This document shows positions 1 through 64,000 of a DNA stretch of 64,000 nucleotides, piece by piece (the first letter of the stretch is position 1; every line of letters starts with the position of its first letter). Under the pieces are notes generated by a model that saw nothing but the letters and a program-made list of their open reading frames with translations, was not told where the DNA came from and did no database searches. The stretch comes from an uncultured Nitrososphaerota archaeon (GTDB taxonomy: Archaea; Korarchaeota; Korarchaeia; Korarchaeales; Korarchaeaceae), in NCBI GenBank assembly GCA_964618805.1, contig CAZUBM010000001.1, positions 1 to 64,000 on the forward strand, in the 5' to 3' direction. Position numbers and translations under genes: made by a program.

Positions 1-54
1 TAGAGCGTCCGGCTGTTAACCGGAAGGTCATGGGTTCGAATCCCATCCCCGCCG
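1..54 (+). tRNA. tRNA-Asn(GTT), 5'-truncated by window edge
   Basis: Anticodon arm TCCGG-CT-GTT-AA-CCGGA, T-arm ATGGG-TTCGAAT-CCCAT, acceptor 3' strand CCCCGCC+G; CCA not encoded. Confidence 0.95.
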
Positions 55-260
55 CTATCTTTCCATTTTCTTCCTGTTTCTATGGTTTGATCTTTGCTTA
101 AGCTGTCAAAAAATCGTGGTTATCTAATAGAGAACAATCCTCAGAACAAAGAATAAAGATATTAGGCGTATATCGTAATACACCGATAAGTTAGTCAGAC
201 GCTCTTTTGGAATTCCTTCCGGCTTTAAGCAGGGACTTAGATTCATTAGAGATGAGGAAC

Positions 261-2087
261 TTATAAAGCTCCGACAAACTTAGGACGCTTGCTTAAATGA
301 TAGGGCACATTTAGAGGCCTATAAGGCATTCCTTCACACTCCTTTTTGACTTCATTTTTCAGTGACTCGATGGTTGAGAAATATTCGGCACCATCACGTC
401 TTCTTCTAACAGTTAAACCTTTTCTCTCTAATTCTTTCTCTCCAACAAATGCTAAGTAAGGGATCCATCGTCTTTCAGCTTCTCTTACTTTCCTAGCTAA
501 GCTAAGGTCTCTATCATCCAAATCAGCCCTAATTTTATCTTCTCTTAGGCTTTGTACTATTTCCTCAGCAAAAAGCATAGCCTTTTCGGTTATCGGAAAC
601 ACTCTAACCTGTACAGGAGCTAGCCACAATGGAAGCATTGGTTTAGCTCCTTTATCCGCGGATTTAGCAGCTTGTTCAAGTATTGCATAGATCATCCTCT
701 CTATGCTACCCATTGAAGTGTGGACAATTATGCCAGGCCTTTTCTTTCCATCCTCGGCCACGTAGTATATGCCATATCTTGCTGAATCTTCGACATCAAG
801 TTGAACCGTACTTAACTGACCATTTCCCTCTGACTTATCAACAAACTGAAATTCGTGCTTCATTGCCCAGTAGTGTTTCATCTTAGGCAAGATCTCAATT
901 AAAGCTGGCTTGTTTACATATCTTAGCATTTCTAAAATGTGAGGCTTGAAATTCTCGTAGTACTCTTTGACTACCCTAAATGCAACAACGTAATTAATCC
1001 CTAATTTCTTAAGTAACTCATCATATTCCCTAAAGTAAAGCTTGTAGACATCGAGAGCTTGATCTATGTCTGCTGCAAAAGTATGGATATCTGGCATCGT
1101 GAAGCCCCTAAGTCGCCTAAGTCCCACGCATTCTCCTCTCTGCTCTAATCTGAAGGATGGAGAGATCTCATAAAAGCTGAGGGGAAGATGCTTTTTGGAA
1201 ATCGTCATGCTCTTCATCATTTGAAATAGTCCGAAATCGCCGGCAAATCTCAAAGTAAACGGGATATTATCAATTTCAAAACGATATCCTCTCTCTCTGA
1301 ATTTTTCTGCTTGTTCTGCGATGGCTGGAACTGTTAGTCTGTATATAAGGGGGGTCTCTATCTCCATAGCGCCAATTTTGTTAGCTATTTTGAAGGCAAG
1401 CTCCTCTATCAATCTCTTAACCAATGTGCCATCTGGATAGAACCTGAAATGACCAACATCAGAGGCAGGTTCGTAGTCTATCAATTCTAGCCTCTTCATC
1501 AGTTCTATGTGCACAGGACTCTCACCAGAAGGAGGTTTTCCGAACACTTCATTCCTAACGAAGATTCGGAGATCTTCATCCTCAATTTGCTCCCAATTGC
1601 TGGGTTTAACTTCCGCTCCTGAAGGATATAGGATTATGAACTCACTCGGCTCTACTTCCTCCTCCTTAGCTACTTTTACGCCTCTTATTACCCTTAGGGA
1701 TTCAGCTAAGGGATGGCCTTTAACTTTAATCTCAAAGGCCTTATACCACCCTATTGGGACCTTGTGGACTTCAAAGCCGGCCATCTGTAAAGTCCTTGCG
1801 AATAAATCATGTAATTCCCTGGCTTTAAAGAAAGGAGCTGGTTTCTCTGTGAGGTGAACCCAAGGGTAGACCACTAATTTTGTTACTCCAAGCCTGTTGG
1901 CTACCGTCCTCACATCTTCCACGGCTGCCCCTACGCAAGCAGGATTATCGTCTCTCTCATAAGATGTAAAAAGTACTAGGCTTTCTTCTATTGAATATCT
2001 CCTTAACTCAACTTCTTCCGCCTCTTTAACAGCTTTTTCCTTAACCTCATAACTTAATTTGTCTGAATGCAAGCAATAAATCCTCAA
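261..2087 (-). CDS. thrS: Threonyl-tRNA synthetase, archaeal type with N-terminal editing domain
   Basis: 608 aa; YPWVHL and GWYKAFEIKVKGHPLAE editing domain, FRLEQRGECVGLRRLRGFTMPDIH motif 2, GSIER, PLWLAPVQV anticodon domain. Confidence 0.97.
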   Translation of the reverse strand: MRIYCLHSDKLSYEVKEKAVKEAEEVELRRYSIEESLVLFTSYERDDNPACVGAAVEDVRTVANRLGVTKLVVYPWVHLTEKPAPFFKARELHDLFARTLQMAGFEVHKVPIGWYKAFEIKVKGHPLAESLRVIRGVKVAKEEEVEPSEFIILYPSGAEVKPSNWEQIEDEDLRIFVRNEVFGKPPSGESPVHIELMKRLELIDYEPASDVGHFRFYPDGTLVKRLIEELAFKIANKIGAMEIETPLIYRLTVPAIAEQAEKFRERGYRFEIDNIPFTLRFAGDFGLFQMMKSMTISKKHLPLSFYEISPSFRLEQRGECVGLRRLRGFTMPDIHTFAADIDQALDVYKLYFREYDELLKKLGINYVVAFRVVKEYYENFKPHILEMLRYVNKPALIEILPKMKHYWAMKHEFQFVDKSEGNGQLSTVQLDVEDSARYGIYYVAEDGKKRPGIIVHTSMGSIERMIYAILEQAAKSADKGAKPMLPLWLAPVQVRVFPITEKAMLFAEEIVQSLREDKIRADLDDRDLSLARKVREAERRWIPYLAFVGEKELERKGLTVRRRRDGAEYFSTIESLKNEVKKECEGMPYRPLNVPYHLSKRPKFVGAL

Positions 2088-3088
2088 ACTGATCCCTCAA
2101 CATGTTCTATTCTTGCTCCTTCCCTGGCAATAGGGATCTTAAAAGCTTCAAGTCCTGAATTTTTAAGTTTAGATACTAAATCATCAGGGTCAGGTGCGAT
2201 CGCCACCACGCATCCCCCACCTCCTCCACCAGATAACTTAGCCCCAAATGCCCCCTTTTCCTTAGCTAACCAAGCTATACGATCTAGTTCTGGGGTTGAG
2301 ACACCTAGCGCTGATAAAAGACAGTGATTCAAATCCATCAATGTGCCCAATCCTTCTAAGTCTCCTCTATAGACCGCTTCCTTTCCGGTGACAGTTATTG
2401 TGGCTATAATATCTAGAATCCCATCCACAATGTTGGTGTATCTTGATCTAAGTTTTGAGACTTTTTCTATCATTTCCTTTGTTTTTGTTGATTCTCTGCT
2501 GCATATCATGACCAAAGGAAGATTTTCCTGAACTTTAGTATGTGATACCCGCATCTCCCCGTTAATCCAATCAACCCAAACAAGTCCTCCGTATACTGCG
2601 CATGCAGGACCTGTTTTACTCGCCTTTCCATGTATTATCCTCTCAAATTCATAAACAGCCTCAAGTAGAGCATCTCCTTGCAATTCACACCCTAAGAAAT
2701 ACGAAACTGCTTTTGAAACGGCCGCTCCAACGCTTGCTGAGCTAGCCATACCGCTTCCTATGGGTACCGATGAATTTATTCTTATTTCCAACCCTTCTCT
2801 TTTATCTAACAAGTCAAAAAGCCTAACAACTCCCAAAGCTATTGGTTCAAGATCAGGTTCGCCTTCTCCTCTTATAGAGTTGCCAGATATAGTGCCTCTA
2901 AATGGTTCTATGTAAGCTGATGATGTTATCAAGACTTCCCTTTTTTTTCTTCCTTTACAGACAATTGCTCTAGCCCTACGGTCTACGCCGGCAGCAAGGG
3001 CAGGTTTTCCATAGAGAACAGCGTGCTCTCCGAATAGAAAAGCCTGAGAGGGAGCTGAGGCTTCTACCTTTGTTATCATAAGAGCCAC
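2084..3088 (-). CDS. mvk: Mevalonate kinase (GHMP kinase)
   Basis: LFGEHAVLYGKPA, PIGSGMASSAS, GAKLSGGGGGG motifs. Confidence 0.88.
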   Translation of the reverse strand: MALMITKVEASAPSQAFLFGEHAVLYGKPALAAGVDRRARAIVCKGRKKREVLITSSAYIEPFRGTISGNSIRGEGEPDLEPIALGVVRLFDLLDKREGLEIRINSSVPIGSGMASSASVGAAVSKAVSYFLGCELQGDALLEAVYEFERIIHGKASKTGPACAVYGGLVWVDWINGEMRVSHTKVQENLPLVMICSRESTKTKEMIEKVSKLRSRYTNIVDGILDIIATITVTGKEAVYRGDLEGLGTLMDLNHCLLSALGVSTPELDRIAWLAKEKGAFGAKLSGGGGGGCVVAIAPDPDDLVSKLKNSGLEAFKIPIAREGARIEHVEGSV

Positions 3089-3099
3089 CTCTTTATTCC

Positions 3100-4011
3100 T
3101 TATGAGGCCCTAGATTTATCCTTTCTGATAAAGTGAGAAATCATTTTAGCAACTTTTCTTATTTCTGCTTGGGCTAAAGGATCTAACCTCAGATCAAGGA
3201 AATGATTCCAAGCGTTTTTCCTTCCACTTACAAAGAACCTAGTGGAGGTAGCTTGAGGTAAGATGTACCTAGCATCCTCCTTCTTCACGCCCATTTTAAC
3301 CAGCTTTTCATATAGATTAAAGGAGGCTCTAACTTCTTTCACCATGAGATCGACTGCACTATCACTTAGGTTTTTAGGAAGATAGAAATTACCAGGTCTG
3401 ACGTGTCTCTGGCTCTGTTGAGTAAAGCTGAGGGTTCTATGCCTGACAAACTGATGGCTGCAGACCCTACTTATACCTTCAACTACAAAGGCATAGAAGG
3501 CATGCTTCTCATTTGAATGTTCTGATTGGATCATGGGATAAACGCGTATACCATCCCGCTCAACCCTCTCTTCAAGGTTAATCGTAAGATCTACTTGTCT
3601 GTCCGATTTTAGTCCCAAAATAGATGCTAGTATTGGAAAATTAGATATGCTTTTTCTAGCGAGGTCTCTAATGAATTTGTTTTCTGACTGCATCATCTCT
3701 AGAGCAGTTCTTAAATTAAAAGATGCAATGGCTTCGCTTCCTCCGCTCAATTCTACATATTTGAAATCAAAGAAGGCCTTTCTCAAATAATTCAAGTCCT
3801 CATTAAGATAAACCCTTATAAAAGAGTGTTCGAAAACGGATAGATGCCCTGAGGTGAACAAGCTCTTTATTAATCTCTTTACAAGGGCCGAGTTTTCCAG
3901 TTCTTTAACTAAATCCTTTAAACTCTTAGAACTTCTTGAAATTCTAGCAGCAAGATAAATTATAGCATCCGAACCAACTACTTCAATGCTTTTAGGCATG
4001 CTCAAGCTCAC
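3100..4011 (-). CDS. thyX: Flavin-dependent thymidylate synthase
   Basis: GHLSVFEH, SRVCSHQFVRHRTLSFTQQSQR (RHRx7S), ARYILP, AQAEIR. Confidence 0.93.
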   Translation of the reverse strand: MSLSMPKSIEVVGSDAIIYLAARISRSSKSLKDLVKELENSALVKRLIKSLFTSGHLSVFEHSFIRVYLNEDLNYLRKAFFDFKYVELSGGSEAIASFNLRTALEMMQSENKFIRDLARKSISNFPILASILGLKSDRQVDLTINLEERVERDGIRVYPMIQSEHSNEKHAFYAFVVEGISRVCSHQFVRHRTLSFTQQSQRHVRPGNFYLPKNLSDSAVDLMVKEVRASFNLYEKLVKMGVKKEDARYILPQATSTRFFVSGRKNAWNHFLDLRLDPLAQAEIRKVAKMISHFIRKDKSRAS

Positions 4012-4552
4012 TCCTTAAAGATTTTGGTAACCTAATCCCTCTTTGACCCTGATATGCCCCAGAATATGGAAACATGACTCCCCCTGGGATTTCAAAGAAA
4101 ATAACGTGCAGGAAACGAATTCCAGGGTAAATTTTTACTGGATTAGCGCCGGTCCAAAAAACCTCTATTGTAAGTTGGCCCTTAAATCCCGCATCTATAA
4201 CAGTGGGGGGTGCTATGAAGCCAAACCTAGCTAAAGTACTCCTTAGCTTGCACAAGGCAGCTATATTTGATGGAAGAGATATGTATTCTTCGGTATGTAA
4301 GAGAAAGGCGGTCCTAGATCCTATTACGATTCCATCTTCTTTTATCTTCTTAATTGTAAAAAATCTTTCAACGTTTGGATCTGCTAGATCTAGGATTTCC
4401 TCTCCTTCCTTGAGAAGACCTATTTCTGACCCTATTCTCAAATCTACCCCGTTTTGTTGTATAGTATCTTCTCTCAAAGGATCTATAACTAACTTCCCAG
4501 ACGAAATTAATTCGCGAATCTTTCTATCACTCAACATTAGCATCACTCTCAT
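3992..4552 (-). CDS. dcd: dCTP deaminase (paralogue 1, coupled to thyX)
   Basis: MLSDRKI, VDLRIG, RSTLARFG, IDAGFKGQLTIEV, YQGQ. Confidence 0.9.
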   Translation of the reverse strand: MRVMLMLSDRKIRELISSGKLVIDPLREDTIQQNGVDLRIGSEIGLLKEGEEILDLADPNVERFFTIKKIKEDGIVIGSRTAFLLHTEEYISLPSNIAALCKLRSTLARFGFIAPPTVIDAGFKGQLTIEVFWTGANPVKIYPGIRFLHVIFFEIPGGVMFPYSGAYQGQRGIRLPKSLRSELEHA

Positions 4553-4687
4553 TTTTTTGGCGCGTGTTTTCTAGGATTTCAGTATAAGCTGGGTACTCTA
4601 GAGTTATTAAGAAAAATTTCTCCCTTTGCGTCTCCTCTGTTTTTAATTAAGAAAGCTTTTAGGGAGCATCGCGACGGTATTATTGAG

Positions 4688-5512
4688 TTGAAAGTAAGAC
4701 CCGCAAGAAAAGGTGACTTTGAAACAATTGTTGAAATGAGCTTAGCCGGCCCTCCATACATTAAGATTGGTATAAGGAACTTTGAAGCATATTTGCATAA
4801 TGTAAGAGGTGTTGGAGGGGAAATTCTTGTTGTGGAGGAAGAAGGAGATATTCTGGGCGAGGCAGAGCTGGTTCCTCAATCAAATCTAAGTGTAGCTGGT
4901 CCACATGTTTTTTTGACCAATCTAGCCTCTATAGGCGATGATAGAGCCTTAAAAAGGGAGCTTCTTCGGACGTGTAAGAGAATGGCTAGATCGTGGGGAT
5001 TTTCTTTCTTGGACCACATACCAGCTTCTAAAGATCTAGAGGACCTTAAGATGTTGGGATTTAAGATGACAACAGCTAAACAAGTCCTGCTTAAAGCTGA
5101 GCCCAAAAAGATTGCGAACCTTGCAAAGGTCACAGAAGAAGTTTCCCAAAAATATCCATCGAATCTGGCATTACTCTCAGGAGAAATAAGACCAGGGAGA
5201 TTAGCATGGGCTCTAGCGCTTCATGAACAATCTTCAAATAAGACAAAATCAATTAAAATAAAAATTGGGAGATTCGAATTCATTTCACTACTCTCTAGGC
5301 TAGATAAGTCGCTGCACCTATCACTTTATGGAATACCAGCATCTGGCCCTGGAGAGATTTTTAACGCTCTTGGAGCCACATTAACTGTTGCAGGTGATTT
5401 GGGAATGAGTGAATTGAGAACTCTTGCATGGGCAAGATATCTTTGCTCCTTTGAATCTGCTGAATTTGAAGTGATAGAGCAGATCCCACTGATGAGATTA
5501 AGAGTCGATTGA
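4688..5512 (+). CDS. GNAT-fold acetyltransferase-like protein
   Basis: Starts VRPARKGDFETI; ILVVEEEGDILGEAEL strand pattern; canonical acetyl-CoA loop not evident. Confidence 0.55.
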   Translation: MKVRPARKGDFETIVEMSLAGPPYIKIGIRNFEAYLHNVRGVGGEILVVEEEGDILGEAELVPQSNLSVAGPHVFLTNLASIGDDRALKRELLRTCKRMARSWGFSFLDHIPASKDLEDLKMLGFKMTTAKQVLLKAEPKKIANLAKVTEEVSQKYPSNLALLSGEIRPGRLAWALALHEQSSNKTKSIKIKIGRFEFISLLSRLDKSLHLSLYGIPASGPGEIFNALGATLTVAGDLGMSELRTLAWARYLCSFESAEFEVIEQIPLMRLRVD

Positions 5513-5517
5513 TGATT

Positions 5518-5880
5518 TTAACCTTTTTCTGGCCCATATTTCTTCAAATATAGCTCAACTGGATCATAATGTAATCTTTCCTTGAGCTTTCTTCTTCCCT
5601 CCTCGGTTAGATCCAGAGGAGTCCAAGGAGGATCAAGGACTAACTCAACGATCACCTCTTTAGCCTCTTGTATCTCTTCTTCTACGCTTTTCTTAGCCAT
5701 ACCAAGGATAAAGAAAGTCATTGGACACCCTGGAGCTGTCATAGTCATTTTTATTTTAATGACAGGACCATCCAAGATTTCTATTCCTCTTACTAAACCC
5801 AAATCTACTACGTTTATACCTAGTTCAGGGTCTAAGACCTTTTTAAGGGCGCCTAGAACTCTCTCTTCAAGATCTTTCAA
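5518..5880 (-). CDS. DUF59/SufT/MIP18 metal-sulfur cluster assembly factor
   Basis: DPELGINVVDLGLV, TAPGCP, DPPWT motifs. Confidence 0.92.
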   Translation of the reverse strand: MKDLEERVLGALKKVLDPELGINVVDLGLVRGIEILDGPVIKIKMTMTAPGCPMTFFILGMAKKSVEEEIQEAKEVIVELVLDPPWTPLDLTEEGRRKLKERLHYDPVELYLKKYGPEKG

Positions 5881-5915
5881 CTAAGCCACCACCAATTTCT
5901 TCTTAACTCTCATAT

Positions 5916-7055
5916 TCAAAATGTTTGTCCATCTTTTAGCAGAAACTTGTCAAGCAAGTCCCTTGCCCTCTCTCTTTTATGTTGGTGCTCTTCCAAAAAC
6001 TCGATTACTCTCCCTATAAGTTCTTCCTTACATTCGCCACAAAGCAGATCGCCAGAGAGGCATCTTAACCTTCGCTCTTCAAGGAATTTATCATCTTCCT
6101 CAAATATGAAAGCGTAGTAATAGAACACTGGACAGATTTCCGGATTACCTCCTTTTTCCTTTTGTTCGGCTATGGTTGCCCTTCCTCCAGTAAAAGCATT
6201 CCAAATCTTCCTTCTGACAGCATCTGGCGGATCAATTGTAAAAATCGCACTCATAGCTTCGCTTGAACTCATCTTTCCTGCTCCAGAAAGGCTAGGCAAG
6301 AACTTGCTGTGAAATATTGCTGGTTTGTAGAAACCAAGCTTTGGAGCCACATCTCTAGCCACCCTAAAATGAGGATCTTGATCTACCGCTAGCGGAATTA
6401 AGCAAGGAACGTTCTCTCTCCTTATAAAAGACTCTATAAATGCAGGAGCAGCCTGAATACAGGTAAAGAATATCTGACCTATGTTAGAGCTCTCTGTAAG
6501 GCCGAATACAGATCTAACGGTCGAAAAGGTGATCTTCTTAGCACAACCTAGGGCTATTTTGTACAGCACACCTATGTAATCAGTATCTAAGAATATTCTT
6601 GTCTTCTCATGGCTAAAACCTAGAGCTATTACGTCTAAAGCATTATCAAGAGCGTATTTTCTCGTTTTTTCAAGCGTTAATTCTGGTTTAAACAGGAATT
6701 TTTCATCATCAGTCATCTGGAAGTAAAGCTTGGCATCAAACCTATCCTGCAGCCACTTAGTTAGAAACCAAGGGATCATGTGACCCAAGTGAGTATGACC
6801 CGAAGGCCCCCTTCCAGTGTAGAGGTAGAACTTTTCTCCTTTCTCATACATGTCTAATATCCAATCGAGGTCCCTGTGGGCGAAGAAAATCCCTCTTCTC
6901 AATAGTTTATGAGTGTCTCCGGCTAACTTAGTCAGTCTCTTGTAAAGCTCTTCGTTTAGAGGAGTTAATCCAAATTCTTTCACTAGCCTCTCATAATTTA
7001 CTTTCCCTTTCACTTCCCAGGGCGTTACTATGAACTCCTCACCGTCTTTTCTCAA
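5916..7055 (-). CDS. trpS: Tryptophanyl-tRNA synthetase
   Basis: VTPWEV, YTGRGPSGHTHLGH (HIGH-like), DQDPHFR, KMSSS. Confidence 0.97.
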   Translation of the reverse strand: MRKDGEEFIVTPWEVKGKVNYERLVKEFGLTPLNEELYKRLTKLAGDTHKLLRRGIFFAHRDLDWILDMYEKGEKFYLYTGRGPSGHTHLGHMIPWFLTKWLQDRFDAKLYFQMTDDEKFLFKPELTLEKTRKYALDNALDVIALGFSHEKTRIFLDTDYIGVLYKIALGCAKKITFSTVRSVFGLTESSNIGQIFFTCIQAAPAFIESFIRRENVPCLIPLAVDQDPHFRVARDVAPKLGFYKPAIFHSKFLPSLSGAGKMSSSEAMSAIFTIDPPDAVRRKIWNAFTGGRATIAEQKEKGGNPEICPVFYYYAFIFEEDDKFLEERRLRCLSGDLLCGECKEELIGRVIEFLEEHQHKRERARDLLDKFLLKDGQTF

Positions 7056-7260
7056 AGTAGATCCCCCCTAAAAACAGCCAGATATTCAGACTATAGGGCA
7101 CTCTATCCGTTCGAAAAGCAGATATGTCGTGACCAAAAGCTAACACCAGATCTCATGATCAACTTGTCTGTCTTAGCCATTAGATAAAAACATGAAGTGA
7201 TGAAACCAGCTTACATTATCGTTACTTTATTAAGACTAAAAGGACATATTACAAACAAAG

Positions 7261-7884
7261 ATGTCAGCTTCAGAATCTGAAGAATCTGTTGTAAGGTGGA
7301 CTGCTGAATCCCTTTCTATAACAGCGGTTGGTATTTGGACGGCCGTTTTTCTACTTTGGGCCCTCTACAGTGGTAAGCTTAGTTTAGGACAAGGGATAGA
7401 ATCCTTATCCCAAATAGGTTTCGTTCTACTTATTTGGGGGATAGGAGCGCTTATCGTTGCTGGCGGTAGTGGGCTGTTATACGGAATGACTGTGAAAAAA
7501 GAGGAAGTAGTACGCGTCGAGGAACTTGTTCCTCCCAATGCCTTTTTGGGACCGCACCCCCAAGCAGTAAAGGCTGGCCGTTTTATCTTTGTGTCCTATC
7601 AACTACCTATAAATCCGGTTACAGGGCAAATAATAAAAGGAGACACCCTTCTACAGGCCAGGGCTGTCTTGGACTCCTTGAAAGATCTTCTAATCTCAAA
7701 TGAGAGGGATTTGGAGGATGTCATCAAGCTAACCTTTTATGTGACGAGTCTTGAAAAACAGCACGATGTTGAAAGGGCATATTTAGAAACATTTACGCGT
7801 GGAAGACCTGCTATGACAATAGTTGAGGTCTCTGGGCTTCCTTTTGGCGTTGATGTGGCCTTAGATGCTATTGTCAGGGCGTGA
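7261..7884 (+). CDS. Rid (YjgF/YER057c/UK114) domain fused behind two predicted TM helices
   Basis: Two hydrophobic N-terminal segments, then GPHPQAVKAGRFIFVSYQLP, DVIKLTFYV, RPAMTIVEVSGLP. Confidence 0.8.
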   Translation: MSASESEESVVRWTAESLSITAVGIWTAVFLLWALYSGKLSLGQGIESLSQIGFVLLIWGIGALIVAGGSGLLYGMTVKKEEVVRVEELVPPNAFLGPHPQAVKAGRFIFVSYQLPINPVTGQIIKGDTLLQARAVLDSLKDLLISNERDLEDVIKLTFYVTSLEKQHDVERAYLETFTRGRPAMTIVEVSGLPFGVDVALDAIVRA

Positions 7885-9334
7885 TCAGTCCTCCTTCCAA
7901 TAGCTTTCTCCTTACCGTACCATAAGTGGTTAGAGCAGATATTGCTATAGCAGCTCTCTCGGGCGTGGGATATGCCGGAAATCCAAGCTCTTCAAATCTT
8001 TCTCTAAATGCTACTGCGTATTTCCCCTGTCCTATATCACAGAAGACTACCGGTTTATCAATTCCTTTTGCAACATCAGCTAATTTCTCTGGAAGATCTC
8101 CTGTTAGCCCAGGCACATGATGTAAAGCTATGACGATTACTCCGTCAACAGCAGAACTTTCTAAAAGAATTTCTAAGGACCTAACGTAAGACTCATCGTT
8201 TGTTGATCCCGTCAAATCGACTGGATTTTTAACAGAAGCTATTGGTGGAATTATTCCCATACGTTTTAACTCCTCAAGCCTTTCTTCCGTCTCTCCAGAC
8301 AAATCTGCTATGATTTGGCCTCTGCTCTCGAGTTCATCTACAGCCATAACACCAGCGCCGCCTCCATCTGTTAAAACAGCAATGCGCTTACCCTTTGCAG
8401 GAGGCTGCATTGAAAGAGCCTTAGCGACATCAAATAACTCCTCAACATTATTCACTCTTATTATGCCAGCTTGCCTGAACGCTGCATCATATATATCGTC
8501 TCTGCCAGCCACGGCAGCAGTGTGAGAAAGAGCTGCTCGAGATCCAGCCTTTGTCCTAGCTGCCTTCAAAACAACGATTGGCTTACTAAGAACGGCTCTC
8601 CTAGCTGCATCTATAAATTCTTTTCCTCTCTCTAGGGATTCAATGTAAACTAGAATTACTCGAGTTTTATAATCGCTAGCAAGATAATCAATTAGCTCTG
8701 CTTCATCCACATCTGCTCTGTTTCCATAACTAATGAACTTAGCTAGCCCTAGTTTTTCGCCAGCCATATAGTCCAAACATGCTACTCCAAAAGCACCCGA
8801 TTGAGTGATAAGCGAAATACTTCCAGCTTTTGGTCGTGGAAAAGATTTCAAAGCTCTTCCACCAACTTCCTTCTCAAATGGAAGAAACATCGTATCTACT
8901 CCTGTCTCTGGACACAATATCCCTATGCAGTTTGGCCCTACGATCCTAATACCGTGCTTCTTTGCTATTCTAATAAGCTGATCCTGTAAAACAATTCCCT
9001 CATCGCCTATTTCGGCAAATCCTCCACTTATAACAACCACATTCTTTGTACCAAGTTTTCCGAGCTCATCAACTGCCCCTGGAACAAGTTTAGCTGGAAT
9101 TGCTATAACAGCCAGATCTGGCGGTGAAGGGAGCTGCGATATCGATGGATACGTAGTCACACCCAATATCTCTCTTGCATCCGGGTTAACTGCGTAGAGT
9201 TCTCCTTTGAATATTCCTTTATCTTTGTTCTCCTTAAGAATACGCAAAATCTCATGTCCAACCTTACCTGGCTTGCGAGAGGCGCCTATAACCGCTATAG
9301 TGTCAGGATAGAAGAACTTGTCGAGGAGTAACAT
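7874..9334 (-). CDS. acdA: ADP-forming acetate/acyl-CoA ligase alpha subunit
   Basis: IAVIGASRKPGKVG, GPNCIG, TQSGA, SHTAAVAG phospho-His, NPVDLTG. Confidence 0.92.
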   Translation of the reverse strand: MLLLDKFFYPDTIAVIGASRKPGKVGHEILRILKENKDKGIFKGELYAVNPDAREILGVTTYPSISQLPSPPDLAVIAIPAKLVPGAVDELGKLGTKNVVVISGGFAEIGDEGIVLQDQLIRIAKKHGIRIVGPNCIGILCPETGVDTMFLPFEKEVGGRALKSFPRPKAGSISLITQSGAFGVACLDYMAGEKLGLAKFISYGNRADVDEAELIDYLASDYKTRVILVYIESLERGKEFIDAARRAVLSKPIVVLKAARTKAGSRAALSHTAAVAGRDDIYDAAFRQAGIIRVNNVEELFDVAKALSMQPPAKGKRIAVLTDGGGAGVMAVDELESRGQIIADLSGETEERLEELKRMGIIPPIASVKNPVDLTGSTNDESYVRSLEILLESSAVDGVIVIALHHVPGLTGDLPEKLADVAKGIDKPVVFCDIGQGKYAVAFRERFEELGFPAYPTPERAAIAISALTTYGTVRRKLLEGGLITP

Positions 9335-9434
9335 TATGTTTAATGAGGGGATATCAAAAAATTAAACTACACTACTAAGCAACTTAGCAGTAAACAGTTA
9401 AGCTTCGAGGTCATGACGCTCGATCTAATAAAAG

Positions 9435-10622
9435 CTAAGGTGATTCTAGATCTAGAGTTTGCTTTAATTCTCTGGCTTTTTGCCTTTTTCTTGCTACTTC
9501 CTCAGAATGCTGGCTTATTCTCTGCAAGAATTGCTCCAGCTCGTCTTGCCCAATCTCTTCTACAGCGCTGAGCACTTCCTCATGGAGATCATAGTAAACC
9601 TTTGTTATATCTATGAGTTTTGTTATCTTAGGAATCTCAGGCTCAACTAAAATAACTGCAACATCCGATTCTTCAGCGCCTTCCTCAAGTCTTCGTAAAC
9701 CACTAGCTATATCTATTCCACTTATTTTTCTTAAGAAAAATTTCTTAACATCAAGAAATCCCTTTACGCTGAAGTTTTCTTCCGGAATTCTTAGTACAAA
9801 GACGGCCCTAAAAGCCGTTTCCGGATCGCATTGTGCCATCTTACCTTCCTCTAAAGCAAGTTCAGCCAACAAGTCAAGTACATTCCCAACAGTCTCCGAT
9901 CTAACCTTTGCATAACAAGGTACACATAGAGTTGCTTCTTTCATCTTCAAAATGGATTTAAGGCTTTGGGCTGATAATTCTCCTCCTATTCCAGTTCCGA
10001 GAGAGGACATTTCTTCAAGCATCGTCTCTAGGAAGGAAGAAATCTTCCTATTGACCTCAATTAACCCCCCACCAACGCCCTCTTTCTCTGGCGAAGGGAC
10101 GAATAAGTCGTTATCTACTAGTAAAATTGCATCCGTGTAATCCAAAAGATTAGCAATGGAAATTATTGAGTTATAGGAGAACTTTATGGGTTCAATTGGA
10201 TACATGAAAGGAAGTACGCCTAAAACGACGATGGGCGGAACGACGCTCTTATCTGAGAAGTATTCTCTCAGGTATCTGACCAACACGGGGGTAGCTCCTG
10301 CTCCTGTCCCTCCTCCCAAAGCAGCAAAGACTATTATTATGGGGGCTCTCTCGACTTTACTTTCACTAAGATATCTCACTATTTTCTCCTTGCTATCATC
10401 CTCAAGCATTAACTTCATAGCCGACTTCCATTGACCACCGACGCCCTCTCCAGATTCTCCTAATAGAATGAAATTTTCTCCCAGAGATGTTAACTCATCT
10501 GCGGTTCTTGAGGAGGTATCCAGGATCAGCGTGCTAAAAAACCTATCTTGTCCTAGCTTAGAGTAGACTTGATCTAAGATCCTTGCTCCTCCTGAACCTA
10601 TACCAATACCAACTAGTTTCAA
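9435..10622 (-). CDS. Divergent FtsZ/CetZ/tubulin-superfamily protein
   Basis: IGIGSGGARI (T1), GEGVGG (T3), LGGGTGAG signature (T4), VLP, VDND; helical C-terminal extension. Confidence 0.88.
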   Translation of the reverse strand: MKLVGIGIGSGGARILDQVYSKLGQDRFFSTLILDTSSRTADELTSLGENFILLGESGEGVGGQWKSAMKLMLEDDSKEKIVRYLSESKVERAPIIIVFAALGGGTGAGATPVLVRYLREYFSDKSVVPPIVVLGVLPFMYPIEPIKFSYNSIISIANLLDYTDAILLVDNDLFVPSPEKEGVGGGLIEVNRKISSFLETMLEEMSSLGTGIGGELSAQSLKSILKMKEATLCVPCYAKVRSETVGNVLDLLAELALEEGKMAQCDPETAFRAVFVLRIPEENFSVKGFLDVKKFFLRKISGIDIASGLRRLEEGAEESDVAVILVEPEIPKITKLIDITKVYYDLHEEVLSAVEEIGQDELEQFLQRISQHSEEVARKRQKARELKQTLDLESP

Positions 10623-12397
10623 TCAGGAACCCCTCCTTTTACGTGGACAAGAAAAGTCTCCAATAGACCCTCCAGATTGTCGATTTCTTTCCTTATCTTT
10701 ACAAGGTCAGTTTCACCTTGCATCAAATCTATCCTGTCTTCTATGTCCTCCAGCTTCATAATAATTCCCTTTAATATCACTTTCTCCCTTGCTTCTAACG
10801 AAGGAAGTTGATAGATGGCGTCTATCTTCTTCTTCATCCTTAGCACTCTATCTCTTAACTCTTCTTTTATTGTTTTTTGATTTTCTGGTGGTTTTTCCCT
10901 TAAAAAGAGAAGGCCAGCCCTTTCTATAAGCATACCATCTTTTATCATCTTACTGATTACCCATTCCCTCCATTCTCTTGGAATAGAAGTTATTTGTTTT
11001 ACATCGGCCTCTTTTTTCGTAGATATTTCTCTAATCACCCTCTTTTTCCAGATTGGATACATTTTCTCAGCATCCCTAAATTTCTGCCTCCAAATTTCTA
11101 ATTTGTCTGAAATATCTTTAAGATATGAAAGAACAATCTCTACAGCGTTAATTGAAGTCTCAGATGATATAATACATTCTATTTCCTCCTTCCAGTCATC
11201 TACCTTTGCTAAAGACTTCAACTTATCGTTAGTTCTCGAAATATCTCTGACTAGCGTTCCAATGGTTAAGATTTTGGCAATAAGATCCTCAATAGCTTTC
11301 AGTTCATCGTTATTCTTCATAAACTGATCCTCTGAGTCTACAGTATGCTGTTGTCTAATCGAATATAGTCTTTTAGCAATATCATAATAGATGGTCTCGA
11401 ATGTTCTCTTCTTTGTCATGGAGTCCACTATTAAACAAGTCCTAAGCACCTTTGGTAGCTCCTTTTCAGCCTTTTTTAGGCGATTAGCAAACGCATTAAT
11501 TTGACTTGCAATCTCTAGATGCTCCAAGAGTTCCTTTTTTATGACCTCCAGGGCAGCTATTTTCTCCTTAATCCCATTAATGTGGATTTTTTCTTCCTTT
11601 TTTTCTATAGATTGAAGTGGGAATATGTTTCTATCGATTAATTTTTTAATGAAGGGGGTCTCGATCCCCATTTGGCTTATAGAGGCGTATATCTCTTCTA
11701 TTCTCTTCAATAAAGATTTATCTTCGCTTAATAACTCTTCCATCCTTCTAAGGAGATCTAAACTAGATTGTAACTGCATCTTTATTTCCAAAAGCTCCGA
11801 ATCTACCCTTTTAAGTTCTTCCAAGTTATCTATGAGTTCGACAGCGTTTAAATGAAGAGAACTTTCTATGCGATTTATGATATGAGTTCCTTTTTCTATA
11901 GATGCCAAATAATCCTCTTCGACGCTTAACTCGGAAATAAGTCTCATAACTTCTTCCAGTTTAGGATGAACCTTTTTTGCTCTAGATTTTAATACTATTA
12001 GGAGATCCTTCTTAATATCAATCAAAACATTCTCTAATAACTCAATAATTGCCAGAATTTTTTCCCTGTACCTCCTGATGCTACCACTTAGAAGGACTGC
12101 TCTGTTACCCAATATCTTCCTATTGTAAAAAGGATCCTTAATCATGTAGTCTAACAATTGAAGCAATCTTTGATGAATTGCATCTCTCGAAGCTTTGTAC
12201 TTTGTTATAATTTCTGGGGCTAACTCTGAATATCGCTCGAAGAGCTGTTCAATGAGGCCTATTTTTTCTAATATTGCTAGAATATCTTCAAGCAAACCAT
12301 CCTGCGAAAGGTTCTCAATTAAGAGCACAGCTTTTTTTCTTCCATGGCGTTTTACTAAGGTCTGTTCTAATAGCTCTCGCCCCTTTAAGGACTCCAT
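10619..12397 (-). CDS. Large coiled-coil protein, hypothetical, with possible winged-helix segment near C-terminus
   Basis: 592 aa, heptad-rich in L/I/E/K; stop codon overlaps start of the FtsZ-like gene. Confidence 0.75.
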   Translation of the reverse strand: MESLKGRELLEQTLVKRHGRKKAVLLIENLSQDGLLEDILAILEKIGLIEQLFERYSELAPEIITKYKASRDAIHQRLLQLLDYMIKDPFYNRKILGNRAVLLSGSIRRYREKILAIIELLENVLIDIKKDLLIVLKSRAKKVHPKLEEVMRLISELSVEEDYLASIEKGTHIINRIESSLHLNAVELIDNLEELKRVDSELLEIKMQLQSSLDLLRRMEELLSEDKSLLKRIEEIYASISQMGIETPFIKKLIDRNIFPLQSIEKKEEKIHINGIKEKIAALEVIKKELLEHLEIASQINAFANRLKKAEKELPKVLRTCLIVDSMTKKRTFETIYYDIAKRLYSIRQQHTVDSEDQFMKNNDELKAIEDLIAKILTIGTLVRDISRTNDKLKSLAKVDDWKEEIECIISSETSINAVEIVLSYLKDISDKLEIWRQKFRDAEKMYPIWKKRVIREISTKKEADVKQITSIPREWREWVISKMIKDGMLIERAGLLFLREKPPENQKTIKEELRDRVLRMKKKIDAIYQLPSLEAREKVILKGIIMKLEDIEDRIDLMQGETDLVKIRKEIDNLEGLLETFLVHVKGGVPD

Positions 12398-12548
12398 AGA
12401 TGATATCTAGTTAAAATGTCTCATCAACAATATAAAATGGTGAAGTCTCGATTAAGGGAGGAAGAGAGAAAAATTCTTCTTTTACTAAAATCATTGAATT
12501 TACATGAAAACTGCCCAGGCAGCCTTATTAGTTTCCCATAAGTCCTTT

Positions 12549-13829
12549 TTATAAGGCTTCTGAGAGCAAAAATCCAAGCTTCTTTATTCCATCTGAGATG
12601 TCTTCTGGACAAAGGTATGAATAACCAAGCCTCATGCCATGTGTTTCTGGCTTCATCTTTTCTATAGAATTCTTCTCGGGGTGATAGGCATATCCAAATC
12701 TTGGGAAAAAGGCTACTCCGGGGACATAAATTACATCGTTCTTTAATGCAACCTCCTCAAGGAACTTCTTCGAATCAAAGCTAGCATCGGCAGCATTCCA
12801 CCAAATAAAGAAACCACCTTTTGGATCTGTTCGACTTCCATCTGGAAAATATTCATCAATTGACTTCTTCATCACATCACATCTCTTCTTATAACCTTCT
12901 CTAACTTCTTCTATGTGCTTTGAGAAATATTTCTGGTAATAGATCTTTGCAAGCATCTGTGTTACTGCCGGAGTGTTAAGATCGATGTAACCCTTGGACT
13001 TCACGACCTCCTTCCTCAATTCTGCTGGAAGGATGGAATACCCTATTCTAAAAACCGCTGCTTCTTTGCTTGAAGATCTTAAGTATGCGACAACTGAGTT
13101 ATCATCATCAAAGGATTTTATGGGAGGAAGCCTCTCATTACCAAATTGAATTTCGCGATATGCTGAGTCCTCTAGTATCAGTATGCCCTCATCGTTAGCT
13201 ACCTCAAATAACTCCTCTCTCCTTTTTAGCGGCATAGTTGTTCCTGAGGGGTTATCAGAGTCCGGTATAACGTAAACTAGATCAGGCTTCTTCCCAAATT
13301 TCTCATAACTTAGTTTTATAGCTTTTCTAACGTGCTCAGGATCGATACCTAGTTCGGTCATTGGAACCGTAACTAACTTAGCCCTAAACTTTATTGCGGC
13401 ATTTACAAAACCGAGATAGGCAGGTCTTGGAACTACGACTATATCCCCTGGATTTAACAGAACATCTAAAACCGCATATATGGCTTGCTGTGAGCCCGTT
13501 GTTATTACAATTTCCTCCCAATCAACATCTAAACCATCGGTTTTTCTAAGATGATAAGCAAGAGTTTCCCTAAGCTCTTTAAGTCCTTCAGTGGGGCAGT
13601 AATTAAACAAATCGATAACTCTGTGATTTTCACCTTTTTCAATGAGTTGTAAACAATATTCACCAATTTCAATAAGCGTTTTAGAGAGGGCCTTTGTTGG
13701 AAGAACTCCAGGCTTTCCTCCGGCAAAATAGTACTTTACTTTGAACCTTAAGAGCCTTCTGATCTCAGATTCTGGGACCAGTTGTGTCCATGTAGCGAAA
13801 TCAAAGGCTCTAGGTAGAGGCTTTACCAA
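12549..13829 (-). CDS. PLP-dependent aminotransferase class I (ARO8/LysN-like)
   Basis: FAGGKP, ITTGSQQA, NPSG, EDSAY, SSSK...RIGY. Confidence 0.9.
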   Translation of the reverse strand: MVKPLPRAFDFATWTQLVPESEIRRLLRFKVKYYFAGGKPGVLPTKALSKTLIEIGEYCLQLIEKGENHRVIDLFNYCPTEGLKELRETLAYHLRKTDGLDVDWEEIVITTGSQQAIYAVLDVLLNPGDIVVVPRPAYLGFVNAAIKFRAKLVTVPMTELGIDPEHVRKAIKLSYEKFGKKPDLVYVIPDSDNPSGTTMPLKRREELFEVANDEGILILEDSAYREIQFGNERLPPIKSFDDDNSVVAYLRSSSKEAAVFRIGYSILPAELRKEVVKSKGYIDLNTPAVTQMLAKIYYQKYFSKHIEEVREGYKKRCDVMKKSIDEYFPDGSRTDPKGGFFIWWNAADASFDSKKFLEEVALKNDVIYVPGVAFFPRFGYAYHPEKNSIEKMKPETHGMRLGYSYLCPEDISDGIKKLGFLLSEAL

Positions 13830-13990
13830 GACCCTACACCAACTTTATGTTTTCTAGTTAAAAATATAAACTATTTCAACTGAAGCTAATGACTAGCGAT
13901 GATTCTATCTTTAACAGTTCCTCATTTCTACCGTTGAAGTTTCTCTTTTCTAAGATCTAACTCCTCTACGCAGTTTTCCTTCAAAAAGAT

Positions 13991-14419
13991 TCAATATCTT
14001 CTTCTAGTGTATGATTTCCCTCCTCTACGGAAATCCCTTCCACCCCTTCTTCTCATCGGGGGTTCATACCCCTCAGGTACCTGAGGCGTTTCCTCAGGTA
14101 TTTCATCGATGCTCGGGACTTCCGAATCATCTATCTTCTCTATAGTTCCTCTGCTGCCTAAGTTGAGGCGGATCTCTCCTCGAAACACTCTAGTATACCC
14201 ATTCTTGATCTCCACAGCATCTCCTGTGGAAATCTTACCTGCATGCTCACCCCATAGGGTGAGAGTTATCCTTCCTGTTTCATCTCCTACGACAGCCTCT
14301 GATAGAGTTCTAGGCCCTCTGAAGGTTTGAATCTCCTTTAGTTCTCCTGCTTCGAGAACCCGGACCTTTATATTTACCTCATTCATATCCGGAACTAATT
14401 CACTTACTTTCACGGACAT
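13991..14419 (-). CDS. ssb: Single-stranded DNA-binding protein, single OB-fold crenarchaeal type with Arg/Gly-rich tail
   Basis: VGDETGRITLTLWG OB motif; RRRGGRDFRRGG tail; ATG at 14419 chosen over upstream GTG. Confidence 0.88.
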   Translation of the reverse strand: MSVKVSELVPDMNEVNIKVRVLEAGELKEIQTFRGPRTLSEAVVGDETGRITLTLWGEHAGKISTGDAVEIKNGYTRVFRGEIRLNLGSRGTIEKIDDSEVPSIDEIPEETPQVPEGYEPPMRRRGGRDFRRGGKSYTRRRY

Positions 14420-14547
14420 ACTTCTCAGATCTCCACACACGTTATGTGTAAGATCGTCTTACAGTTGGAGCTATAAAAAAGTATGTTTTTTTGAAAAACA
14501 ACAGAGGCATTATATGTCATAAAATCATAAGTTGAACGTGATAGCCC

Positions 14548-16032
14548 ATGAGGATATCTTTTCTAGGGGGAATATCGGAAATAGGAGGCAACAAAATACT
14601 GTTAGAACATGATGGATTCCGCCTTTTACTCGATTTCGGAAAGAGTTTCAAGAGTGAATCAAAGTTTTTTGTTAGGCCATATCTTGCCCCTTTTTCCATA
14701 TCAGACCTGATAAAACTCAATCTAATTCCTAACTTCGCTGGAACATATAAATGGCAGCCCGGAGAGCCAAAGATCCATGGAGTCCTAATTAGCCATGCTC
14801 ATCTTGATCATTATGGATACCTTCCCCTGCTAAAGCCTGAAATACCGATTTACATGGGAGAAACAAGCAAGATAATAATACGAGCTAGACAGGATGCTCA
14901 AACCTCTTCATGGGAAAGAAAGATAGAAGAAAATTCGATCAAAACCTTTAGAACAGGTTCTCAACTCGAAATAGGTCCATTTCAAGTATGGCCCGTTCAT
15001 GTGGATCATTCAATCCCTGGTGCATATGCCTTCCTGATAGAGGCAGGAAAGAAAAAAGTGGTTTACACCGGAGATTTCAGATTCCACGGCCAAGTATCCC
15101 AACTATCAAGGGATTTTGTGAAATTGGCTGGAGAATTCGAGCCTGATCTATTGATAATCGAAGGAACAAGGGTAGCGCCTGAATCTGACCCAGAAGAAGC
15201 CATGATAAGGCTGCTAGAGCAGCATAACATCTATCAATCGTTGAAACTTCCACCTCTCAGGGTTAAAAGAGAGGCTGAAAGCGAGGTAAAAGTACTGGAA
15301 GAGATGAAAACTGTGACTGAGACCGCTGAAAACTCCTTGATCTTAGTTGAAGCCAACACAACAGACATTGACAGACTTAGAACTGTATGGCTTCTCTCAA
15401 AGCACTTAGGAAGGAAGCTTATAATAGGAGAGACGCAAGCTCTGATCCTTAACAGGCTTCTGGAGAGAGATCCGAAAATAGAGAATCTTCCAAGAATAGG
15501 AGATTTTCTCCTTTATCTTAGCAGAAGGAGAAAAAAGGAAAGTTGGGAGGAGGTTAAGGAGGAGAGAAGGCGACCAGCAATAAAGGAACTTATCTCCTTG
15601 ATAGAAGATAGTTGCGGCCCTGAAGGAATAATATGGGGCGAAAATAGGAGGAAATTAGCGAGAGAGCCAAATTCATTTGTAATTCTTGCTCCAAACAGCC
15701 CTAGGATTTTGATGGGCATATTACCTGAGGATGGAATGAAGTTTCCTCTAACATTCATATTAAGCAGGTCTGAGCCCTTCAATGAAGAACTAGCTATGAG
15801 CTTTGATAGATTGCTCAACTGGCTGGCATATTTTGGCATAAAGAAGTACTATAGGATCCATGTATCAGGTCACGCTAAGCCTGAGGAACTTAGGAAGGTG
15901 ATAGATGAGATAAATCCAAAAGAGATAATACCCGTCCACACGTCATATCCAGAATTATTCGACGAGTACGTTCCACCTTCTTTTAGAAAGAGTCTTAAAC
16001 TGGTTTCCCTCAAAGAGACGGTTGAACTATGA
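14548..16032 (+). CDS. MBL-fold/beta-CASP ribonuclease (RNase J-like)
   Basis: EIGGN, SHAHLDH, VDHSIPG, YTGDFR, IEGT, HVSGH, PVHT. Confidence 0.85.
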   Translation: MRISFLGGISEIGGNKILLEHDGFRLLLDFGKSFKSESKFFVRPYLAPFSISDLIKLNLIPNFAGTYKWQPGEPKIHGVLISHAHLDHYGYLPLLKPEIPIYMGETSKIIIRARQDAQTSSWERKIEENSIKTFRTGSQLEIGPFQVWPVHVDHSIPGAYAFLIEAGKKKVVYTGDFRFHGQVSQLSRDFVKLAGEFEPDLLIIEGTRVAPESDPEEAMIRLLEQHNIYQSLKLPPLRVKREAESEVKVLEEMKTVTETAENSLILVEANTTDIDRLRTVWLLSKHLGRKLIIGETQALILNRLLERDPKIENLPRIGDFLLYLSRRRKKESWEEVKEERRRPAIKELISLIEDSCGPEGIIWGENRRKLAREPNSFVILAPNSPRILMGILPEDGMKFPLTFILSRSEPFNEELAMSFDRLLNWLAYFGIKKYYRIHVSGHAKPEELRKVIDEINPKEIIPVHTSYPELFDEYVPPSFRKSLKLVSLKETVEL

Positions 16033-17139
16033 GAGTAAATGCACGTTACCGATGCGTACATACTTAAGACCTGCATCTTTTGCTGCTTTCAAACAGTTTA
16101 ACGCCTGTTTTCGGCTAGTTGTAGGAAGATCTGTCAGCTCAAAACAAGGGTAAAATGCTAACAAAGAGTAAGGAATTTCTGGGTTTATTTCTGCAATGAA
16201 TTCAGCTATTTTACTTACTTCTTCCTCGTCTACATATCCTGGAATGAGGAGAGTACTTGCAGTCAAGACAGGTACCTCAGGTCTCTCTTCAAAGTACTTT
16301 TCGCCCAAACGCTTGAAGTTTTCTAGTGGTGTTTTATTTGAAGCCCCACAAAGTGCAATGTTTAGCGTTTCGTCCCAGAATTTCAGGTCGAACTTCATTA
16401 CTCCACCGCTTTCAAAGACGAGTTGCATTGCAACCTCTGCAAATCCTGGAGACATGTTTCCATTTGTCTCAAAACATATTCTAAGTATTCGGTTCTCTTC
16501 TCTTGCTTTTTCTAGAGCTAGTTTGCTTGTAACAATTGCATGTTCCATTTGCGATGAAGGATCTCCTCCAAAATAGCAGATGCAACTGACTTTGTCATTT
16601 ACTTTTGAAGCTAGCTCTTCAGCACTCATTACGGGCCCTAATCTTTGAGTTAACCTCTTAAACTGGTAATTTTGACAAAAGACGCAAGAAAAAGTGCATG
16701 ACCCATAGAAGACAGCAAGATTATAGTATCCATATTCAGGACCGTCTCTATAGGCATATTTCGGGTATCCCGTTCCAATTGCGGGACAAAACCAAGAGGC
16801 AACACAGTTTGTGATATGTGGGTCGTAATACCACTCTAATATGCCCTTATCCCTGGTTCCACCCAATCTAACTAGCCTCCCATCAATATTAGTCACTAAG
16901 CCGCAGTAACCCTTCTTTCCTTCACCTATCCTACAATTATTCCCGCACAGTCCACAGAGTATCCCGTTTGGATCTCTTGGCGGTCGGATTGGTAAACCAT
17001 ATTTAATTCTTGACGCCTCTTGGAGATGTTGGGCTAATTGTAAGGCCTCTTCTGGGTTTTTTCTAAAGCAACTTAGACAAACACCGATCTTATCAGAGAT
17101 TAGAGCACTTTTCTTGCCGCATATTTTGCATGTTCCCAT
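16027..17139 (-). CDS. Radical SAM protein (PflX/AmmeMemoRadiSam-related) with N-terminal Cys-rich domains
   Basis: CTFSCVFCQN; N-terminal CKIC/CLSC and CGLCGNNC; C-terminal IGNVHLL. Confidence 0.85.
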   Translation of the reverse strand: MGTCKICGKKSALISDKIGVCLSCFRKNPEEALQLAQHLQEASRIKYGLPIRPPRDPNGILCGLCGNNCRIGEGKKGYCGLVTNIDGRLVRLGGTRDKGILEWYYDPHITNCVASWFCPAIGTGYPKYAYRDGPEYGYYNLAVFYGSCTFSCVFCQNYQFKRLTQRLGPVMSAEELASKVNDKVSCICYFGGDPSSQMEHAIVTSKLALEKAREENRILRICFETNGNMSPGFAEVAMQLVFESGGVMKFDLKFWDETLNIALCGASNKTPLENFKRLGEKYFEERPEVPVLTASTLLIPGYVDEEEVSKIAEFIAEINPEIPYSLLAFYPCFELTDLPTTSRKQALNCLKAAKDAGLKYVRIGNVHLLS

Positions 17140-17212
17140 TTCTCTATATTGTACCTTGTCCAGCTACTTATGAACTTCGTTGTATGAACAATTATTTAAT
17201 TAGATGAAAAAG

Positions 17213-18355
17213 CTAAAAATACGAAAAATAATTCAATATTAGAGCAGATAAAAGCTTTAAAAGGAGTTTTGGCTTAGATAGAGCTGCTCTTAAGAAATCA
17301 GAGGCATTTATGCTTGTGATGACGCTGGTGAGTTGATGGTCTATGTCGAACGAGGAAACCCTCTTTTCATAGCCTTTAAGTAAAAAGAACAAGGAATCCA
17401 GTTCCCTAGGGTTCATACGATCTAAAACATTTCTAAAAGCAAGACCTGCTTTTATTTCAAAACCAAATAATTTCCACCATTCCTTCTGATATGAACCCTC
17501 TATGAGCGGGAGATCCCTCTCATAGGATTCCAATATAGAGCTTGCAAGAAGCCTCGCTCCCTTAACTCCCAAGTAAATGCCTCCTCTGCTAAGAGGTTTT
17601 ACCTGCCCAGCAGCATCACCCACTAGAGCTACATTCCCCTTTTGAAAATGCTTCAGCGGGGTTGAAGGGATAGCAGCGACTTCTTTTTCCAAGAAGTTGG
17701 GAACTTCTCCTCTAACCCATTTCATGATCGGATCGGTGCTCTTACCCAGCGCTCCTACTCTACTCCTATCTCTCCAAGGATATATCCAAAGAAACCTGCT
17801 ACCTCTCTTTATTCTAACTTTAAATCTATCATCTGGGATCATTTTTTCCTCAGAAAAGACCTGAATTCCAATGTAAGGCTCTTTTGCTTGCAAACCCAAT
17901 ACATCCCTGACCTTTGAGTGGACTCCGTCTGCGCCAACAAGATACCTATAAGATATCCTCTCAGACCCATTTTCATTCCATATAATTGCTTTTTTGTCTT
18001 CGATTCCTATAAATCTGCTTCCTAGGCGTATTCTAGCTCCATGTGAGAGAGCTGCTTCAACTATTTCTCTATCTAAGGATACTCTATCAACGACTTTAGC
18101 GATATTCCCTTCAAATTCTATTTCTACTCCTCCTGGAGATTCAAAGACGCCCATTTTAATTTCCGAAATTACAAAGGGATCAGTACGCACAGGAAGTTCT
18201 TTTAAACATTCGTATCCTAAGATGCCGGAACAGCTTTTTTTCCCAACAGACTTCTTAGAGTCAACCATCAACACATTCAAACCAGATTTAGCTAGCAGAA
18301 GGGAGAGAGTTCCTCCAGCAGGACCAGCTCCTATGACGAGAACATCTACATTCAA
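17213..18355 (-). CDS. Geranylgeranyl reductase family FAD oxidoreductase
   Basis: IGAGPAG, CSG, VGADG, WIYP, VGDAAGQVKPLSRGGI. Confidence 0.85.
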   Translation of the reverse strand: MNVDVLVIGAGPAGGTLSLLLAKSGLNVLMVDSKKSVGKKSCSGILGYECLKELPVRTDPFVISEIKMGVFESPGGVEIEFEGNIAKVVDRVSLDREIVEAALSHGARIRLGSRFIGIEDKKAIIWNENGSERISYRYLVGADGVHSKVRDVLGLQAKEPYIGIQVFSEEKMIPDDRFKVRIKRGSRFLWIYPWRDRSRVGALGKSTDPIMKWVRGEVPNFLEKEVAAIPSTPLKHFQKGNVALVGDAAGQVKPLSRGGIYLGVKGARLLASSILESYERDLPLIEGSYQKEWWKLFGFEIKAGLAFRNVLDRMNPRELDSLFFLLKGYEKRVSSFDIDHQLTSVITSINASDFLRAALSKPKLLLKLLSALILNYFSYF

Positions 18356-18609
18356 AGCTTCTCTCCTTGGTTTGTCAGCATCTCCCTTAAGCGCTCCTCT
18401 TCAAGAACTCCTTGATGAACCAACTTTCCGTTTATTATGTATGAGGGAAGCAGAGTAACTCGAAAACGAAGGGCTAGCTTCTCTCCTCTTTCTTCTGTTA
18501 CGGAAATCTCCTCAAATTCGATGCCAAGATCTTTAGCAACTTTTCTTGCGATAGAAGCAGCCCTCAAAGCAGACTCACATAAAGGAGAGACTAGAAGGAC
18601 TAGCTTCAT
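18352..18609 (-). CDS. Small thioredoxin/glutaredoxin-fold protein (single Cys)
   Basis: VSPLC in place of CxxC; LPSYIINGK cis-Pro motif. Confidence 0.7.
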   Translation of the reverse strand: MKLVLLVSPLCESALRAASIARKVAKDLGIEFEEISVTEERGEKLALRFRVTLLPSYIINGKLVHQGVLEEERLREMLTNQGEKL

Positions 18610-19334
18610 TCCTCCTCATCCACTACCCGCACACTCCAGGGGGCTGATATAAACCTGTAAACATAAGGCCTTGTTCTGAAATCCTTTTCTACGAATCCTT
18701 CTCCTAACAGAAAATCTAAGTATTTCCTAGCAGTTCCTTCAACAACTCCAAGCTTAGTTGCTAACTCTGTAGCACTAAGCTCTCCCTCCTGCTCGAGAAT
18801 TGCAAGGGCTTTATATCTTCTATCAGCCTGAATAATGGCGTTCTTAAATCTCTCACTCATTCTCTTCCTAATCTCATGTTCTAAAATATCTAATCTCGCC
18901 ATTGCTTCTGATGCTTCCTGAATGAGACCGAAAATTCTTTCAGAAACCAAGTTTGTATCGCCGCTCTTGCTCCATCTAAAGTAATCTTCTATGACATCAG
19001 CCATAACTTGGATGGAGCTCGACATGATGTCATTTAGAGCCTTCTCATAAATTGCAACAATTCTAGAAGTTAACTCATCCCCGAGTTCAAGGTCTAAAGA
19101 AAGACCTACGAGCTTCAAATCTGAGATAAAATCGTTTATAAGCTCATCCTTTTTACCACTCATTATCTCGATGAATCTTCTAGACATCATCTGGGTCATT
19201 TCTCCTGCACTTGTCTCCCTTAGCCCCTCCATGCCTGAGAGATACTTCCTTACAAGCTCTTCTGAATAATGTTTCTTCAAAATATCTAATTTTTGGCCCA
19301 GATCCTCAACCTCCATGTCCTGTGATCCTTCCAT
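18606..19334 (-). CDS. Putative transcription regulator, helical N-terminus plus C-terminal winged HTH
   Basis: LSATELATKLGVVEGTARKYLDFLLGEGFVEK...RPYVYR. Confidence 0.75.
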   Translation of the reverse strand: MEGSQDMEVEDLGQKLDILKKHYSEELVRKYLSGMEGLRETSAGEMTQMMSRRFIEIMSGKKDELINDFISDLKLVGLSLDLELGDELTSRIVAIYEKALNDIMSSSIQVMADVIEDYFRWSKSGDTNLVSERIFGLIQEASEAMARLDILEHEIRKRMSERFKNAIIQADRRYKALAILEQEGELSATELATKLGVVEGTARKYLDFLLGEGFVEKDFRTRPYVYRFISAPWSVRVVDEEE

Positions 19335-19394
19335 TTATCATCGCCCGGAAATAAGTTCGATCTAAAATGTCAGTGTCAATCTATAAAGCTTCTC

Positions 19395-20180
19395 TCATGA
19401 TATACTGACGACGAAGTCAACCCTTATCTTCCATCTTCTTGGAGAATAGGCCGAAACTCTCCTCCAAAAGAGCGGTTTTGCTTTCAAATTTAGCTCTCGG
19501 GCCTTTTGTTTGACCATATCGATGGCTTCTTGATGTGCCTCTTCCCCTCCCCAGTAGTAAAAATGAAGGACTCCTCGAGGAGACTTCAAAGATTTAAGAC
19601 CTAGATCTAAGTATTCGTAGGCTCCCTTAGGAAGAGGCATGAGGACCCTATTGAATGTGCCAAACATAGAAGGACATACCTCTCTTACATCCCCTAGGAT
19701 GGGTATCACTTTATCTTCAACTTTATTGATCCTAACATTCTCTAGGAAATATCTGTAAGCATTCTCGTTTATTTCTACACCTATAACCTTCTTAACAAGG
19801 GATTGAAGTCTTGCTATGGCAATAGCAAAAGGTCCAACACCAGCAAACATAACAAGCACTTTCTCGCCAGGACTTACTTGTTTGGCAATAAGTTCTCTCT
19901 CTGTAGCCTCTCTAGGGGAGAAGTATACCTTCATTGGATCCAACTTTAACCTGTATCCGTGTTCCTTATGTATAACTTCAGTATTTTCGTCTCCTAGTAC
20001 AAGAATAAGGGGTCTAAGCCTGTAAATTCCATCTCGTGGCCCAACCCTTAAAAGAACAGACTTCACATGTTTGTGTCTTCTCATAATTTCTTCTGCAGCT
20101 TTTTTTGGATCTTCACCTTCTTCAACGTGAAGGATCGCCACAGCACCAGATTCTCTGGATCCAATGAGATCAAACCTCAT
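19395..20180 (-). CDS. Trm5/Taw2 (Met-10+) family tRNA-modifying SAM transferase
   Basis: HKEHG, VYFSPREATER, MFAGVGPF, EINENA, RVLMPLP. Confidence 0.85.
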   Translation of the reverse strand: MRFDLIGSRESGAVAILHVEEGEDPKKAAEEIMRRHKHVKSVLLRVGPRDGIYRLRPLILVLGDENTEVIHKEHGYRLKLDPMKVYFSPREATERELIAKQVSPGEKVLVMFAGVGPFAIAIARLQSLVKKVIGVEINENAYRYFLENVRINKVEDKVIPILGDVREVCPSMFGTFNRVLMPLPKGAYEYLDLGLKSLKSPRGVLHFYYWGGEEAHQEAIDMVKQKARELNLKAKPLFWRRVSAYSPRRWKIRVDFVVSIS

Positions 20181-21201
20181 CTAGGCCGCCTCTTATTAGG
20201 TTAATGAATCTTGAAAGAGAGATAACGGAATTATCACTCAAAATCACGTGTGTTACCTTTGACTTGCTGTTTATGATTAGATCATTCAATTTTATCGTCA
20301 AATCCCTTTCAGCGTTGCCTAAAGATACTGACTTACGAGTGACATCTAGTTTTAGGGGAAGGCTAATGTTTCTCGTTTCTCTTGTATAACCTTCGTCCAG
20401 CAAAAGGCGACCTTCCTTTACCTTCAGTCTAAAAACTTGGGAAGGATTTCTCGGATCATTCACCCACATCATTCCATCTTTACTTACAAAGATTGTGATC
20501 TCAGAACTTAATTTGCTGGCATTCAAGCAGTCTCTTAATAGGTTTTTCTTATGTCTAGTTATGCTAACGATCCCTGAAAGCACGATAGGAATTATTCTAA
20601 ATCTAAACTGCTTTTTTATAATCAATCCAGGATTAAGTAGACCATTAGAGAGATCTACTGAAACAGAACCGATCTCAAAATAAAAATGGGCATCGCTTCC
20701 TCCAACTCCGGGTTTATTAGCTTTTTCCGCTAACTTCCTACTGAGTAGATTATCAAATGAAAAAGATCTTCCATTTTCGACTTCAACAAGATCAACTTTG
20801 TTCACAATTCTATGAACTCTCCTACTAACCCTTCTCCTAAACACACTAATTGGATGAGGCAGGAGGACTACTCCTCCCTGCTCCCTTATTTGATCAATTG
20901 CTTCCTCCACATCTATCTTAGGTCTAATCCTTTCGGAGATGTTTAATCCAATCAAATCTCCTTGATTTGTCTTTATCTCCTCTCCTATGATTACATCGAA
21001 ACCATCTGGAGCATACTTCTTGGCTTCATATGCTCCCAATATATGATTATGATCAGTAATTGCTATTCCCGATAAGCCCTTCTTGATCGAAATCTTTACA
21101 ACAAGCTTTGGATCAGTAAGAGAGTCTCTTGACCATTTCGTGTGAACATGAAGATCATAGAGTTTTAGATCTTCATAACTCCTGGTTTTTGAGTGTTCCA
21201 T
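20170..21201 (-). CDS. PHP-domain phosphoesterase with C-terminal extension
   Basis: DLHVHT, AITDHN, GEEI, PHP, GGSDAH. Confidence 0.85.
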   Translation of the reverse strand: MEHSKTRSYEDLKLYDLHVHTKWSRDSLTDPKLVVKISIKKGLSGIAITDHNHILGAYEAKKYAPDGFDVIIGEEIKTNQGDLIGLNISERIRPKIDVEEAIDQIREQGGVVLLPHPISVFRRRVSRRVHRIVNKVDLVEVENGRSFSFDNLLSRKLAEKANKPGVGGSDAHFYFEIGSVSVDLSNGLLNPGLIIKKQFRFRIIPIVLSGIVSITRHKKNLLRDCLNASKLSSEITIFVSKDGMMWVNDPRNPSQVFRLKVKEGRLLLDEGYTRETRNISLPLKLDVTRKSVSLGNAERDLTIKLNDLIINSKSKVTHVILSDNSVISLSRFINLIRGGLDEV

Positions 21202-21242
21202 ACACCATAACTTCCCATGGAGTCTACCTCGAAGGTTAAGGG

Positions 21243-21256
21243 CAAGGATTATAAAA
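21243..21256 (+). promoter_or_regulatory. BRE/TATA promoter for tRNA-Trp
   Basis: CAAGGA-TTATAAAA about 35 nt upstream of tRNA G1. Confidence 0.6.
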
Positions 21257-21306
21257 GCTAACGATGCATAGTAAGAACCGGCTAGGTGAGGGGCCGTGGC
21301 CTAGCC

Positions 21307-21341
21307 AGGGACTCCTCCAATGATATGAGGATCCCCTAGAT
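21307..21341 (+). other. Non-canonical D-loop tRNA intron (35 nt)
   Basis: BHB motif: central helix CTAG/CTAG, bulges CCA and ATA, flanking helix GGGA/TCCC extended by TCCTC/GAGGA. Confidence 0.85.
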
Positions 21342-21362
21342 AGGAAGGGCGGCGGGCTCCAG

Positions 21363-21409
21363 AGGTAACCTCTGGAGCATCGAGGAGGAGGCTCAGAATA
21401 CTCGGAGAG
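21363..21409 (+). other. Canonical 37/38 tRNA intron (47 nt)
   Basis: BHB motif: central helix CTCC/GGAG, bulges AGA and AGA. Confidence 0.88.
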
Positions 21410-21447
21410 ACCCGTAGATCGAGGGTTCAAATCCCTCCGGCCCCACC

Positions 21448-21469
21448 TCTTTTTTCTATATTTTATTTT
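21448..21469 (+). terminator. Oligo-T archaeal terminator of tRNA-Trp
   Basis: TCTTTTTTCTATATTTTATTTT immediately after the tRNA. Confidence 0.6.
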
Positions 21470-21554
21470 GTAGCTTTCTTCAATAACTAAAAACTAAAAG
21501 CTTCGGGCCTTTTTCATCTCTTAACTTATAGGTTGCCTCTCGAGGGTCCTTTTA

Positions 21555-22064
21555 ATGGTCGACATCTATGTGCTGAGACTTCCTCATGATGATCCCAAAA
21601 AAGCTACAGGTGCTAGATTGCTTAGAAGAGGGGTGGTCATAGATGCCAAAAAGATCAGACCTCGTTCGCCATTAGTTCTTAACCCAAAAGCTGATACATT
21701 GATCTCATTAAAAGACAGACCAATCGTTGAAAAGAAAGGACTTCTTGCAGTAGATGCATCATGGAGAAGAATTGACAAGGTTAGATGGCCAAAAGGAGTA
21801 CAGAGAATCCTACCATTCCTTATAGCGGCGAACCCTATAAACTATGGCAAACCGTTCAAATTATCCACAGCAGAAGCAATTGCTGCCGCTTTGTTTATTC
21901 TTGGCTTTCCAGAGGAAGCAAAAATGGTTCTTAATCAGTTTAAATGGGGTCCAGAATTTCTGAGGCTAAATAAAGATAGGCTTAACCTCTATGCTACTGC
22001 AGCTAACCCAAAGGAGATGAGAGAGCTTGAAATCTCTGCCATAAGATCGTTAATCGGGCAATAA
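21555..22064 (+). CDS. tsr3: 16S rRNA aminocarboxypropyltransferase Tsr3 (DUF367)
   Basis: DDPKKATG, DASW, RILPFLIAANPINYGKPFKLSTAEA, FKWGPEF. Confidence 0.92.
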   Translation: MVDIYVLRLPHDDPKKATGARLLRRGVVIDAKKIRPRSPLVLNPKADTLISLKDRPIVEKKGLLAVDASWRRIDKVRWPKGVQRILPFLIAANPINYGKPFKLSTAEAIAAALFILGFPEEAKMVLNQFKWGPEFLRLNKDRLNLYATAANPKEMRELEISAIRSLIGQ

Positions 22065-22151
22065 ATAAAGAAAAGCGTTGGAACATTAGTCATTAACTAT
22101 TGTCTGCTCTGAATTTGAATCTTCTAATTTTTAGAGTGCTTCTTCTAATAT

Positions 22152-23513
22152 TTAGTTCGATATACCCCTTTCTCTCTCAACTTGGCCTATCTTCTCCTCT
22201 ATTATGTCCAGTGCCTTCCAAAGATAATCTTCTGGGATATTGAGGGGAGGGGCTATTCTAATCGAACTAACTCCCGCAGTAATTACTGCTACTCCGCTCT
22301 TCCAAGACCTTATCATAACCTCATTCGCTTCTTTCTTCGCAGGCTCTTTTGTTCTTCTGTCTTTAACGAGTTCTACTCCTATCATGAGGCCCTTTCCTCT
22401 AACGTCACCTATTAAGGGATGTTTCTCCATCATCTCTTTCAATCTCTTCAAGGCGTCCTTTCCAAGCTTTGAGGCTCGTTCTAATAATCCCTCTTCCTCT
22501 ATGACAGAGATAGTTGCTAGTGAAGCCGCACATGAGACGGGGTTTCCTCCAAAAGTCGATGCATGGGAGCCTCCAGGCCATGACATGATCTCATCGGTCG
22601 AAATCATGGCACCAAGTGGAAATCCTCCTCCTAATGCCTTTGCTGATGTTATAATGTCTGGAACTATTCCAAAATGCTCTATGGCCCACCATTTACCCGT
22701 TCTTCCCATCCCTGCTTGAACTTCATCCGATACCAAAAGAATTCCGTGTTGATCAGCCAACTTTCTTAACCCTGGAAAGAATGATTCTGAAGGAGTGACA
22801 TAGCCGCCTTCTCCCTGAATAGGTTCAAATACAATAGCAGCGACCTCTTCTGGAGGAACGAATTTGTTAAAAATGTAATCCTCGATGTAAGCCAGGCAAC
22901 GCTGACCTACTTCCTCAGGGTCATCTGTTCCAAAGGGATTTCTATATGGGTTAGGATAAGGAACATGTATCACTCCAGAAAGCAGCGGAGAAAAACCAGC
23001 TCTTTGTACTGGCTTGCTAGATGTGAGACTTAGTGAACCAAGGGTTCTGCCATGAAAACCTCCTATAAACGCAAGGATATACTGTCTCCTTGTATACCAC
23101 CTTGCAAGTTTAAGAGCGGCTTCAACAGCTTCCGTTCCACTGTTTCCAAAGTAGACTTTCTTCCTCTTTTCTCCGGGAACAATTTGAACGAGCTTTTCAG
23201 CCAACATAACAGATACATCGTAATAGAAATCAGTATTAGAGTAGTGAGTAAACCTTTCTAGCTGCCTCTTTACAGCTTCGATTACCTTGGGGTGGTTATG
23301 CCCTACGTTCATGACCGCCAGTCCTGAATTTAGATCAATGTATTTATTCCCATCAACGTCAGTGATCACAGAACCCTTGGCACGATCGACTACTAGAGGA
23401 TAAAATCTTACGTATGAGGGTGATATAACAGCAGAATCTCTCTCAAGTAGCCTTTTAGCCTTTGGACCGGGTGGCTCTACAACTATTCTTGGAACTTCTT
23501 CCACCATAAACAC
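22152..23513 (-). CDS. Class III PLP aminotransferase (ornithine/4-aminobutyrate family)
   Basis: SGTEAVE, FHGRT, EPIQGEGG, DEVQAGMGRTG, AKALGGG, STFGGNP. Confidence 0.92.
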   Translation of the reverse strand: MFMVEEVPRIVVEPPGPKAKRLLERDSAVISPSYVRFYPLVVDRAKGSVITDVDGNKYIDLNSGLAVMNVGHNHPKVIEAVKRQLERFTHYSNTDFYYDVSVMLAEKLVQIVPGEKRKKVYFGNSGTEAVEAALKLARWYTRRQYILAFIGGFHGRTLGSLSLTSSKPVQRAGFSPLLSGVIHVPYPNPYRNPFGTDDPEEVGQRCLAYIEDYIFNKFVPPEEVAAIVFEPIQGEGGYVTPSESFFPGLRKLADQHGILLVSDEVQAGMGRTGKWWAIEHFGIVPDIITSAKALGGGFPLGAMISTDEIMSWPGGSHASTFGGNPVSCAASLATISVIEEEGLLERASKLGKDALKRLKEMMEKHPLIGDVRGKGLMIGVELVKDRRTKEPAKKEANEVMIRSWKSGVAVITAGVSSIRIAPPLNIPEDYLWKALDIIEEKIGQVERERGISN

Positions 23514-23637
23514 CCTTTTGTTTGGTCAAGGAAATGTTAAAGAGTTTATCTTTACCACTAGACCGATACCCGAAGGCTATTTAGTAATCCATGAAAAAGA
23601 TCGAATAGGAAGCCAGGACCTCTCAAGGGGGATATCG

Positions 23638-23868
23638 ATGAGCTCAGACATTGATCAAATAACTACAAAGCTGCTGAAGAAGGGCTTCGTTGTACGGAAG
23701 TCTCCTGAAAGAATAGAAGCTAGCAAGGAAGACATGAAGTTAGTATTATATCCAGGAATTGGCGGTTTCCTGATAATAAAGTATAGCGGAAACAGGGTTT
23801 TTGGTAAAGCATATGGATCCTTTTCGGACCCAAACGATATTTTCAAGTTTTTAGAAAAGTCCTCTTAA
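23638..23868 (+). CDS. Small hypothetical protein (76 aa)
   Basis: ATG at 23638 after GGGGG SD-like site; fills the gap before ino1. Confidence 0.55.
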   Translation: MSSDIDQITTKLLKKGFVVRKSPERIEASKEDMKLVLYPGIGGFLIIKYSGNRVFGKAYGSFSDPNDIFKFLEKSS

Positions 23869-23942
23869 CCCCTATCCACCTTTTTATTTTACATCTCAAA
23901 AATAAATTACTGAATTAGGTAATTCAACGATCCAGGGGAGGG

Positions 23943-25031
23943 ATGCATGTGCCAAAGGTGAAAGTTGCTCTAGCAGGTATAGGTAACGTTGCTTCAGCTA
24001 TCGTTCAAGGGGTTTTCTATTATGCAGATGCCCCTGATGACGAAGTTGTACCAGGTCTGATGCACGCCAGAATCGGACCATACCACATTTCGGACATAGA
24101 GTTTGTTTCAGCATTTGATGTCGACTCCAGAAAGATAGGAAAGGACTTAAGCGAGGCCATATTCTCTCCACCAAATGTTCTAGCGAAATTCTCGGATGTG
24201 CCTAAGCTTGGAGTAGAGGTGAAAAGGGGCCCTGTTCTAGATGGAGTAGCTCCACACATGAAGAATTTCCAGTATGGGGAGGGATTTAAGGTAGATGACA
24301 GCCAGAAGGAGATTGATGTCGTTCAGGAGCTAAAGGACTCGGGCGCTGACATATTAGTGAACATAATACCCGTTGGATCCTATGAGGCAAGTAGGGCGTA
24401 TGCAAAGGCCTGCTTAGAGGCAGGTATTGCGTTTATCAATGGAATACCAGAGTTCATCGTCAGTGATCCAGTATGGGGGAAGAGATTTGAAGAGATAGGT
24501 ATCCCTGCTGCAGGAGACGATTTCAAGAGCCAGTTAGGTGCCACCATTCTTCACAGAACTCTAGCACAGCTTTTCATAGATAGAGGAGTTAGGGTAAAAT
24601 CAACGTATCAACTGAATGTAGGGGGAAATATGGACTTTCTGAACATGATAGAAGAATCTCGCCTCAAAACAAAGAGAAAAAGTAAGACAGAGGCTGTTAC
24701 AACGATGTTCCCCTATGATGTAAAGGCAAGGATAGGACCTAGTGACTACGTGCCTCATCTAGGGGACGTAAAAATAGCTTATATTCACATGGAAGGAGAA
24801 CAATTCGGAGGCTTTCCACTAACAATTGATTTGAAATTAAGTGTCATGGACTCTCCAAACGCAGCTGGTGTAGCAATAGACGTCATAAGGCTGGTAAAAC
24901 TAGCTATGGACAGGGGGCTGGCGGGACCTCTGCTTCCTGTAAGTGCATACTTCTTCAAACACCCACCAAGACAATACCCTGATGCGATAGCCAAAAAGAT
25001 GGTAGAAGACTTCATTAAGGGCAAAATATAA
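23943..25031 (+). CDS. ino1: myo-inositol-1-phosphate synthase
   Basis: GIGNVAS, GDDFKSQLGAT, QLNVGGNMDF, DSPNAAG, YFFKHPP. Confidence 0.95.
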   Translation: MHVPKVKVALAGIGNVASAIVQGVFYYADAPDDEVVPGLMHARIGPYHISDIEFVSAFDVDSRKIGKDLSEAIFSPPNVLAKFSDVPKLGVEVKRGPVLDGVAPHMKNFQYGEGFKVDDSQKEIDVVQELKDSGADILVNIIPVGSYEASRAYAKACLEAGIAFINGIPEFIVSDPVWGKRFEEIGIPAAGDDFKSQLGATILHRTLAQLFIDRGVRVKSTYQLNVGGNMDFLNMIEESRLKTKRKSKTEAVTTMFPYDVKARIGPSDYVPHLGDVKIAYIHMEGEQFGGFPLTIDLKLSVMDSPNAAGVAIDVIRLVKLAMDRGLAGPLLPVSAYFFKHPPRQYPDAIAKKMVEDFIKGKI

Positions 25032-25195
25032 CGCTCCTCCCTCTTAACATATCCTTCTGATATTCTCCGTTTGAATTAAACTGAGCATCCATCTTCTTCC
25101 TCCCCTAGATTTGTTGGAATCATTTCGCAAAGTTTCAAAATGAATCAACCAACTTACTTTTAGATTCGTTTCATCATATCATATCTTGAGAGATC

Positions 25196-25432
25196 ATGAA
25201 AAGTTTAACTCAAATTAAGGGAAAATCAGACACAAAAGAAACAATGCTATTCGAATACGAGATTGAGGCTCCTTTAGAGCAAATACTTGGTAATAGTCCT
25301 CTTTCAGAGTTGTTTAACAGCTTATCAAGCGAATTAAATTTAGACCTGATTGATGCTAGGATCAAAATTGAGAGAAAAGGCAATAATATCACAGTAAAGT
25401 CTCTGACTGTGAAAGGCTTCTCTCTTCTGTGA
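25196..25432 (+). CDS. Small hypothetical protein (78 aa)
   Basis: Protein-like alpha/beta pattern; 3' end overlaps the convergent M20 gene. Confidence 0.45.
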   Translation: MKSLTQIKGKSDTKETMLFEYEIEAPLEQILGNSPLSELFNSLSSELNLDLIDARIKIERKGNNITVKSLTVKGFSLL

Positions 25433-26579
25433 GAAGGCACTTAATGAATTCCTTCAACATAATCACGTCTTTCAGATAGACGAACTCATTACGTCCATGT
25501 ATGTTGTTATCTTTCCTCATAGCTCCTAAGGTTATAGTGGGTTTTCCTCTTTTTAAGAATATGTAACCATCGTTTCCTCCAAGTTCTCCACAAACTCTTT
25601 TATGACCAAATAACCTTTCATATACTCCAAGTGCCTCCTGAACAAATGGATGCTGTGGATCAGTTATCCAACCCTCGTTTATAGGTTCCAGTATTTCTAA
25701 TCTTGCATTTAAACCCAGTTTCTCCTTAATTGCCTCGAATTCGCTTTTTAGTTCCATAACTGCTCTATTTGGGTCTTCTCCAGGAACTATTCTCATGTCA
25801 AAACCAGCTTTTGCCTCGCTTGGGATGACATTATGTTTACTTCCAGCTTGCAATATTGTAAACGTAAACCTCCCCCAAACCTTTGAAATGGGAGAATCTG
25901 GGGGAGAATCTAACTCTGAAAAAGTCAGAGCTCTTTTTTCAGCAAATCTCATAAGCTCAGAGCATAAAGAAATTAGACCATTGACAGGATTCCTCGCCCT
26001 ATGAGGATACCCTGCATGTCCCTCCTTCCCTTCAACAGTAATCCAACCATGTACGACTCCGCTAGCGCCAACACCAATGTATTCTATGTATGAATCAGCC
26101 ACCAATACTAGATCTCCTGTGATTCCAGCTGAAACAACTTCTCTTATACCTGTTCCCCCCACTTCCTCATCTCCTGTTATGATAAGCAAAGGATTGTACT
26201 TCATTCTCTTATTCTTGGCTTCAGCTACAGCCCAGATGGAAGCTACAATAGCAGACTTATCATCAGCAGAGCCTCTGCCATAAAGCTTTCCATTTAACTC
26301 AATCGGTTGGAAGGGATCTACTTCTCTTCCCTCTATGATCCAATGACCTTCTGCGGGAACCACGTCATAATGACTGACTATCGCCAGATCCAAATCTGCT
26401 CCCGCATCTAATTTTGCTACAACGTTTGGTACCTCCTCCCCTACTATCTTTGTTTCCAAGCCTAGCTCTTCTAACTCCCTAAATATTAGAGAGGAAGCCT
26501 TTTCATAGTTCATCCTTTTAGTTGCATCTGTATTTAACGATACGAGCTTCTTAAGCAGCCCAAAGTAATAGTCTTTCAT
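25389..26579 (-). CDS. M20 family metallopeptidase/deacylase (ArgE/DapE-like)
   Basis: SHYDVVP, GRGSADDK, DEEVGG, GGNDG, IHGRNE. Confidence 0.9.
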   Translation of the reverse strand: MKDYYFGLLKKLVSLNTDATKRMNYEKASSLIFRELEELGLETKIVGEEVPNVVAKLDAGADLDLAIVSHYDVVPAEGHWIIEGREVDPFQPIELNGKLYGRGSADDKSAIVASIWAVAEAKNKRMKYNPLLIITGDEEVGGTGIREVVSAGITGDLVLVADSYIEYIGVGASGVVHGWITVEGKEGHAGYPHRARNPVNGLISLCSELMRFAEKRALTFSELDSPPDSPISKVWGRFTFTILQAGSKHNVIPSEAKAGFDMRIVPGEDPNRAVMELKSEFEAIKEKLGLNARLEILEPINEGWITDPQHPFVQEALGVYERLFGHKRVCGELGGNDGYIFLKRGKPTITLGAMRKDNNIHGRNEFVYLKDVIMLKEFIKCLLTEERSLSQSETLL

Positions 26580-26795
26580 CGTGTGTATTAGGAGGAATTA
26601 TTACCTAAATTTCTTACGGAAGAAGTATCATAGACCCAAAGCTCAAGTTTAAAGCTTGTATTAGTAAAAAGGCGTTAATTTACATGCAGAATTCTTGAGT
26701 TCCCTTCACAAATGTAAGAGATAACCTAGTCAGTCGGTTCGACCTTGCACTTTTTATATAACTTGTACCTGCCATTTGGCTCCTTAGAGGTAAAC

Positions 26796-27017
26796 ATGCC
26801 CACTGTCTCATGTCCGGTATGTGGAGCCGATTTCGAGATAAACGAGGAAGAGTTTGAGGATGAAGTGGTCTGCCCTGAGTGTGGAGCACTCCTCTACGTT
26901 TTAATCGAGGGTGGAGAACTAAGAAGCGTTGCTGAGATAGGGGAAGAAACGGAAGAGGAGGAGTGGGAGGAAGAAGAGGAAGAAGAATGGGATGAGTGGG
27001 AAGAGGAGGAGTGGTAG
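26796..27017 (+). CDS. LysW/ArgW-like zinc-ribbon protein with Glu/Trp-rich tail
   Basis: CPVCG...CPECGALLYV; GAGGT SD before ATG 26796; ends EEEEWDEWEEEEW rather than EDWGE. Confidence 0.75.
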   Translation: MPTVSCPVCGADFEINEEEFEDEVVCPECGALLYVLIEGGELRSVAEIGEETEEEEWEEEEEEEWDEWEEEEW

Positions 27018-27182
27018 CAGACCCGGAAACGGGATAAGATTTTACCTAAGCCCTTCCTCTTCTTTCTCTTTGAGAAGTAAACGTTATACATGTCAAGAAA
27101 TAGTTAGAATTTCGAACCTCAGATGAGCCCAATTAAGATACATACATCTTAAGTTATTGAAAAGATCAATTTAAGAGGAGAA

Positions 27183-27770
27183 TTGTCATCAATATGGTAT
27201 CGCTTACTTTACTCCTATGTTAATTCATTCAAAGCGATAAAGCTCACCCATTATAAGAGGTTATTGCAAGTCATCACATCCTTGCCTCCTTTAGAAGCAG
27301 TAGTGGACATAGGAGCTGGCTATGGCATCATCGCGGACCTAATTCATCAGAGAATAGGAGCTTTATATTTGATTGAGAAGAATCCGGCTCTTTTAGAGAA
27401 ACTAGTTGACAAAACATTTGAGTTAGGAAATGTGAATACCATTTTAGCCGATGCTCTTTATCTCCCGTTCAGGAAAGATTTTGCAGACTTTGTGTATTTT
27501 TACGACTCTTTTGACGAAATTACTAACAAGATCTTAGCTCTTAAGGAGGCAGCAAGAATAGTTAAGCGAGGAGGATACATAGCAGTGTTGGATTGGGATA
27601 GGGGTAGGTTAATGGCAAGAATAAAAGAGATCTTACTCCAAAAGACAGGATTTCCCGTTAATTGCTGGAATCTGGAGGAGACTATCTCTGTTATTAAGAG
27701 AATTGGGTTAAGGATGGTTGTAGCCAAATCAAACTTGGATGGTAGCATGATAATCCTTGCTAAAAAGTAA
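27183..27770 (+). CDS. Class I SAM-dependent methyltransferase
   Basis: VVDIGAGYG, ADALYLPF, RIVKRGG. Confidence 0.82.
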   Translation: MSSIWYRLLYSYVNSFKAIKLTHYKRLLQVITSLPPLEAVVDIGAGYGIIADLIHQRIGALYLIEKNPALLEKLVDKTFELGNVNTILADALYLPFRKDFADFVYFYDSFDEITNKILALKEAARIVKRGGYIAVLDWDRGRLMARIKEILLQKTGFPVNCWNLEETISVIKRIGLRMVVAKSNLDGSMIILAKK

Positions 27771-27797
27771 AAATCGTGATTTGTAGGAGATAATTAC

Positions 27798-28841
27798 ATG
27801 ATTAGATTGAGCGATGTTAAAACGTTAAAGAAAACTCCCCTATATGACTCTGTTGGCGAGGATGTAATCTGTAGAGTATGTGAAAGGAAGTGCCTGATTT
27901 CACCTGACGAAAAGGGCTTTTGTGGCACCAAAATTAACTTAGACGGGAAACTCTATACCATCGTCTATGGGGACTTAAGTGCCATGGAGAGCAGACCAAT
28001 AGAGATCAAACCTTTCTTTCATTATTGGCCGGGCTCATCCGCGATGACTATATCGACTTGGAGCTGCAACTTTCGCTGTCCTTGGTGTCAGAATTGGCAT
28101 CTTTCTACAAGACTGCCAGATCCTTCTACAGCAACATTCACGCCTCCTGAGCTTGTAATTGAGAGAGCAAAGAGAGCCGGAGATCAGGGGATTTGTGTGA
28201 GTTTTAATGAACCAACATTATTGTTTGAGTACAGCTTGGACTTATTCAACCTTGCTAAGAAAGATGGAATGTACTGCTGTTTTGTCTCCAACGGCTATAT
28301 GACTGAAGAAGCTCTCAAAATGTTGCATTCTGCAGGCCTGGATGGTTTAAAGATAGATGTGAAAGGAGGCGAGAAAGCTTATAGTAGATTTATTGGAGGC
28401 GCTAATTGGAAAATACCTTGGGGGAATGCAAAGCTTGCTCTATCGCTTGGAATTCATGTTGAAATCGTCTATCTAATAGTTCCAGGTGTAAATGATTCCC
28501 AAGAAGATCTGGCCTTGGCTGTGGAGACACACTTAAGGGAACTCGGTTCAGAAGTTCCACTACACTTTACTCGCTATTTTCCAGCTCACCTTTATACAAG
28601 GCCTCCCACTCCAATAGAAAAATTGGAGTATGCCAGAAATTTGGCGTTAGAAGCTGGAATCAATTTTGTTTACATAGGAAATGTGTTAGGGCATGAAGGA
28701 GAAAACACATATTGTCCAGATTGTGGTAAACTCCTGATAAGAAGATTTGGACCTAAAATCGTGAAATCTAATTTGACAAACGACAAGACATGTCCAGAAT
28801 GCGGAAGATACATCCCTATTAGCGGAAAGCTGATAGTGTAA
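27798..28841 (+). CDS. AmmeMemoRadiSam-system radical SAM enzyme
   Basis: CRVCERKC, PIEIKPFFH, CNFRCPWCQNW, FNEPT, HFTRYFP, YIGNV, CPDCG/CPECG. Confidence 0.9.
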   Translation: MIRLSDVKTLKKTPLYDSVGEDVICRVCERKCLISPDEKGFCGTKINLDGKLYTIVYGDLSAMESRPIEIKPFFHYWPGSSAMTISTWSCNFRCPWCQNWHLSTRLPDPSTATFTPPELVIERAKRAGDQGICVSFNEPTLLFEYSLDLFNLAKKDGMYCCFVSNGYMTEEALKMLHSAGLDGLKIDVKGGEKAYSRFIGGANWKIPWGNAKLALSLGIHVEIVYLIVPGVNDSQEDLALAVETHLRELGSEVPLHFTRYFPAHLYTRPPTPIEKLEYARNLALEAGINFVYIGNVLGHEGENTYCPDCGKLLIRRFGPKIVKSNLTNDKTCPECGRYIPISGKLIV

Positions 28842-28918
28842 GGATGCTCCAGAAACTTTACATGAGATTCTCTCTGAAGAATTGTTAAATAGACCTAAGA
28901 TAAACGAATAATTGAGTA

Positions 28919-30265
28919 ATGAGAAAGAAATTCACTAAGAGAGTAAAAGCAAGGCTTCCTTGGTTGGAGCATCTATCAGAATCCAGAGCGATAGAGGAGA
29001 TACTCCCAATATCTCATCAGAACCTTATATTGAAGGCTGGAAAGAACCTCTGCCTTCTGTGTAGGGGCTCAAAACTACTTTGCAGGAAACCGGCGTGTCC
29101 GATTCTGATGAAAGTCAAGGTATTTTCGAAGAAACTTAACTTACTGGAATCTGAACGAATTGAGGGGAGTTCTCCTCCAGCAGTTTTCGTAGGAAGGATA
29201 GGATATCCCTATGTGAGAGCAGGTCCACTAATTCCCCAGGAACTTGGTGATACATCTCTTTATGACAGACCAGAGGCTTGGTTTGGGATGAGCGTTGAGT
29301 CTATCCTAGAGTTCAGGCTTGGATTGGTGAGAGGGACATTCCCAGTTGATGTCAGGAGGCCCGCAAAAGCTGGTCGTTTAATGGAAAGTACTCTTGAAAT
29401 GACCCTGTCCGAAATATCAGTTGACTCTGAGACCAAGTTCAAGAAAAAACCTACGAAAACATTCCTGCTCGACGATGAAATACAGCCAATGGGTCCATTG
29501 GCTCCTCTTGAGGATGTGAGGATTTACTCAATGAGAACCGATCAAAGAATGGAGAAAGTCTTTGAGGATACGGGCCTGAAGGCACAGGCAGCCGTAATCG
29601 AATTGTACAGAAATGGAATAGAAGTAAGCAGAATACAAAGAGCATTTAGCGTAGGAGCTTTTGGACTTAAAACACAGAGAAGACTTGTTCCTACTAGATG
29701 GAGTATCACGGCAGTAGATGATATGCTTGGAGTATGGCTGAGGGAAAGCTTTGTGAAGGACAAGCCCTTTCTAGATGAGTACAGGGTCTATCTGCTGGAA
29801 GCATATGGTAACAAATGGGCCATCATCATGATTCCAGGACCCTGGAGATATGAATCCATTGAGGCTTGGTATCCTGGCACGACCTGGAATCCTGAGGGAA
29901 TGAGCATAGCTTTCGTAGAGGACTATGAGGAACACTGGGGCAGGAAGGGATATGCATCAATGGGAGGATGTTATTACGCAGCTAGATTGGCTGTTTTAGA
30001 AAAGCTAAATGATGAGGGCAGACAGGCAACTGTTCTAGTGCTTAGAGAAATACATAATGACAGTCTCCTTCCTTTGGGAGTGTGGCTTGTGAGAGAAAGT
30101 GTCAGAGCTGCATTGAAAAGAAAACCTATGAAATCCCAAGATCTCAAAGAGATTTTGCAGAGAGTAAGTTCATTTTTAAACATCCCTATGAAACACTGGA
30201 AGGAAATAAGCATCACTCTAAGAGATATATCTAGAAGACAAAGCCTCGATGCTTACCTAAGCTAA
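28919..30265 (+). CDS. nreA: Nre family archaeal DNA repair protein
   Basis: CLLCRG..LC...CP, GSSPPAVFVGR, LVPTRWSITAVD, GGCYYAARL, GVWLVRE; C-terminal PIP box QSLDAYL. Confidence 0.92.
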   Translation: MRKKFTKRVKARLPWLEHLSESRAIEEILPISHQNLILKAGKNLCLLCRGSKLLCRKPACPILMKVKVFSKKLNLLESERIEGSSPPAVFVGRIGYPYVRAGPLIPQELGDTSLYDRPEAWFGMSVESILEFRLGLVRGTFPVDVRRPAKAGRLMESTLEMTLSEISVDSETKFKKKPTKTFLLDDEIQPMGPLAPLEDVRIYSMRTDQRMEKVFEDTGLKAQAAVIELYRNGIEVSRIQRAFSVGAFGLKTQRRLVPTRWSITAVDDMLGVWLRESFVKDKPFLDEYRVYLLEAYGNKWAIIMIPGPWRYESIEAWYPGTTWNPEGMSIAFVEDYEEHWGRKGYASMGGCYYAARLAVLEKLNDEGRQATVLVLREIHNDSLLPLGVWLVRESVRAALKRKPMKSQDLKEILQRVSSFLNIPMKHWKEISITLRDISRRQSLDAYLS

Positions 30266-30271
30266 TTGATA

Positions 30272-31096
30272 TTAATACATCCATTCAAGTTCATAACCAT
30301 ACTTCGCTGCTACTTCCTCGAATCTACCCTTTATATCGAAAAAGTAAGAGAGATCAAACCTTATCTTGTTATATACCTGAAGGTAGTCTGGAAGAGCTTT
30401 TTCTACCGCTTGCTTTATGAATTGCCATAATCGTGGCCTGATTCTGAGCAAATCAACCATAATTCTATCCGGATTTGCTTCCTTTATCTTCTTAAATAAA
30501 GGATCTAGGCATCTATCGGTTATTCCAGGGAGTATTGGAGAGATAAAGGCATAGGTCCTTATACCTTCCTCAGATAGCCTCCTTAACGCCGCCAGCCTTG
30601 ATTTAACGCTAGGAGCACGCGGTTCAAAATGAGATAACCAGAATGAATCTAATCCGCTAATTGAGAAGCCGACTTCTACATCTTCAAGCTTCGATATAAT
30701 GTCTAAATCCCGTATTACTAATGGAGATTTCGTTAGAATTGATATAGGAAATCTATACTCCCTAAGAACCTCGAGAATTCTTCTAGTTAGTTTATAAGTG
30801 CTTTCCTGTGGTAGGTAAGGATCAGTTACACTGCTCAAGAGTATTAATCCATTTCTTTTTTTCTTGAGTTCTTTTCTAAGGAGCTGCGTTGCATTAACCT
30901 TTGGAAAAACGAAATTGCCCCATTCATGATCTTCAGCCAGTTTTTCCCAAAACTTGGCCGTATAAAGGCGTGCGTAACAGTAAACACATCCATGAGAACA
31001 ACCTAAATATGGATTTATGGCATAATCGACTCCTATGATGCCACTCCTTGATAAAATCGATTTAGCAAAGATCTCCCTAACAAAAACCTTCTCCAA
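30272..31096 (-). CDS. Spore photoproduct lyase-like (SplB/Rv2578c family) radical SAM protein
   Basis: INPYLGCSHGCVYCYA, SSVTDPYLPQE, LTKS, FEPRAP. Confidence 0.88.
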   Translation of the reverse strand: MEKVFVREIFAKSILSRSGIIGVDYAINPYLGCSHGCVYCYARLYTAKFWEKLAEDHEWGNFVFPKVNATQLLRKELKKKRNGLILLSSVTDPYLPQESTYKLTRRILEVLREYRFPISILTKSPLVIRDLDIISKLEDVEVGFSISGLDSFWLSHFEPRAPSVKSRLAALRRLSEEGIRTYAFISPILPGITDRCLDPLFKKIKEANPDRIMVDLLRIRPRLWQFIKQAVEKALPDYLQVYNKIRFDLSYFFDIKGRFEEVAAKYGYELEWMY

Positions 31097-31268
31097 AAGC
31101 TCTTCACCGCTCTCATCCTAGGATATTTACTACCTAAGATTTCAGGAATTTCAACGCTATCACAATTTATCTATCATGTCCTGATAAATTCTTCAACATT
31201 GAGAGTTCTTTTTCAATACGCTAGCCGTTATCGGCACTAGCTGAGATGGGTGATATTATTTGAATCTC

Positions 31269-32690
31269 TTAGAATATAGAAAGAATAAGGGAGAAAGCTC
31301 CCAATCCTAAAAATACTGTAATTAAAGCAGTTATCAGAGCTATAAATACCTCTGGATCAGCTTTCTTTTCCTTAAGTTCTTTGATAGGTTCCCTGAAGTA
31401 AAGATATCTGATCACCTGAGCGTAGTATCCTACTGAGATCCCGCTGTTAAGGACACCAGCCAGCACGAGCCATGGTGCTACTTCAGTTGCAGAGAAGAAG
31501 AGATACATGAACTTACTCCAAAATCCTATCAATGGGGGAAAGCCCATTAGGCTCAGGATTAGAACAGATAATGAAGCTGATACTACCGGCATCTTTCTTC
31601 CAAGACCGCTTATTTCTTCTAAGGTAGGGGCTACACCTTTCCTTATAATATAAGCCAGAGCCACAAATATCCCTATCTTAGCCAGAACATATGTTGTTAG
31701 ATGAAGTGCTATTCCTTGGAAAGCTAGATCGGCTTCAGGGCCAACTATAGCTGAAAAACCTATCAATAAGTAACCAGCATGGGCGATGCTGCTATATGCC
31801 ATCATTCTCTGTACATTTCTCTGGAGCAGTGCCACGAAATTTCCAAATGTCATGGTCGCCAGGGAGAATAATGCCATCGTTGGAAGCCATTTATCAGCTA
31901 ATACCAAGTGCAAGGGAACTACAACCCTCAATAGTCCAGCTATACCAGCCATTTTAACTACTCCAGCGATGTAAGAGACCAGTATGGGATGAACTTCTCC
32001 ATACACATCTGGTAGCCATCCATGGAATGGAAATACCCCTAGTTTGAACCCAAAAGAGGCTATGAGGAGTATAAACCCAACGAAGAGTATTCTTATCTCT
32101 GCGACCCCAGGATCTAGGTTAAACATAAGCCGACTAGTACCCGCTAATCCCAAGACGAGCGCTAGTCCATACACCAACAGTGAGGATGATGCAGCACCCA
32201 TAATTCCGTATTTAGCTGCTCCTTCTACAGAACTCAAATCTTTCTTAATCCCAGCTAGCACATATGAAGCTACTGCAACTAAGGCCCATGCTCCTAGGAG
32301 GACGGAGGCATCGTTTACAAAAAGCATTATGTAAACTCCGGCAAGGGCCAGCATCATTAGTGAATATGAGCTTAGAGCTGTCGTCCAGTTAATTATCTGT
32401 GCTGAGGATGCTATGGCTACTAAGAGAGCCCCTAGGGTAACGAGCAAGGCTAAGTAAGCAGAATAGGAGTCTAATCGCAGGGAATCGTTGAAAGCAAAGA
32501 TAGGCTCTTGGAAACGAGAAAGTTCTGATGTAAGGAGAGCTGATACGATTAGAGTTATGAGAAGACAGCAAACGCACACATAGAACCCAAATCTCCTAAA
32601 TCTTCTTTTCTGATCAAAAAGAGGAAGGATAAGCCCTGGAACCACTAGCAGAATCAAAATTCCTTTAAGAAGTAGGATTGGATCATTCAT
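31269..32690 (-). CDS. nuoN: Complex I-like subunit N
   Basis: EGAAKY, FKLGVFPFHGWLPDVY, RMMAYSSIAHAGY, GFPPLIGFWSK. Confidence 0.92.
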   Translation of the reverse strand: MNDPILLLKGILILLVVPGLILPLFDQKRRFRRFGFYVCVCCLLITLIVSALLTSELSRFQEPIFAFNDSLRLDSYSAYLALLVTLGALLVAIASSAQIINWTTALSSYSLMMLALAGVYIMLFVNDASVLLGAWALVAVASYVLAGIKKDLSSVEGAAKYGIMGAASSSLLVYGLALVLGLAGTSRLMFNLDPGVAEIRILFVGFILLIASFGFKLGVFPFHGWLPDVYGEVHPILVSYIAGVVKMAGIAGLLRVVVPLHLVLADKWLPTMALFSLATMTFGNFVALLQRNVQRMMAYSSIAHAGYLLIGFSAIVGPEADLAFQGIALHLTTYVLAKIGIFVALAYIIRKGVAPTLEEISGLGRKMPVVSASLSVLILSLMGFPPLIGFWSKFMYLFFSATEVAPWLVLAGVLNSGISVGYYAQVIRYLYFREPIKELKEKKADPEVFIALITALITVFLGLGAFSLILSIF

Positions 32691-32694
32691 GGTC

Positions 32695-34905
32695 TTACAC
32701 CAACCATATAAGCAAGTATGCTAGAATTCCCAACCCTGCAAAGAATATGATGAGGTAATGGTTTACGATCCCCGTTTGAAGCCTCCTTAATTCTCCTCCT
32801 ATTTCCTTCAAAAGCCCTACGAATCCTTTGTGATATCCATCATCGATGACGTCGGTCTCTATATATCTGAACCCTAATGCGCTGGATATATCTGTAATTC
32901 TTGGAATGAACCTATGATAGAAACCATCTATGAGCAAAGTATCAAACCATTTAGATCCAAACGCGCTGGATATATCTGTAATTCTTGGAATGAACCTATG
33001 ATAGAAACCATCTATGAGCAAAGTATCAAACCATTTAGATCCAAACCTGGATAACCAGGCAAAGCCGTTAACAATCACTTTGTAATAGATTGAATTAATG
33101 TACCACCTGTCATAAAGCAAGGACTGGAGAGCTGGCAGGCTTCTAGATCTAGAAATCACTAAGAGCAAATTACTTCCTGTTTTTGTAAGATATGAGAAGA
33201 TTCCCGTTCCTATGCCCAAAAACACCATTGTTAGAGAAATTAATAGCAAAGTTGGATCAATGTGCACTTCAAAGTGGGTTGGGACCTCCTCCAGTGCGAG
33301 AATATTTCCTGTCAAAGCTTCATAGAATTTTGGTCCAATAATCGGCCACAATATGCCTAGAAGAAGTGAAACTAAGGCTAGAAGAAGGTACGGACAAGAC
33401 ATAATCGGATGAGCTTTGTGAAGTTTGTGTTCTTCTTCTAAATGCTCCACATTATGGGATTTCGTGCCCAAGAACGCTTTGATTATAAGCCTAATTGAAT
33501 AAAAGGCTGTCAATGCAGCGGTGATAACTCCTGAAGCAAATGCAATTGAAAGTCCTGACTCCCTAGTAATTTCCATTACAAAATCCTTACTCCAAAAACC
33601 TATGAGGGGAGGCAACCCTGATAGACTCAGAGCAGCAATTAACATTGAGTAAAAGGTGATTTTCATGTGATCTGAGAGTCCTCCCATATCATCTATGTAC
33701 TTAGAATGAACTGCATGAATTACAGCTCCAGCACCAAGGAAGAGGGCAGCCTTAAAGATAGCATGGCTCATGAAGTGACTAAAGCCAGCCAACATACCAC
33801 TTGCAAACTCTTTAACAAGGCCGGAACACCCAAGAACCATTACCATATAGCCTAACTGTGATGCCGTTGAAAAAGCAAGTATCAACTTCATTTCTCTGGC
33901 TACAAGCGCCTGAGTAGCCATGAAAAATGCCGTAAAACCACCCACCATCGCAATTATTGTGAAGTATGTTCCTATGGCTGCTGAGGCCTTCGGCATTGAG
34001 CCTAATAATTCGTGAGAGGCTAATACGAATATGGGAGAAAATCTGAGAAGGAAGTATACTCCTGCCTTCACCATAGTTGCAGCATGTATGAGGGCACTAA
34101 CCGGAGTTGGACCCGTCATTGCAGTAACAAGCCATTCGTGAAACGGGAACTGAGCACTCTTAGCCAACGCTCCTAGAGAGAAAGCTAGAAGAAATGGCAA
34201 GAGCAAATCCTTTGAAGCCAATAAGCCGGCCCACTCCGAAGAACGTTCTGCAATTTCTGGGATACTGAATGTCCCAGTAAGGGCATAGAGAACACCTATG
34301 CCCACCAGAAAACCAACATCTCCTAATCTAGTAAATACTAGGGCTCTTAAACCGCTGTGGCTTGGAGTGAAGTACATGGGGATCCCAAGAGCAGTTCTTC
34401 CAGGATCTCCCACCCATCTTTCCTCTTCATCGGTGTACCAATGACCAATTAAAGCATAGGAAGCAAGCCCAGTTCCCTCCCATCCAAGGAACATTAACAG
34501 AAGGTTATCTGCTAATATTAGGAGTAGCATACTTCCTACAAAGAAATCAAAGAAGAACCAATACCTAGTAAGTCCCGGATCTTCCTCCATGTACTTGAGA
34601 CTATAAACTCCTATGAGGAAGCTAAGCCAAGCTACCACAAGAGCCATGAACGCGGAGAGCGTATCGACGTAGACTCCAATATCAATGCCGAGCTCTGAAA
34701 TCCAAGGAACAGAGAAAGCTATAACCTTCTCAGTGGATGTTAGGACTTCTCGAAGTAATAAGGTCATACAAATCGCAGATACTCCAAGTAAGGAGGCAGC
34801 CAAGTATTCTCTAATCTTGCCTAATCTTGAAAGAATTAATGACAGCAAAGCCCCGAAATATGGGAGAATCCAAGTCACGACTGCCAAGGCCTGTGCTAAC
34901 TCCAT
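32695..34905 (-). CDS. nuoL: Complex I-like subunit L with elongated lateral helix
   Basis: GWEGTGLASY, KSAQFPFHEWLVTAMTGPTPVSALIHAATMV, HAIFKAALF, QTG before last TM; 736 aa. Confidence 0.95.
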   Translation of the reverse strand: MELAQALAVVTWILPYFGALLSLILSRLGKIREYLAASLLGVSAICMTLLLREVLTSTEKVIAFSVPWISELGIDIGVYVDTLSAFMALVVAWLSFLIGVYSLKYMEEDPGLTRYWFFFDFFVGSMLLLILADNLLLMFLGWEGTGLASYALIGHWYTDEEERWVGDPGRTALGIPMYFTPSHSGLRALVFTRLGDVGFLVGIGVLYALTGTFSIPEIAERSSEWAGLLASKDLLLPFLLAFSLGALAKSAQFPFHEWLVTAMTGPTPVSALIHAATMVKAGVYFLLRFSPIFVLASHELLGSMPKASAAIGTYFTIIAMVGGFTAFFMATQALVAREMKLILAFSTASQLGYMVMVLGCSGLVKEFASGMLAGFSHFMSHAIFKAALFLGAGAVIHAVHSKYIDDMGGLSDHMKITFYSMLIAALSLSGLPPLIGFWSKDFVMEITRESGLSIAFASGVITAALTAFYSIRLIIKAFLGTKSHNVEHLEEEHKLHKAHPIMSCPYLLLALVSLLLGILWPIIGPKFYEALTGNILALEEVPTHFEVHIDPTLLLISLTMVFLGIGTGIFSYLTKTGSNLLLVISRSRSLPALQSLLYDRWYINSIYYKVIVNGFAWLSRFGSKWFDTLLIDGFYHRFIPRITDISSAFGSKWFDTLLIDGFYHRFIPRITDISSALGFRYIETDVIDDGYHKGFVGLLKEIGGELRRLQTGIVNHYLIIFFAGLGILAYLLIWLV
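32879..33046. repeat. Exact in-frame 84-bp tandem duplication in nuoL
   Basis: 32879-32962 identical to 32963-33046; encodes FGSKWFDTLLIDGFYHRFIPRITDISSA twice. Confidence 0.97.
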
Positions 34906-34920
34906 GAGGATGTCATCACC

Positions 34921-36468
34921 TCATCCCAAGAGGGAATTCAGGACCGATACTAAGGGATTTATCAATATGCTTGGCCAGATGAACAAGAGTACGCCCGCTG
35001 CTGCTACTATAATCATAGGAGCTAAAAGACCAAATCCTGCTTCCTTGGCTTTCGTAGTAGCTTCAGAGAGCTGTCCGAAGAAGATCCTTTTCATAGTCAG
35101 AAATGCATATGCTGTTGACAGTCCAATTCCAACAAGAAGCGCTGCCAGCAATCCTACAAAGGCAACAACACTTTTGCCTAGAATGCTACCAGCTGCTCCA
35201 CTTATAATGAGAATTTCGCTCCACAAGCCTAGCGATGGAGGAATTCCAGTGATATGCATAAAGCCTATGAGAGCTAGAGAGGCTGTAAGAGGCATCTTTG
35301 TGGCTATTCCTCCCATTTTGCTTATGCTTCTTAATCCATGCAATTGAACGATTAAGACGCCTGCAGTAGCGAATAGAAGGGCCTTCCCAACGGCATGAGC
35401 AGCATAGTGTATCATGGCTCCAGCTATTCCCGCAGTTGTGAGCGTTGAAATTCCTAATAGAAGATATCCCATCTGGGATATGCTAGAGTAAGCGAGAAGT
35501 CTCTTGAAATCATCCTGAGCTAACGCCATAAGCCCGCCATATATTATTGTTACAAGCGCTAGCGGAAGCATATAGATTGATAAATTGGAGAACTCATTTG
35601 GAAATAGGATGTAAGCAATTCTGATAAGTGCATAGCCAGCTATTCCAATAAGGTTAGGAGAAAGCAAGGCCGAGACTGGAGTAGGCGCCTCTGCATGCGC
35701 ATAGGGAAGCCATATGTGAACTCCAAATACTGCCATCTTCACAAAGAACCCTAATATCATCGCTATGGTAACTGGAAGCCTTAGAGTAGGCGACACAGCA
35801 CTTCCTAGGTTCAAGTTTGGTTGCAAAGCGATTGGGTCATAAAAATCGAATGTGCCTGCGCTAAGACCTACAACCAAAGATCCTATCAAGAAGACGAGGG
35901 CTCCTACATGCGTCCATATCAGATACATCAGCGATATCCTTTCCCTATTTCCATATCCGTAAAATGCGATGAGTAGAAAGCTGGGCAGAAGAGAGAGTTC
36001 TAGAAACAGGTAAAACTCTACGAGATTTGTTGAGAGAACCGTTCCCATCATAGCAACCGAAAACATAACGTAAAGCATGTAATAAGTACCCCAGCTAGGA
36101 GCAGAAACCCCTTCTTTCTCCATCTCCTCGAATCTGTGTTCCATGTACGGTAGTGAGTAAGCCGCTATCAATGTAGTAACCAATCCTATCGATATCGTCA
36201 GTGGAGCACTTAGAGGATCCAATAAGGCGCTAAAGGATCCTAAAGAATCGCTTTGGAAGAATACTGGATCAACTATAGGTTCGCTTAGGCCTGTCTTGAA
36301 GATTAAGAATGAAATTAGGGCCAATGGATACAACAGCAGGATGAAGGCTATTGCGGCTATGGACTTCTTTCCTAAGCCCCTCCCTAAAAATGGAAGGAGC
36401 ACTGACAAAACTATAGGCACGATCACTCCTGATATCAAAATAGGACTACTCAATATCATACCATTCAC
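34921..36468 (-). CDS. nuoM: Complex I-like subunit M
   Basis: FYLFLELSLLP, VKMAVFGVHIWLPYAHAEAPTP, KRLLAYSSISQMG. Confidence 0.93.
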   Translation of the reverse strand: MNGMILSSPILISGVIVPIVLSVLLPFLGRGLGKKSIAAIAFILLLYPLALISFLIFKTGLSEPIVDPVFFQSDSLGSFSALLDPLSAPLTISIGLVTTLIAAYSLPYMEHRFEEMEKEGVSAPSWGTYYMLYVMFSVAMMGTVLSTNLVEFYLFLELSLLPSFLLIAFYGYGNRERISLMYLIWTHVGALVFLIGSLVVGLSAGTFDFYDPIALQPNLNLGSAVSPTLRLPVTIAMILGFFVKMAVFGVHIWLPYAHAEAPTPVSALLSPNLIGIAGYALIRIAYILFPNEFSNLSIYMLPLALVTIIYGGLMALAQDDFKRLLAYSSISQMGYLLLGISTLTTAGIAGAMIHYAAHAVGKALLFATAGVLIVQLHGLRSISKMGGIATKMPLTASLALIGFMHITGIPPSLGLWSEILIISGAAGSILGKSVVAFVGLLAALLVGIGLSTAYAFLTMKRIFFGQLSEATTKAKEAGFGLLAPMIIVAAAGVLLFIWPSILINPLVSVLNSLLG

Positions 36469-36776
36469 CCCCTTAACTCCCTCAATTTGTAGACATCCAA
36501 GCTCTCTCTAACTCTGAACATCAGTATAGCCACTGAAACTATCACTCCAACTTCTGCAGCGGCGAGAGATATTGCTAAGAGAGCTAAAGCTCCACCAGAT
36601 GGTCCAAAGGCCTTTGAAATGGAAGCTACACTTAATAGAGCTAGCAGAGCAGCGTTAAAGATCACTTCTGCGGATAAAAGCATCCTTATAAGACTTCTCC
36701 TAGTAAGTAGGCCATAGAGACCAATACAAAACATAACTATCGATGTTAGCAAGAACCAATACACCGTTATCGTCAT
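36465..36776 (-). CDS. nuoK: Complex I-like subunit K
   Basis: IGLYGLLTRRSLIRMLLSAEVIFNA, AAAEVGV. Confidence 0.92.
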   Translation of the reverse strand: MTITVYWFLLTSIVMFCIGLYGLLTRRSLIRMLLSAEVIFNAALLALLSVASISKAFGPSGGALALLAISLAAAEVGVIVSVAILMFRVRESLDVYKLRELRG

Positions 36777-37270
36777 GACTCAGACACCTCCTTTCTAGCA
36801 AGAGTAATGGCTTCTATCATAGTAGTAGCCAGTGCAAGGGCCGAAACTATGAGTGCAAAGCTATATTTGTTTAGCAAAACATCAGAAATATCCATCAAGC
36901 TGATTACGCCTCCAGCAGATTGGGACTTTAGCAAAGGCAAAAATCCCACTGAAAACAAAAATAAGACTTCGAGGGCCGCAATTAATGCGATGCCTCTTGC
37001 AACAGGCTCAACAAGAGGAGCCTCTCTGAGCATTACTACGGAGAACAAAATGAACGTAACTGCTGCTCCTACGTAAACTACTAAGTGGAAGAGTGAAACT
37101 ATTGGGTAACCAAGCAAGACGAAAAGAGCAGCATTTGATGTCCCTAGTAAGGCTAGGAAGAATGAAGCATAAACAATAGATTTATGCTCTACTACTAGGA
37201 GCGCAGAGATAAGCGCTCCTCCTGATGCCAGAAAGAAAACTATTAAGTATGGATCAATCTGCAGGTTCAT
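36773..37270 (-). CDS. nuoJ: Complex I-like subunit J
   Basis: Hydrophobic protein with VYVGA motif; position between nuoI and nuoK. Confidence 0.88.
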   Translation of the reverse strand: MNLQIDPYLIVFFLASGGALISALLVVEHKSIVYASFFLALLGTSNAALFVLLGYPIVSLFHLVVYVGAAVTFILFSVVMLREAPLVEPVARGIALIAALEVLFLFSVGFLPLLKSQSAGGVISLMDISDVLLNKYSFALIVSALALATTMIEAITLARKEVSES

Positions 37271-37763
37271 ATATTATCCCCCTCCTTAGATCCATCTTGG
37301 ACCTCACCAGTTTGGGAGGTCTCTCGTATTCAACCACAGGTGGACCTTTTTCGAAATCCTTTGGTTTAAATAATTGGGCTTCGAAGGAATCGAAGGCTAC
37401 ATCATGAATGCCAACATGTTCCAATGCTCCTGTTGGACAAATATCAACGCAAAAACCGCAAAAGATGCAACGCGTGTAGTTGATACCAGGACGTCTTTTT
37501 ACCTTAGCTTTGCCCTCTGAAGTTTGAGATTCTCCCTCTAAGTACATTTTCATTGCATTTGCTGGACATATTTGAGCGCATAGCCCGCAACTGATGCAGA
37601 TCTCCTTATGATATTTAATCATCCCTCTATATCCATCAGGAAGCTTCATAACCTCTTCTGGATACCTTACAGTCATTCTGGGAAGAAATAGATACTTGAT
37701 CCCCGTCCCTATAGCTCTAAGGTGATCAAATAACTTAATTGCTGATGAAGGTCTTTCGGTCAT
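37254..37763 (-). CDS. nuoI: Complex I-like subunit I (2x[4Fe-4S])
   Basis: TVRYPEE, CISCGLCAQICP, CIFCGFCVDICP; ATG 37763 overlaps nuoH stop (ATGA). Confidence 0.93.
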   Translation of the reverse strand: MTERPSSAIKLFDHLRAIGTGIKYLFLPRMTVRYPEEVMKLPDGYRGMIKYHKEICISCGLCAQICPANAMKMYLEGESQTSEGKAKVKRRPGINYTRCIFCGFCVDICPTGALEHVGIHDVAFDSFEAQLFKPKDFEKGPPVVEYERPPKLVRSKMDLRRGIIYEPAD

Positions 37764-38791
37764 GATACCACCCCCCATAGGAGAAGGCCCAGAGAGAGAA
37801 ACACAGATCCTATGGACATTGGCAGAATTATGTGCCACCCCATTCTCAAAGCCTGATCTATCCTATAACGAGGATACACAGCCCTCATGAAAACCCCGAG
37901 AACCATTATAGCCAAGGATTTCAATAAGAGAATGACTCCAGGAGCTATTGGACTCCAACTGAGAAATTTAGGTACGGGCTTCCAACCACCAAGGAACATT
38001 ATAGAAAACAGGAGGCAAAGAACGTAGAATTTAACGTAAGAGGCCCCCATGGTGAGCCCGTAAAGGATTCCACTGTATTCAGTAAAAGGACCCATAACTA
38101 TCTCGCTCTCTGCTTCAACGATCTCGAATGGAAACCTTGAAGTGGACATTAGTGCAAGTATTAGGAATGTGATGGCAGCAATTGGGTTCAAGAATAGACC
38201 CCATTTCCATCCTACCTGAGACTCCACGATTTCGATAAGATCCATAGTCCCATAGAGGGCAGCCATTGAAAGTGCTGATATGAACAATGGAATCTCATAT
38301 GCCATGGTTAGATAACCCTCTCTTAATCCTCCTATGAGAGAAAACTTGTCGTTGCTTGCCCAACCAGTAATTAGAGTAATAGCTGGACCAAATGTCAGCA
38401 AACCAAGCGATATAAGGAGGCTTATGTCACTTCTAAAAGCGTAGAAGGATTTACTCACTGGAATGGCTACGGTCGGAATATATGAGGCGGCAAAAAGGAA
38501 TATTGGTCCTAGCATGAACGCAAGCTTATCTGCACTTTCTGGAATTATTGGTTCAGCAAACAGATACCTAAGGAGATCAGCTACTAACTGTATTGCTCCT
38601 CCTAGCTGCTTTAATACATAGAGAGGGCCATATCTAAGTTGAACTTTTGCGGCTAGCTTCCTCTCAAACCATATTATAAAGAGAATTACGATGAAGACTG
38701 TCACAAGTCCAGGGAATATTAGAGGTACAAATAGCCAGGGCGAGAACACTAGATTAATTATCCATTTCAATAAATCCATCAGGTTCATCAT
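37760..38791 (-). CDS. nuoH: Complex I-like subunit H
   Basis: ERKLAAKVQLRYGP, SRFPFEIVEAESEIVMG, PRYRIDQ. Confidence 0.95.
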   Translation of the reverse strand: MMNLMDLLKWIINLVFSPWLFVPLIFPGLVTVFIVILFIIWFERKLAAKVQLRYGPLYVLKQLGGAIQLVADLLRYLFAEPIIPESADKLAFMLGPIFLFAASYIPTVAIPVSKSFYAFRSDISLLISLGLLTFGPAITLITGWASNDKFSLIGGLREGYLTMAYEIPLFISALSMAALYGTMDLIEIVESQVGWKWGLFLNPIAAITFLILALMSTSRFPFEIVEAESEIVMGPFTEYSGILYGLTMGASYVKFYVLCLLFSIMFLGGWKPVPKFLSWSPIAPGVILLLKSLAIMVLGVFMRAVYPRYRIDQALRMGWHIILPMSIGSVFLSLGLLLWGVVS

Positions 38792-39954
38792 CGATCAGCC
38801 TCCGGTGGAAAATAATCTAAACTCCCATAGATTGCTGGGATGTCTGCAACCCTACACTCTCGTATTAAATGCTCAAACAGCACAACGTTTCTGAAGGAAG
38901 GGGTGACCATCCTAAACCTATATGGGGTAACGCTGCCATCACTTACTACGTAATATATTAGCTCTCCTCTAGCAGCCTCCACCCTTGAGAAAGCTTCTCC
39001 CTTTGGAGGTCTTAAATTAGCCATGATTGCTGGGAACTTCACTCTTCGCTTTGTCTCCATGAATTCCTTCCACTTTGGCGGTATCATCTTTAGATAATTC
39101 TCGCTAAGGATGGGTCCATCTGGAATCTGCTTAAGAGCCTGTCTGATGATCCTCATGCTTTGCTTTATCTCACCTATTCTAACTAGTAACCTTGCCATTG
39201 AGTCCCCTTCTTCTCTTACAACAACATCAAATTCTAGTTCAGGATAAGCGCAGTAAGGCTGAACCTTCCTGACATCATAAGGAACTCCAGATGCCCTCAG
39301 ATTTGGTCCTACAATCCCTAGCCTTATCGCATCCTCCTTCTTAAGTACTCCCACTCCCTCTAATCTCGCACGAGTAACAGGATTCCTAATGAATATTCTA
39401 TCATAATCCTCTAGCCTTCTCTCTAAATATCTTAGGGCTTTTTCCATCTCGTCTTCAAAACCCTGAGGCAGATCTCGCCTTACACCTCCTGGGATAATGT
39501 AAGAATAAGTTAATCTAGCACCCGTAAGCCATTGAGCCATTTCAATCATGATTTCCCTATCCGCAAAGCCCCACATGAAGACTGTGGAGGAGCCTAACAT
39601 GATCCCATGTATTCCTATTCCATAAAAATGACTGTGAATCCTATTCATCTCTGCAAGAATGGTCCTCAGATACTGTGCCCTTGGAGGGGCCTCCACTCCT
39701 AGAAGCTTTTCCAGCGCAAGCACGTAGCCTAGGTTGTGGTTAGCGGTATCTGCAAGGGAAGGCCTTTCAACTAAGGGTATTATCTGGATGTATTTCTTCG
39801 TCTCTGCAAGCTTCTCTACAGTTCGATGAACATATCCTATGTTTGGCTTGAGTCTAACCACCACATCCCCATCGACTTCAGCAACCAGCCTCATGTGGCC
39901 CGAAGACGGATGTTGAGGGCCTATTAGAAGCTCAATAATTCGCTCTTCACTCAA
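38788..39954 (-). CDS. nuoD: Complex I-like subunit D (no NiFe cysteines)
   Basis: GPQHPSSGHMRL, GYVHR, GPNLRASG, EAARGE, C-terminal SLDYFPPEADR; no CxxC pairs. Confidence 0.93.
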   Translation of the reverse strand: MSEERIIELLIGPQHPSSGHMRLVAEVDGDVVVRLKPNIGYVHRTVEKLAETKKYIQIIPLVERPSLADTANHNLGYVLALEKLLGVEAPPRAQYLRTILAEMNRIHSHFYGIGIHGIMLGSSTVFMWGFADREIMIEMAQWLTGARLTYSYIIPGGVRRDLPQGFEDEMEKALRYLERRLEDYDRIFIRNPVTRARLEGVGVLKKEDAIRLGIVGPNLRASGVPYDVRKVQPYCAYPELEFDVVVREEGDSMARLLVRIGEIKQSMRIIRQALKQIPDGPILSENYLKMIPPKWKEFMETKRRVKFPAIMANLRPPKGEAFSRVEAARGELIYYVVSDGSVTPYRFRMVTPSFRNVVLFEHLIRECRVADIPAIYGSLDYFPPEADR

Positions 39955-40442
39955 GCCTGAATCCCCTCCGTTTTTACCTCGAATTCCTTCCTAAGAGGGG
40001 GAGGTCCCTCGTAATCATCCGGCAATAACAGCCTCTCAAGTTCCGGGTGTCCTTCAAAGACTATGCCAAGCATTTCGTACTCCTCTCTCTCCAGATATTT
40101 GGAACTTGGCCATATTTCGATAAGAGATGGTAAATGAGGCTCTTCGCTTGGTACTCTTGCTTTTAATACGACTATGACCTTTGCAAGATCCAGATTTCCG
40201 AGAGAGGAGATATGATAGACCACTTCTAACTCCTTTTGTTCGGGAAGGTCTATAGCCGTTACCGACTTGACGTGATCAAATCCTATTTCTTTTAGTTTTT
40301 TGGCCACCTCTAGAAGGTTATCTGGTTCTACTTGCACTGTAACTATTTCATCCTTAGTGCCTATTTCGGTAGAGAGTTCTCGTAGTGATTGGGAAATTTT
40401 TTCTATAATGCTCTCTAATCCAGCTTCAGACCTTGAGTCCAA
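39951..40442 (-). CDS. nuoC: Complex I-like subunit C
   Basis: VTAIDL, EREEYEMLGIVFEGHP, PLRKEF. Confidence 0.93.
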   Translation of the reverse strand: MDSRSEAGLESIIEKISQSLRELSTEIGTKDEIVTVQVEPDNLLEVAKKLKEIGFDHVKSVTAIDLPEQKELEVVYHISSLGNLDLAKVIVVLKARVPSEEPHLPSLIEIWPSSKYLEREEYEMLGIVFEGHPELERLLLPDDYEGPPPLRKEFEVKTEGIQA

Positions 40443-40950
40443 AAGCTTCTCCCTCCCTTATCCTCTTTTGTAACATAATGATCGATCTAGCAACGGCTTC
40501 TGGTCTTGGTGGGCATCCAGGGATAAATATCTCAACAGGTAGAATGTCCTTCGGTCTAACTATGTTGTAACTGTTCCAAAAGATTCCACCATCGATAGCG
40601 CAGGCACCCATTGCTATAACGAACTTCGGTTCAGGCATTTGCTCATATACCCATACGGCTGCTTTGGCCATCTTACGAGTTAAAGTCCCCTCTATGAGCA
40701 TGAGATTAGTTTGTCTAGGGGCTACAAAAGGAAGAAAGCCAAACCTCTCAACATCAAACCTTGGAGCAGAGGTAGCTGCAAACTCAGCTCCGCAACAAGC
40801 AGTAGTGAAGTGGACAGGCCATAAGGAGAAAGCTATTCCCCAATCCCTTAAGTTTCTAATAGGTGTCTTCTTTACCAACCACTGAGCTGCTCTCTTTGCA
40901 GATTCTTCCAGATTTCCGATTAACGTAACTCCTGCTATTCTGCAGACCAT
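40426..40950 (-). CDS. nuoB: Complex I-like subunit B (N2 cluster)
   Basis: TACCGAE, PRQ, AMGACAIDGG, IPGCPPRPEA. Confidence 0.95.
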   Translation of the reverse strand: MVCRIAGVTLIGNLEESAKRAAQWLVKKTPIRNLRDWGIAFSLWPVHFTTACCGAEFAATSAPRFDVERFGFLPFVAPRQTNLMLIEGTLTRKMAKAAVWVYEQMPEPKFVIAMGACAIDGGIFWNSYNIVRPKDILPVEIFIPGCPPRPEAVARSIIMLQKRIREGEAFGLKV

Positions 40951-41318
40951 AATTTCAACCTCCGAGCAGAATTAAGACCAAAAAGCAGGGGCGGGCTTAT
41001 AATACCGAGAATCGCTAGAAATAAGAACAAAACTCTATATGGGCTGTTATGAGCCTCCATCAGAAGCAGAAACGAGTAAATCATAACTGGTTCGACGGTC
41101 AGGAAAACAATTAAGTAAGGATAATATTGCATCATGAAAAGACCTCTTGCCCTTCCCCTAGGAGGATTTCCACACTCATATCTTAGCCGCTTTCTCTCTA
41201 AACTGCGTGATGGTGCCAGCAATCTTCCAAGAATAAATCCCAACATGCCTATACCAACTCCAATTGCTAGAGCTGCTGAGAACGTAAGCAAAATGCTCAT
41301 TCCTTGATTGTAAGGCAT
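40935..41318 (-). CDS. nuoA: Complex I-like subunit A
   Basis: YECG loop, QYYPYLIVFLTVEP, three TM segments. Confidence 0.9.
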   Translation of the reverse strand: MPYNQGMSILLTFSAALAIGVGIGMLGFILGRLLAPSRSLERKRLRYECGNPPRGRARGLFMMQYYPYLIVFLTVEPVMIYSFLLLMEAHNSPYRVLFLFLAILGIISPPLLFGLNSARRLKLWSAE

Positions 41319-41345
41319 TGACCGTCTCCCCTAAAGAGTCGATGA

Positions 41346-41368
41346 GATTTATTAAAAATTTTAACATT
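41346..41368 (-). promoter_or_regulatory. Candidate BRE/TATA promoter (quasi-palindromic) of nuo operon
   Basis: Minus strand AATGTTAAAATTTTTAATAAATC ending 27 nt before nuoA ATG. Confidence 0.55.
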
Positions 41369-41546
41369 CCCTAAATAGCGTTATGTGGGATAGTAAGATC
41401 TCGCAAAAGATCGGCTTTATTATAGGAAATCCATCCTTTTCAAGAATTAAATACTCAATGAAAAACACCTAAAGAGGCTCAATTGACAAGTCTTATCTAT
41501 TGTACTTTGTGCAATAAACTTAACAGACATTAGTATCCATTAAAGA

Positions 41547-43289
41547 TTAAAACAGGGTTCTTACGATTGCCTTAATTATTCCCAAAGGTCTTAATGAACT
41601 TAGTAGGCCAATTCTAGGATATAGCTCTTTTTTAAGGAGAAATTCCTTTTCCTCCATCAAATCAATTATCTTAGCCTTTAGAGAATTGAGCACATGATGC
41701 TTATCTTCCTCGCTCCTCACAGTTTTCTCGATCAGAGACAGACATTCTCTGCTGAATGATGTTCTTTCCCTTACTGCAGTGAGCGTTTCTTCATCAATGA
41801 TTCCGTACTTTTCTTTTATTTCTGCTAATCTTTCAGCAGCGCTTAAGCTAGCCTCAACGATTTCCCCTCTATCCATCCAATTCGTACTGTAGTTAAGGGT
41901 ATATTTCCAGTGAAGCTCTAACAATGCCTTTCTATGTTCAGAAAAAGTTCTGTAGATGATATTGTACCCGAATTTTTCTGGATTCTCAAAAGCAAGGCTT
42001 CCTGGATCAATAAATGGCGCCAAGGGCGCCGTAAATGCCTCTAGTTTACCTGGCACATTGCTTCTATTCAGTAAGTACTCAAAGTACCTAGCTATACCTA
42101 CTGCATCCTCTATTGTTTGAAGAGGTAAGCCTGTCATAAAGTAAAGGTCTATTCTTTTTATACCAACCTTTATTGAGTTATCTATCATCTTTTCCAGCGT
42201 TTTGTTCCTATATAGTCTCCCATAATTATATCGAATCCTTTCGACGTGAGTTTCAGGAGAAATCTGTATGTAAACGTTATCTCCTAGCCTAGATAGTTGA
42301 AGCAGAAGCGATCTATTAACCGGGAAGAAGAATTCGAACATTAAATCATTCCCAACGTCGATGGCTTTGAGTTCCTTAATTATCCTATCAGCTCTCTCCC
42401 TTCCGCCAAGTCTAACATCGCCTAAAATAAATATTGGGGCCTTTAACTTCTCAGCTATTGATTTCACTTCCTGCCCAATCCGTTCAGGGCTTTTCAAAGC
42501 TAGAGAACATCTATTCAAGAAGTTAGAGTAGAAGCTCTTTGATCCTCCGCAACCAGCGCAATTAAAAACACAGCCTTTTGCTGTAAGTACTGCTGTTATT
42601 GGGTTTTTCAGAAATGAGGCAAAAGGGGCCGATATAGCTAAATCTTTCGTTCTTAATATCTGTCTGACCATGAAATCATAACTAGGACTAACATAATCAA
42701 GGGACTCAGGGACATAGGTAAGAGCATTCTCACGAATCCTACCATTCTCTCTCCAAATCAAATTTGGAACGTTAGAGAAGTCTCTGTTCCCTTTTAGCAC
42801 CTTTTCAGCCAGAAGAACAAACGGATCTTCTGTAGAATCTCCTCTCAAAATGAAGTCTATGAAAGGATAGCTCTTCATTATCTCAGCCCAAAAATAAGAG
42901 GAGGATACGCCCCCGAGTACTATGGGGGAGTTGGGATGAAATCGCTTTATCATCTTAGCAATTTCTATGGCTCCATGTGCGTGAACCAGCCAGTGTAGAT
43001 CAATACCGTAAATTCTTGCGTTTAATCGCTCAAGAAAATTGGGTACACTGAAATTTTTATCTATCAGCATTTTAGAGGCGAGATTATAGATAACAACATT
43101 AAATCCTCTTTCCTCAAGGGAGGAAGCAAGTGTTAGGAAACCTATCGGGTACATGTCAAATACGTATAGAGATGGAACGACTTCGCTTACCGGTCCAGGA
43201 AAGACAACCTTTTCCCTGAAGTCGTACACACTTGGAGCATGAATTAATGCTATATCGCATGAAGGCATCCCTACATTCCCTTCTGACAC
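41547..43289 (-). CDS. B12-binding domain/radical SAM protein (TIGR04190-like)
   Basis: LIHAPSVYDFR, FDMYPIGF, GIDLHWLVHAHG, CVFNCAGCGGS, PFIDPGS. Confidence 0.85.
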   Translation of the reverse strand: MSEGNVGMPSCDIALIHAPSVYDFREKVVFPGPVSEVVPSLYVFDMYPIGFLTLASSLEERGFNVVIYNLASKMLIDKNFSVPNFLERLNARIYGIDLHWLVHAHGAIEIAKMIKRFHPNSPIVLGGVSSSYFWAEIMKSYPFIDFILRGDSTEDPFVLLAEKVLKGNRDFSNVPNLIWRENGRIRENALTYVPESLDYVSPSYDFMVRQILRTKDLAISAPFASFLKNPITAVLTAKGCVFNCAGCGGSKSFYSNFLNRCSLALKSPERIGQEVKSIAEKLKAPIFILGDVRLGGRERADRIIKELKAIDVGNDLMFEFFFPVNRSLLLQLSRLGDNVYIQISPETHVERIRYNYGRLYRNKTLEKMIDNSIKVGIKRIDLYFMTGLPLQTIEDAVGIARYFEYLLNRSNVPGKLEAFTAPLAPFIDPGSLAFENPEKFGYNIIYRTFSEHRKALLELHWKYTLNYSTNWMDRGEIVEASLSAAERLAEIKEKYGIIDEETLTAVRERTSFSRECLSLIEKTVRSEEDKHHVLNSLKAKIIDLMEEKEFLLKKELYPRIGLLSSLRPLGIIKAIVRTLF

Positions 43290-43550
43290 ATCACATGGGA
43301 TCTACATCTGATATCTAAGATATGAATAATCTTTACTGTTCTGATATTATTTTCAAAAACAATAGTTAAGTAAGAGATCTCGAGGCATTATTCGGCGGTA
43401 TGGTAGAACATTTTTCAATAAAATTAATGATGCTTCCAAACATTGCTTAACTTCTTCACTACATTTGGTAATGTTCAAATGAGATTGAAGAATCTCTCAA
43501 TTTAAACCTCCGGCAAGCTCCTAAAGAGTCTAAAATCATGTAGTAAGAGC

Positions 43551-44369
43551 TTAATTCTTTCTATTTGAAATATATTGAGCTATTTTTCGGAGTAATTCCT
43601 TTGCTTTGCTTTCTGGGAACGGTTTCAGCGATTCAATTGCGCTGTTTGTTAACCGATGAACTAATGAATTTAATATGGCCCTTGGATTCTCCCCCTCAAC
43701 TAGAGAGGAGATCTCTCCAGGCTTACCCCAATCCATTAAATCATCCTTAACCTGATAAGCAAGCCCTATGTGCTTGCCATATTTACTTATTTCCTCCACT
43801 AACCTCTCAGGTGCGCCAGCTATTATTGCACCCATTCTAGCAGCAGCCTCAAAAATGGCTGCTGTCTTCTTGTAAAGTATGTCCATATATGAATTGATGT
43901 CTATCAACTTTCCCCGTTTTCTCACCAAAAATTCCTCCATTTCTCCTTCGCTCATCTTAATAGCCGTCCAGGAGAGCGTTAAAAGTACTCTTTTATCTGC
44001 ATATCTTGAACAAACGTCTACTGCAACGGACATAACGTAATCAGCCATCAACATAGCCATTTCCTCTCCAAATCTCCTCTGGAATGAAGGTTTTCCTCTT
44101 CTAAGTACGTCCTTATCTATTAGGTCATCGTGTATTAGCGAGAGGTTATGCATTAGTTCTATTGCTGCTGCTGCCGGCTTTGGATTCCCTTTCCCTCCGC
44201 TTACCTCGTTAACAAGTAGAAGAATAATTGGTCTTATCCTTTTACCCCCTTTTAAGGCTTCCATGAGTGGCGTGTAAAAAATGGAGTCCGAATATGCCGA
44301 TAAAACTTCTGCAAGGGCCACTTCGGCCTTTTCTATGTATGGTTTTAGTTCTCGTTTTAATGCAATCAT
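43551..44369 (-). CDS. Polyprenyl diphosphate (GGPP-type) synthase
   Basis: GGKRIRP, first Asp-rich motif LIHDDLID, RRG, KKTA, second motif QVKDDLMD. Confidence 0.9.
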   Translation of the reverse strand: MIALKRELKPYIEKAEVALAEVLSAYSDSIFYTPLMEALKGGKRIRPIILLLVNEVSGGKGNPKPAAAAIELMHNLSLIHDDLIDKDVLRRGKPSFQRRFGEEMAMLMADYVMSVAVDVCSRYADKRVLLTLSWTAIKMSEGEMEEFLVRKRGKLIDINSYMDILYKKTAAIFEAAARMGAIIAGAPERLVEEISKYGKHIGLAYQVKDDLMDWGKPGEISSLVEGENPRAILNSLVHRLTNSAIESLKPFPESKAKELLRKIAQYISNRKN

Positions 44370-44545
44370 GGCTTACCGATATTCTATAGTCTAATTCATA
44401 AGTTTTCCTCTACTTACAAACTGAACTCATCTCGTATTTGGGCCATTGAGAAGATTACCTGCACGGAATTCACTCATGTTCGGAGCAAAGGATAAGCAAG
44501 TTGGTAAAATGCTTTACAGAAGCGTTGTAGGAGGATGAAATAACT

Positions 44546-45571
44546 TTAGCATCTTACTACCTTGTTTCTCATCGATGAACTTACGAAAACATTGAACAGG
44601 AAGAGAAGACCATCAGCTTTTGGCTTTTCCCCTTGAAACAATGAAAGAAGAAGACTCACAGGAGCTTCCTTTATTATCCTCATTCTTATGTCTTTTGGTA
44701 AAGATAAGATCTTCTTAAGCCATCTTCTCCCTCTTTTCAATCTATCTCCATATCTCTTGTTCCAGAGCTTCTGATAATTCGGTTTATAACATATTGAGCC
44801 CGAGTAGAGCGCATATCTGATACCTTCCCCGGTGAACGGCATTACCATACCAGCGGCCTCGCCAGCCACAACAACATTCTTGCTTTGAATTTTTCGAAGA
44901 GGACCTCCTGTAGAGAAAATCCCTCTCCTTATCCCTCTGATAACTTTCAAATTGAATCTTTTAAGAAGAACCCCAAGATCTTTACTTAGAGTTTCTATTC
45001 CAGCAAAGCCACCGACTCCAACATTATACAAATCCCTTCTAGGAAAGATCCAAGCGTACCCGTAGGGTAAGATGAACAAATTTATCGCATCCTCTGGCAA
45101 CGCCTCAGCACAAGCGCAGTAACATTGTAAGGCGGGCGCAGATCTGTATCCAGAATAATCAAAGAAAGACCTTGCAATGCTACCAGGGTTTCCCGTAGCA
45201 TCAACTATCAGGTCGAAGTCTTCTGGACTTGGGACTTTTCCTAATACTACTTTCGCTCCTTCCGCTTCTGCTTCCTCCATGAGTTCTCTTAGAAATGATC
45301 TTTTGTCGATGATGTACCCAGATAAAAATCCACGGACCTCTCTCACAAAGCTCCATCCTAAGTAGAACAAACATCTTTTGATCTCGTTACATATGAAATC
45401 TCCCTTTTTTAAGGGAGTAAAAAGTAAAGCTTCTTCAGGAATGGCCTCTCCACAAGGCTTTATACCCAATTCCTTTCTCTTTTCATAAACTCTTACAGAA
45501 TGGCCTTCTTTAGATGCCCAATACGCACAGTTTAGCCCTGCTGGACCTGCTCCATATATAATTATCTTCAT
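44546..45571 (-). CDS. Geranylgeranyl reductase family FAD oxidoreductase
   Basis: GAGPAG, KPCGE, GYAWIFP, GEAAGMVMPFTGEGI. Confidence 0.88.
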   Translation of the reverse strand: MKIIIYGAGPAGLNCAYWASKEGHSVRVYEKRKELGIKPCGEAIPEEALLFTPLKKGDFICNEIKRCLFYLGWSFVREVRGFLSGYIIDKRSFLRELMEEAEAEGAKVVLGKVPSPEDFDLIVDATGNPGSIARSFFDYSGYRSAPALQCYCACAEALPEDAINLFILPYGYAWIFPRRDLYNVGVGGFAGIETLSKDLGVLLKRFNLKVIRGIRRGIFSTGGPLRKIQSKNVVVAGEAAGMVMPFTGEGIRYALYSGSICYKPNYQKLWNKRYGDRLKRGRRWLKKILSLPKDIRMRIIKEAPVSLLLSLFQGEKPKADGLLFLFNVFVSSSMRNKVVRC

Positions 45572-46794
45572 ATAGGCACCTTTGAGGGAAAATCAAGGAG
45601 CTTATAACTAAACGAGGATTTATCTAATGCAATAACCCCTCTTATCATCTTTGATGGAACTATCCATAGAAGTGAGAGGAGCTTATATTTCATAAGAAGA
45701 TCTACTATCTTTCTAGCCCTCAATGCAACGTTAAAGGTCCTCTCAAAGCACTTAATCATTGAACTCTTAAACAAGGAACTAGCTTCTCTAGGATCTTCAA
45801 ACCACTTTTTTAGAGCTATAAAAGCTATAAAAGAGGAGACAGCTGCTGTTGGTATTCCTCCACCATTCACTGGCATCACTAAACCAGCAGCATCACCTAT
45901 TAATAAGGAAAAGCTGTTAGCTAAGTTCTTAAATATCCCGCCTACAGGCAGGGCCTTCCCATAAATCTGACCTAGGCCTTCTAAACCCCTCTTTCTCATA
46001 AATTGGTCATGACAGCTCCTTATATTGACTCCATAGCTATCCCTAACTCCTACACCTACACTTAGGAGGTCCCTTCCTCTTGGAATTACCCAAGCGTATC
46101 CTCCTGGGGAGAACTCGTTGTAGAACCCCATGTAGACCGAATTATCAGGATAGTCTCCCTTAGCTAACTGAACGGTTACATATGCAAGATCATCCCCTTT
46201 TACCTTGTTATTAAGACCCATAGATCTAGAAACTCTCGATGGAAATCCATCAGCACCTATTATAATGCGAGACCACTCCAAAAACTCTTTCTTCCCTCTA
46301 AGTAAAGAGACGACTTTACTATCAGAAACTTTACTTCCAATATAGCTAGTTGACAGATACAATTCTGCTCCATTGCCTTTGGCAATTTTAATTAGTCTAG
46401 AAATGGCTTTTTTTCTTGATATCACCTTTCCCTTTAGATCTAGCATTTTTTCCCTTCCACTAAGATCAACTATTACTTGATCCGTCTCATGAAGGGTTAA
46501 TTCATCGCTATAAAAGCTCTTTCTCATGAACTCAGTTGCAGAATAGAATTCTTCTGGGAATGCTTTCCTAATCAGTGAGAAGTCTGGAAGGAATTCGCCG
46601 CAGATGGTAGGTTCTTCAATACCTTTTTTTCTATCAACAACGAGAACTTTAAACCCTTCTTTGGCAGCAAGCGAAGCTAATGAGGCTCCGGCTGGACCGC
46701 ACCCTACGATAAGTAGATCATACATTTTCCTTTCTCGACCTTCCAAGGGTCTTTGGGTTTCTGAAGACTTCATAGAGCTTATTTTAGGTTCCAT
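45568..46794 (-). CDS. Geranylgeranyl reductase family FAD oxidoreductase
   Basis: GCGPAG, CGE, GADG, PGGYAWVIP, GDAAGLVMPVNGGGI. Confidence 0.88.
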   Translation of the reverse strand: MEPKISSMKSSETQRPLEGRERKMYDLLIVGCGPAGASLASLAAKEGFKVLVVDRKKGIEEPTICGEFLPDFSLIRKAFPEEFYSATEFMRKSFYSDELTLHETDQVIVDLSGREKMLDLKGKVISRKKAISRLIKIAKGNGAELYLSTSYIGSKVSDSKVVSLLRGKKEFLEWSRIIIGADGFPSRVSRSMGLNNKVKGDDLAYVTVQLAKGDYPDNSVYMGFYNEFSPGGYAWVIPRGRDLLSVGVGVRDSYGVNIRSCHDQFMRKRGLEGLGQIYGKALPVGGIFKNLANSFSLLIGDAAGLVMPVNGGGIPTAAVSSFIAFIALKKWFEDPREASSLFKSSMIKCFERTFNVALRARKIVDLLMKYKLLSLLWIVPSKMIRGVIALDKSSFSYKLLDFPSKVPI

Positions 46795-46843
46795 TTAAAG
46801 GATAACGCTACCTATTTTAAACAAGCAAATCCGACTTTAATTC

Positions 46844-49174
46844 CTAAGATTTATCGTTAGCCATTGCAATTACCGTCTGACCTAGGGCAATTCCTCCATC
46901 GCCAGCTGGAATTCTCTTTGGAAGCCTAACTTGGATATCTGCCTCTGAGAGAGCATCCTTTATGCCCCTAAAGAGATAGCTGTTTACGGCTGCTCCACCT
47001 CCAACGAATACCTCGTTTAACGTCGCCTTCGAGCTGTACAGGGCCGCGATATCTCCCAACGACCTCCCTAAAACGTATTGCACTGTAGCGGAGAGATCAT
47101 TTAGCGGAAGATCTATGTGCTCTAGGACCCATTGTAGTAATCTGGCGGTATCAACAACTGAGAGATCTCCCTCCGTGGTTAAGATGCTTTCTACATCTCT
47201 TACTCTCCCTCCTTTTGCAAGAGCTTCTAATTTAATTGCAGGTTCTCCTTCATATGTTCTTTCCAAGCATACTCCTAAGAGAGCGGAAATAGCGTCCAGA
47301 AACCTGCCTACGCTTGATGATTTAATGCATTTCCCTTCTTTTGCCTGCTTGATGGCTATTTCCAACTCAATTCTTCCTCTTCTCAATCCTCGAGCAAGCC
47401 CTCTTCTGACAATGACTCTTTCTATCTCTTCCTCTCCAGCAAAGACGGAGAGGGCTCCTATCAACATCCTAACAGGGAACTTTGTTGCCAAATCCCCTCC
47501 CGGCATCGGCAGATATTTAAGCCTTCCAACCCTCTCGAACTCACCATAATTAGTTAAGAAAACTTCTCCCCCCCATATAGACCCGTCAAGGCCATAACCA
47601 ACTCCATCCATCAGGATGGAGACAACTCTTTCTTCCATCTTAACTCCCCAGTCAGCCATAACAGAGGCTGCATGAGCATGATGATGCTGAACTTTGATCA
47701 GGGGGACTCCTATCTCCTTAGACCAGGCCTCGGCTAGCTTTGCGCTCGAGTAAGATGGATGTAAATCAGCCACTAATACGGATTCCCTGACATCAATACC
47801 GTAGGTCTTCAAGAAGAAGTTCAGACTTTTCTCCAGCTCCTCCAAATCCTCGAATTCATCCGTATCTCCTATATACTGGGTCAAAATCACTTTATCTTCG
47901 AAAGCTACAGCTCCTGCATTTTGAAGCTCAGCTCCAAAAGCAATAACAGGGCGTCTTAAGCAAAATGGAAGCCTTATCCATGAGGGAGCATATCCTCGAG
48001 ATCTCCTCAGAAACACCAAATTTCCATCTGTAAACCTTAAGACGCTGTCATCTACCCTGTTAATGATCCTCCTGTTATGCATTAGGTAATAATCTACTAT
48101 ATCCTTCAACTCTCTTAGTGCACAGGATTCATCTAGGCACATTGGTTTTCTTGGAGGATTTCCGCTTGTCATTATCAGAAAGCCATCTTCAACTTCTTCA
48201 AGGAGGAGGTAATGCAAACCGGTATAAGGAAGCATTAAACCCTGCTTATCTAAACCAGGCGCAACATATCTCGAGACAGGGCTATCCTCTCTTTCATCAA
48301 GGAGAATAATCGGCTTTTGTGGACTTTTTAGTAAATTCTCCGCTTTTTCACTTAAATAAGCTATCTTTCTGACTGTTTTAATATCTAAAGCCATCAAAGC
48401 GAAGGGTTTCTGAGGCCTTTTCTTCCTTCTTCTAAGCTCAAGGACAACAGAGTCGTCAGTAGCTAGAGAAGCTATATGAAAACCTCCTATCCCCTTTATT
48501 GCTAGAATTTTGCCTTCTGATAAGAGTTTAGCTGCTTCTATTATAGGATCTGAGGAATTAAGGATCTCTCCGGAGCTATCAGTTAACCATAATTTAGGTC
48601 CGCACGAAGGACAACATATCCCTTGGGCATCAAATCTTCTAACATTGTCTTCGTCATAATATTCGGATCTGCAATCCTCACAAAGCGGAAAGTCCTTCAT
48701 TGCAGTGTTTTCCCTATCGTAGGGGATTCTTTCCATCATTGAAAATCTAGGTCCGCACCAAGCACAGCTGTTAAATGCGTACCGGAACCTCCTATCTCTA
48801 GGATCCTTTATCTCATTTAGACAATGATCACAAATCCCTATGTCTGGAGGTATCATTGATGGCCTAATCCGAGATTTGCCGCTCTTGAGTATTGAGAAAC
48901 CATTTAATCCTAGAAATGAGCTTTTTTCTACTCTTATCTCCTCGATTATTGCTGGAGGGGGCTTTTCTTTCCTAAGAAGTTGGAGAAAAGAACTTATTTC
49001 CTCATTAGTTCCTTCAACATGGATTTCAACTTCGCTTCCTCCCATGTTCCTAACAGTTCCCCTTACACCTGACCTTCTGGCTATCCTGTGAATAAATGGT
49101 CTGAAGCCCACGCCTTGTACAATTCCTGAAATGTAGATGTTTAGGGCTTTAACTGTCATTTTGGCTTTTTTCAA
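46844..49174 (-). CDS. hypF: Hydrogenase maturation carbamoyltransferase
   Basis: GIVQGVGFRPF acylphosphatase domain, Zn fingers, QHHHAH, DGVGYG, GDGGIALGQ. Confidence 0.96.
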   Translation of the reverse strand: MKKAKMTVKALNIYISGIVQGVGFRPFIHRIARRSGVRGTVRNMGGSEVEIHVEGTNEEISSFLQLLRKEKPPPAIIEEIRVEKSSFLGLNGFSILKSGKSRIRPSMIPPDIGICDHCLNEIKDPRDRRFRYAFNSCAWCGPRFSMMERIPYDRENTAMKDFPLCEDCRSEYYDEDNVRRFDAQGICCPSCGPKLWLTDSSGEILNSSDPIIEAAKLLSEGKILAIKGIGGFHIASLATDDSVVLELRRRKKRPQKPFALMALDIKTVRKIAYLSEKAENLLKSPQKPIILLDEREDSPVSRYVAPGLDKQGLMLPYTGLHYLLLEEVEDGFLIMTSGNPPRKPMCLDESCALRELKDIVDYYLMHNRRIINRVDDSVLRFTDGNLVFLRRSRGYAPSWIRLPFCLRRPVIAFGAELQNAGAVAFEDKVILTQYIGDTDEFEDLEELEKSLNFFLKTYGIDVRESVLVADLHPSYSSAKLAEAWSKEIGVPLIKVQHHHAHAASVMADWGVKMEERVVSILMDGVGYGLDGSIWGGEVFLTNYGEFERVGRLKYLPMPGGDLATKFPVRMLIGALSVFAGEEEIERVIVRRGLARGLRRGRIELEIAIKQAKEGKCIKSSSVGRFLDAISALLGVCLERTYEGEPAIKLEALAKGGRVRDVESILTTEGDLSVVDTARLLQWVLEHIDLPLNDLSATVQYVLGRSLGDIAALYSSKATLNEVFVGGGAAVNSYLFRGIKDALSEADIQVRLPKRIPAGDGGIALGQTVIAMANDKS

Positions 49175-50330
49175 AGCCTATCTCCTCCAACAACTCTCTT
49201 ATCAATTTATAGCCCCCGTGCCTAGTCCAAACATTGCAAGTTCCCTCTCTGCTTACCATACAGGGACCTAGAGGATGCGATGTTGTACAACCCTTATTAA
49301 AATGCGGGCAATCAGTTGGAATAGCTAGTCCTAAGGTTATCTCAGCACACTTACAACCCGGAGGTAAGTCCTTACCCTCATTTCTCAAGTTTAAGGAGTA
49401 TTCCTTTACCGCATCATAAGGTGAGAATTCCCTCTTAAGGTCAAGGCCACTCTTCTTGAGTACACCAATGCCCCTCCAATATGCGTCGACTACCGAGAAG
49501 GCTTTCATTACATAATTCCAAGCCTTTACATTCCCATCCCACGTTACTACCCTTCTATACTCATTTACTAACCTTGCCTTCCCTTCTTTTATCTGCCTCA
49601 ATATTTCAAGGACCGCAAGAATGTAGTCTAATGGTTCAAAGCCTGCTACGACCACTGGAAGGCCATAATGCTGAGCTAAATAATTCCAAGCCTTTGCGCC
49701 AATGATTGAGGAAACATGTCCAGGAGCAATTACCCCCTTTAATGGAATTCCTCTCTCCTCATGTAAGAACATTGCGTGATCTAGCCCAGGAGCAGTAAGC
49801 CTGTAAGCTGAAAGCAAAGACATGCCCTTTGGGACTTTCCCTCTTACTATCATAGTCGCTGTAGTTGGAGCTGTTGTCTCAAATCCAACCCCTAAGAACA
49901 CGGATTTTTCACCATCGAATGACTTTATTGCATCCTTAAACCCGTAGACGATCCTTACATCACAACCATATGAGCTTTTAGCTAAAGAAAGGCTCTCTTT
50001 ATTTCCAGGGACCCTATAAAGGTCTCCATATGTGTAGATTCTTACTCCTTCTTTTGCCAGCTCAATCGCTGAGTCGATTACAGAGGCTGGAGTCACACAA
50101 ACAGGACATCCTGGTCCAGCCACTAGCTGAAGACCCTCAGGCATGAGGTTTCTCAAGCCAAACCTTGTAACAGTATCCTCGTGAGTTCCACACACATGCA
50201 TTATCTTTATCTTCTCGTAGCGTTCCAGAAGTTCGTCTGCGAGCTTTGCAATGACTTTTACTGCCCTTTTCCCTACTCCCTTCATCCCCCTGTACTTTCT
50301 TTCTATTAGCCGTAGTGGACCAGACATCAA
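49149..50330 (-). CDS. hypD: Hydrogenase maturation protein HypD
   Basis: CGTHE, GPGCPVC, GFETT, PGHVS, GPCMVSREGTC. Confidence 0.96.
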   Translation of the reverse strand: MMSGPLRLIERKYRGMKGVGKRAVKVIAKLADELLERYEKIKIMHVCGTHEDTVTRFGLRNLMPEGLQLVAGPGCPVCVTPASVIDSAIELAKEGVRIYTYGDLYRVPGNKESLSLAKSSYGCDVRIVYGFKDAIKSFDGEKSVFLGVGFETTAPTTATMIVRGKVPKGMSLLSAYRLTAPGLDHAMFLHEERGIPLKGVIAPGHVSSIIGAKAWNYLAQHYGLPVVVAGFEPLDYILAVLEILRQIKEGKARLVNEYRRVVTWDGNVKAWNYVMKAFSVVDAYWRGIGVLKKSGLDLKREFSPYDAVKEYSLNLRNEGKDLPPGCKCAEITLGLAIPTDCPHFNKGCTTSHPLGPCMVSREGTCNVWTRHGGYKLIRELLEEIGFEKSQNDS

Positions 50331-50386
50331 TCCCCTAGGTTTCTCCGACTATTTATTAATTGAGCATATAGAAAAAATGATCTAGA

Positions 50387-51400
50387 TTGAGAATAACGCT
50401 AGCTCATGGCTCTGGAGGAAAGGAAATGCTTGAGTTTATAGAGAAGAGGATAGCTCCCGTTTTCTCATTAACTAGAGTTATGGATGGACTTGGACTTCCT
50501 GACATGGAGGATGGCTCAACCATACCGCTAGGAGAAAGGGATGTAGTTATCTCAATAGACAGCTACACTGTAAAGCCCCTCTTCTTCCCTGGAGGAAATA
50601 TTGGAAGCTTGGCAGTATGCGGTTCTATAAATGACATAGCGGTCATGGGCGCGATTCCTCTTGCGATTCTTGATGCAATAGTTGTAGAAGAGGGCTTTGA
50701 GATAGAAAAACTTCAAACAATATTGGAATCAATGGAAGTAATTCTCAAAGAGGAAAAAGTCGCTCTCATAGGGGGAGATTTTAAAGTGGTTCCAAAAGGG
50801 GAGCTAGATGGTGTTGTTATAAGTACGGTCTCAATTGGGGTTGTTGAGAGAAGAAATCTTCTTAAAGCAGATCAAATACGTCCAGGAGACAAAATAATAG
50901 TCTCTGGCACGGTTGGAGATCATGGAGCTACCATATTAGCAGCACAAGAGGGAATAAGTGTTGTGGGAGGCTTAAAGAGCGATGTGGCTCCTATAACAAA
51001 ATTCGTCAGGAGGGCCCTAGAAGCCGGAAGGGTCAGAGCTGCAAAAGATCCTACTAGAGGAGGGCTTGCCATGGCATTAAACGATTTTGCCACAGCCAGC
51101 CAGCTAACGATATTAGTTGAGGAGGAAAAGATACCCATTAAGCAGGAAGTCTTAAGCTATTGTGAGATGTTAGGCGTAGATCCTTATTCTTTAGCTAATG
51201 AAGGAATGGTTGTGATGGCTGTAGATCCTGATAGGGCTGACAGTGTTGTAGATGCCTTAAGGGAAGTAGGGGCTAAGGAAGCAGCCATAATAGGTGAAGC
51301 TAAAAAGGGAAGACCTGGGTTTGTGCTTCTGAAAACAGTCGCTGGAGGATTGCGTCTTCTAGAAAGACCAACAGGAGAGATTGTACCAAGGATATGCTAA
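50387..51400 (+). CDS. hypE: Hydrogenase maturation dehydratase HypE
   Basis: LAHGSGG, DSYTVKPLFFPGGNIG, DPTRGG, C-terminal PRIC. Confidence 0.96.
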   Translation: MRITLAHGSGGKEMLEFIEKRIAPVFSLTRVMDGLGLPDMEDGSTIPLGERDVVISIDSYTVKPLFFPGGNIGSLAVCGSINDIAVMGAIPLAILDAIVVEEGFEIEKLQTILESMEVILKEEKVALIGGDFKVVPKGELDGVVISTVSIGVVERRNLLKADQIRPGDKIIVSGTVGDHGATILAAQEGISVVGGLKSDVAPITKFVRRALEAGRVRAAKDPTRGGLAMALNDFATASQLTILVEEEKIPIKQEVLSYCEMLGVDPYSLANEGMVVMAVDPDRADSVVDALREVGAKEAAIIGEAKKGRPGFVLLKTVAGGLRLLERPTGEIVPRIC

Positions 51401-51621
51401 GATTCCTCTAGTTTTCTTATAAGCTCCTTCCACAATTCTAACGTTTCTTTAGCTTCTTCAGGACTTAGTCTCGAAATTATAGCTCCAGCATGGATTATGA
51501 CGTAATCTCCCGGCTTTACGTCAAGTAGGGAGGCATCAACTTCCTTTTTGATGCCTCCAAATTCAACTATTCCGATGTCCCCTTTGACCTCTATTACCCT
51601 TGCTGGTATTCCTAGACACAA
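51397..51621 (-). CDS. hypC: Hydrogenase chaperone HypC
   Basis: TTG start at 51621 gives MCLGIPA; GDYVIIHAG. Confidence 0.93.
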   Translation of the reverse strand: MCLGIPARVIEVKGDIGIVEFGGIKKEVDASLLDVKPGDYVIIHAGAIISRLSPEEAKETLELWKELIRKLEES

Positions 51622-51881
51622 TCCTCTTTCAACCACTTTCCTAAGTACTGAGAGCCTATTTTAATGTTATAGTATGGAGTGCGAAGAAAGGGACATATCT
51701 TACCTGAACTACACCAGAAAAGTCGATGCTTCTTTTGCCTATGGGCGATGGATGTGTAAGCAAATCTCCAACCCATGGACGAAACGTCATATCCAATAAG
51801 CATGATTTATCTTGATGCATGAAACTTGACGCCATTCGTCTCGCGCTATTTATAACTATCAAATAAACTGCATTCAATGAT

Positions 51882-52358
51882 TTGAGAGATAAGAAGATAC
51901 TTATCGCAGGGATAGGTGACTTGCTGAGAAGTGACGATGGTTTTGGACCAAGAGTAATCAATAGGTTAGAAAACATGGATTTGCCAAATTACGTTGTTGT
52001 AAAGGACTATGGAACAAGCGGATTAGATTTGATCTTTGATCTTCAGGAATTTGATGAGGTAATATTTGTCGATGCCATGGATTTCGATGGTAAGATTGGA
52101 GAAGTGAAAGCTATAGAGGTAAAACCAAGAAGAATTAACGAGAAAGAGATCATTAGATCGATAAACTTAAGCTTACATGAGATGGATCTTGAGAAAATAA
52201 TCGATCTGGCAAATTCACTTAATATACTACCGAAAAAAACGATAATAGTTGGTTGTAAACCTAAAGACTTATCCTTTGGACTAAAGTTATCAGAAGAAGT
52301 TAAGAGAGCAATAGATGTGGCGATTGAGATCATTCTTGAAAAAATAAAAGGGAATTAA
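51882..52358 (+). CDS. Hydrogenase maturation endopeptidase (HybD/HycI family)
   Basis: AGIGDLLRSDDGFG, DYGT, VDAM, SLHE. Confidence 0.92.
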   Translation: MRDKKILIAGIGDLLRSDDGFGPRVINRLENMDLPNYVVVKDYGTSGLDLIFDLQEFDEVIFVDAMDFDGKIGEVKAIEVKPRRINEKEIIRSINLSLHEMDLEKIIDLANSLNILPKKTIIVGCKPKDLSFGLKLSEEVKRAIDVAIEIILEKIKGN

Positions 52359-54088
52359 AGGTTAATGTAAGGGCATATCTCCTTACTAGATTCCTTCTTT
52401 CTTCCATTGTATACGTGGACAGAGCATGCAAGACATGGATCAAAGCTTCTAATCACCCTAACTACGTCTATTCCATCAAGTTCTTCGCCCTGCTCCGTTA
52501 TTGGTGTGTTAATTATTGCATCCTCATATGGGCCTGGCTTTCCGTCAATGTCTCTTGGAGATTCATTCCAAGTTGATGGTGTGATCACCTGATACCTGTA
52601 TATCTTTCCATTCTTCATTATGCACCAGTGCCCTAGTGCTCCCCTCATGGCCTCTGTAAGGCCTACACCAATCCCCTCTTTGGGTCTCTTGTACTCATTC
52701 CATATCTCTGTTTCACCCTTTTTAACCATCTCAAAGGCTGTGAGAAGTAATTTGTATGCCACATATGCGGAATATGCGTGATAATAAGCCCTAGCTCTTA
52801 TTCTCTCAACCGCATTAACAGCCTTTGGGATCTTCCATTCAAACGTTAACTCATCCGAGACCCTAAATCCAGCCACTGTGGCTTTTGGTAACGTAAACTT
52901 GACGCTATTTCCGGTCGATTCGTCTACCTTTTGAGCCTTTGCGGTGGTCCACATTCTTGATATGGGGCCTGCTTCAAGGACATGGGTCTTACCATCAACC
53001 CTCTTCTTCCAATCTTCCCACCTTGGTGAAGTCCCCCAAGAGTACCTTCCACTCCAATTCCTTGGCTTACCAGGTGCTGGTTTTGTCTCCTTGTTCCATG
53101 GATGCCAAACGGAGAGATCGCTTATTAATGGGTGCGCACGCGTGTGTTCCCACTCTTCGTAATATGAGTGGGCTACGAATTCCCTAACACCTAAGTTTAT
53201 CTCAGTTAAATCAGTTGTTATTAGATCACCATTAATGACTACGCCCGGAGATACCCTTCTCTTATCTCCCCACTTTGAGAGATCCTCGTACTTTCCAGTA
53301 TACGCATATGGATCATCGTAAGAGCCATAGCTTATCAGATTTGCATCCCTCTTTCCAGCTTCCTCATAACCCATCTCCAACACGAAGTTTAGTAGATCAT
53401 CGAATGCACTGACAAATTCCTTTGTAAACGCAATGTGTTGAGATAATATGGCTGAGAACATTTCAAGATCTGAGGGGGTTACTGTCTTTGCTACTCCTCC
53501 GGGAACAAACGAGTTTACGTGAGGATGTTTGCCCCCAAATAGTGCCGCCATTTTTCTACCCATCTTCGACATTTGCAAGCATCTAAGCCACAGGGTTCCT
53601 TTTAGAGGGGTCAGAGCACTCATTATGTCTGCAATTGTCCCATAACCGTGGAGATCTCTGTTCTCAGCCCTTGTATCCTTAGCTTTATCCCACCAATCTG
53701 GATTCAACTTCTTAACAACAGGTTCACTATAATCAGGCCCTTCTAATATTCCACAGCCCAGCAATGCGTCATATAGTTGCTCAGATATGTGAATGAAGTC
53801 CCTAATGGCTACTCCAAAGGGAGGCGGCGACACGTTGTAGGTCATATCTATACATTGAACTGAAGCCAAGCCATGAGGAGTTGGGCAAACTCCGCATATT
53901 CTCTGCGTTATCCATATGGCGTCTGCAGGCTCCCTGTTTTTCAATATTATCTCAAATCCTCTGAACATAACTGCATAACTGTGAGCATCAACATACTTCT
54001 TTTTAGTTAGATCTCCAACCGCATGTATCGCTAAATGCCCTTCAATCCTCGTAAAGGGCTCGATATAGATTTCCTTAGCCATAATCAT
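52355..54088 (-). CDS. [NiFe]-hydrogenase large subunit (group 1, 1h/1l-related)
   Basis: PFTRIEGH, L1 QRICGVCPTPH, L2 SFDPCLACSVH followed by a 19-aa tail. Confidence 0.95.
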   Translation of the reverse strand: MIMAKEIYIEPFTRIEGHLAIHAVGDLTKKKYVDAHSYAVMFRGFEIILKNREPADAIWITQRICGVCPTPHGLASVQCIDMTYNVSPPPFGVAIRDFIHISEQLYDALLGCGILEGPDYSEPVVKKLNPDWWDKAKDTRAENRDLHGYGTIADIMSALTPLKGTLWLRCLQMSKMGRKMAALFGGKHPHVNSFVPGGVAKTVTPSDLEMFSAILSQHIAFTKEFVSAFDDLLNFVLEMGYEEAGKRDANLISYGSYDDPYAYTGKYEDLSKWGDKRRVSPGVVINGDLITTDLTEINLGVREFVAHSYYEEWEHTRAHPLISDLSVWHPWNKETKPAPGKPRNWSGRYSWGTSPRWEDWKKRVDGKTHVLEAGPISRMWTTAKAQKVDESTGNSVKFTLPKATVAGFRVSDELTFEWKIPKAVNAVERIRARAYYHAYSAYVAYKLLLTAFEMVKKGETEIWNEYKRPKEGIGVGLTEAMRGALGHWCIMKNGKIYRYQVITPSTWNESPRDIDGKPGPYEDAIINTPITEQGEELDGIDVVRVIRSFDPCLACSVHVYNGRKKESSKEICPYINL

Positions 54089-55044
54089 ATCACCCTCGGT
54101 TTTAACCTATGAAGAACCACATATATCTTACCCTTTATGTCCTTAACTGCCTCCACAGCAAATATTCCAGGTGGAGCCTTCTTAAAGAACGGTGAAAACG
54201 GAGGATCTGGAAATTCAGGCTCGGTGCAGCCAATACAAATCGAGCCAATTGTTGGACAGCCGCCAAGCCCCTCAACGAACCCTCTCCTTGGAACATCGCA
54301 ATGTGCTATTGGTCCTTTACAACCAAGCAAGCCCATGCAGTAAGGCTCTCCGAATCTTTCAGAGAACTTTCCCTCCGCAAAAGTTCCAGCCCTTGGGCAA
54401 TTTTCATGAGCAGTCTTTTCGAATATGAACTTAGGTCTGTTATATTCATCGAGCTCAGGAATCGGCAATAGTCCTCTAGCAGTTAATACCAAGTGAGTTA
54501 AGGTTTCGGCAACATGCTCCCCTTGAGCTGGGCAGCCTGGCACGCAAATCACTGGAAGGTTCAGTTTGCTCCTCCAATCCCTTCCCAAAAAGTCGAGAAG
54601 TCCTCTTGCTCCAGTAGGGTTAGGAGTTCCGTGAGGTATCCCACCATAGCAAGCACATGTTCCCACCGCAACTGCTGCTGCGGCTAAAGGTGAAAGCTTT
54701 AGTATCCAATCGTTAATCGTCATGGGCTTTCCTTCATCCTCTCCAACTAAACACCAAAATCCGTCCATCTTCTTTGCTAGCTCTTCGTTTGGAATTGCTC
54801 CTTCAAGAACTAAGACAAATGGATCTAGCTCTCCTTTTGCAGCTGATCTTAATACATCGATAGCCTTCTCGCCATGAGGAAGCATGATAGTCTGGTGAAA
54901 AGCCAAGTTTATGTTTGCTGCTTGAGGGATGTAACCGGTCAACAGATCGGCGAGACTTGGGTGCGTTGCTCCAGTAAGAGAAACAGTACAACCAGTACAT
55001 CCTTGACCTTGTAACCATATAACGTTGATTTCTTTGGCAGACAA
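54085..55044 (-). CDS. [NiFe]-hydrogenase small subunit without Tat signal
   Basis: CTGC, GTCACYGG, PGCP, HENC, GCKGP, GGCP..GSICIGC; no RRxFLK leader. Confidence 0.95.
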   Translation of the reverse strand: MSAKEINVIWLQGQGCTGCTVSLTGATHPSLADLLTGYIPQAANINLAFHQTIMLPHGEKAIDVLRSAAKGELDPFVLVLEGAIPNEELAKKMDGFWCLVGEDEGKPMTINDWILKLSPLAAAAVAVGTCACYGGIPHGTPNPTGARGLLDFLGRDWRSKLNLPVICVPGCPAQGEHVAETLTHLVLTARGLLPIPELDEYNRPKFIFEKTAHENCPRAGTFAEGKFSERFGEPYCMGLLGCKGPIAHCDVPRRGFVEGLGGCPTIGSICIGCTEPEFPDPPFSPFFKKAPPGIFAVEAVKDIKGKIYVVLHRLKPRVI

Positions 55045-55068
55045 CTCTGTTCCAGCGGGTAAACAAGC

Positions 55069-55091
55069 GATTAGTTAAATATTTTACCATT
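55069..55091 (-). promoter_or_regulatory. Candidate BRE/TATA promoter (quasi-palindromic) of hydrogenase genes
   Basis: Minus strand AATGGTAAAATATTTAACTAATC ending 24 nt before the small-subunit start. Confidence 0.55.
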
Positions 55092-55172
55092 ATTTAATTT
55101 GCAGCAGCTCTCAAAGTTAGTATAAGTGAACTCCCTCATATTCTCCTAACTCCTTTAACAGAATTAGGCACA

Positions 55173-55970
55173 TCATGTGCTTTCCATAAACCTTACAATA
55201 GCCTCAGCCAATCCAAAGAAGGCATCTCTTAACTCCTTTGAAACAAGATGTGGTGGATAACCATCAGCTATAGCCTTCTCTACCATAGGTTCTATGGGAA
55301 GACGAGCAAGCAAACGTATCTTAAATTCTCTAGCTAAATTCTCTCCAGTACCATACCCGAAAGGCCTTATCTCCTCCTCCCCACACTTGAAAAATGACAT
55401 GTTTTCTACCAACCCCAAAATCCGAATTCCTTCATCGATCAACAACTTAAGGCTCTTCCTAACAACCGAATAGGATAGTATTGATGGGGTAGTGACAATC
55501 AAAGCTCCAGCAGACTCCAAGCTCTTAATCACTCTAATCGTCCACAATGTTTCATCACCCGTGCCAGGAGGTAAATCTATGACCAAATAGTCGAGATTAT
55601 CCCAGTTCGTTAGAGCTGCTAGACTAGTTATCAGATCCATTTTGTCCTCTCCTTTAACTAGGACTGGGCTATCTCTTGTAAGAAGGCCGATAGACATTAT
55701 GTTGATACCATACTTCCTAACAGGCCTGAAACCTTTCTTATCTGCTCTTACCTCTTCCTTAAGGCCTAACATGAGTGGGATGGAAGATCCATGAATATCT
55801 AGGTCTAATAGACCCACACTATTTCCTCTCTCTGCTAGTGTTAAAGCTAAACAGAGGGAGACAAGGCTCTTTCCGACACCTCCTTTTCCAGCCGTCACTG
55901 CTACAATATTTCTGGCTCGAGAAAGTCTTCTTTTTGCTTCCTCTAGGAATATATCTAGCAGTTTATTCAA
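55173..55970 (-). CDS. Mrp/NBP35 family ATPase, probable ATPase-type HypB
   Basis: GKGGVGKS, DLDIHGSS, DLPPGTGD, ENMS; start overlaps hypA stop. Confidence 0.85.
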   Translation of the reverse strand: MNKLLDIFLEEAKRRLSRARNIVAVTAGKGGVGKSLVSLCLALTLAERGNSVGLLDLDIHGSSIPLMLGLKEEVRADKKGFRPVRKYGINIMSIGLLTRDSPVLVKGEDKMDLITSLAALTNWDNLDYLVIDLPPGTGDETLWTIRVIKSLESAGALIVTTPSILSYSVVRKSLKLLIDEGIRILGLVENMSFFKCGEEEIRPFGYGTGENLAREFKIRLLARLPIEPMVEKAIADGYPPHLVSKELRDAFFGLAEAIVRFMEST

Positions 55971-56404
55971 GTTCTTGTCACCACCCTGGAGATATACAGA
56001 CCCTTACCTGATGCTAAGTCAAAGTCCCTGCTCCCACATGATGGACATTTAAGTAAAGCTGGGGCTAAGTGAGGCAAGAAATGGAGCGGACTTTCCCTTG
56101 TGCCTAATGGCTCTTCGATCACACTAAATTCTTCTGCAAGTATCTTTTCAACAGTTTCTAAATCCCATTCTGCTCCACAAGCATTGCATTTGAACATTGC
56201 CTTCTCTTCCTTCAGAATTAACCTTGTTCCCTCTAAAGGGGTTCCCTTGCTAAGTTCTTCAAAGGCTGTCCTAAATACTAGGACTTCTAACTCCATTATC
56301 TCACCATAAGTAATTTCAACCTCGTCGAAAGCGGTGATGCTCTTTTCTTCAGCTAGTCTGATAAGAGAGTTGATGACTGCCTCAGCTAATGACCACTCGT
56401 GCAA
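55967..56404 (-). CDS. hypA: Nickel metallochaperone HypA (Thermococcales-like, with insertion)
   Basis: TTG start gives MHEWSLA; CNACG...PLHFLP...CPSCGS. Confidence 0.93.
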   Translation of the reverse strand: MHEWSLAEAVINSLIRLAEEKSITAFDEVEITYGEIMELEVLVFRTAFEELSKGTPLEGTRLILKEEKAMFKCNACGAEWDLETVEKILAEEFSVIEEPLGTRESPLHFLPHLAPALLKCPSCGSRDFDLASGKGLYISRVVTRT

Positions 56405-56489
56405 CTTAACCCTGCCTCTGTCCAAGCTTTAGGTATTTATACTTTAAGCCCTTTATGGGAGTTGCAGGAGAGGTACAAATCTAAATATA

Positions 56490-57461
56490 TTGTTGAAAGT
56501 TGACCTAAGGGCGGTGATTAAAATTAGCGAAGGAAAGACAAAAATACTTTCTTTCTGGGGGAAAGGGGGCGTTGGAAAGACAACATGTGCAGCATCTGCC
56601 TCTGTTTACCTTGCCTCAAAGGGATACAGGGTTCTGATACTAACAAGCGATCCGACACCATCTCTTTCGGATATATTTGATGAGAAAATAGGTGCAAGAA
56701 CGAAAAAATTAGCACACGGATTAGAAGCAATCGAGCTAAACGAGGAAACTGTATTAAATATGTGGAAAAACAGGTTTGGAGACGAGGTATACAAAGTAGT
56801 TTCTTCTTTCTTTCCAGTAGATAGAGGAATATTAGATTACATTTCTGGAGCGCCAGGGATAGCGGATGAGTTCATATTAGCATACATCTTGGATCTTTAT
56901 GCGTCCAGTACCTATGACTACATCATTTGGGATGCTGCTCCAGCTGGAGGTTCTCTTAGACTTCTGAAGATAGAAGAAAAATTTTACAAACATTTGGGAG
57001 ACGCTTCTAAACTGTACTTGTCTCTTAAATCGACATTAGATAAAATAAGAAGGGCAGGAGGAAGAGATCCGCTGAAAATAATTGGAGAATGGAGAAAGTT
57101 AGCAGAAGATGTTTTGGATCTAATATCTTCGCCTCAGTTCTCAGTTTACATCGTGACCATACCTGAATGGCTTGGTTTCTCTCAGACACGAAGGATAGTC
57201 AATGAGTTAAGAGAATTCAACGTGAGGGTTCCTGCTTTAATAATAAACCAAGTAGCAGTTAGAGATTTATGTAACTGTGATCTATGGATGAAGAAGGTGA
57301 AAATACACGAGAAATACGTTAATATGTTGAAGGAAACATATGGTTCCAGCATGGAAGTAATAGTGGTTCCAGTGCAGTCTTATGAGATCAAAGGTGTAGA
57401 AGCGCTCATGAAATTCTCTAGAAATCTGAACACTCTGCTGGATAATGAGCTTAAAACTTAG
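56490..57461 (+). CDS. ArsA/GET3 family ATPase (single domain)
   Basis: GKGGVGKTT, SDPTPSLSD, PGIADE, DAAPAG, IINQV. Confidence 0.88.
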   Translation: MLKVDLRAVIKISEGKTKILSFWGKGGVGKTTCAASASVYLASKGYRVLILTSDPTPSLSDIFDEKIGARTKKLAHGLEAIELNEETVLNMWKNRFGDEVYKVVSSFFPVDRGILDYISGAPGIADEFILAYILDLYASSTYDYIIWDAAPAGGSLRLLKIEEKFYKHLGDASKLYLSLKSTLDKIRRAGGRDPLKIIGEWRKLAEDVLDLISSPQFSVYIVTIPEWLGFSQTRRIVNELREFNVRVPALIINQVAVRDLCNCDLWMKKVKIHEKYVNMLKETYGSSMEVIVVPVQSYEIKGVEALMKFSRNLNTLLDNELKT

Positions 57462-57517
57462 CATTCGAAAACTCTTGTTCTTACTTCAAATGCTTCTTTA
57501 ATTCACTTTCCTACTTT

Positions 57518-58417
57518 TCAAAGCAAAGCCCCGAGTAAATATCCTATGCCCAGCAGAATTTGAGTAACTAAGACAATTGTAACATTTGCCCCAAGGGCAG
57601 GAATTAGCTTATCTCTTTCATTATAGTTCTCAATTGTGAGTTTAATTGACTTAGCTCCAATTGGGATTGTTAACAGGCCTAGTAAGGATGTTAATGGCAT
57701 TAAACCAACAGAGCTTGAACAAACAATCCAAAAATAAACAAAAATTGTGAGGATGGAGTAGATCCACCTGGCCTTTCTCCTTCCTAGTAAAATCACCAAG
57801 TTTTTCCTACCTACTTCTCTATCTGCTTCTAGATCGGGAAATTCATTGAGGAACAACAGATTAAAAACTAGAATTCCGGACGGGACAGCAGCAATAAATG
57901 CTTTCAAAGAGTAAAACTCCGTCTGAACTACATATGAACCAATTACGGGCAATAAGCCCAAGCCCATTCCAGCAGACAACTCTCCGAGTAACCACTTCGC
58001 TAGATGCGTCGTGTAGAAGAGGATGAAGATGGCCCCTAACACAATTATAGGGACCAAAAGCAGTTTAGTGATCATCAAGAAGATCAATCCTATAGCCGCG
58101 CCTAACGAAAAGCATATGATTCCGAAAAGATATGCCTTCTCCGGATCCAAAAGACCAGCTGGTAAAGTCCCACTTCCTCCGCTAAATGGAGTTTTTATCG
58201 TCTTGAAGTCGAGTCCACTTTTATAATCATAATACTCATTTAGCACGTTTACGCTCATGTGTAGGAATACTAAACCAACTAGCGCTAGGATAGCGCGAGG
58301 AATGCTGAGGAAACCATCATAATATGCCATCGCTGTACCCAAAAACACTAAAATTAGGGACAGTGGCAGGAAGTTAACCCTTGCCAAGGAAAACCATGCT
58401 TTTAACGTCTTTTTCAT
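57518..58417 (-). CDS. UbiA-superfamily prenyltransferase, MenA-like
   Basis: NEYYDYKSGLD..FSGGSG, NEFPDLEADREVGRKNL, multiple TM helices. Confidence 0.85.
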   Translation of the reverse strand: MKKTLKAWFSLARVNFLPLSLILVFLGTAMAYYDGFLSIPRAILALVGLVFLHMSVNVLNEYYDYKSGLDFKTIKTPFSGGSGTLPAGLLDPEKAYLFGIICFSLGAAIGLIFLMITKLLLVPIIVLGAIFILFYTTHLAKWLLGELSAGMGLGLLPVIGSYVVQTEFYSLKAFIAAVPSGILVFNLLFLNEFPDLEADREVGRKNLVILLGRRKARWIYSILTIFVYFWIVCSSSVGLMPLTSLLGLLTIPIGAKSIKLTIENYNERDKLIPALGANVTIVLVTQILLGIGYLLGALL

Positions 58418-58496
58418 TTTATCCTCCTCAGAAAATGATTCTTCTTATAACGTTTTTTATTTTTTATTACTTAGATTATTCAATAAGCGATGTTTC

Positions 58497-59741
58497 ATGC
58501 CTATTGATCCTTTAAAGATAAGAGAAGACTTTCCTATTCTGAAAAGGAAGGTAAATGGACACCCTCTAATATATTTTGACAATGCTGCAAGCAGCCAGAA
58601 ACCAAAGCAGGTGATAGAGGCAATTACTGAGTTTTACGAAAATCATTACGCGAATATCCACAGAGGAGTTCATACATTGAGCCAGGAAGCTTCAGAAGCT
58701 TATGAGGAGGCTCATACCAAGGTAGCTAGGTTCATATCAGCATCTAGCCCAGAAGAGGTAATATTTGTTAGAAATACGACAGAAGCCATTAATTTAGTTG
58801 CATACTCGTGGGCCTTACGCCAGTTAAAGCCTGGAGATGAGATCTTGATAACGCTAATGGAACATCACAGCAACATAGTTCCTTGGGAAGTACTTTCAGG
58901 GCTGAAGAAGGTTCGGATAAAGTACGTAGGGATTACGAAAGAAGGAACCTTGGATTATTCTGATTTTGAAGGAAAACTATCTGAGAAAACGAAATTAGTT
59001 GCTATGGCTCATGTATCAAATGTTTTGGGGACCATTAATGATGTTAAGAGGATTTGCCGATTAGCTCATGAAGTAGGAGCTCTAACATTAGTAGATGGTG
59101 CTCAGTCTGTGCCTCACATGCCAGTTAGCGTAAAAGAAATAGATTGCGATTTTTTGGCTTTTTCAGGCCATAAAATGCTTGGACCAAGCGGTATAGGGGT
59201 TCTATATGCTAAAAGGGAAATTCTGGAGTCTATGGATCCCTTCTTAGGAGGTGGAGACATGATAAGAAAAGTTCACTTCGATATTCATGCAGGGAGGTGT
59301 AAGATAGACTGGAACGTTCTTCCATGGAAGTTTGAAGCAGGAACTCCCAACATAGAGGGAGGCATTGGTCTGGGGGCAGCTGTTGACTACCTCACATCCT
59401 TAGGAATGGAGGAAGTTAGGAGATATGAGGAGCAGCTAGTTTCCTATGCATTGGATAGAATGAATGAGCTGAAGAAGATCGAAATATACGGTCCTTCTGA
59501 CCCTAAAATGAGAGGCGGGGTGATATCCTTCAATTTAGATGAGATGAGTCCCCACGACATTGCTATGATACTAGATCAAAGTGGAATAGCCATAAGAAGC
59601 GGATTTCACTGCGCCGAACCCCTACATGAGATAATAGGAGCATCTAGCGGTAGTGCTAGGGCTAGTTTTTATATCTATAATACTATTTCAGAAATAGACG
59701 TTTTCATAAATAAGTTGAAGGAGATAGAGGCCATAACTTAA
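58497..59741 (+). CDS. sufS: Cysteine desulfurase, SufS type
   Basis: YFDNAASSQKP, EHHSN, DGAQ, SGHK, RSGFHCA. Confidence 0.95.
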   Translation: MPIDPLKIREDFPILKRKVNGHPLIYFDNAASSQKPKQVIEAITEFYENHYANIHRGVHTLSQEASEAYEEAHTKVARFISASSPEEVIFVRNTTEAINLVAYSWALRQLKPGDEILITLMEHHSNIVPWEVLSGLKKVRIKYVGITKEGTLDYSDFEGKLSEKTKLVAMAHVSNVLGTINDVKRICRLAHEVGALTLVDGAQSVPHMPVSVKEIDCDFLAFSGHKMLGPSGIGVLYAKREILESMDPFLGGGDMIRKVHFDIHAGRCKIDWNVLPWKFEAGTPNIEGGIGLGAAVDYLTSLGMEEVRRYEEQLVSYALDRMNELKKIEIYGPSDPKMRGGVISFNLDEMSPHDIAMILDQSGIAIRSGFHCAEPLHEIIGASSGSARASFYIYNTISEIDVFINKLKEIEAIT

Positions 59742-59808
59742 TTAATGGTAAATGAGAACATCGTAGACAGGAAAAGGTCGGATGATATCTTATATTGAGG
59801 GAATTCCA

Positions 59809-60522
59809 ATGACCGTTAAGATAGTTGCTTTCAACCTATTTCGCACCCTTCTAGAGAACGATAACACGATTAAAGAAGCGTACAAAAGAATGTTAGCTGA
59901 TGTAAAGCTTCCCAATGATGAGAACATGCTTAAGGATCTGATGATAGTTGAACAACTAAAGCAGATATCAGATGACTTTGAAAGGGAAGTCTGGTGGGAA
60001 GAATTCTTTAGATCAAGAGGATTAGAGCTTGACGAAGTAAAACTAAAGGAGATGAAGAGGATATTCTGGGCAAAAAGGCTTCAACTCTCTAGACCTGCAA
60101 AAGGTGTGCTCGAAACATTAAAAAAATTGAAACTAATTGGGCTTAGAACAACTGCAATATCTTGTGAGGATGCCGGAAAGATACTCATACGCTCGTTATT
60201 AGAGAGAACAGGTTTATTTGGGCTTTTAGATTCTATATTTTGTCTGAAAGGAAGATCAAATGAGCTAAGGGCCCTTGATTCCATAGTTAAGATGCATGGT
60301 GTCAAAAAAGATGAGATAGCCTATGTTGATGTTTACTTAGAAAGAGTAATTACTGCTAAAGCAAATGGATTTGTTGGCATTTGGTTAAGCGACAAAAAAG
60401 TCTTTGAGATAACATCTGTAAACTCAGTTAACTCGATAACAGAGCTTCCAAGTCTGCTATCCTCCATGAGGGCTGGACCTAGCTGGTTTCACCGAGGAAC
60501 TGCTTCTTCAACATTTTTCTGA
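59809..60522 (+). CDS. HAD-fold protein with degenerate catalytic motifs
   Basis: IVAFNLFRTL aligns with motif I FDLDGTL; HAD-like core and cap layout; ATG 59809 follows GAGGG. Confidence 0.65.
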   Translation: MTVKIVAFNLFRTLLENDNTIKEAYKRMLADVKLPNDENMLKDLMIVEQLKQISDDFEREVWWEEFFRSRGLELDEVKLKEMKRIFWAKRLQLSRPAKGVLETLKKLKLIGLRTTAISCEDAGKILIRSLLERTGLFGLLDSIFCLKGRSNELRALDSIVKMHGVKKDEIAYVDVYLERVITAKANGFVGIWLSDKKVFEITSVNSVNSITELPSLLSSMRAGPSWFHRGTASSTFF

Positions 60523-60781
60523 ATTCTCTAGAGGAAAGAGAGAGCATTATAACGTCTTGAATGGATTTAATAATATTAACCCTCATTTCTACTGGTTTAA
60601 CACCTCTGAACCTCTTTTTTAGCCCAAATTCTTTAGCTATCTTATGAGAGGGCTTTAAGATAAGCCGAGTTAACTTCCATGAGTCTGTATCAACAAAAAT
60701 GTCCAAGACTTCTCCTATATTCTCTCCGTCTGATGTTAGTACATACATACCATAGATATCAGATACTTTCAATTCTATCAC
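60479..60781 (-). CDS. PRC-barrel domain protein
   Basis: SDIYGMYVLTSDGENIGEVLDIFVD; IKSIQDVIML. Confidence 0.85.
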   Translation of the reverse strand: MIELKVSDIYGMYVLTSDGENIGEVLDIFVDTDSWKLTRLILKPSHKIAKEFGLKKRFRGVKPVEMRVNIIKSIQDVIMLSLSSREFRKMLKKQFLGETS

Positions 60782-61617
60782 CTAGGAAAGCGAAACTCTA
60801 TCCTTGATAACGCATCTAATGCTGTCTTAATCAAACCCTCTTGAGAAGGCTTTAAGAACTGTATGCCCCCCTCCATCCCTTTAGGAGGAGATAGGACCAG
60901 AAATACTCCACCAACATATATCCTCTTTCTTTCTCCCCTACAAACCCATTTGGCATTATAGCTCGCTGCTAGTGCAGAAATGATGGAGAATTCCATCTCT
61001 GTGCACAGAACACCTAGTTTTTCTAAGAGTTCTAGGTTTTCTTGCGCTCTTGCTGGGAATGCTGAAAAAGAAGGATCCTCTATCTCATATAGGGCTTCTT
61101 TTGCGTGCGTAACTCCTACATGCAGATTTTTACCTAATTCATAACCATTTTGCTCCGCCGCTTTAACTAAGGCCATAACTACATCTGGATCCGCACAAAG
61201 CGGATATTTTGGACCAACTATTCTTTCAGAAACTCTTTCTTCAGCTATTGCTCCGGTAGTAACTACCAAATCTCCTGGTTTGACGAATCGCTGCAAGCTT
61301 CCGGATGTTCCAACTCTTAAAAGAACGGCATTTTCATGTTTATTAAAATCTATGCCTTCAATAACTTCTCTCACAACGATTGCTGCGGAAGAAGGGCCTA
61401 TTCCAGTATCGATGGCTGTAACAGGTTTCCCCTTATATGTTCCATTTATCATCAAGAATCTGCCATCTGAAATGACTTTTGGAGACTCAAGCTTCTCAGC
61501 TATTCGTCTAACTCTAACCCTAGACCCTGGTAGGAGTACATAGGGATTTACCTCACCAATCCTTGCCCCTATATGATGAAATCTCCCCTCTTCATCTCTA
61601 AAAACCATGATTGTCAC
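60778..61617 (-). CDS. Nucleoside phosphorylase (uridine phosphorylase/PNP-1 family)
   Basis: LLPGS..R, TGIGPSSAAIVVRE, LRVGTSGSL, EME. Confidence 0.85.
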   Translation of the reverse strand: MTIMVFRDEEGRFHHIGARIGEVNPYVLLPGSRVRVRRIAEKLESPKVISDGRFLMINGTYKGKPVTAIDTGIGPSSAAIVVREVIEGIDFNKHENAVLLRVGTSGSLQRFVKPGDLVVTTGAIAEERVSERIVGPKYPLCADPDVVMALVKAAEQNGYELGKNLHVGVTHAKEALYEIEDPSFSAFPARAQENLELLEKLGVLCTEMEFSIISALAASYNAKWVCRGERKRIYVGGVFLVLSPPKGMEGGIQFLKPSQEGLIKTALDALSRIEFRFPR

Positions 61618-62170
61618 CCTTATCGTACAAAAGCCCTGGCTCTCTTTGTTCTACAAATAGGGAGGTAGTTCTTTCATCATAACCAACGCTTGCTGGAGAT
61701 GTTAGCCTATGAAACAGGATCTGAACAATTTTCATTCCAGGATAGAGCTTAACTGGAGAGGTATTCTCACAAAAGATTTCTAGGATCATTGGAACTGGTT
61801 TCTTAAGGCCTGACCCTGGATTAACTAGTCCAGCAGCATGTACGATAACTCCAAGTCTAGCAATACTGCTCCTTCCTTCTAAGACCGCAGCTAAGCTCTT
61901 TGAAATAGCTATTTTCTCCCTAGTACATCCTAATACAAATTGTCCTGGAGAAATAAGGAAAGGTTCTTCCCCTGTATCTATTAATTCTGCTCCTCTATCA
62001 ATGCTCTCAAGCGATTCGGGATCCACTATGGTTCCAGGTTTAAACAGTCTAAACTTACTAGAAAGTGTTAAATCTACAGAGCAGGGGCCTAACATACTCA
62101 TATCAAATGGGACAATCTTAATTTCACCCCTTTCCATGGCAGAAAGTATGTCACGATCTGATAGTATCAT
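61598..62170 (-). CDS. dCTP deaminase family protein (paralogue 2, divergent)
   Basis: MILSDRDI, SVDLTL, EGRSSIARLG, LEI, LYPGMKIVQI. Confidence 0.85.
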   Translation of the reverse strand: MILSDRDILSAMERGEIKIVPFDMSMLGPCSVDLTLSSKFRLFKPGTIVDPESLESIDRGAELIDTGEEPFLISPGQFVLGCTREKIAISKSLAAVLEGRSSIARLGVIVHAAGLVNPGSGLKKPVPMILEIFCENTSPVKLYPGMKIVQILFHRLTSPASVGYDERTTSLFVEQREPGLLYDKGDNHGF

Positions 62171-63272
62171 ATGATCCCCCTTTTGAGAAGAGTTCTTTCA
62201 TCTTCATATAAAGCATTTCTAGTTGTCTGTTAGCAATCTTCTCCTGCCAAGGCTCTAGGGCCTCTGGAATTGCCTTTATAGACTCAATAATGTTGGCCGT
62301 CTTCTTTAAATGACCCAATATGTTACCACTAGTCCACTTTTTTCCATCCCAAAGTTTTTCCTGCCTTTCTGAGAAATCTCCTGGCTGATCTAAGCCTGGA
62401 ACATACATAGGAACCATAGATTTCAAGGTTTCTTTGGCTATAATGCATCCAAGCCTCTTTAGTTGCTTCTTTGCCCTCCATAAACTTTCATCTACTCCAT
62501 ATAACACCATGTCATAGTTGTTATAGGCCAAAGTAGTGAGATCAACTAAGGCAAATGCAACTATCCTATCGATTTCAAAAGAAGCAGCAACCTTCTTTAT
62601 CCTTAGAAGGCCCTTACCTGAAATGAATCCATAGAGTACCAGCTCCTTTATCCTAGAATCTAGTTCCTCGCATCTTTCAAAAAGGGATTTCAGGGAAACT
62701 TCTGCTGTCCTGCCAGTCGCTTCGGTGTCTGGCTTCACCACTATTATCTCCTCCTTTGGCGGAACAGAACTAAACTCCTTGTAATCAACCTTCAAGGCCA
62801 TTGATTCAGCGCCAAGATGATCTCTATAAGAAACCTTAACATAGCGAGGTCTCACGAAAGTCTGTCTTATTCTACCGACCATCTCTTCAAGAGCGCTGTG
62901 TAAGTGATATCCTGGAGCTGCCCTTAAGACGTGTAAGTGAACGATCTTGCTCGTATTTTCTTTGCTAATAGAGGTAAGCTTAAGGATGGGTCTGATAGCC
63001 TTGCGGGCACAGTTAAGGCATTTTGATGAGAGTTGGCTCCCTACGATGTGCTGATATGCAGCTATCTCTCTGGCTTCTACTGTATCAATGAGATAGGTTT
63101 CAAGGAGATCGTCGAAAAAGGGTCCTTCTTTGATCTTGTACAGAGCTAAATCCTTGGTGTCAAAGCTTAGAGATACCTTTTCTACAGACTCCGTGTCCAC
63201 ATCATTTTGTTCAATTAACCTTTCTAAGTCACAACCATTTGGTAATTCTCGGCTTATCTTAGCCCTGCCCAA
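62151..63272 (-). CDS. Divergent type I phosphoribosyltransferase, uracil-PRTase-like
   Basis: VLRAA (cf. ILRAG), KPDTEATGRT (cf. DPMLATGGS), YVPGLDQPGDFSER (cf. YIVPGLGDAGDR). Confidence 0.6.
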   Translation of the reverse strand: MGRAKISRELPNGCDLERLIEQNDVDTESVEKVSLSFDTKDLALYKIKEGPFFDDLLETYLIDTVEAREIAAYQHIVGSQLSSKCLNCARKAIRPILKLTSISKENTSKIVHLHVLRAAPGYHLHSALEEMVGRIRQTFVRPRYVKVSYRDHLGAESMALKVDYKEFSSVPPKEEIIVVKPDTEATGRTAEVSLKSLFERCEELDSRIKELVLYGFISGKGLLRIKKVAASFEIDRIVAFALVDLTTLAYNNYDMVLYGVDESLWRAKKQLKRLGCIIAKETLKSMVPMYVPGLDQPGDFSERQEKLWDGKKWTSGNILGHLKKTANIIESIKAIPEALEPWQEKIANRQLEMLYMKMKELFSKGGSYDTIRS

Positions 63273-63317
63273 TCTTAACAGGGAGGATTATAAACTTTGT
63301 TAGGCCTAATACAAAAA

Positions 63318-63602
63318 TCAGCGATATCTGATGCTAAATTCCCCAAATTCTCCTTTGTAAGGCTCCCAATGCACTTCAACATGGTCAACTCTCGCGAGAG
63401 GAGGCCCTGACTTACACCACTCTATGATCTTATCTACGGCCTCTTTATCGCCTTCAAAAATAGCCTCCACCCTGCCATCTAATAAGTTCCTGACCCAACC
63501 TTTTATTCCAAGCCGATCTGCTACCCTCTTAGTGTTAGCCCTGAAAAATACCCCTTGAACTATTCCTGAGACAAATACATGTGCCCTGACCTTCTCTCCC
63601 AT
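63318..63602 (-). CDS. acyP: Acylphosphatase
   Basis: GIVQGVFFR, GWVRNLLDGRVE, GPPLARV; ATG 63602 after GAGGTGG. Confidence 0.93.
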   Translation of the reverse strand: MGEKVRAHVFVSGIVQGVFFRANTKRVADRLGIKGWVRNLLDGRVEAIFEGDKEAVDKIIEWCKSGPPLARVDHVEVHWEPYKGEFGEFSIRYR

Positions 63603-63603
63603 A

Positions 63604-64000
63604 CTAACCACCTCTGCAAAGGAAATCGATTGTTGGTGATATGGCTCCATGCTTTAACTTTTTCGCAAACTCATGAGCCAAGATTAATGGCTTTGGTTGT
63701 TTATATGGACCCCAGAATCTTTTTACTAAGGACTTAGAGCTCTCAAAAGATACTAGATGTCCCGGGGATACAAACACAGGACTTCGTCCCCTTCTCCTAA
63801 CTACATGACCGACATTCTCCCCTCTGTACACAACTACTCCATCGACTATCTTTCCAACCAAGATGGATTTAGCTACTCCTATAGTTGGCCTACCAAGAAC
63901 CAATCCAGCATGACAAGCCTCACCGATTTTTTCTGGATGGGCTATTCCGTGTCCGTCTAAAAGGAGAATGTCAAATTCCATTTCCTTTGTTGCTGCCGCA
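63604..64000 (-). CDS. nfi: Endonuclease V, 5'-truncated by window edge
   Basis: LLDGHGIAHP, PTIGVAKS, PVFVSPGH, P.PLILAH. Confidence 0.9.
   Translation of the reverse strand, partial: AAATKEMEFDILLLDGHGIAHPEKIGEACHAGLVLGRPTIGVAKSILVGKIVDGVVVYRGENVGHVVRRRGRSPVFVSPGHLVSFESSKSLVKRFWGPYKQPKPLILAHEFAKKLKHGAISPTIDFLCRGG

Follow-up and report, generated by a model that had tools for sequence, protein, structure and literature searches.

We are highly confident that the gene analysed here is a genuine nuoL, one of the 11 genes of a complex I-like operon in a Korarchaeia-type archaeon, and that the lateral helix of its product is built of 28-residue amphipathic modules, namely one A module, none to two B modules and one C module followed by RxQTG and TM16. 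The number of modules is quantised at two, three or four and changes by the in-frame gain or loss of exactly one of them. With the same confidence we regard the exact 84-bp duplication of the B module in this gene as real, and the sister species as having duplicated the module separately. The features are collected in Table 1, where positions refer to the window, that is, the whole stretch of 64,000 nucleotides that was analysed.

Table 1. Positions of the operon genes, helix modules and repeat within the window
Feature	Position	Strand	Description
nuoL	32695..34905	-	736 aa; antiporter-like core, then TM15, lateral helix, TM16
Module A, lateral helix	33022..33105	-	residues 601-628, WYINSIYY...GSKWFDT; AF2 pLDDT 81-87
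Module B1	32938..33021	-	residues 629-656, LLIDGFYHRFIPRITDISSAFGSKWFDT; extra module, class-wide
Module B2	32854..32937	-	residues 657-684; second extra module, product of the recent duplication
Module C	32770..32853	-	residues 685-712, DVIDDGYH...RRLQTG; canonical final module
TM16 anchor helix	32698..32769	-	residues 713-736; AF2 helix 714-735
84-bp x2 exact tandem duplication	32879..33046	.	copy junction 32962/32963; in coding order begins at the third base of codon R620
nuoM	34921..36468	-	515 aa; PF00361 3.1e-61; sole NuoM-type gene in the genome
nuoN	31269..32690	-	473 aa; PF00361 5.5e-53
nuoA, B, C, D, H, I, J, K	36465..41318	-	Pfam PF00507, PF01058, PF00329, PF00346, PF00146, Fer4, PF00499, PF00420

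The nuoL gene and the modules of its helix

The product of nuoL matched PF00361 (3.7e-54, the Proton_antipo_M core) and PF00662 (4.3e-15, the Proton_antipo_N element), both above the curated cut-offs. Its AF2 model had a mean pLDDT of 87.9, and the best Foldseek matches of the model were chain L, ND5 or NdhF from solved complex I, with a TM-score of 0.73-0.86 on the target. TM15, the long lateral helix and the TM16 anchor are the C-terminal traits that separate L from M and N, and the model has such a NuoL-type C-terminus, with helices at residues 551-573, 575-709 (with breaks) and 714-735. Furthermore, TM16 and the RLQTG end align with the C-terminus of T. thermophilus Nqo12. Residues E143, K249, H274 and K385 were invariant in 81 sequences; going by alignment, they may correspond to charged ion-path residues of E. 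coli or T. thermophilus.

A preliminary description of this DNA had reported a motif recurring every 28 residues over 112 residues (32770-33110). This could be confirmed as four modules from W601 to G712 (nt 32770-33105), with INSIY at residue 603, IDGFY at 631 and 659, and IDDGY at 687. The B module has the motif FDxxxIDGFYHxxIP..., and the C module closes in RxQTG, after which TM16 begins. Module A was found in all of the 90 complete NuoL relatives. The AF2 pLDDT of B2 was only 44-54, and few alignment rows span the columns of this module.

The 84-bp duplication and its support in the reads

Tandem Repeats Finder reported at 32879-33046 an array of period 84 with 2.0 copies, 100% matches and a score of 336, which was the sole array with a score of at least 80 across the 64-kb window. 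The self-match at a shift of 84 was exactly 84 nt long, and this means two identical copies with no flanking microhomology. The two middle modules come from this tandem repeat, as had been described before.

Regarding the reads, in the k=31 unitigs of run X1 the flanks had depths of 33.3 and 36.3, the 84-nt repeat unitig 64.2 and the 60-nt junction unitig (32933-32992) 29.1. In run X2, which shares its sample with X1, the respective depths were 5.75 and 6.26, 8.28 and 3.8. Since these read-derived unitigs show the junction with roughly the depth of a single copy and the unit with roughly twice as much, the repeat is not an assembly artefact, and the objection that reads might support only one copy, foreseen in the preliminary description, fails. 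X1 may be the source sample of the window, so this support is independent of the assembler but not of the sample. Two runs from another study (X3 and X4) contained pieces of the gene, none of them bridging the repeat, and do not inform on copy number. The X1 depths (junction 29.1, repeat 64.2, flanks around 35) would fit about 85% two-copy genomes but are within about one standard deviation of 100%, X2 being too shallow for such an estimate. A one-copy genome yields no unique k-mer, therefore a minority of such genomes is compatible with the unitigs.

The protein versions from this and the sister species disagree according to their source: all four ENA-sourced versions have 708 aa and one copy, whereas all five NCBI/JGI versions have two copies. 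We considered the 708-aa versions as population variation and rejected this, because the split follows the source and some of the haplotypes match. The sister cluster contains three one-copy forms from ENA, and two of these, P0007 and P0009, agree in haplotype with a two-copy form, which points to a collapse of the repeat by an assembler.

An exact duplication of 84 bp is also present in the nuoL of the sister species (G004), displaced by 3 nt relative to that of the present genome (G000). The G000 repeat begins at nt +65 with a chimeric junction codon GC|G, and the G004 repeat begins at nt +62 with the junction AG|C and 2 nt of microhomology. This 3-nt offset indicates separate origins. The repeat copies are 100% identical inside each of the two genomes, the orthologous genes share around 75% DNA identity, and the duplication is absent from a third species of the genus. 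The earlier suggestion that the exact repeat is recent holds. The G004-type duplication is common to four haplotypes, two of which carry one substitution in one copy.

Module number across relatives

The span equivalent to W601-G712 was 55-57 aa in 44, 83-85 aa in 41 and 111-114 aa in 5 of the 90 complete NuoL relatives, and no intermediate length was found among them. The 56 aa that are left when both middle units are removed thus agree, as had been expected, with a common span. On a NuoL tree made from the core without the helix (81 rows), the module number changed at least 8 times, and the starred branches force at least 6 changes. One extra B module is the normal state throughout the class. 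Four-module helices occur in at least 7 independent lineages; old, diverged four-module forms were found in three other lineages and young B duplications in two others (fragments P0019 and P0022).

Among the 41 three-module relatives, the mean frequency of the top residue was 0.62 for B, 0.71 for A and 0.56 for C; judged by sequence, B is conserved as well as the canonical modules. The phase of the hydrophobic moment is the same in every module (242-265 degrees). R707 and G712 are nearly invariant in the 81 sequences, RxQTG and TM16 are conserved through the two-, three- and four-module forms, and TM16 is almost identical in the close relatives L065 and L059, which have two and three modules respectively. 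A search with residues 575-736 against 1.84 billion representatives gave 69 matches, with no form of five or more modules among them. Two multi-stretch matches, P0023 and P0058, were discarded as unrelated repetitive proteins.

Both the single extra module as the norm of the class and the independent recurrence of the second duplication go beyond the preliminary description.

Operon and antiporter genes

The operon has the order A-B-C-D-H-I-J-K-M-L-N, lacks nuoE/F/G and is neighboured by radical SAM and Nre genes. Its single nuoM is placed between nuoK and nuoL, with a start that overlaps the end of nuoK. It had been suggested that paralogues encoded elsewhere could supply extra pumping subunits. 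Nevertheless, a PF00361 search of the whole genome (93.7% complete) found only three genes, nuoM, nuoL and nuoN, and the same search in five relatives (the near-closed G013 in 1 contig and G019 in 2 contigs, and G009, G002 and G004) found three genes each and no fourth. Two of the three genomes with old four-module helices likewise have nuoL, nuoM and nuoN only, and the remaining one possesses another cluster, which includes an L of its own. When helix units were counted against antiporter genes in relatives, as had also been proposed, the gene content did not match that of 2M complexes: a fourth antiporter-like ORF was found in none of the 80 related loci, with flanks of up to 6 kb.

We tried the second complex I-like clusters of G015, G025 and G014 as internal 2M controls and rejected them; their L-type subunits with a lateral helix (G015, G025 and contig C114 of G014) were canonical two-module forms and there was no fourth antiporter-like ORF. 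The ribosome-binding regions of nuoM, nuoL and nuoN bear no sequence mark of higher nuoM expression, and are uninformative on relative expression. A predicted complex of two NuoM copies (residues 8-507) had a score of 0.00, which is no answer and weighs neither for nor against binding.

Comparison with known systems

The canonical NuoL/Nqo12/ND5 (4HE8 chain L, 3RKO chain L) shares with our protein the Pfam domains and the fold, as well as modules A and C and the closing RxQTG-TM16 element. Its span is one A and one C module, corresponding to the 55-57-aa class of the archaeal relatives.

A close comparison is with the 2M complex I (Chadwick et al. 2018, ISME J 12:2668), as described in the citing papers PMC9040806, PMC7300363 and PMC7419157. 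According to what these papers relate, that operon type often lacks NuoEFG, as the present operon does, and in both the NuoL lateral helix is longer, by one module of around 26 aa in 2M and by two 28-aa modules here; in 2M complexes the 26-aa insertion, at the same place of the helix, accompanies an extra NuoM (PMC9040806). However, 2M operons encode a second NuoM, whereas the present genome contains a single nuoM and, beyond nuoL and nuoN, nothing antiporter-like. Ca. Manganitrophaceae Complex_I_1 and Complex_I_2 (Yu et al. 2022, PMC9040806) resemble the present case, having, as that paper describes them, a helix insertion with no matching extra NuoM in the operon; its authors left undecided whether the insertion accommodates extra subunits or marks a transition. 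Those organisms are bacteria with several complex I operons that might lend subunits, in contrast to an archaeon with one L/M/N set, in which the insertion is double and includes a recent event that can be dated.

Length changes in this helix have also been made artificially in E. coli NuoL (Belevich et al. 2011, PMC3274701). These were, as reported there, flexible loops of 6-7 residues, unlike the natural, conserved, whole 28-residue helical modules found here; some insertions were tolerated, and one at P552 reduced pumping to 20-25%. The same report places the NuoM contact at the NuoL kink P564-N566, which corresponds to the module kink. A helix longer by one module next to a single nuoM has already been reported (PMC9040806). 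What appears to be new is the presence of two such modules, the quantisation of the lengths and the repeated recent duplication. In the literature covered, mostly outside subscription journals and supplements, we found nothing on these three points, although Fig. S2 of PMC9040806 may bear on them.

The helix as a possible ruler

We tentatively propose that the lateral helix is a modular ruler, in which each extra module would dock one more copy of a pump subunit encoded in the operon, most simply NuoM. Each B module would provide once more the kink by which the helix docks on an M-type antiporter-like subunit, and would lengthen the helix by around 42 Å, roughly the width of one subunit, and the conserved RxQTG-TM16 end would still close on NuoN. 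As the genome has no further antiporter gene, more copies of the operon-encoded subunit would occupy the added positions, giving L-M-M-N in the class and L-M-M-M-N in this four-module organism. In that case a single duplication of 84 bp would add a pump with no need for a new interface, and would shift the ion/electron ratio. It is possible, though we think it rather unlikely, that the helix works as a tape measure setting the number of single-gene NuoM copies in the arm (1, 2 or 3 as n in L-M(n)-N), that gain or loss of 84 bp changes the ion/electron ratio in one step, like a gear, recurring across Thermoproteota and caught here just after the event, and that this would be the missing intermediate towards the two-gene 2M complexes.

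In favour of the ruler we would count the quantised lengths, the at least 8 changes, the independent and young duplications, the conservation of B, the shared moment phase, the retained RxQTG and TM16, the E. coli contact between kink and NuoM, and the 2M insertion. Against it, no complex I-type enzyme is known to us whose two antiporter positions are both occupied by the product of one gene, and nuoM is a single gene with a start overlapping nuoK and no mark of higher expression in the sequence. By our estimate, six pumping units per electron pair would need a large driving force, for which only a low-potential donor, for instance ferredoxin, would be plausible. E. coli tolerates flexible insertions of 6-7 residues at some helix sites, so slack can be tolerated. 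Furthermore, weakly similar sequences lie 84 bp apart, apparently an old internal repeat, and slippage could favour 84-bp events without selection on length; and AF2 predicts A and B1 with confidence, but not B2.

The main rival to the ruler is a 1L:1M:1N complex in which the extra 42 or 84 Å of helix would be absorbed without a new subunit, by a detour on the membrane surface or by lying on existing subunits or lipid, the strap being longer or stabler and the number of pumps unchanged. We consider this conceivable but somewhat doubtful. It agrees with the single nuoM of every genome examined, with the short flexible insertions at G532 and P564 that are reported as tolerated in the E. coli helix (PMC3274701), and with the two Ca. 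Manganitrophaceae complexes, described as having a helix insertion beside a single nuoM (PMC9040806). Nevertheless, slack needs no whole modules, yet none of the 90 sequences is intermediate; B is conserved like the canonical modules and repeats the docking motif; in the AF2 model a single unbroken helix (residues 600-663) runs from A through B1 into the first part of B2, with no hairpin; and no evident benefit would explain at least 7 independent four-module lineages. A second alternative, which needs no additional gene either, is that the longer helix extends past NuoN, with TM16 anchored on NuoK/J/A in the three-module forms or near NuoH in the four-module ones, strapping more of the membrane arm. 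Given the dimensions of the arm, 42 and 84 Å beyond NuoN would remain within it. However, the partner of RxQTG-TM16 would then differ with each length class, yet this element is conserved in all of them and almost unchanged in close relatives one module apart, and each of the two recent one-step jumps would require a ready docking site. We regard this reading as very improbable.

Alternatively, the extra modules could clamp a candidate membrane partner unlike the antiporters, whose gene would lie outside the operon. Such a protein would be invisible to PF00361 searches, and the Fpo/Nuo-like complexes of Korarchaeia have been proposed, as stated in PMC10667645, to be coupled to HdrD/GlcD-type modules. 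This is nevertheless improbable: no candidate gene lies within or adjoining the operon, and the 28-aa step recurs in many lineages, twice in tandem, so the partner would need repeating too. Finally, the second B copy might be a nearly neutral, short-lived product of slippage, or an artefact of assembly, which we judge very unlikely. The exactness of the repeat, the one-copy ENA versions and the room that the unitigs leave for a minority of one-copy genomes speak for it. On the other side stand the junction depth of 29.1 against flanks of 33-36, the two copies in every NCBI/JGI version, the haplotype of P0007 and P0009, which is that of a two-copy form and points to collapse, the duplication shared by four haplotypes of the sister species, and the old diverged four-module forms of three other lineages.

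Significance

It is still debated whether the lateral helix of complex I is a strap, a ruler or a coupling element, and the use of its length as a readout of the number of pump subunits rests on 2M operons. This locus supplies natural variants with none, one or two extra modules in close relatives of identical gene content, and two of the independent changes are recent enough to remain exact repeats. Should the number of subunits be set by the helix, one small duplication could be enough for pump stoichiometry to evolve, and the chicken-and-egg problem of the origin of 2M complexes would be solved. If it does not, helix length is unusable for inferring extra pumps from genomes, as metabolic reconstructions now do. 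The host is an archaeon of hot vents.

The repeat array

The lateral helix of the window's NuoL (P0001) is modular, with W601-G712 (nt 32770-33105) made up of four 28-residue units, A, B1, B2 and C. The preliminary description had read the two middle units as a nucleotide-identical 84-bp tandem repeat. This holds, as Tandem Repeats Finder gave a period of 84 bp, 2.0 copies and 100% matches at 32879-33046 and the self-match of nuoL at a shift of 84 was exactly 84 nt; no other array scoring at least 80 was found in the 64-kb window. Read along the gene, the duplicated stretch begins with the third base of codon R620; the codon at the copy junction, GCG, combines GC from the unit end (GCA) with G from the unit start (AGG).

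Features of the nuoL gene, its helix modules, diverged four-module loci and neighbouring or related genes
Feature	Location	Strand	Remarks
nuoL (P0001)	window 32695-34905	minus	ORF, 736 aa
Module A	P0001 helix unit 1	minus	WYINSIYYKVIVNGFAWLSRFGSKWFDT
Module B1	P0001 helix unit 2	minus	LLIDGFYHRFIPRITDISSAFGSKWFDT
Module B2	P0001 helix unit 3	minus	LLIDGFYHRFIPRITDISSALGFRYIET
Module C	P0001 helix unit 4	minus	DVIDDGYHKGFVGLLKEIGGELRRLQTG
Four-module NuoL, diverged	L050		labelled Geothermarchaeales
Four-module NuoL, diverged	L057		Bathyarchaeota RBG_16_48_13
Four-module NuoL, diverged	L070		labelled Thermofilaceae
Radical SAM gene	window 27798-28841	plus	
Radical SAM gene	window 30272-31096	minus	
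Radical SAM gene	window 41547-43289	minus	
Archaeal Nre gene	window 28919-30265		PF04894/PF04895
NuoF-type gene	G000 contig C9 55007-55522	minus	PF01512, 617-aa open frame
Second complex I-like cluster	L115 2639-12061		genome G015

Copy number in reads and databases

Repeat copy number across 32879-33046 was checked, as had been proposed, in Logan unitigs (k=31) of two runs of the same sample, X1 and X2. In X1 the breakpoints are exactly those expected of a two-copy tandem repeat: the flanking contigs, at depths of 33.3 and 36.3, each reach 30 nt into the array, the 84-nt unitig has a depth of 64.2 (about twice the flanks) and a 60-nt unitig across the copy junction (32933-32992) has a depth of 29.1, around once the flanks. 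The corresponding pieces of X2 are at 5.75 and 6.26 (flanks), 8.28 (84-nt unitig) and 3.8 (junction). Junction unitigs occur in both runs and therefore the copy-junction words are present in the reads. A minority of one-copy genomes is compatible with the unitigs, because such a genome contributes no unique word; the depth ratios differ from those of two copies in all genomes by no more than noise.

In public protein sets the window's NuoL has 736 aa (NCBI, JGI) or 708 aa (ENA, P0002), the latter lacking one B copy and being otherwise identical over all 708 residues. In the sister-species cluster four full-length NCBI/JGI members have 736 aa and three ENA members 708 aa, two of these three (P0007, P0009) being the same haplotype as a 736-aa form. 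This split by data source looks like a systematic collapse of the 84-bp repeat in one assembly pipeline, not a demonstrated polymorphism. Counted by version, one 28-aa copy is missing from 4/4 ENA proteins (P0002, P0007, P0008, P0009) and retained in 5/5 NCBI/JGI proteins (P0001, P0003, P0004, P0006, P0010).

A separate duplication in the sister species

In the sister species G004, of the same genus and with 81% NuoL protein identity, the B module is likewise present as an exact 84-bp x2 repeat, and a third congener (G002) has one B module. The G004 repeat starts at +62 against +65 in the window (from the D of DRWY), that is, 3 nt earlier, with an AG|C junction and a microhomology of 2 nt. Around 29% of the bases differ between the two repeat units, in line with the roughly 75% DNA identity of the rest of nuoL. 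Since the junction codon is assembled in each species from that species' own flanking codons, the two duplications are separate and took place on already diverged sequences. The duplication was found in four haplotypes of the G004 species, two of which have K620 in the first copy and R at the junction position, a difference that fits a substitution later than the duplication.

Module number across relatives

NuoL was extracted from related genomes (30 loci) and from GTDB species genomes (80 loci), giving 93 distinct C-termini, of which 3 were truncated by contig ends and 90 were measured between the R of DRW and the G of QTG. Helix length is quantised: the span was 55-57 aa in 44, 83-85 aa in 41 and 111-114 aa in 5, with no intermediate length among these 90 complete C-termini. 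Two modules were found in Desulfurococcales, Acidilobaceae and Nitrososphaeria-type sequences, three in all Korarchaeia-type relatives and in many Bathyarchaeia, Methanomethylicia and Thermofilaceae-type sequences, and four in the window organism (G000), G004 and three diverged loci (see table). Searching 1.84 billion representatives with residues 575-736 gave 69 matches, none of them a five-module form. Two metagenome fragments from this search, P0019 (177 aa) and P0022 (318 aa), have four modules with B copies still very alike and represent further young B duplications in other lineages.

Module number is labile, also in recent times. On a NuoL core tree (quick maximum-likelihood search, helix columns excluded, 81 rows) it changed at least 8 times, at least 6 of them forced by starred branches, with 4-5 origins of the four-module state and a two-module pair (L065/L069) nested among three-module Bathyarchaeia. 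This pair and its close relatives L059/L082 (Bathyarchaeota labels) are exactly one B module apart (57 vs 85 aa), with TM16 and the flanking helix nearly identical, and offer a clean natural pair for helix-length experiments.

Conservation and geometry of the modules

Over the 41 three-module sequences the commonest residue had a mean frequency of 0.71 in A, 0.62 in B (consensus FDsLiIDGFYHRFIP) and 0.56 in C, therefore B is constrained like the canonical parts. Every 28-residue unit is amphipathic (moment 0.26-0.37) and the moment, measured from the first residue of the unit, points in the same direction each time (242-265 degrees). Since a continuous alpha helix rotates 280 degrees per 28 residues, the same face can be presented only with one helix reset per unit; we infer such a reset, consistent with the Pro and Gly in each. 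Residues R707 and G712 of RxQTG, the motif ending module C, hardly vary across the three length classes, and TM16, the last helix and anchor, is nearly unchanged between the two-module L065 and the three-module L059. Such conservation of the end points to a helix that closes on one and the same partner whatever its length class.

Antiporter-like gene content

No antiporter-like gene matches the added modules. The earlier suggestion that paralogues elsewhere in the genome supply extra pump subunits is not supported in G000 (93.7% complete), where PF00361 matched nuoM, nuoL and nuoN only. The same three were the only matches in G013 (1 contig, 99%), G019 (2 contigs, 99%), G009, G002, G004 and, with old four-module helices, G041 and G043; these absences are bounded by genome completeness, G013 and G019 being near-closed. 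In the four-module G042 a further three-gene cluster is present, which encodes an L of its own (683 aa). A fourth antiporter-like ORF of at least 250 aa was found in none of the 80 loci with flanks up to 6 kb, nor was a fourth antiporter-like ORF found in the extra complex I-like clusters of G015, G025 and G014, whose L-type subunits with a lateral helix (in G014, contig C114) are canonical two-module. Helix length is therefore not tracking the number of antiporter-like genes.

The second cluster of G015 lies directly upstream of the main nuo operon, head-to-tail, and comprises B, C, D, H, I, a 746-aa L with a canonical two-module helix, and an N-like and an M-like gene; the extra clusters of G014 and G025 are similar.

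Meaning of the extra modules

According to Yu et al. (2022, PMC9040806), NuoL of the Nitrospira 2M complex I, the variant with a second NuoM, carries an insertion of around 26 residues within helix HL that is postulated to let it span four pumping subunits, and the insertion recurs in MrpD2 of a five-pump complex. Other papers report that heterotrophic marine Thaumarchaeota have a 2M complex (PMC7300363), accept the 2M complex as having four antiporter-like subunits (PMC7419157), describe Korarchaeia as fermenters that rely on ferredoxin and have Nuo/Fpo-like complexes (PMC10667645), place the P564-N566 kink at the NuoM contact and find 6-7-residue flexible insertions tolerated at some helix sites, not P552 (both Belevich et al. 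2011, PMC3274701). One extra module beside a single nuoM is already in print for Manganitrophaceae. Within a partial literature coverage we found no account of two extra NuoL helix modules, of 2/3/4 module quantisation across Thermoproteota, of two independent exact duplications in sister species or of further young module duplications in other lineages.

We tentatively favour, at less than even confidence, that every B module adds a docking site for a further copy of one of the existing antiporter-like subunits, with NuoM as the simplest candidate; a one-step module gain would then require no new interface. We consider only slightly less likely that a 1:1:1 complex absorbs the extra helix; floppy slack is disfavoured by the whole-module quantisation, the conservation of B and the repeated fixation. 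These same observations speak against a neutral second B copy, and a neutral or artefactual copy appears improbable to us. Nevertheless, the A and B ends are weakly similar and lie 84 bp apart, which could promote slippage by 84 bp, therefore the exact recurrence of length alone is not proof of selection. The extra modules might instead bind a partner that is not antiporter-like, which is quite doubtful, or the strap might extend further, towards NuoK/J/A/H; the latter has little probability, being disfavoured by the same-partner closure argued from RxQTG-TM16.

The nuo operon and the predicted fold

P0001 matched both PF00361 and PF00662 in Pfam. Its AF2 model, from an 81-row alignment, has a mean pLDDT of 87.9, and the PDB entries that it matches best in Foldseek are solved complex I structures (chain L/ND5/NdhF). 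Helices are predicted at 551-573 (TM15), 575-586, 589-598, 600-663, 667-674, 682-709 and 714-735 (TM16), with a pLDDT of 81-87 in A, 74 dropping to 55 in B1, 44-54 in B2 and 54-69 in C.

The operon order is nuoA-B-C-D-H-I-J-K-M-L-N; each member fits its expected Pfam family and nuoE/F/G are absent from it. The closest loci belong to Korarchaeia-type Thermoproteota (Kor1-3, Ca. Methanodesulfokora and Ca. Korarchaeum, as labelled in the records), and the window sequence occurs in runs from hydrothermal vent metagenomes. The operon is flanked by three radical SAM genes, one of them carrying a B12-binding domain, the window also has an Nre gene, and the NuoF-type gene of G000 lies far from the operon. 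In the relatives L042-L047, G020, G021, G023 and G024, nuoM and nuoL share one reading frame with a single stop codon between them (515 + 1 + 700 codons), and the genome search reported the pair as a 1216-aa open frame.
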